Shown: piece after piece, positions 1-24,473 of the stretch
Position numbering within the stretch: position 1 is the stretch's first letter
Layout of the letters: each line of letters starts with the position of its first letter
IMG/VR virus record: IMGVR_UViG_3300043442_001338
Span: 1 to 24,473 of that record
From: a virus
Taxonomy: Duplodnaviria; Caudoviricetes
Reading direction: 5' to 3' (one strand)
Length of the DNA: 24,473 nucleotides
Made by a program: the position numbers and the translations under genes
The notes under the pieces: model-generated
Databases searched by the model: none
What the model was told of the DNA's origin: nothing
Seen by the model: only the letters and a program-made list of their open reading frames with translations

Positions 1-98
1 CTAGAGCGCGTACGAGCAGGCGAGCCCCCAGGCGAGCTTTTTCATAGCGCTCTTCTCAACAATTCCCTCTTAAACTACAAAGGCTTTTTCCTGGCACA

Positions 99-335
99 AT
101 GCCTAAGCCTCCTCTCGCCCCTGACAAGCTCCCCACGCTCGAGCACCAGGGAGTGACCATTGAAGCCGTTCATCACCATGGCTTCTCCATGCCTGACAGG
201 GGCGCTGCGCCACGATCGCGCATGCTTTACGGAGCTCGCAACCCTGAAGACGGCGAGCGTCACTGGCGCAGCACTTACGAGGAAATTGTCTCTCTCATTA
301 ATCGCAATTTTGTCGCAAGTGGAGAGGCGCGATGA
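99..335 (+). CDS. hypothetical phage protein (78 aa)
   Basis: ATG ORF; its stop overlaps the next start (ATGA at 332-335). Confidence 0.7.
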   Translation: MPKPPLAPDKLPTLEHQGVTIEAVHHHGFSMPDRGAAPRSRMLYGARNPEDGERHWRSTYEEIVSLINRNFVASGEAR

Positions 336-409
336 CAACGTTGACACTGGCTCTGCTTTCTGTCATCATTTGTTCGGTCATCATTCTCGCCAAAGAAGTT
401 CGCTCATGA
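332..409 (+). CDS. 25-aa hydrophobic micropeptide MTTLTLALLSVIICSVIILAKEVRS
   Basis: ATGA overlaps at both ends (332-335, 406-409); single TM-like stretch; below the ORF-track cutoff. Confidence 0.55.
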   Translation: MTTLTLALLSVIICSVIILAKEVRS

Positions 410-723
410 TCTCCGAAGACATGCTTGATCTCCTGAAGGAGCTGGAAAGCATTAAGACTTCCCAAAAGGCTCTTGCCAAAAAGGAAGAACAGTGCAAGGC
501 AGACATCCTCGAGCTCATGAAAGAGGAAGGTTCCGAAAGCTGCGACAGCCCCTATGGAGCCATTCGCCTGCAACGGCGCAACGAAAAGGACTATGGAAAC
601 GAAATAAGGAACATGGAAATTGCCTTGAAAGAAGCCAAGAAACTGGCCGATGACATGGGAGATTTTTCTATCCTGTCAGTTAAAGAAAGCCTTGTCTTCA
701 CCCTTCCGAAAGAAGTGTTTTGA
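406..723 (+). CDS. hypothetical coiled-coil phage protein (105 aa)
   Basis: ATG at 406 in the frame of ORF 160..723; charged helical sequence. Confidence 0.75.
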   Translation: MISEDMLDLLKELESIKTSQKALAKKEEQCKADILELMKEEGSESCDSPYGAIRLQRRNEKDYGNEIRNMEIALKEAKKLADDMGDFSILSVKESLVFTLPKEVF

Positions 724-725
724 CA

Positions 726-875
726 ATGGACAAAGAAGAAGTGGCTGCAATGATTGATGCCAAAATTAAAAGCCATGAAATTAGGATTGGTTTGATTAGT
801 GGCATCATCGGCTTCCTTTCCTTTGGCGGCATTGTTGCAGCCCTTCTTTTTCTTTACTATTTAGTTGCACAATGA
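726..875 (+). CDS. small membrane protein (49 aa, MDKEEVAAMIDAKIKSHE...)
   Basis: Hand-translated; amphipathic N-terminus plus C-terminal TM segment; ATGA overlap with next gene. Confidence 0.65.
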   Translation: MDKEEVAAMIDAKIKSHEIRIGLISGIIGFLSFGGIVAALLFLYYLVAQ

Positions 876-1048
876 GCGCTCCTTTTGATCCTTCTCCATC
901 GCTTTCCAAAGAAGAATGGAATGAAATGAAAAGCTTGCTTCATGCCATTAGCTTCTCTCCATCGTCAGTGGCACCACAAAAGCTTGAGCGCTTTTCAGCC
1001 CTGTTCGCCAGAAGCTTGATAGGCAAAGGAAATGCCCCTCTAGAATAG
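872..1048 (+). CDS. hypothetical protein (58 aa, ...LSKEEWNEMKSLLHAISFSP...)
   Basis: Hand-translated; ATGA-coupled to upstream gene; fills the gap before 1068. Confidence 0.65.
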   Translation: MSAPFDPSPSLSKEEWNEMKSLLHAISFSPSSVAPQKLERFSALFARSLIGKGNAPLE

Positions 1049-1067
1049 AGGCCAATAAAGAACGACC

Positions 1068-1811
1068 ATGCCTCTTCCCGAGATTTCTTTTGCCTCTAAA
1101 GAAGAGCAATTGCAATATGCAACGAAAGTGCTTGTAGAGGCAGGATTCACGCCAGAGCAAATTGACCGCATTCGCAATAAGGTGGGTCTAGGGCCTGGCA
1201 AGATCCCTTACGACAAAGATCTCACTGGACAGCGGCGCTACATGGTGCAGGAGCTGCTTGCGGCTCGCATGAGCAACAAGCAAATTGCTGAAGCTTTGCT
1301 CTTGTCAAAAGAAACTGTAAGTAGCGATCGCATTCATAATCGTCAAATTTGGACCCATGAAATCCTGAAAAGTCAAGACACCTGGCGAGCACGATTAGTT
1401 CAGGAACAAGATGAAATCAAGCAAAAAGCGCTGGAATCGTTTGAGCAAAGCAAACGCAAGAAAGTCACCACTTACAACGAAAGCAAAGACGAGACGATTG
1501 TGCGCATTGAAGAAAGCGCTGGTGAAAGCGGCTTCTTAGGCATTGCACGCAGTTGTCTGGAACAGCAAGCAAAGCTCATCGGATTGTTCGACATCAAGCC
1601 TCAAACGGCAGAGAAAAGCGGCTACAAGAATTTCCTGGACACTCTTACCAAGGAAGTTAAAAAGATCAAAGAAGCTGAGAACAATTCTCAACTAAGAGCT
1701 TCTGCCATTGATGCGGAAGCGAAAGAAGCTGAGCCAGAGTTTGATGATGATGGCGAGCCCACTGGCGCTAGTCGTCCGTTGTTAGCAGTGCCGGAAGACG
1801 ACGAAGATTGA
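1068..1811 (+). CDS. HTH protein, candidate terminase small subunit
   Basis: HTH-like RRYMVQELLAARMSNKQIAEALLLSKETVSSD, then helical region and FLGIARSCLEQQAKLIGL segment, acidic tail; function is inference. Confidence 0.5.
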   Translation: MPLPEISFASKEEQLQYATKVLVEAGFTPEQIDRIRNKVGLGPGKIPYDKDLTGQRRYMVQELLAARMSNKQIAEALLLSKETVSSDRIHNRQIWTHEILKSQDTWRARLVQEQDEIKQKALESFEQSKRKKVTTYNESKDETIVRIEESAGESGFLGIARSCLEQQAKLIGLFDIKPQTAEKSGYKNFLDTLTKEVKKIKEAENNSQLRASAIDAEAKEAEPEFDDDGEPTGASRPLLAVPEDDED

Positions 1812-1837
1812 CAGTCTTTCCCATTGTTTCTTAAGCT
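1808..1837 (+). promoter_or_regulatory. sigma70-type promoter
   Basis: TTGACA (1808-1813) N18 TAAGCT (1832-1837). Confidence 0.55.
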
Positions 1838-1895
1838 TCATAAGGCTTGACAATCGTTTCATGGTTCGTCAAGCTAATCGTGTTGCTTGTTTTTC

Positions 1896-2354
1896 ATGGA
1901 CTTCTCTCTTGGTTCCGTTGGTGATTTTCTCCGCAAGGTGCAAGGCGCCAAGGCCCGGCAACGAGAAGCTATTGAAGAACACCTCGAGCCATTCCTTGAT
2001 GATCCTTCCACTTTTGCCATTCCTCCAACCATGGCAGATCTGTTGGAAGGATTGTTTGAGCAGTTTGGCGATGAAGCATTGAAGCAATTGGGCATGGTTG
2101 CTCTTGGTAAATGGGCCAAAGTGCATGAAGAAACACTGGAACAGCATTTGTCCCATGGAAACCAAGCAGAAGCTTTGCTTACCATGAGCGACTTGTCCAA
2201 AATGACCACTGCTCTGCGCATCCTTTCTGACATTGGTAGCTTTGGCGGGGATGATGATTATCGAAGATCAATGAAGCAGCAAATCAATCAAGCAGTGCTC
2301 GAGCGCATTGAAGAAAATGGCGGGAGCATTGAAGATTTTTTTGGGACAAAGTGA
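1896..2354 (+). CDS. hypothetical acidic helical protein
   Basis: ATG at 1896 in ORF 1887..2354; follows the promoter. Confidence 0.75.
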   Translation: MDFSLGSVGDFLRKVQGAKARQREAIEEHLEPFLDDPSTFAIPPTMADLLEGLFEQFGDEALKQLGMVALGKWAKVHEETLEQHLSHGNQAEALLTMSDLSKMTTALRILSDIGSFGGDDDYRRSMKQQINQAVLERIEENGGSIEDFFGTK

Positions 2355-2737
2355 TAACGGCCACTTCCATGACCGCTCTCCCTTTAATCTCCATGCCTCC
2401 TATGGTCACCATTTGTATTCCGCCCATCCTCAAGGCAGAGGCTGAATACGTTGCAGCAGAAGAGCCGTTGGTGCATCCTGCATGGAAAAAGATCAGCCAA
2501 CAAGGTCGTCATTTCGTCCTCCGCACTTCTGACATTAGTGATGTGGAGGAACTGGCTGACTGGGCATCGAGCTGGCTGGAGGAGCCCCTTGAACCATTGA
2601 ACAAGGCCAAACGACAGGCCTTCCAGAATGTGATTGCCAGGGCTGGCAGGCATGTGGTACTGAGGCCCGTGGGCAAGGGAAGGATGTTGGCGATGGGGTG
2701 GAAGACGATAAGTAGCGCTAATGGCTCAGGGGCTTGA
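2351..2737 (+). CDS. hypothetical protein (start uncertain)
   Basis: GTGA overlap with upstream stop; several alternative ATGs downstream. Confidence 0.65.
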   Translation: MITATSMTALPLISMPPMVTICIPPILKAEAEYVAAEEPLVHPAWKKISQQGRHFVLRTSDISDVEELADWASSWLEEPLEPLNKAKRQAFQNVIARAGRHVVLRPVGKGRMLAMGWKTISSANGSGA

Positions 2738-2792
2738 CCACGGCCAGGACAGAACGGCACACTAAGCAGGCGAACCACTTCGTTCCCCTCCC

Positions 2793-3125
2793 ATGGCAAC
2801 CATCTATCGCGATTCGTTCGGCACTTCTGCTTTCACCAAGGACCATGCTTTGGTTATGAATGGCAGTCATCCAACTGTTGCATGGAGCTTTCGCATTAAA
2901 GAACTGGAAGAATGGCTTACTACACTGGAAGAGACTATGCTCAAAGAGGAAAACTTCGCCAATCGATTGGTAATGGAGCGTCTTTATTTCAGCCTGAAAG
3001 GCGCTTATAGCAAGCACAAGCAACAGCATGAAGAAATCACCACGGAGGCTCCTTCTGAAGCCGATCTCATGGCTTATCTTGAAGCTTATGCAGTGGCAAT
3101 CAACAGTGAACCGCATCAACCCTGA
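2793..3125 (+). CDS. hypothetical protein (110 aa)
   Basis: ATG ORF after a pyrimidine-rich leader. Confidence 0.7.
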   Translation: MATIYRDSFGTSAFTKDHALVMNGSHPTVAWSFRIKELEEWLTTLEETMLKEENFANRLVMERLYFSLKGAYSKHKQQHEEITTEAPSEADLMAYLEAYAVAINSEPHQP

Positions 3126-3138
3126 CGGCTCCGGCCGT

Positions 3139-3180
3139 CTTTCAAATGCAGGAAAAAACGGCCTTTCAATGCAGGAAAAA
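3139..3180 (+). repeat. imperfect direct repeat CTTTCA(A)ATGCAGGAAAAA x2
   Basis: Copies at 3139-3157 and 3163-3180. Confidence 0.7.
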
Positions 3181-3285
3181 GCGCTTTTGCGCAATGATGA
3201 TGATTACGACGACTGGGAAGTGGGTATGGAGCCCATTCCTGGCGACACATCATGGACCCATTCAGCTTGCGAGAAGCGCCCTTGA
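3169..3285 (+). CDS. 38-aa acidic peptide (...DDYDDWEVGMEPIPGD...)
   Basis: ATG at 3169; ends within a terminator-like hairpin AAGCGCC-CTTGA-GGCGCTT-TTT. Confidence 0.45.
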   Translation: MQEKALLRNDDDYDDWEVGMEPIPGDTSWTHSACEKRP

Positions 3286-3324
3286 GGCGCTTTTTAATGC
3301 AATTATCACTGCCGGCTCATGGGC

Positions 3325-3352
3325 AAAAGAAAAGGGGAGCTTGCGCTCCCCT
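3325..3352 (-). terminator. intrinsic terminator of the minus-strand RNA
   Basis: Minus strand AGGGGAGC-GCAA-GCTCCCCT followed by TTTCTTTT. Confidence 0.75.
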
Positions 3353-3526
3353 CCTCTTTACAACCCTCCGATACGTTTGTGACCTTGGAAGTTTCTACAA
3401 GGGGCTAGTTGCTCACAGGGGCCATGCATTCCCTTGGCGGGCCTTGCGGAATCCGCCCAACTAACCAACGCGTCCACCCTCGCGGCATCAGCGATGAAGG
3501 CAATTAAGCCTCAGGACCGAGTTGCT
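3325..3526 (-). ncRNA. candidate structured ncRNA 1 (about 200 nt, unassigned)
   Basis: Own -10 (TATGCT, 3532-3537 minus), closing helix, nested stems, possible pseudoknot, terminator; no credible ORF. Confidence 0.6.
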
Positions 3527-3625
3527 TGAGAAGCATAGCACGACGCAGGCGTCTTGACACGCTTGATAAGCTAGGGAGACCAGGAGGCGACTCCCTGGTT
3601 CTCGCTACTTACTTCTCTTTTCCTG

Positions 3626-3988
3626 ATGCTTTTTCGTTTTCTTTCTGTTGCTTCCGTTGTCCTTGGTGCTTTGGTGCCATTCGCTGCGGAGGCAGGAGGT
3701 TCGTGCGGCTACGTTTCGCACTATGGCGTTGGAGATGGCTACAACGGCCAGAGAGCTGCTGATGGCAGCCGCTTCGATGCTTATGGCCTCACTGTTGCCT
3801 CTCCATCGCTCCCTCTTGGCACTCGCCTGCGCATAACCAATCCTCGCAACGGAAGATCAGTGGTGGTGAAGGTGACTGACCGGGGTCCTTGGTATGGCAA
3901 TCGCATTCTTGACCTTTCCTACGGTGCTTTTGCTCGCGTGGCCAATCCATCACAAGGAGTTGCGCGGATCTGCTACGCCAAGGCATGA
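3626..3988 (+). CDS. rlpA: RlpA-like double-psi beta-barrel lytic transglycosylase with signal peptide
   Basis: SHYG...G...ADG..FD, LPLGT.LRITN..NGRSVVVKVTDRGP, RILDLS.GAF motifs; N-terminal hydrophobic leader ending AEA. Confidence 0.85.
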   Translation: MLFRFLSVASVVLGALVPFAAEAGGSCGYVSHYGVGDGYNGQRAADGSRFDAYGLTVASPSLPLGTRLRITNPRNGRSVVVKVTDRGPWYGNRILDLSYGAFARVANPSQGVARICYAKA

Positions 3989-4009
3989 TGCCAAAGAACG
4001 AGAATCCAC

Positions 4010-4034
4010 GAGCGCTCCGCAAGGGGCGCTTTTT
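4010..4034 (+). terminator. intrinsic terminator
   Basis: AGCGCTCC-GCAA-GGGGCGCT-TTTT. Confidence 0.8.
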
Positions 4035-4060
4035 ATTAGCAATGCTTATGGTTTGAAGCG

Positions 4061-4089
4061 TTGACAAAGTAAGCATGACTGAATACTCT
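4061..4089 (+). promoter_or_regulatory. sigma70-type promoter
   Basis: TTGACA (4061-4066) N17 TACTCT (4084-4089). Confidence 0.65.
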
Positions 4090-4129
4090 TACTGAGTCTC
4101 CCGATTGAGACGCTCTTTGCTTTTTAACC

Positions 4130-4960
4130 ATGACTGACGATTTTTACGCTGAAGTTGTTGAGGTGACGCCAGAAATAGCCGCCGACATTCTTAAAGGCAA
4201 TACGAATAATCGTGGCCTGTCCAAAACTCGCGTCAAGACATTTGCTAAGCAAATTTCTCAAGGCAAATGGAGAAAGACCGGGCAAGGAATTTCTGTGGCA
4301 ACTAGCGGTCGCTTGCTTGATGGTCAAACTCGTCTTCACGCGATCATCCAAAGCGGCAAGCCGGCCACAATGGTGGTCTCGTGGAACTGTGACGAAGATT
4401 CGTTTGCGGTATTTGACACGGGACGAGCTCGCAACGCTACAGATGTGTTAAAAATTGCTGGATGCGAGCAGCATCAAGGAATTATTTCGGCTGGTCTTCG
4501 CCTTGCTATTCCGCTCATTGAGAATCCTGAAGCGTATTTCGTTACATCTCAAGGTATCACCAACGAGGAAATTCTTGACTTGTGGTCTTCCCGCAAAGAA
4601 GAGTGCGAGTGGTGCGCCACTCTGTCCTCCTCTGTGCATTCACAGTTCAAAGTCTTCTCGAAGTCCATTTATTTTACATTTCTTTTTCTTGCAAATATGA
4701 AGGGGTGGGACGGGCAAACGTTGACAAACTTCTCCAACGCCTTTGCTACTGGCGCCGATCTTGATTTTGGATCCCCAGTACTGTCGTTTCGTCAATACGT
4801 TGGCAATAACTTTCTTCGCTGCAATATGAATCAACAGCGACTTGCCACTCTTGCATCGCTCATTAAATGCTTCAACCTTCATGTGACAAGGGCGGAAATG
4901 AAAAAGTTTCGCCCTCCAGTAATACCTCCCATGATTCAAATTGAATCACCGGCAATTTAA
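4130..4960 (+). CDS. ParB/Srx-like (DGQHR-type) N-terminal domain protein
   Basis: VTPEIAADIL..NTNNR...W...G..I....G.LLDGQTRL.AII pattern. Confidence 0.75.
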   Translation: MTDDFYAEVVEVTPEIAADILKGNTNNRGLSKTRVKTFAKQISQGKWRKTGQGISVATSGRLLDGQTRLHAIIQSGKPATMVVSWNCDEDSFAVFDTGRARNATDVLKIAGCEQHQGIISAGLRLAIPLIENPEAYFVTSQGITNEEILDLWSSRKEECEWCATLSSSVHSQFKVFSKSIYFTFLFLANMKGWDGQTLTNFSNAFATGADLDFGSPVLSFRQYVGNNFLRCNMNQQRLATLASLIKCFNLHVTRAEMKKFRPPVIPPMIQIESPAI

Positions 4961-5000
4961 AGGCAATTTACTTGCATTCTCCTCTCAAAAAAAAATTATT

Positions 5001-5237
5001 ATGAGTACTTCGTCAATGCGGGCACTTAATCTTTACCAAGCCGCCGTTAATTTGCACGAAAGCTTGCAACTTTGTTTTGATCAAGATCGTGAACTTTGCT
5101 CGTTGCAGAATTTTGAAGATATTGCCAACGCCCTGCTTGGGGCAGGAGGTGATCATGGTATGTCAAATTTGAATTCACTTGCTTATACGATTAGAAGTAT
5201 GGAGAAGTCATTGATTGAGTTTAATTATAAAGAATAA
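5001..5237 (+). CDS. hypothetical protein, AT-richer than neighbours
   Basis: ATG at 5001 in ORF 4941..5237. Confidence 0.55.
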   Translation: MSTSSMRALNLYQAAVNLHESLQLCFDQDRELCSLQNFEDIANALLGAGGDHGMSNLNSLAYTIRSMEKSLIEFNYKE

Positions 5238-5261
5238 CAAGTTAAGCTTTTCCCTTCCATT

Positions 5262-5290
5262 GAGCGCTCCGCAGGGGGCGCTTTTCTTTT
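5262..5290 (+). terminator. intrinsic terminator, near-identical to 4010-4034
   Basis: AGCGCTCC-GCAG-GGGGCGCT-TTTCTTTT. Confidence 0.8.
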
Positions 5291-5305
5291 GCCGGCTGGC
5301 CTTGT

Positions 5306-5355
5306 ATTACAAAAGGCAACAAAGCCTTGGCCGGGCATGGCCGGCTTGGTATTGT
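5306..5355 (+). promoter_or_regulatory. early-type promoter module (direct-repeat box inverted relative to the other copies)
   Basis: ATTACAAA-AG-GCAACAAA, GC-rich hairpin, TATTGT at 5350. Confidence 0.5.
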
Positions 5356-5376
5356 TCCCTTGTTCACGCTTTCGCC

Positions 5377-5538
5377 ATGCAGAACCTTCTAGCCACCTCC
5401 GCTCTGTCGGCAATGCTTGCCACCTTGGCCTGGTCCTATGTAACCCAGCCAGCGCCGCAGCCCGACCGCCAGGCCTACCAGGCCTGCACGCAGCTCCACC
5501 CGCAACGCTATTGCGCCATCACGCATTTGGGCCAATGA
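5377..5538 (+). CDS. small membrane-anchored or secreted protein (53 aa)
   Basis: Hydrophobic N-terminus; C..LHP.RYC motif. Confidence 0.65.
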   Translation: MQNLLATSALSAMLATLAWSYVTQPAPQPDRQAYQACTQLHPQRYCAITHLGQ

Positions 5539-5765
5539 GAGAAGCCGACAGGCGCATTGCTGCCATGGCGAAAAGCCTAGGCTTCATCCTGGCCCGCACC
5601 AAGCGTCATTTTGTCTTCAAGCATCCAAGCGGGGCCACTTTCGTGGCGCCACAGAGCGTAAGTGATGGTCGTGCCCTTCGCAATGCCGAAAAGGACATGC
5701 GCAAGGCCATAAGCAACGCTAATGCTCGAAGGGCTTCACAAGGGGCCGATGCCCCTGCACAATAA
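5535..5765 (+). CDS. HicA-like (dsRBD-fold) protein
   Basis: LGF...RTKRHFVFKHPSG...V.P.S.SD.RA..N pattern; ATGA overlap. Confidence 0.6.
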   Translation: MREADRRIAAMAKSLGFILARTKRHFVFKHPSGATFVAPQSVSDGRALRNAEKDMRKAISNANARRASQGADAPAQ

Positions 5766-5799
5766 TCATCAAGGGCGCGAGCCCACTTCCTCCTCTTCC

Positions 5800-6078
5800 A
5801 TGGACAAAACCTCCTTCATCAAGAAATTCATCTTTGAGGCTGGCAGCAGCATCGTCAGCGTGCAGTTCATAAAAGCCGATGGCACCGTGCGCAAGCTGCA
5901 GTTCAACCCTCGCGACACCAAAGAAATTAAGGGCACTGGCACTCCTTCTCGCGAGGTGAGCATTATTCGCTGTCGTGATTTCTCCATTGCTCGTAACGAA
6001 GGCGAAGGCGCGTGGCGTTCGTTTGATTGCGAGCGTGTGGTGAGCATCAAGGCCAATGGTAAAGAGCTGGTGTTCTGA
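5800..6078 (+). CDS. WYL_2/Sm-like SH3 beta-barrel phage protein
   Basis: V.F.KADG.VR.L...AWRSF....V.SI pattern. Confidence 0.65.
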   Translation: MDKTSFIKKFIFEAGSSIVSVQFIKADGTVRKLQFNPRDTKEIKGTGTPSREVSIIRCRDFSIARNEGEGAWRSFDCERVVSIKANGKELVF

Positions 6079-6080
6079 CC

Positions 6081-6260
6081 ATGGCAGTTCTTGATCGCGA
6101 CGTTTGGAGTCTATGGGCAGAGTCAGGCATGGATTGGACCATGCTTGATTCCAGCCCTGACCGCAATGCTCTCGAGCGGCAGGCTCGAAGCCTCAAAGCC
6201 GTGTTCACCACTAAGAGCTTCATGGTGGTGCAGGGCATGCAAGGCCCGAACCGTTTGTAA
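6081..6260 (+). CDS. hypothetical protein (59 aa, MAVLDRDVWSLWAESG...)
   Basis: Hand-translated; starts 2 nt after the upstream stop. Confidence 0.55.
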   Translation: MAVLDRDVWSLWAESGMDWTMLDSSPDRNALERQARSLKAVFTTKSFMVVQGMQGPNRL

Positions 6261-6326
6261 ACAATTGTTGCAGAGGGGCTGACCAGGCCCCTTCTGCCTT
6301 TATTGTTCTATCACGGGCGCGAGCCC
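6254..6326 (+). promoter_or_regulatory. early-type promoter module
   Basis: TTTGTAAA-CA-ATTGTTGC; GGGGC/GCCCC hairpin; TATTGT at 6301; GGGC-GCGA-GCCC leader. Confidence 0.65.
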
Positions 6327-6341
6327 ACCGTCACTAAAGTC

Positions 6342-6581
6342 ATGCACCGCACCATCGAAGGCCATCGCGAGAGCCCCTACCTCGCGAAGCTCGAAGCCGA
6401 TCGTCAAGCCCAGCACTCTGGCTATGGCGTCAGAAGCATCATGCTCGCTAATGGCTGCTGCAAATGGGAAGCCTATGGCTGGGAGCGCATTACAGAGCTC
6501 CAGCTTCACTACACCAGCTATGCCATTTTCAATAACAAGTGGGAAGCTGAACAGTATTTCAACAACATTGTCAACGGCTAG
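6342..6581 (+). CDS. hypothetical protein
   Basis: ATG directly after the promoter module. Confidence 0.7.
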   Translation: MHRTIEGHRESPYLAKLEADRQAQHSGYGVRSIMLANGCCKWEAYGWERITELQLHYTSYAIFNNKWEAEQYFNNIVNG

Positions 6582-6583
6582 TC

Positions 6584-6862
6584 ATGAAAAAGTACTCACA
6601 TCAGTACGGACAAATCAAACATAAATACATACAAATGGCGCAGCAAATACATCAAGATTTTATTGTTGATGCGCTTGGAGAAGATGTCGAAAAGCAATTA
6701 CGTTATGAAGCTGCATGTACAAGCTTAAAGCAGATCAAAAAGGATATTGACCAAATGGTTAATGGAAACATGCGCGACCAGTCTCTGCTCTTTTACGAAG
6801 AAAAATTACGACAATTGCAACAGCGTGCCAATGAGCACGAAGCCACTCCTTACACTCTCTGA
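6584..6862 (+). CDS. hypothetical helical protein
   Basis: ATG 2 nt after upstream stop. Confidence 0.65.
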   Translation: MKKYSHQYGQIKHKYIQMAQQIHQDFIVDALGEDVEKQLRYEAACTSLKQIKKDIDQMVNGNMRDQSLLFYEEKLRQLQQRANEHEATPYTL

Positions 6863-6873
6863 TCTTGATTATC

Positions 6874-7131
6874 ATGGACGCTCTATTTCTTGTTTCTGGC
6901 GCCACTGTTTTCACTGGCAAGCTTTACGACCAAGCATTCTCTCAAAGCTGCAGAAATGGAAGCGGCGCCGGAGGCTTTGCTTCTGGGGAGTTCAATGGGA
7001 AGGAAATAAGCTGCTGGATTGTGCCTCGGTGCATGGGTCGTGGTCGCTGGAGTAGCACCACGATTTGGAAGGTCAATGGCAAGCGAGTAGCACAGAAGAA
7101 ACTGATTGACGCTGTTTGTGAAGCTTTGTGA
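6874..7131 (+). CDS. hypothetical protein
   Basis: ATG at 6874 in ORF 6865..7131. Confidence 0.65.
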   Translation: MDALFLVSGATVFTGKLYDQAFSQSCRNGSGAGGFASGEFNGKEISCWIVPRCMGRGRWSSTTIWKVNGKRVAQKKLIDAVCEAL

Positions 7132-7188
7132 CAAGCAGGGGTTTCGGCCCCTCTTGCCTGTATTGTTCCTTTGTCCGGCGGCGACGCC
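7115..7188 (+). promoter_or_regulatory. early-type promoter module
   Basis: TTTGTGAA-GC-TTTGTGAC; AGGGGT-TTCG-GCCCCT; TATTGT at 7161; GGCG-GCGA-CGCC leader. Confidence 0.7.
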
Positions 7189-7203
7189 CTTTCCTTTCTT
7201 TCC

Positions 7204-7464
7204 ATGGCAACCATTCCTACTGTCCATCTCAACGGCACCGGCTTCACCGACCTGCGCGATGGTTACGCTGCTGCGTACGATGCCATCGACAAGGCCATCG
7301 ACGCTCTAGCCGCTGCCGAGCTCAACGGCCGGGACTTCTACCCTCAAGGCCCTGATGCTTACTATCAAGCCCGCAGGGAGCGTGATCAAGCCTTTGACCA
7401 GCTTCGTGCTGCCCAGGCCTATGTGGGTGAAATGCTGGCCGGCATTTGTGATCAGCAGCGCTGA
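7204..7464 (+). CDS. conserved-looking phage hypothetical protein (PTVHLNGT...NGRDFYPQG)
   Basis: ATG after the promoter module; Ala-rich helical protein. Confidence 0.8.
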   Translation: MATIPTVHLNGTGFTDLRDGYAAAYDAIDKAIDALAAAELNGRDFYPQGPDAYYQARRERDQAFDQLRAAQAYVGEMLAGICDQQR

Positions 7465-7552
7465 TTGCAACGATTTGTGAAGCTAATGGTTTAGGGGCTG
7501 GCCACAGCCCCTTTTTGCTCTATTGTTCCTTTGTTCGGAGGCGCGAGCTTCC
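7464..7552 (+). promoter_or_regulatory. early-type promoter module
   Basis: ATTGCAAC-GA-TTTGTGAA; AGGGGCTG-GCCA-CAGCCCCT; TATTGT at 7521; GGAGGC-GCGA-GCTTCC leader. Confidence 0.65.
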
Positions 7553-7567
7553 ACCACTCACCAAATC

Positions 7568-7852
7568 ATGATTAGCTTCTCCGTTCTTTGCACCACCCCC
7601 CGCCATGGCGGCCAGTGCGAGCTTCTCATTGATGCCAACAGCGCTGCCGAAGCAGAGCTGCATGTGCATAACTCCCGTCCTCACTACATCATCAAAGGCA
7701 TCTGGCCAGTGGAGAAGAAATTCATCTGCCACGGCTGGTGCTCCCGTCACGATCGTTACGACGCTCTGGCCTATCTCACCACTTCTGCCGACGCGGCCCG
7801 CGCCATTTGCGAGCGCCTCCACCCTGATTTCATCATTGACTCCGTCGAGTAG
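7568..7852 (+). CDS. hypothetical protein with two internal repeats
   Basis: ATG at 7568; two similar halves of about 45 aa. Confidence 0.7.
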   Translation: MISFSVLCTTPRHGGQCELLIDANSAAEAELHVHNSRPHYIIKGIWPVEKKFICHGWCSRHDRYDALAYLTTSADAARAICERLHPDFIIDSVE

Positions 7853-7854
7853 GA

Positions 7855-7930
7855 AGTGTGAAACTTTGTTACAGGCCCCTTTCCAGGGGCCTCTCCTGCT
7901 TTATTGTTCTTTCAACGGGCCGCGAGGCTC
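7855..7930 (+). promoter_or_regulatory. early-type promoter module
   Basis: AGTGTGAA-AC-TTTGTTAC; AGGCCCCT-TTCC-AGGGGCCT; TATTGT at 7902; GGGCC-GCGA-GGCTC leader. Confidence 0.7.
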
Positions 7931-7950
7931 TTCACCTTGCTCTCAAGACC

Positions 7951-8127
7951 ATGCAAACCGTCGTCCTTTTCCGCCTTTTCGAGCAGACTCCCGATGGCGC
8001 CATTCGCCAGTGTGGCTTCACTGGCCCAGACCATGAAGAGGCTCTGCTCTGGCAAAAGGAAATGCAGCAGTGCTTTCCCGCCAATCGCCACTGGATACGA
8101 CCAGTGTTCCGTCATGCAGGTGCCTAA
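7951..8127 (+). CDS. hypothetical protein
   Basis: ATG after the promoter module. Confidence 0.65.
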   Translation: MQTVVLFRLFEQTPDGAIRQCGFTGPDHEEALLWQKEMQQCFPANRHWIRPVFRHAGA

Positions 8128-8275
8128 CCACCAGCACAACAGCGGCAAGCCTCCCAAGCGGAGGCTCAAGCCGCAAGCTCTAAGGGCCGCCAGGGCCCGC
8201 AGACAAGCCATTCTCAACCAGCTCCATCATGCAAGGCACCATCAACATCCTGGCCATCAGCAACAGAGGCCGTAG
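8114..8275 (+). CDS. small basic protein (MQVPNHQHNSGKPPKRRLKPQALRAARARR...)
   Basis: Overlapping ATG; very basic; resembles small proteins I recall from cyanophages (unverified). Confidence 0.55.
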   Translation: MQVPNHQHNSGKPPKRRLKPQALRAARARRQAILNQLHHARHHQHPGHQQQRP

Positions 8276-8414
8276 CCGCATTGGCACCACCATTACCACC
8301 GCTATTGTTGAGCAAGATCACCACGATAAACTGTTCATCGTGCTGCCGCAGTTCAATCAATGTCGATGGATAAAGAAAACAAACGACCCCGACTTTCGCA
8401 TTATTGAGGACTGA
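8229..8414 (+). CDS. hypothetical protein (61 aa)
   Basis: ATG ORF in a tightly packed gene string. Confidence 0.6.
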   Translation: MQGTINILAISNRGRSRIGTTITTAIVEQDHHDKLFIVLPQFNQCRWIKKTNDPDFRIIED

Positions 8415-8416
8415 CT

Positions 8417-8572
8417 ATGACTTCCCTTTCCATTGTTTGGCTGTTCAAGGACAGCGAAGGCTACGAAGACTATGCACAGTCCGAAGAGGAGCGCGATCAG
8501 CTTCATGCAATTTATCAACAAGCTGGCACCAACTATTCCGTTACTGAGCTCATTAGAGGAGAAGATCAATGA
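8417..8572 (+). CDS. hypothetical protein (51 aa, MTSLSIVWLFKDSEG...)
   Basis: Hand-translated; ATGA overlap with 8569. Confidence 0.6.
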   Translation: MTSLSIVWLFKDSEGYEDYAQSEEERDQLHAIYQQAGTNYSVTELIRGEDQ

Positions 8573-8874
8573 TCACCGTTCGCAACTATTCTGACAACGG
8601 CCCGTATTTTCCTCCCACGCAGGGCGTCTATCAGGCCAGTTCTCTCAGGGAGCTAATCTTTCACACAAGACTGTGTATGGAAGACGGAGACTATCAAATT
8701 GGCATATTTAATGACGATGGGGACTGCAAGGGTATGTGGGTGGATGAAGCTGAAGCTATTAGCGATGGGGAAGGAGGACTAGTGCAAGAACCTTCCTGCT
8801 ATGTGCTTTATCGACCAGGCGACATGAGCAGAGGCATGTGGAACATGCACCTTTCTAAATTCAAGAAAGCTTGA
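8569..8874 (+). CDS. hypothetical protein (101 aa)
   Basis: ATG preceded by AGGAG. Confidence 0.7.
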   Translation: MITVRNYSDNGPYFPPTQGVYQASSLRELIFHTRLCMEDGDYQIGIFNDDGDCKGMWVDEAEAISDGEGGLVQEPSCYVLYRPGDMSRGMWNMHLSKFKKA

Positions 8875-8876
8875 TC

Positions 8877-9032
8877 ATGATACTGGTTGATTATTTCTCT
8901 GAAACCTGCTGCAAGGGCACTGAGCTCGTTGAAGGCTGGTACTGGTATGAAGACGATGGAGAGGCAGTGGGAGGGCCGTATAAAGACGAAGAAGCCGCCA
9001 TCGCGGCGGCTCAGGCAGGGCTGAAATGGTGA
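8877..9032 (+). CDS. hypothetical protein (51 aa, ...EGWYWY...GGPYKDEEAAIAAA...)
   Basis: Hand-translated; starts 2 nt after upstream stop. Confidence 0.65.
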   Translation: MILVDYFSETCCKGTELVEGWYWYEDDGEAVGGPYKDEEAAIAAAQAGLKW

Positions 9033-9044
9033 GGATCAGCGATG

Positions 9045-9134
9045 GTAAAGGATCCGGCTGGTTTCGTAAAGGATCCGGCTGGCTTTGTATCTGGATCCGG
9101 CCAGGGTCGTATTAGATCCGGCTAGGGGCGTATT
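9045..9134 (+). repeat. four 21-22 bp iteron-like repeats, core GATCCGGC
   Basis: Units start at 9045, 9066, 9087, 9109 (GTA-N3/4-GATCCGGCY...). Confidence 0.85.
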
Positions 9135-9160
9135 ATGCCTTTATGGTTCTATGGGTTTAT

Positions 9161-9450
9161 GCTCATATCGTCATATCGTCATATGCTCATATTGCCATAT
9201 CGTCATATGGGCATATAGGCATATCGGTATATAGGCATATCGGCATATCGGTATATCGCCATATCGTCATATGGGCATATGGGCATATGGGCATATGGGC
9301 ATATGGGCATATGGGCATATGGGCATATGGGCATATGGGCATATAGGCATATGGGCATATCGGTATATAGGCATATTGTTATATGACCCTATCGGCATAT
9401 AATTATAGGCGCACATGATTATATCGGCATACAAGTATATGGGCATATAA
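9161..9450 (+). repeat. 8-bp tandem repeat array (CATATGGG and variants CATATCGT, CATATAGG, TATATCGG)
   Basis: Nine perfect CATATGGG copies at 9268-9339 with degenerate flanks. Confidence 0.95.
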
Positions 9451-9470
9451 CCATACCGTTATATAAATTT

Positions 9471-9527
9471 TACTTATATCAGTAATACTTATATCAGCAA
9501 TACTTATATCGGCAATACTTATATCAG
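9471..9527 (+). repeat. 15-bp tandem repeat TACTTATATC(A/G)G(C/T)AA x4 (last copy partial)
   Basis: Read directly from the sequence. Confidence 0.9.
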
Positions 9528-9849
9528 GATTGCCAATGTTACAGCTTGTGACAATCGGGCTCAGTCTCGCGGGTCTCATGGTATGGGCGCCTGTGTTGCT
9601 GAATGTGACGCTAGCGGTTGACGGTGTAGGGGGGTGCATGGTATCCGCGCGGGCGCGCTTTCTTTCTTTCCCCTTATGGTCGCCGCCCCGTAGGCTCCTG
9701 GACAATCGGCCAAACCACAAAACCGCCACACAGTCCGGGACCTTGTGACAGTCGCGCAAGTGTCCTAAGTTCCTGGACCGTGGGCCGGATGGGCGCAATG
9801 ATGGCGTCAAGCGATCGGGGACGGTCGCCGCAGTTCCTACTTTCCTTTC

Positions 9850-10065
9850 ATGAAAGACTCACAACTTCTAGGGTTCTGGACTATGGGTGCCAATGGTCTT
9901 CCTGCAGGTCGTCCACAATGGCGCCGCCCCGTTATGCCGGGCGAGACTATGCCTCCGGCCCCTAGATCTCACAATGGCGCAGCCCCCAGCTTGCCGCCCC
10001 TGCAGTATCGGCAGACCGTGAGCGGGCGCCGGGTTGCATGGGACGAACCGGGCGAAACTTTTTAG
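9850..10065 (+). CDS. possible Pro-rich hypothetical protein (71 aa)
   Basis: ATG after a hairpin plus pyrimidine-rich leader like other genes here; low-complexity product. Confidence 0.4.
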   Translation: MKDSQLLGFWTMGANGLPAGRPQWRRPVMPGETMPPAPRSHNGAAPSLPPLQYRQTVSGRRVAWDEPGETF

Positions 10066-10066
10066 G

Positions 10067-10126
10067 CTTTCTTTCTTTCTTTCTTTCTTTCTTTCCTTTC
10101 TTTTCTTTCTTTCTTTCTTTCTTTCC
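10067..10126 (+). repeat. 60-nt pure pyrimidine (CTTT)n tract
   Basis: No purine between 10067 and 10126; ends 4 nt before the ATG at 10131. Confidence 0.95.
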
Positions 10127-10130
10127 AGCC

Positions 10131-10844
10131 ATGAAACTTTCATCCCTTTCTTTCCATCTTTCTACGAAAAGCGGCAACGCCAAAACCGGTCCTATGGCAG
10201 TTAGCACGAGCTCGAAGGCTACGTGCTCGCCGTCGTGCCCTTTCCTGCCCGAGAATGGCGGGGGATGCTATGCACAATCGGGGCCGCTTAATCTTCACTG
10301 GCTTAAGGTTACGGACAATACTCGCGGCGTGCCATTCGCAGCTTTCCTGGAAAGCTTAAAAGCGCTCCCTATTGGTTCTGCTTTCCGCCACAACCAAGCC
10401 GGCGATCTTCCGCACAATGGGGGAAAGATTAGCGAGACTTTTATCCGCAAGATGATTAAGGCGGTCTCACACTTAAAGGCCTACACCTACACTCATCACG
10501 ATTTAACTCTAGGAGAGAATCTTTCTCTCATCAGGAAAGCAAACCGCGCGGGTTTCACAATTAACGTAAGCTGTGAAACTGAGGCGCAAGTTGACAATGC
10601 CATTGCAGCAGACTTGCCCGCCGTTGTTGTAGTGAAAAGCGACGAAACTAGGACGCAATGGAGAACCAAGGCCGGCAACATCGTTCTAGTTTGCCCCGCT
10701 CAAAGGTCGGACACTGTAACTTGTGCCGATTGTATGCTGTGTCATCATCGCGGCAAGAAAGTTGCCATAGGATTCTTGGCCCATGGCACAGGCAAAAAGC
10801 GCGCCGAGGCTAGCTTGGAAGCCTCTCAGAGCTTCGCAGGCTGA
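10131..10844 (+). CDS. Gp88-like Cys-rich phage protein (237 aa; possible Fe-S/radical-SAM-like)
   Basis: SGNAKTG, TCSPSCPF....GGCYA, FRHNQAGD, YTYTH, CPAQ....TCADCMLC, IGFLAHG motifs. Confidence 0.7.
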   Translation: MKLSSLSFHLSTKSGNAKTGPMAVSTSSKATCSPSCPFLPENGGGCYAQSGPLNLHWLKVTDNTRGVPFAAFLESLKALPIGSAFRHNQAGDLPHNGGKISETFIRKMIKAVSHLKAYTYTHHDLTLGENLSLIRKANRAGFTINVSCETEAQVDNAIAADLPAVVVVKSDETRTQWRTKAGNIVLVCPAQRSDTVTCADCMLCHHRGKKVAIGFLAHGTGKKRAEASLEASQSFAG

Positions 10845-10862
10845 CGATAGGGGGGATGATGG

Positions 10863-10893
10863 GAGCCCAGGAAAGATCGGTGTTCCTGGGCTC
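10863..10893. other. perfect 11-bp inverted repeat after the Gp88-like gene
   Basis: GAGCCCAGGAA-N9-TTCCTGGGCTC; no U-tract. Confidence 0.7.
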
Positions 10894-10912
10894 TATGGGG
10901 GAAAGCCTCGAG

Positions 10913-10964
10913 TTTTTCACAGTTTTTCACAGTTTTTCCACAGTTTTTCCACAGTTTTTCCACA
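10913..10964 (+). promoter_or_regulatory. five tandem DnaA-box matches
   Basis: TTTTTCACA at 10913 and 10923; TTTTCCACA at 10934, 10945, 10956; all fit TTWTNCACA. Confidence 0.65.
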
Positions 10965-11692
10965 GGCCCACTATGTGACAGAATGTGAAACGGTAGCAAC
11001 GGATACAGACGGGGAGCGGTAGCGGGGGGTTCGAAAGCTGTTGTGGGCGGGGCTACCCCCGTTAAAAGCGACGTAATTTTCAAACGACTTTTTTCCCTAG
11101 TTCACCGCGTTACATTCTTTTCGTTTATTTTCCATGGCCCGAAAGCTAGTGCGCACTGCGCGAACGATCTAAAGCTTACGAGGGGGAGTGAGCGCACTAA
11201 GATTGTTCCTGAGCGTAAGATGGTGCCTGAATGTTGAATTGTGCAAAGAAGGGGCCTATGTTAAGGAGCCGCCCCAAGCGGCGTTGTTCGTGCCCCTTCT
11301 TTAGTCTCAATATTGTCTCAAACTAGTCTTAAATGAGACTGGCGGTAGCTGCGCACACCATGGGCGATCAAACTACTGTCAGAAAAAAATGGTTAAAAGG
11401 AGGGTGGTAGGGAGGGAGCCCTAGGATCGTACGCCTTGGGGGCTATTGCTCGTAACGGGCTCCTAGCGAAGGTTTCTTAAAAGAAGCAGTCGAGAGGAGG
11501 GTTGTGGAGAAGAGCCGCTATGACAAGGTCGCTGGGGGCTCCCGCTCGAAGCGGCTCTAGCGAAGGGAGCTGAGCTGCTCGTGACGGTCCTTTCGTGGCT
11601 GCGTTGCCTGTCAGAGGGCATACGCTGCGCCATACAGCTATTGTAATTTGCCTATGGTGGTAAGTGCGAGCAAAAGACGGGGAAGTGCTGGC

Positions 11693-11720
11693 TTGACAAG
11701 GGAACGGTAAGTGGTATTGT
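11693..11720 (+). promoter_or_regulatory. sigma70-type promoter
   Basis: TTGACA N16 TATTGT with extended -10 TG. Confidence 0.6.
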
Positions 11721-11744
11721 GCTCTGGTAAGCCCCTTGAAAGCC

Positions 11745-12383
11745 ATGCATCTGGACTGGGAGTACAGCGACGGTCAGTTCTTTTTTGTGCAATGGGAAGG
11801 CATTCCAGCCTCTGTCCACTGCTCGTGGCGTACTGATATTGCAGCCGTCAACGAAACCCTCCACAATTTCCTCCATTGCTGCCCCAGTCGTCTCATTGTC
11901 TTAAAAGTGGTGCAAGCCTCATTGGAAGACGAAAAACGACTTACCACTCACATCAATGACCTTTCTCCATCGAAATGGTTGGCATCTCCTTGTTGGCGCG
12001 AAAACAATGCTGCATTGCAATCCTTTATCAGGGAGTTGCCTTGTGCCACAAGACAGGCTCGTGCCATTATTGGCCGCTATAAGGGAAGGCTGCTATGGAG
12101 GCCTGGTGGTGATGAAAAGGCAATGCCCACGGCAAAGGAGGTGATTATCGACCTTTTAGGGCGGTCTCAAGAACCTTGCGCCCCATCTACGCTCCATGCA
12201 CTGCCAGGAGCAGCCATTCCCCTTCAAACCATCTACAACACGCTTGGCAGACTTTTAGCGGAAGGTATAGTTAGGCGGCCAGAGCAGGGGCTTTATGAGC
12301 TGACAGAACAGGGAGAAGCCTCTTACGCTATGCTCATTAAGCCGAGGGCTCCTCGTAAAAGTGTGAGGTCTCTTTCCGTTTGA
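11745..12383 (+). CDS. protein with C-terminal winged-HTH
   Basis: KEVIIDLL...LQTIYNTLGRLLAEGIVRRPEQGLYELT. Confidence 0.65.
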   Translation: MHLDWEYSDGQFFFVQWEGIPASVHCSWRTDIAAVNETLHNFLHCCPSRLIVLKVVQASLEDEKRLTTHINDLSPSKWLASPCWRENNAALQSFIRELPCATRQARAIIGRYKGRLLWRPGGDEKAMPTAKEVIIDLLGRSQEPCAPSTLHALPGAAIPLQTIYNTLGRLLAEGIVRRPEQGLYELTEQGEASYAMLIKPRAPRKSVRSLSV

Positions 12384-12390
12384 TTCCTCC

Positions 12391-12633
12391 ATGGCCTACA
12401 CAGACAGCCGCTGCGACTACGTGCAGGTGACGGAGCTATGGAGGGTGTATGTGCCTTCTGAGCGTTCCTGGAACAAGGCAGTGAAAGAGCTTGAGAAAGC
12501 CATCAGGCCAGAGAAGACCAGCTACTACCAGCCAGGGGCTTACACAGGCAAACAAGGCCATCAAATGACCTTGATGAGCTGGGAATTGACAAAAGGAGAG
12601 GACCAGTTACCCTGTTCGTATCCCGACTGGTGA
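12391..12633 (+). CDS. hypothetical protein (80 aa)
   Basis: ATG ORF in operon-like string. Confidence 0.65.
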   Translation: MAYTDSRCDYVQVTELWRVYVPSERSWNKAVKELEKAIRPEKTSYYQPGAYTGKQGHQMTLMSWELTKGEDQLPCSYPDW

Positions 12634-13022
12634 TCACCATGCCCTTCGACGAAGAACTGTTTGCCCTTTGCATGGACCATGCAAGCGATGCTGAACTGCC
12701 TGCCCTGAAGAAGCGCTTTGAAGGCTTCGACATTTGCAAAGACAAGGCCACTGCTGCTGCATTTGGCTACCTTGCTGCTTTGCGCGACCAAGAAAAAGAA
12801 GATGAAGAAAGCCCTTCTATTTACGACAAAGTTTGTGCAGTGATGGACAAGCTTGTCGATCCTGATGAATGGATGACAAGCGAAGATGCAACAGAGACAG
12901 TATTTGCCCTGATTTATCTCTGGCTCAAAGAGGAGCTCGCCGAAGAAGGACTGTCAGGCGATTTTATTACGCTTTTAGGCAACAAGTTCAAAGCTTTTGT
13001 TAAACCAGGCGTTATTTCGTAA
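12630..13022 (+). CDS. hypothetical acidic protein
   Basis: GTGA overlap (alternative ATG at 12639). Confidence 0.7.
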   Translation: MITMPFDEELFALCMDHASDAELPALKKRFEGFDICKDKATAAAFGYLAALRDQEKEDEESPSIYDKVCAVMDKLVDPDEWMTSEDATETVFALIYLWLKEELAEEGLSGDFITLLGNKFKAFVKPGVIS

Positions 13023-13063
13023 CAATCGCTTCTTTTTCTTCCCATTGTCATGCTCTAGTCTTA

Positions 13064-13273
13064 ATGGAAGACTGGGGCATTGTTATGTTCGATGATTTAC
13101 CAGCACCATTCATGGTAGGAGCAGTGAAAATATGGCCTGCTCATTCTCGGCCAGGTTATTGCTGGTTTATTGCTTATGCTGGCAAGCCGCATTATTTTCG
13201 TTCTCGCAATGAGGCAGTGCTATTTGCAAAAGATGCCCAAAGTGGAAGCGATCCTGAAGGCCTATGTGACTAG
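13064..13273 (+). CDS. hypothetical protein
   Basis: ATG ORF (alternative start 13085); WFIAY.GKPHYFRS..EA. Confidence 0.65.
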   Translation: MEDWGIVMFDDLPAPFMVGAVKIWPAHSRPGYCWFIAYAGKPHYFRSRNEAVLFAKDAQSGSDPEGLCD

Positions 13274-13345
13274 CGAGGATGGTGCATTTTTGCGCTAGTC
13301 TGCTTTGGTTGATCTCCTAGGGGCCGAGGCCCCTTTTGTTGTCTT

Positions 13346-14794
13346 ATGAAGCTCAAGGAACAAGCAAAATGCGACAAAATTGCCCGCACTGGCCGGGTGC
13401 AGAGCTGGATTGATGAAGCCGATGGAAGACTGCCCGTGAGCTGCACGGTCTTCGTCGTAGATGATTCAATGGAAGGGGAAAATGGCATTGAAGCATCGTG
13501 GCGTTTTGTTTCCCATGGCCTGCGTAATGGTGCAGGCGTAGCCGTTCATTTGTCAGAGCTGCGTGGAAAGGGCGAGGAAAATGGCAAAGGCCTTGTTGCA
13601 AGTGGGCCCATTAGTTTTGGCAAGATTTATTCCACTCTCAATGAAATCCTTCGTCGCGGCGGACGTTATAAAAATGGGGCCGTAGTGCTTCATCTTGACT
13701 ATTCGCATCCTGACATTCTTGATTTCATCAAAGCTTCTCGCCAAGAGCTTCCATGGGTGAAGAGGTGTGTGAATGTGGATGAGCAGTTTATTGAGAACTC
13801 TTCTCAAGAACTGATTGATGAGTTGTTGAAGGGCATCGCTTCTGGCGACATTTGGCTTAATAAAATTCGATACGATCAAGAAGGAAAGCGCATCCGTGCC
13901 AATGTCTGCCTTGAAGTTTATCTTCCTCACCGTGGCACTTGCCTTCTTCAGCACGTCAACATGGGTGCTTGCGACATCGATGAAGTAGAGGAAGCCTTTG
14001 TCGAGGGCATGAAGCAACTGTGCGAGCTCCATCCCAGCACAGGCGTTGGTGACACTGGCGAATACCTTCCCCCTTCTATTGACAAGCAAGTGGGCCTTGG
14101 CATGCTTGGTCTTGCCAACTTCCTTTCCCTCCATGGCATTTCTTACGAAGACTTCGGGAAAGCTCTGGAAGCCCTGAACGATGATGATCCCCATCCATGG
14201 TGCCACTATTGGTGCGAGAAGCCTGCTGGCAGGGCTGCAGCAGCCATTCGCGATGGCATTGAAGCAGCAGCAAAAATTGCTCGCGAGCATGGCATGAAGA
14301 GGGCTTTCTGCATTGCCCCCACTGCCTCTTGCTCTTATCGCTATCTCGACAAGAAAGGCTTTACGACTGCCCCTGAAATTGCCCCTCCCATTGGACGGCT
14401 TGTTGATAGAGACTCTGGCACCTTTGGCGTGGAAAGTTTTGACTATGGGGAAGTGGAAATTGCGGGAGAAGTGGGCTGGTCCAGTTATTTAACTGTTGCC
14501 AATGAATTGGTTCGGTTGTACCAGCAAACCGGCCTTTTCCATGGCTACAGTTTTAATAGCTGGAGTGATGTGGTCGTTTACGATCGCAAATTCCTGGCAG
14601 ATTGGCTTGCTTCTCCGCAAACTAGTCTGTACTATTCGCTGCAAGTTCTGCCTGATACGCAGCGTAAAGACGATGCCTATGCGGCATTGGACGATTCGTT
14701 TAAGACCATGTTTGGCCTTGATGACAGCGAGGCCGAGGAGGAGACTGTCTCTTGCAGTTTAGACGCTGGCTTTTGCAGCGCCTGTGCTGAATAG
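13346..14794 (+). CDS. nrdA: class I ribonucleotide reductase alpha subunit, short cyanophage type
   Basis: PVSC, NVCLE (NxCxE), CLL, APTASCS, SLYY Tyr dyad, C-terminal CSAC; no ATP cone; beta subunit adjacent. Confidence 0.92.
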   Translation: MKLKEQAKCDKIARTGRVQSWIDEADGRLPVSCTVFVVDDSMEGENGIEASWRFVSHGLRNGAGVAVHLSELRGKGEENGKGLVASGPISFGKIYSTLNEILRRGGRYKNGAVVLHLDYSHPDILDFIKASRQELPWVKRCVNVDEQFIENSSQELIDELLKGIASGDIWLNKIRYDQEGKRIRANVCLEVYLPHRGTCLLQHVNMGACDIDEVEEAFVEGMKQLCELHPSTGVGDTGEYLPPSIDKQVGLGMLGLANFLSLHGISYEDFGKALEALNDDDPHPWCHYWCEKPAGRAAAAIRDGIEAAAKIAREHGMKRAFCIAPTASCSYRYLDKKGFTTAPEIAPPIGRLVDRDSGTFGVESFDYGEVEIAGEVGWSSYLTVANELVRLYQQTGLFHGYSFNSWSDVVVYDRKFLADWLASPQTSLYYSLQVLPDTQRKDDAYAALDDSFKTMFGLDDSEAEEETVSCSLDAGFCSACAE

Positions 14795-14817
14795 AAAATC
14801 CTCCACAATTCGTTCAC

Positions 14818-14842
14818 AAGGGGGACTTACTCCCCCTTTTTC
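14818..14842 (+). terminator. terminator-like hairpin between nrdA and nrdB
   Basis: AAGGGGGA-CTTAC-TCCCCCTT-TTT. Confidence 0.55.
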
Positions 14843-14867
14843 ATTCTTTTCCCATTGCATGATTAAA

Positions 14868-15608
14868 ATGGTCGCCGTCGAAAACTCGCCCTATCTGTCA
14901 ATGATTGCCAAAAAGCGCCCTTGGCAAGCTGTGCCAGTGGACAAGGGAGCGCTGGTCGATGGCAGTGAGGAAACTTTGTTCAGGGCTCTTGCTCTGCGTC
15001 ATCTTGAGCTGCCCGTAAAAGATTTTCTGCAGCAAGGGCTTGAGCGTGACCTCCCGTCCACTCCTGGCGTTGTAGAAGCCCTGATTCACAACCAAGAAGA
15101 CGAAGCTCGCCACGATGAAGCTCTGAACTATGTGGCCGCTGCTCATGGTACTGACGCCCAAGCAGAAAAGGAAGTGATGAACATTTTGAAAGCTTGGAAC
15201 GACCATCCTGCCCACCCCATCTTGAAGGCTTCAGTGCTAGAGCGCAGCTTGTTCTTTGTGATTTTGCCGTTCTTCCGTTTCAATGGTGATATTGGCATTC
15301 GCACTGTTAGTGCCGACATCAGCCGCGATGAAATCACTCACGTGGGGGTACATAGTCTCGTGGCGAAGGAGTTGGATGAGCATGCTGGTCAAAGCCTGAA
15401 CAAGCTTCGTCGTGCCACTGCCCTGTGGATCTTTGACAAGCTCGGCCCAAGTGAAAACAAATGGCTGGACAAAGATTTCTGGTTGCGCCAAAGCGACAAT
15501 TTGTTCGAGCGAGGCAAAGCAGAAGAGCTTGCTGACACACAGCGCAGTCGGATGCCCTCGTTCTTCGAGGCGCCCAACACTAGTCTGCCTTCCTACGGTC
15601 GCGCTTAG
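14868..15608 (+). CDS. nrdB: class I ribonucleotide reductase beta subunit (ferritin-like)
   Basis: Ligand motifs LELPV, DEARH, LERSLFF, DEITH; directly downstream of nrdA (alternative start 14859). Confidence 0.85.
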   Translation: MVAVENSPYLSMIAKKRPWQAVPVDKGALVDGSEETLFRALALRHLELPVKDFLQQGLERDLPSTPGVVEALIHNQEDEARHDEALNYVAAAHGTDAQAEKEVMNILKAWNDHPAHPILKASVLERSLFFVILPFFRFNGDIGIRTVSADISRDEITHVGVHSLVAKELDEHAGQSLNKLRRATALWIFDKLGPSENKWLDKDFWLRQSDNLFERGKAEELADTQRSRMPSFFEAPNTSLPSYGRA

Positions 15609-15619
15609 TGCTATAGTGT

Positions 15620-15927
15620 CAAGCGACGGCGGGCAAGCCTCTGCGCGTCACTGGGAGCAAATCCCGGATGACCCTCACGCTTGCTCCATCGTCTACCACC
15701 ACTACTGCTCTGTCGGTAGTGTGCAGCCAGCAGGAATGGGCACTGCGTCGATTCTGGTTTGGACCTTTTCGAACGTTGCTGGTTTGCGTGCGAAGTCCTG
15801 GGTTTCCAGGCCAGGGGATTGATCACCCCTGCCCGTCTGGTCCACGGTTGAGCCCTCGACCCATTTGGCAAGCTCGACGGACTAGCAACACCCCCTAAGC
15901 CTCTCAACGATGCTCAAACCTGGGGGT
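15620..15927 (+). ncRNA. candidate structured ncRNA 2, or a cluster of RNA domains (unassigned)
   Basis: Extended -10 TGcTATAGT at 15609-15617; many GC-rich helices and a multibranch domain 15775-15889; no credible ORF. Confidence 0.6.
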
Positions 15928-15931
15928 CACT

Positions 15932-16001
15932 TGCTCCTTAGTGTAGGCTTACACGTCAGGCAGATAGCCTGGAATGTCAGGTTCGATTCCTGGAGGAGCC
16001 C
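15932..16001 (+). tRNA. atypical tRNA-Ile(GAT)-like or pseudo-tRNA
   Basis: Acceptor GCTCCT/AGGAGC, D arm GTGT/ACAC, anticodon arm TCAGG-CAGATAG-CCTGG, T arm TCAGG-TTCGATT-CCTGG; no encoded CCA. Confidence 0.6.
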
Positions 16002-16048
16002 TTTCTTCCGAACCGCACTAAACTAAGGCTTGCCTTCTAAATTTTGCT

Positions 16049-16249
16049 GTGGCGCGATTTCGCATTGTTCAACGTCCAAGCGCCGTGCGTCCATGGGAGC
16101 CGCTCTACGAAGTACAAGAGCGCATCTGTCCTTTCATCTGGGATGAAAGAGGTTGGTTTGGCACATTCGACCAGGCTCTTGATCGTTTGCATGAGCTGGA
16201 AGATCATCCTGATCCCGTGCAAAGAAAAGTAGTTTACGAAAAGCACTGA
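16049..16249 (+). CDS. hypothetical protein (66 aa)
   Basis: GTG ORF ending 5 nt before the next ATG. Confidence 0.6.
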   Translation: MARFRIVQRPSAVRPWEPLYEVQERICPFIWDERGWFGTFDQALDRLHELEDHPDPVQRKVVYEKH

Positions 16250-16254
16250 CTGCC

Positions 16255-16854
16255 ATGAGCGCCTTCGTCACTTCAGACCTGCACCTCGGCCACGCCAAGA
16301 TGCTGGATTTTGTGCGCCCCGATGGAGAGCCACTTCGCCCTTTCTCCTCCATTGAAGAAATGCACGAAACGCTCATTGAGCGTTGGAACAAGAAGGTTCA
16401 CGAGAAGGATCGCGTTTACATTTTGGGCGACGTGGCAATTCCTAAGAGCGGCTTGCAGCTTCTAAGTCGTTTCAATGGGAAAAAGATTCTCATTAAAGGG
16501 AATCATGACATTTACAAAGTTCAAGATTATCTTCCATATTTTGAAGATATTCGAGGAGCATTTTTTCGAGGCGGTGATAGCACCATGCCAGGAGGCTTAA
16601 TCTTTACGCACATTCCAGTGCATCCAAGTAATTTGCAGGGGCACTACCTTGGGAATGTTCACGGCCATCTCCATTGCCATCTCGTATTGACGGACGATGG
16701 AAAAGTGGATAGGCGTTATTTTAATGCTTGCTTGGAAAGAAACGATTTTGAGCCGGTAGCATTAGAAGACATCAAGGCTTATTTCAAGGCCAATGGACGA
16801 GCGTCGCACGTTCAACACTCCAGTGCGCTCACGCTGGAACGCGCCCATTCATAA
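16255..16854 (+). CDS. calcineurin-like metallophosphoesterase
   Basis: SDLHLGH, ILGD, GNHD, THIP, HGHLH motifs. Confidence 0.9.
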   Translation: MSAFVTSDLHLGHAKMLDFVRPDGEPLRPFSSIEEMHETLIERWNKKVHEKDRVYILGDVAIPKSGLQLLSRFNGKKILIKGNHDIYKVQDYLPYFEDIRGAFFRGGDSTMPGGLIFTHIPVHPSNLQGHYLGNVHGHLHCHLVLTDDGKVDRRYFNACLERNDFEPVALEDIKAYFKANGRASHVQHSSALTLERAHS

Positions 16855-16993
16855 TTGCCTAAAAGCTATTGATAATCACATGGAGCTTTACTTTCTCCAT
16901 CGTGATCCCTGGCACCTTGAAAAAGCAGCAGCTCTCAGGGCATATTTGCACGAACTAAAAACTTACATTCATAAGCAAGAAGAAAATAGTTAA
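16793..16993 (+). CDS. hypothetical protein (66 aa)
   Basis: ATG ORF overlapping the phosphoesterase tail. Confidence 0.6.
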   Translation: MDERRTFNTPVRSRWNAPIHNCLKAIDNHMELYFLHRDPWHLEKAAALRAYLHELKTYIHKQEENS

Positions 16994-17020
16994 CAATTTC
17001 TTAATCCATAAAGTAAGTGG

Positions 17021-17036
17021 TGTAACAATTGCTACA
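17021..17036. promoter_or_regulatory. NtcA box
   Basis: TGTA-ACAATTGC-TACA matches TGTA-N8-TACA; candidate -10 TAGCTT at 17049-17054. Confidence 0.7.
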
Positions 17037-17076
17037 AAGCTTGCGAGATAGCTTGAATGAAAGTGCATGGTCTCCC

Positions 17077-17235
17077 ATGGCTCGCCTTGTCTATCGTGGT
17101 CTTCCTTATTTCATGGAAGAAGAGCACGAAGCCTTTTCTGCTTGGTGGCAACTTCTTCATTTGCCTTCTCGCTGGCTTGTCTATCGCGGACAAAAATACC
17201 GCCCTTGTCAAATTGACAAAGGCGGCTGGATGTAG
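17077..17235 (+). CDS. DUF4278-like small protein (52 aa)
   Basis: Two L-V-Y-R-G-x-x-Y motifs (LVYRGLPY, LVYRGQKY). Confidence 0.7.
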   Translation: MARLVYRGLPYFMEEEHEAFSAWWQLLHLPSRWLVYRGQKYRPCQIDKGGWM

Positions 17236-17238
17236 CCT

Positions 17239-17340
17239 TCAGGCCACACAAGGGCGGTAGCCGTAGACTGAAGCCAACTGCGCCTGATGAAGCCTTGCGG
17301 CCTTCAGGAGCTGCAGCTTCACAAGCACGAGCTTGTTCAT
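17239..17340 (-). CDS. riboswitch-controlled 'downstream peptide' (33 aa, MNKLVLVKLQLLKAARLHQAQLASVYGYRPCVA)
   Basis: GGAGG SD 7 nt upstream; directly 3' of the riboswitch. Confidence 0.75.
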   Translation of the reverse strand: MNKLVLVKLQLLKAARLHQAQLASVYGYRPCVA

Positions 17341-17359
17341 GACCGTTCCTCCATGGTCC

Positions 17360-17410
17360 CCATCCCCCGTTTCATGGATGGCTTGCATGCACCCTTTGCA
17401 GGGCAAACGT
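17360..17410 (-). promoter_or_regulatory. glutamine-II (Downstream-peptide) riboswitch
   Basis: Minus strand ACGTTT-GCCCT-GCAA-AGGGT-GCATGCAAG-CCATC-CATGAAACGGGG-GATGG follows the CGUUC...GCGCA...CAUGGAACGGGG pattern with a compensatory CGTTT/AAACG pseudoknot; -10 TAAGCT at 17417-17422. Confidence 0.8.
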
Positions 17411-17425
17411 ATCTTTAGCTTATCA

Positions 17426-17638
17426 CGCCTCACGCTGGAATCGAACCAGCTTTCGTCACCAGAAGAGACAAGCGGCAGAATGTTTCCGCATTAGGAAACA
17501 AACAGGGTGCGGCCCTGACATTCTGCCAAGCGTCTTAAGTGCTTCAACTCACTTAAGACAGTGAACGGAATCCACGATGGTGCCAGCATTGACGAGGATA
17601 CTGGCAAGCCGTTGGCCAACGGGCTCCTGCAGGAAGCT
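17426..17638 (-). ncRNA. candidate structured ncRNA 3 ending in a tRNA-like domain without an anticodon arm
   Basis: -10 TAAGCT (17644-17649 minus); consecutive strong hairpins; T arm GCTGG-TTCGATT-CCAGC at the 3' end. Confidence 0.6.
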
Positions 17639-17646
17639 TTGCAAGC

Positions 17647-17775
17647 TTAACAGAGAAACGTCCAGTAGACGGCGGCTCCTTCTAGGAACAAACGCTTATT
17701 AACAAAACGCGCTTCGTGAAATGGCACTCTGATTTCATGCCGCTGGCCATGGAAGCTGTAGCACAAGCAAACCAT
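17647..17775 (-). CDS. hypothetical protein (42 aa, MVCLCYSFHGQRHEIRV...)
   Basis: Hand-translated; begins 3 nt after the upstream stop. Confidence 0.5.
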   Translation of the reverse strand: MVCLCYSFHGQRHEIRVPFHEARFVNKRLFLEGAAVYWTFLC

Positions 17776-17778
17776 TGC

Positions 17779-17994
17779 TCACACGTCGTATTCTTTGCAT
17801 CCTTGATGGCCAAACCGGTTTTCGCAGGCATTGCTCCAATGCTCGCGATAATCGTCCATGAGATGCTCAAAAGCAGCCTTTGCAAGCCGCGATTCTTCGC
17901 TCATGGGGCCAAAGCTCTTGCCAGCTTCTTCTACGGCCTTTGCGGCTTTCATAGCCCAAGCAAGGGCTTCTTCTGCAGTGAAGGACGATGCCAT
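17779..17994 (-). CDS. hypothetical protein (71 aa)
   Basis: ATG after a pyrimidine-rich leader. Confidence 0.65.
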   Translation of the reverse strand: MASSFTAEEALAWAMKAAKAVEEAGKSFGPMSEESRLAKAAFEHLMDDYREHWSNACENRFGHQGCKEYDV

Positions 17995-18019
17995 GGCAAA
18001 GAGAATGAATGTGTTTAGT

Positions 18020-18196
18020 CTATCCTTCCAAATTTTTCATTGCTTTAACAACTTTCTCTGCATCTCGCAGTTTTGGCAGCAATGTGGGCTTATAAGCATG
18101 CTCAGCGGCAAGAAGCTGAAGCGCCGTTTGCCTGTCTGCCTCTAGAAGTGCTAACAGAAAAGCTAACTCCTTGCTGGAAATTTCAATGCCAATCAT
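18020..18196 (-). CDS. hypothetical protein (58 aa, MIGIEISSKELAFLLALLE...)
   Basis: Hand-translated; fills the gap downstream of terL. Confidence 0.55.
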   Translation of the reverse strand: MIGIEISSKELAFLLALLEADRQTALQLLAAEHAYKPTLLPKLRDAEKVVKAMKNLEG

Positions 18197-18245
18197 TTTT
18201 CAGAAAAAGTGATAATTCAACAATTGCTGAAAATTCTAGGCCTAA

Positions 18246-19628
18246 TCATCGAACAAGACTATTCAACCAATCAACATCATTGTCCTTGGAAGCCTCGAGA
18301 ATGGCTGCCGCAAGTGCAAACGCGTAGTCGTCAACTCCCACCTCTTTGCCACCAGTGACGGCCCACTGGCCACTTGCCCTGTAAATAACGCTCAAATTCT
18401 TAAGCTGAGCGATTGCTTTTTGATGAGGATAAAGTTCAATTAAGCCAGCGTTAAAAAGTTCTTTCATCTTGCTGAAGGCTTTCATTTTTGTACTGACCGA
18501 CCAAGCTAGTTCTGCAATAGGGAAATCCTTGGAAAGATTTTGAATGATAAAGCTGCTATTGAACTGGTCAAGCACAATGCTCTGAAACTCATAAATGCGA
18601 TGATGCTCCTTGATCCACTCTTCCACTTTTGCCATATTCACTTCTTTTTTGCCACCAATTTCAAAGTCTGGATCGAAGGCGTGAAACTTGTCCACCACTA
18701 GCCTTTCGCCCTCATAGTGAACAATGCAGGCGGTGTAATCGTCTCGCCCCACGCCACCTCGGGCGGGGTCCAAGGAGAGCACGTAAGTGCCAGTAAATTC
18801 TTTTTCGGGAAACAATACTCCTCGCTCTTTGTTTACGGCAGCTTCAACAATTTCAGTGGCTAACAATGCCGAATTATTCTTCGCGAATTGAGCCCCATAC
18901 TCCACCCAAAATTTATCAGGATCGCGCTTTAGCTCGGCATCAAGGAATGCGCACCCCCATGGCAAATTAACATTTACCTCCCAAGTTGGGAGATTCACTG
19001 CCTGCATGAAGGGAAATTCCCCAGATTTTGCCTCGCAATAGTGCTGATAAAACAGACCATCAGTGAGCCATGGAGACGAAAGCTCGAGGATGCGCCCATG
19101 CTGTCCGAACTGCGCAATGGAAGGGGAAAGCGCATCGTAGATAGCTTTCGCGCCACGGTTGGCGTCGCCTTCAATCGCGAAGGAAAGCTCGTCCATAATC
19201 AGCATCACCACGGCTTTACCACGAGAAGCACGGGCCGATGCAGGAATGGCCTGAAACACGCAATTATTGCTGGTTTCAATTTCAGTGGCAGTTTCTCTTG
19301 TGATTTCATCTACAAGAGGGCTGTCCATGAGCAACTGGCGAATGTTGTTCAAGGCAAGCTTTGCCTGGCTCTGATCGTTGGCAATGGTAAGGATGTACCA
19401 TTTCTCTGTTTTTCGCACGCGCCTTCTGTATTGATCCTCCAAGACGAAGCAGGCATATAGAGCTGCAATGGCAGCCATAAGCGTCTTGCCGCAGCGTCTT
19501 CCAAGAGCCCACACGGCATGAGTTTTGTTGCCGCCAAAGTAGCCGTCAAGAATGCGCTTTTGCTCAGGCCAAAGCTCAAGCTTTAATACATGCTTGGCAA
19601 AGTCGCTGCATTTGAGAGAGCTGCTCAT
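18246..19628 (-). CDS. terL: terminase large subunit
   Basis: Walker A GRRCGKT, Walker B MLIMDE, coupling motif LSSP, RNase H-like nuclease LSLDPA...DDY...DDY. Confidence 0.92.
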   Translation of the reverse strand: MSSSLKCSDFAKHVLKLELWPEQKRILDGYFGGNKTHAVWALGRRCGKTLMAAIAALYACFVLEDQYRRRVRKTEKWYILTIANDQSQAKLALNNIRQLLMDSPLVDEITRETATEIETSNNCVFQAIPASARASRGKAVVMLIMDELSFAIEGDANRGAKAIYDALSPSIAQFGQHGRILELSSPWLTDGLFYQHYCEAKSGEFPFMQAVNLPTWEVNVNLPWGCAFLDAELKRDPDKFWVEYGAQFAKNNSALLATEIVEAAVNKERGVLFPEKEFTGTYVLSLDPARGGVGRDDYTACIVHYEGERLVVDKFHAFDPDFEIGGKKEVNMAKVEEWIKEHHRIYEFQSIVLDQFNSSFIIQNLSKDFPIAELAWSVSTKMKAFSKMKELFNAGLIELYPHQKAIAQLKNLSVIYRASGQWAVTGGKEVGVDDYAFALAAAILEASKDNDVDWLNSLVR

Positions 19629-20110
19629 CGCAAAGTTGACATGGGGCGAAGCTGTTCTTTGGGGACAAAGTAGGCCGGCCTGCCTCGCGCAGGATCAGCC
19701 CAGAACTTCTCCTCCATTGCCTCTTTTCCATAGCACCAGCCGTGGATGAAGGTTTTTTGATTTTCAATGGTCACCAAAACAAACTTTTTCTCGGGGTCTT
19801 CGTTTTTCTGAACAATAAGATCGTAGGAATGCTTTGACCGAGTTTTCACGTCTATCCCTGGAAGGTCATCAGACCCGCGCTTTGCCTCGCTTTCTTTATA
19901 GAGCTCGTGCTTTAGGCCCATGAACGACGCCACCGCCATTTCTCCCGCAGCACCGAGCAGGTGAATAGACAAGGCTTGATCGCCACGGGCCGCGCCTTTA
20001 TTACGCCCCCGAAGCCCTTTTGCTTCGTTCACAGACTGGCGTCGTTGTCCTTCCTCCATCGCCTGCTTCCTTTCCTCTTCGGAGAAGACAAATTCAATGG
20101 GAGTGGGCAT
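19625..20110 (-). CDS. PD-(D/E)XK-like nuclease-fold protein (161 aa)
   Basis: GAAGEMAVA helix and DD...IDVKT motif; ATGA-coupled to terL. Confidence 0.6.
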   Translation of the reverse strand: MPTPIEFVFSEEERKQAMEEGQRRQSVNEAKGLRGRNKGAARGDQALSIHLLGAAGEMAVASFMGLKHELYKESEAKRGSDDLPGIDVKTRSKHSYDLIVQKNEDPEKKFVLVTIENQKTFIHGWCYGKEAMEEKFWADPARGRPAYFVPKEQLRPMSTLR

Positions 20111-20175
20111 AACTAAAAGAACGTCGTCGCCATCATAGCCACGTTTAGAATAGAGAAACGCCAATAGTGTGAACA

Positions 20176-22224
20176 ATGTCGGAAGAAACGGTCAATCTTG
20201 GACATGCCACTTCAGAAGGACTTCGGACTGACGGCCTTGCAAACGCACTTACTGGCATGGGCCTTCCCGGCAGGGATAAAAGCCTTCACACCCAAGCTCA
20301 GCCAATTGTTTTTCTGGCACAAGAGGAGCTGGAAGCCCTATACGGCGAATGGCTTCCGCGTCGCATTGTAGACATCTACGCAGAGCAAGCCACTCGCAAG
20401 GGTTTCAAAGTGCTTTTTGGAGGAGAAGGGGCGGCAGCAGAAGAAGTGGTAGGCATTGAACAAGTGATTGAGGATTTGTATATTCTTGAAAACTTTATGC
20501 TTGCCTCTAAGAATTCCAGGCTCTACGGAGGAGCCGTGATTCTTCTTTATATTGACGATGGCAGGCCGGCAGATCAGCCAGTTGACAAGAGCCGCATTTA
20601 TGCCGTAGAAGGCATGGAAGTTCTTGATCGCTGGCAAATTGCGCCAGTGATTAACGAAGAAAATCTATACGACTACTCTAAAGCAACTTACTATCAAATT
20701 ATTTCAGGCGACCTTATTCGGCAGCCGCAGTTAACTTACATCCATAAAGATAGGATTTTGCGCTTTGATGGCGATTGGCTTCCCTATCGCATTCGGCAGA
20801 GGAACTATGGGTGGGGAATGAGTAGCCTGCAAACTGTTTACGAAAGCTTTAAGCACTACTGGACTGGCCTGAACAGCGCAGCCACTTTGTTGAGCGAGTT
20901 TGATATTTTCGTTCACAAGATTCGTGGACTTGCGCAAATGCTTGCAGCAGGAAAAGAAAAAGATGTAAGAGATCGTCTTGTTCTTAATGACATGAGCAAG
21001 AGCGTTTATCGTGGCTATGCAATTGATGCAGAAAAAGAAGAGCTTGCTTTCATCAGTCGGAACTTTGGCGGAGTGGGAGAAATCCTCGAGAAGATGAGGG
21101 TGGATATTATTGGCGCCTCGAAGATTCCACACACTGTGCTATTTGGCGAAAGCCCTAGTGGACTTGGCGCTACTGGCAGGAGCGAAGAGCGTGATTTTGC
21201 CAAGACACTGGCTGATTACCAACAGTCCACTTTCCATCGTCCCCTGAAAAAGCTGATGAGCTATATCATGCTCAGCAAGACTGGCCCGACGAACGGAAGG
21301 CTTCCTGAATCTTGGCGCATTTCCTTCAACAACTTGTTCGAGCTGAATGAAAGGGAAAAGGCCGACGTTCGGGCTCGCGTGGCGGCCGTAGACGGGCGCT
21401 ATATCCAACTAGGGGTACTGAGTCCCAAGGAGGTGGCCGACGCCCGCTATGGCGGCTCTGAGTGGTCGATGGAGTTGACTCTCGATCCGACAGTGGTGCG
21501 CGAATTGCCGCAACAAAAAGGAGAGATGAAAGTGTCTCCCGGTGGTCGCGATCCTCTCAACGAAGAAAATGGCACTCTTCCCATGGACGGAAGCAGGGAA
21601 GTCGAGGATGCTGCAGGACTGTTCTTGCCTCGCGACCTCGAAAAAATTAGGGGTGATGTTCAATTTAAGGACAAAGATTTACATCAGCAAGCCATTGCCG
21701 CCGCAAAATCAAAATTCAAAGTGTGGCCTAGTGCCTATGCCAGCGCCTACATGGTTCAAAAGTATAAAGATCTCTATGCGAAAAAGCATGGCAGCGGCAG
21801 TGGTTTCAAGGGGGACGATGGCGATGTCAATTATGACGATCTTGACAAATGGTTCAAAGAAGAATGGGTGAGGATTGGTGCTAACGGAGAAATCCTTGGT
21901 GAATGCGGAGGTCGGGAAGAAAAAGAAGGCAAGCCCAAGTGTCTGCCCAGGGCAAAGGCGGAGGCTATGAGCAAAGAAGAACGGCAGACCATTGTCGCCC
22001 GCAAACGAAAAGCCGATCCCGACCCAGAGCGAAAGGGAGCCGCCAAGATGGTAAGCAGCAAAGTAGATGCTATTGAGCCAGTGAAGGTGGAAGGCCTTCT
22101 GCTGGGCAACATTGACGAAGCTGCTTTTATTAGTGAGGCAGACGTTGACGCAGCACTGCAGCAATGGAAAGAAGAAGCCCCGGAGCGCTTCAAGGATCTG
22201 CTGGAAGCTGACAATGCTGAATGA
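20176..22224 (+). CDS. DUF1073-type portal protein with C-terminal fused domain
   Basis: DGLANALTGMG, LY..WL.RRIVD..AE.ATRKG, IH.DRILRF.G, WG.S.LQ, IP.T.LFG.SP.GL.ATG motifs; adjacent to terL and head gene. Confidence 0.88.
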   Translation: MSEETVNLGHATSEGLRTDGLANALTGMGLPGRDKSLHTQAQPIVFLAQEELEALYGEWLPRRIVDIYAEQATRKGFKVLFGGEGAAAEEVVGIEQVIEDLYILENFMLASKNSRLYGGAVILLYIDDGRPADQPVDKSRIYAVEGMEVLDRWQIAPVINEENLYDYSKATYYQIISGDLIRQPQLTYIHKDRILRFDGDWLPYRIRQRNYGWGMSSLQTVYESFKHYWTGLNSAATLLSEFDIFVHKIRGLAQMLAAGKEKDVRDRLVLNDMSKSVYRGYAIDAEKEELAFISRNFGGVGEILEKMRVDIIGASKIPHTVLFGESPSGLGATGRSEERDFAKTLADYQQSTFHRPLKKLMSYIMLSKTGPTNGRLPESWRISFNNLFELNEREKADVRARVAAVDGRYIQLGVLSPKEVADARYGGSEWSMELTLDPTVVRELPQQKGEMKVSPGGRDPLNEENGTLPMDGSREVEDAAGLFLPRDLEKIRGDVQFKDKDLHQQAIAAAKSKFKVWPSAYASAYMVQKYKDLYAKKHGSGSGFKGDDGDVNYDDLDKWFKEEWVRIGANGEILGECGGREEKEGKPKCLPRAKAEAMSKEERQTIVARKRKADPDPERKGAAKMVSSKVDAIEPVKVEGLLLGNIDEAAFISEADVDAALQQWKEEAPERFKDLLEADNAE

Positions 22225-22891
22225 TCTCGCCACTTTTGCGGAGACAGTCCTCTCTGCTCGCATGGACGCCGAATGGTCTTATGACCGAAAAAGCGGCCGG
22301 TATCGAGACGAAAAGGGGCGATTCTTAAGTAAAGAAGCCATTGAAAAGCTTGTTGACAGGCGGATTGATAAGCTGGAAGCAAGCCTGCGGCGCTATACGC
22401 GCATGTTGATCGATGGAGCCATTACGCTTGACCAATGGCAAGGGAGTGTCCGCGAATCGCTTAAGGGTGCTCATATTCAGACAGCAATTATTGGCTATGG
22501 CGGTCGAGCCGGCATGGGCAGTGCGGAATATGGTCGCATCGGCCAGCGGCTTCGTGAAGAATATGCTTATCTCCAAGGTTTTGCCGCCGATTTGCTTGGC
22601 AATCGCATTTCTGCTCCCATGGCTTTGGCTCGCATTGGCCTATATGCTCAAAGCGTTCGCGGATCTTACTGGCAAGGAGCTGAGCTTCGACAGCAGCAAC
22701 AAGGATATGGTCTCATGAGACGCATTTTGGACAGCCAGGCCCAGCACTGTGCAGATTGCCTTCGATATGCAGCCCAAGGAATGGTCTCCATTGGCACCCT
22801 TCCTTTGCCTGGGCAGCGCTGTGAATGCGGAGCCAGATGTCGTTGTTCAGTGCGTTATTTCAAGCAGCAGCCAGCAACGGTGCCTGTTTGA
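22214..22891 (+). CDS. head morphogenesis protein (Mu gpF / SPP1 gp7-like)
   Basis: Directly after the portal; RRIL.....HCADC...PLPG..CEC..RCRC C-terminus. Confidence 0.75.
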   Translation: MLNDLATFAETVLSARMDAEWSYDRKSGRYRDEKGRFLSKEAIEKLVDRRIDKLEASLRRYTRMLIDGAITLDQWQGSVRESLKGAHIQTAIIGYGGRAGMGSAEYGRIGQRLREEYAYLQGFAADLLGNRISAPMALARIGLYAQSVRGSYWQGAELRQQQQGYGLMRRILDSQAQHCADCLRYAAQGMVSIGTLPLPGQRCECGARCRCSVRYFKQQPATVPV

Positions 22892-22928
22892 TTTTTGCTA
22901 TTAGGATTTGGCGAGATTCGTTGTTCTT

Positions 22929-24152
22929 GTGGCAAAAATTCTGTATTGCGGGGACGTAGGGGTCCAAACTGGTTTCGGGCGTGTTGCTGAATACTTGATT
23001 CCAGCGCTTGCCAAGGATCATGAAGTGCATGCACTATCGGTGAATTGGCATGGCGACCCCAATGACATGCAGGAGCATTGCAAAATGTATCCTGCCATGG
23101 CATACGGTTCCGACCCATTCGGGGCTCATCGCATTGGAGAACTGGTGCAGGTTATCAAGCCAGATCTTGTGTTTGTCGTCAATGACATTTGGGTGGCGAT
23201 AAGTTTGATGGACAAGATTGAGCCATTCAAGGAAAGCATTGGCTTCAAAACTTGTATTTACACTCCCATTGATTCTTACGGCCTATTTCCGGAACTTCTT
23301 TCTGCCGTTAAAAAGTGGGACACTCTCATTACTTACACGCAGTTTGCCAAGGAGGAAGTGGAGAAGATTGGCTATGACAAGCCAATTCACACTGTTGGGC
23401 ATGGCACAAACTTTGACCATTTCTTCCCCATAGACAAACTGGAGTGCCGCAAGGCGCTTGGCGTGCCAGAAGATGTGTTCATTGTCTTCAATGGAAACAG
23501 AAATCAACCTCGCAAACGCATCGACCTGACCATCAAGGGCTTTATTCGCTTCGCCAAGGACAAGCCCGATGCAAGGTTATGGCTCAACATGGGCAGCAAG
23601 GACATGGGATGGGAGCTGGTTCCTTTGTTCAAGAGAGTGGCAAGGGACGAGGGCTACGATCCCACTGGGAAGCTCATCTTGACGAGCCCGCAGTTCTCCA
23701 CCCATAATTGCCTTCCCATTGAGCAGCTCAATAAGGTATACAACGCTTGTGACGTGGGCGTTAACACTTGCATTGGCGAAGGGTGGGGGCTTGTCAATTC
23801 AGAACACGCTGCTACCGGCATAGCTCAAGTGGTGCCTGACCATACAAGCCTCAAGGAGATCTTTAATGGCGTTCGTCGCATTCCAATTGAAAGCTGGGAA
23901 ACAGACCGAAACTATGGACTAGAGAGGGGCCAGCCATCGCCCGAAGGCCTGGCCGATATTCTTGATCATTACTACCGGAACCGAGAAGAGCTGCAAATGG
24001 CCGGTGAGTGGTGTTACAAGCGCATTCACGAAAAGCCGTTCACCTGGCCTTTTGTGCAGAAACAAATGCTAAAGATCATTGACGACACCTTGAACAAGCA
24101 AAGCGATCCTGTAGAGTTCAAAGGCTTTGGCACTCCCGCTCGCATTGCTTGA
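22929..24152 (+). CDS. GT-B (family 4-like) glycosyltransferase
   Basis: TGFGRV, NRNQPRKRID, GEGWGLVNSEHAATG (E-x7-E) motifs; GTG start at 22929. Confidence 0.88.
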   Translation: MAKILYCGDVGVQTGFGRVAEYLIPALAKDHEVHALSVNWHGDPNDMQEHCKMYPAMAYGSDPFGAHRIGELVQVIKPDLVFVVNDIWVAISLMDKIEPFKESIGFKTCIYTPIDSYGLFPELLSAVKKWDTLITYTQFAKEEVEKIGYDKPIHTVGHGTNFDHFFPIDKLECRKALGVPEDVFIVFNGNRNQPRKRIDLTIKGFIRFAKDKPDARLWLNMGSKDMGWELVPLFKRVARDEGYDPTGKLILTSPQFSTHNCLPIEQLNKVYNACDVGVNTCIGEGWGLVNSEHAATGIAQVVPDHTSLKEIFNGVRRIPIESWETDRNYGLERGQPSPEGLADILDHYYRNREELQMAGEWCYKRIHEKPFTWPFVQKQMLKIIDDTLNKQSDPVEFKGFGTPARIA

Positions 24153-24154
24153 CC

Positions 24155-24473
24155 ATGGAAATCTCTCAAGTCTTTTTGAGCGACGCCGGCGATGAGCTTT
24201 CGCCGTTTCTCCAATATGCCACTGGCACTGTTAAGGCTGCGTTTCCTGGCGCTAACCACACCATCTACTCAAAAGAAAGCTTGAGACAGTTCATAGCCGA
24301 CAACTATGACACTGAAGTGCTCTGGGCTTACGACACGCTTCGTCCTTATTCGTACAAGGCAGACCTTGGGCGTTTTTGCTTGCTGAACAAGCTTGGCGGA
24401 TGGTACATGGATATTGCCATCAGAATGGTAAATCCAGTGGAGATCGGCCCTCGCATTAAGATGCTTGCCTTTC
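24155..24473 (+). CDS. GT32/OCH1-like glycosyltransferase (truncated by window end)
   Basis: Hand-translated MEISQVFL...AYDTLRPYSYKADLGRFCLLNKLGGWYMDI. Confidence 0.75.
   Translation, partial: MEISQVFLSDAGDELSPFLQYATGTVKAAFPGANHTIYSKESLRQFIADNYDTEVLWAYDTLRPYSYKADLGRFCLLNKLGGWYMDIAIRMVNPVEIGPRIKMLAF

Follow-up and report, generated by a model that had tools for sequence, protein, structure and literature searches.

Antitoxin RNA mimicry is known from single cases, and AbiF toxins are the proposed ancestors of Cas13. According to the accessible portions of the respective reports, abiF-motif RNA binds AbiF directly and neutralises it in cis as well as in trans, as described for RCd22-AbiF of C. 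difficile (PMC12373285); at its HEPN site AbiF is blocked by the RNA, which the toxin itself processes (PMC12737573, PMC13064643). Likewise, as far as the available excerpts describe them, phage ΦTE escapes ToxIN via the antitoxin mimics pseudo-ToxI (PMC3475682), and Racrs mimic CRISPR repeats (PMC10651486). S-CREM1 carries an abiF RNA that was noted as possibly functional sRNA, and the accessible part of that report makes no link to an Abi toxin (PMC9964418). Here we report that the gap between a probable nrdB gene and a tRNA-like gene in a viral genome consists of small RNA modules strung together as a mosaic, rather than of a single large RNA.

Results

The locus and its neighbouring genes

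The window, a stretch of 24,473 nucleotides, is a linear virus record that CheckV rates as 34% complete. Pfam identifies in it genes for the large subunit of ribonucleotide reductase, a metallophosphoesterase, a terminase and a portal protein. It probably stems from a freshwater cyanophage, because its RNA modules recur in Synechococcus phages and adjoin Cyanobium genes. The RNA region occupies the gap of ~300 nt from the end of probable nrdB (15608) to the tRNA-like gene, and its elements are as follows.

13346–14794: nrdA (PF02867), the ORF upstream of probable nrdB
14868–15608, + strand: probable nrdB (ribonucleotide reductase small subunit), named by inference from its position after nrdA
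15609–15617, + strand: extended −10 promoter-like site, TG-C-TATAGT, read from the sequence, with a predicted start near 15624
15625–15690, + strand: module A, orphan copy of an uncatalogued RNA leading the toxin genes of one Abi_2 (AbiF) clade, assigned by a host-only covariance model
15697–15789, + strand: module B, hairpin 15700–15721 (loop CUCUGU) and a second stem, 15723–15732/15777–15787, with variable apex (model R1)
15733–15776, + strand: module C, cargo nested in the apex of the second stem of B, delimited by length variation between the ends of B
15793–15832, + strand: module D1, two adjacent hairpins (40-copy alignment; stems read by eye)
15839–15883, + strand: module D2, a conserved loop on top of two stacked stems (33-copy alignment)
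15886–15931, + strand: abiF RNA (Rfam RF03085 at 15891–15927) with flanks common to picocyanobacterial Abi_2 leaders, by comparison with leader L489
15933–16001, + strand: tRNA-like gene with an atypical, variable anticodon loop (ARAGORN, tRNA-Ile(gat))

The probable nrdB ORF has no Pfam match of its own and has 290 relatives in viral contigs. Its stop codon directly adjoins the promoter-like site, and 21 of 32 distinct arrays linked to nrdB have a similar −10 site ahead of their first module; a −35/−10 promoter scan of the window did not report the site at 15609–15617. At some loci (L056–L058, L076, L126) an extra ORF, endonuclease-like by eye, separates nrdB from the RNA array. At the other end, Rfam finds no tRNA in the window. 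In the tRNA-like gene the U that normally precedes the anticodon is missing, and there are 13 loop variants among its relatives, which ARAGORN assigns to Ile, Met, Val, Gln or to no tRNA at all (including loci L009, L335 and L645). A copy consisting of the anticodon arm only is found either alone or nested in module A. This tRNA-like RNA is possibly a decoy for anticodon nucleases.

Elsewhere in the window, a Glutamine-II riboswitch scores above the Rfam cut-off at 17359–17412 (minus strand) and is present also in L002, L108, L123 and L150. The stretch 9094–9533, in which some 50 tandem 8-nt units precede four 15-nt repeats, is possibly a replication origin, and terminator-like and promoter-like motifs are repeated among the small early genes (4010–4040, 5262–5292; 6287–6323, 7147–7183, 7507–7543).

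Modular composition of the array

We compared 199 loci, 80 with a related nrdB and 119 viral loci with the exact 22-nt abiF core. In BLAST, similarity to the region falls in separate blocks: block A is fused directly to abiF in L126, L170 and L172, modules A to C are replaced by others in L001, and extra modules stand between D2, abiF and the tRNA-like gene in L002. Motif typing of the first 273 loci yielded 87 distinct arrays in 46 orders. Typing of the six window modules across every viral and metagenome locus gave 286 distinct clusters, which fall into 39 orders; these counts are of distinct sequences rather than independent genomes, from loci picked by pattern scans and cut at their flanks, which can share one contig and include host A copies. 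The full order A-B-C-D1-D2-abiF occurs in 1 of the 286 clusters, namely the window. Module A precedes B in 15 clusters and follows it in 8. Among relatives, modules are lost, swapped, reordered or solitary; in other cyanophages, A and abiF are each found singly amid tRNAs. Arrays usually terminate in tRNA-like genes, and A, B, abiF and module P accommodate long foreign hairpins at their tips. A BLAST search of the region against phage and plasmid records matched the abiF part alone.

The loci L002, L060, L065, L068, L114, L148, L150 and L222 hold at least eight modules that the window lacks (P, N, Cp, Q, V, R, S and U), as well as long-insert forms of abiF. A likeness of module R to L712 was judged to be chance.

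Structure and conservation of modules B, C, D1 and D2

The original prediction of a structured non-coding region with its own promoter-like site ahead of a tRNA-like gene, which named abiF among the RNA families to be checked, is supported, and the elements it named (the extended −10, the hairpin 15700–15721, the arms CCTGG/CCAGG and CAGGGG/CCCCTG and the final CCCCC/GGGGGT domain) are in place. The region folds better than its shuffles, though modestly (z −2.2; 2 of 100 shuffles equal it). In comparison with homologues, A, B and D2 each covary. In the hairpin 15700–15721, 6 of 8 pairs are changed on both sides among 22 sequences; across module B the figure is 9 of 16 pairs, with 97.4% of cells paired (17 copies), and model R1, built with the window left out, scores the window copy at 59.4 bits. 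The stretch between the conserved ends of B varies from 11 to 56 nt in 59 distinct copies, and C is therefore cargo in the tip of B; the C pattern is present in 8 of 68 B-bearing clusters. With the second stem of B formed and C as its cargo, the partner of GTTGCTGG is therefore CCAGCA (probability 0.88) and not ACTAGCAAC (0.12). In D2, 5 of 12 pairs are changed on both sides and 97.7% of cells are paired (33 copies); 67 of 500 shuffles reach this pair count, and none of 500 reaches the cell count or the score. Single-sequence folding gives the outer D2 helix of the window a probability of only 0.07.

Several of the originally proposed pairings are not supported. The CAAGCG/CGCTTG helix thought to close a domain at 15620–15683 has a pair probability of 0, its GCTTG pairing with CAAGC at 15634 at a probability of 1.0. 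The closure GTTGCTGGT/ACTAGCAAC proposed for a second domain has a probability of 0.12, the module B stem that competes with it one of 0.88, and of 31 arrays with D1 and D2 only the window itself has an 11-bp helix at the flanks, the others having at most 8 bp. TGGACC, which had been paired with GGTCCA in a pseudoknot, is present upstream in 5 of 31 D1+D2 arrays and the putative kissing palindrome TGATCA in 19 of 44 distinct D1 copies; kissing loop and pseudoknot are therefore not general features. For the arm CCGTC/GACGG the evidence is divided: single-sequence folding prefers it, but comparison prefers GGTCC/GGACT, in which 4 of 5 pairs are changed on both sides.

Host counterparts of B, C, D1 and D2 were sought with weak means, namely 125–371 sampled genomes, short motifs and limited candidate scoring. 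BLAST of the four modules in 301 host genomes gave a best E of 7.7e-4 per genome, with top matches that were coding or chance, and no long antisense match of the modules. Models R1 and R2 found nothing in 150 host genomes (34–40 candidates scored per genome; positive control on R1 alone, 5/5), nor in 98 other loci, mostly Abi_2 neighbourhoods. The D2 pattern was met in 8 of 371 genomes, below the reversed control and in no case with stems; for the B and D1 patterns in 125 genomes, the candidates among the matches listed were coding or unscored. No Abi_2 gene lies beside 84 viral loci with the D2 pattern or 83 with the B pattern. HEPN_AbiV occurs in 1 of 125 genomes, and inspection by eye revealed no module in the 330 nt upstream of it. 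A likeness of D1 to retron msr RNA, and one of D2 to Cas13 repeats, is at most putative. Four short module motifs, checked for a match to retrons, are absent from three supplementary files of PMC10849725.

Module A and the leader RNAs of Abi_2 genes

A pattern scan of metagenomes for module A returned 120 loci, and in 10 of these an Abi_2 ORF follows immediately downstream, with a TTGACA box upstream. The protein behind module A belongs to Pfam Abi_2 (PF07751; E 3.6e-48) and carries the HEPN motif RNRCAH (RxxxxH), invariant in 11 aligned proteins; a profile of these A-linked proteins matches the solved AbiF structure PDB 8VZ6 at E 4.2e-29. A protein-first scan of GTDB with the Abi_2 alignment collected 79 loci; a scan with a single Abi_2 protein as query found nothing. 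In all five cyanobacterial GTDB records of the A clade (Cyanobium sp. Cruz CV13-4-11 and MAGs labelled Cyanobium, Synechococcus, Prochlorococcaceae and Cyanobacteriota), module A lies between the TTGACA box and the gene. An A-type descriptor, drawn up after both sets had been seen, occurs upstream of Abi_2 in 46 of 75 loci (the 79 minus three without a gene start and one duplicate), with 2 matches in 859,420 other bases and 1 in the window (15625). The 29 misses are mostly distant Abi_2 matches, several of them with abiF-like or other leaders by eye.

When 16 host copies were aligned jointly with 12 phage or environmental ones and with the window, changes on both sides were seen in 12 of 17 pairs of module A. 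Covariance model R3, built from 21 host leaders only, detects the window at 15625–15690 with 26.7 bits (E about 3.5e-6, filters off; the next match scores 13.1) and gives 45 matches over 70 further loci, many of them phage copies. Host leaders keep the same letters that do not vary in phage copies, and the end letters of phage copies are of the cyanobacterial, not the proteobacterial, type. Window A shares 25–26 of 33 letters with three distinct cyanobacterial arms, a level reached by 0–1 of 100 shuffles. Its apex is replaced by a foreign 32-nt hairpin; the host leaders themselves vary at the apex, and minimal phage copies that carry no cargo stand alone. Sequence profiles performed less well: host-only nhmmer missed window A, and a host-wide weight matrix ranked it first yet within the shuffled range (11.0 versus a mean of 8.5 and a maximum of 14.8). 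Searches of Rfam, RF03085 included, gave no match to module A in the window at E up to 1. Host A-type leaders matched no Rfam family, and RF03085 was not found in three of these leaders at E up to 0.5. By its position and by analogy with abiF and RCd22, the A-type host RNA is inferred to be an antitoxin.

The abiF module and Abi_2 genes in hosts and phages

The terminal ACCCCC/GGGGGT domain of the region proved to be Rfam abiF: RF03085 matches over model positions 1–37 with 55.7 bits (E 4.3e-8), well above its gathering cut-off of 37. It is the one match inside the region in a search that took in manA, wcaG, GOLLD and ROOL, none of which was found at E up to 1. Picocyanobacterial Abi_2 genes outside the A clade have leaders that match abiF weakly in 10 of 10 cases (29–34 bits, under the cut-off of 37). 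In L489, a second picocyanobacterial Abi_2 leader, both flanks are common with the window. Its apex is longer, as it is in sampled Cyanobium abiF-type leaders, and the exact target of the abiF copy in the window therefore lies outside the sampled loci. RNAs of the A and abiF types thus stand directly upstream of picocyanobacterial Abi_2 genes.

In the window abiF is followed directly by the tRNA-like gene and not by an Abi_2 gene. PF07751 is absent from 10 of 10 array-bearing phage records, of which 7 are at least 90% complete and one is the window record itself (G000; 34%), and from the flanks of all 71 viral A loci. Of the 119 viral abiF loci, 39 of which are shorter than 1000 nt, 6 have Abi_2 in their flanks, and in 2 of the 6 a Pfam-confirmed gene behind the RNA serves as a positive control. 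Abi_2 is rare in the hosts as well (14 of 251 Cyanobium-family genomes and 19 of 331 relatives). At two loci, L448 (G001) and L315, one of which is from a named host, a frameshift interrupts the Abi_2 gene that follows module A.

Other Abi_2 leaders are diverse. Distant ones (L445, L449, L450) resemble phage module P by eye and are not matched by R3; module P could represent a third class of decoy. Additional distinct types of leader RNA were seen in L452, L458, L463, L464, L476 and L710, in L466, L467 and L469, and in L454, L455 and L461; those tested against Rfam gave no match.

The array in an RNA library

In one freshwater metatranscriptome, a 317-nt contig is identical to 15631–15882 and continues into module Q as in L002. 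Its depth is 29.9, versus 2.4–9.5 for four other near-identical contigs of the phage in the same run. The contig documents presence in the RNA library of one study, in which strand, ends and level are not visible and DNA is a possible source. Run X2 gave only short pieces, its RNA status being a guess, and was left out of the count.

Discussion

Modules A and abiF appear to be toxin-less copies of RNAs that lead host AbiF genes, and they probably bind and silence the RNase toxins of two AbiF clades during infection. The array would be made as one transcript from its own promoter, starting at about 15624; its A and abiF RNAs would flood the cell and act in trans as additional antitoxin at a stage where infection would otherwise release the toxin. 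An anti-phage role of the cyanobacterial Abi_2 proteins is putative. The modules may have been gained from host defence loci and exchanged among phages by recombination. Modules B, C, D1 and D2 would then serve as decoys for other RNA-controlled defences, an extension that we put forward tentatively and rate somewhat below an even chance. With the same reserve, every module, including the at least eight found in relatives, might decoy a different RNA-controlled defence enzyme, some of them nested, in a dedicated recombining cassette of freshwater cyanophages.

The function of B, C, D1 and D2 bears the strongest competing explanation: A and abiF might be decoys and the other four modules small regulatory RNAs unrelated to them, with host or phage mRNAs or proteins as targets and only the promoter in common. 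No host counterpart of the four was found, as this would have it, and the wcaG and manA RNAs, whose function is unknown, lie in the same S-CREM1 cluster as abiF. The host searches were insensitive, however, the BLAST of 301 host genomes brought up no long antisense match, and B, C, D1 and D2 are like A and abiF in size, patchy presence and reshuffling, so that we regard this division of labour as rather unlikely. A different use has been considered for A and abiF themselves, in which modules derived from host Abi_2 leaders and other RNAs now serve cargo hairpins and tRNA-like RNAs as stable scaffolds or as signals for processing, instead of acting as decoys. The long foreign hairpins at the tips of A, B, abiF and P, the tRNA-like genes that usually end the arrays and the processing by AbiF of its own RNA, described in the accessible part of PMC12737573, would fit such a role. 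Yet phage copies keep the same invariant letters as host leaders, the apex is variable in host leaders too and minimal cargo-free copies are solitary, and we consider such a use improbable.

The single ornate RNA of GOLLD, ROOL or manA type that the original prediction envisaged, 300 nt long with optional domains and possibly dimerising via its loop palindrome, can draw on a closure only 0.6 kcal/mol worse than the best fold and on the one RNA-library contig, which covers A to D2. Against it stand the 39 module orders with a single full copy, the direct fusions of A to abiF, the lack of conservation of closure, pseudoknot and palindrome, and the failure of Rfam to match any such RNA; a unitary RNA is thus very improbable. 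It is likewise scarcely credible that the modules are neutral relics of recombination with host loci: the rarity of host systems in sampled genomes would agree with this, but the phage-only alignments of B and D2 contain compensatory changes, and 119 viral abiF loci are recovered by an exact 22-nt core.

Should the decoy reading of A and abiF be correct, a widespread modular multi-decoy array would represent a novel type of counter-defence in phages and would assign a role to the orphan abiF RNAs in phage tRNA clusters. The unassigned modules could be used as baits for new RNA-controlled defences. If all modules are decoys, the array would amount to a catalogue of undiscovered RNA antitoxins, and through module A an uncatalogued RNA family ahead of the genes of a widespread AbiF clade has already come to light. 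That family, outside Rfam, leads Abi_2 genes across cyanobacteria, Proteobacteria and Desulfobacterota and bears on the co-evolution of AbiF toxins with their RNAs. A phage array of AbiF decoys or an A-type RNA was not met in the titles and abstract openings of the literature searched; Zilberzwige-Tal et al. 2025 may describe AbiF RNA classes or phage copies. Some supplements of PMC10690425 may list a number of the modules as candidate RNAs.

On the sequence evidence, we propose that the array is a new form of RNA antitoxin mimicry together with an uncatalogued RNA family. With the abiF/AbiF type III toxin–antitoxin system it shares the full abiF motif (15891–15927), and module A occupies the same promoter–RNA–toxin position in a related Abi_2 clade, with a stem and a CYC internal loop in common; unlike that system, the phage RNA is followed by no toxin gene, and module A falls outside RF03085 and Rfam. 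From GOLLD, ROOL, manA and wcaG the window differs in matching none of them in Rfam (E up to 1) and in having neither a fixed domain order nor conserved long-range pairing. The wcaG/manA/abiF cluster of S-CREM1, as described in the accessible part of PMC9964418, likewise holds an orphan abiF that directly precedes a tRNA and has almost the same flanks, whereas the window has no manA or wcaG match. Racrs, too, are small RNAs of viruses that imitate the RNA component of a defence complex, but as solitary mimics of CRISPR repeats. Like pseudo-ToxI of ΦTE, the array would be a phage-encoded orphan mimic of a type III RNA antitoxin, the mimicry here being putative; ΦTE, however, uses tandem copies of one mimic against ToxN, whereas here unlike modules are reordered and nested, and the presumed target is AbiF.
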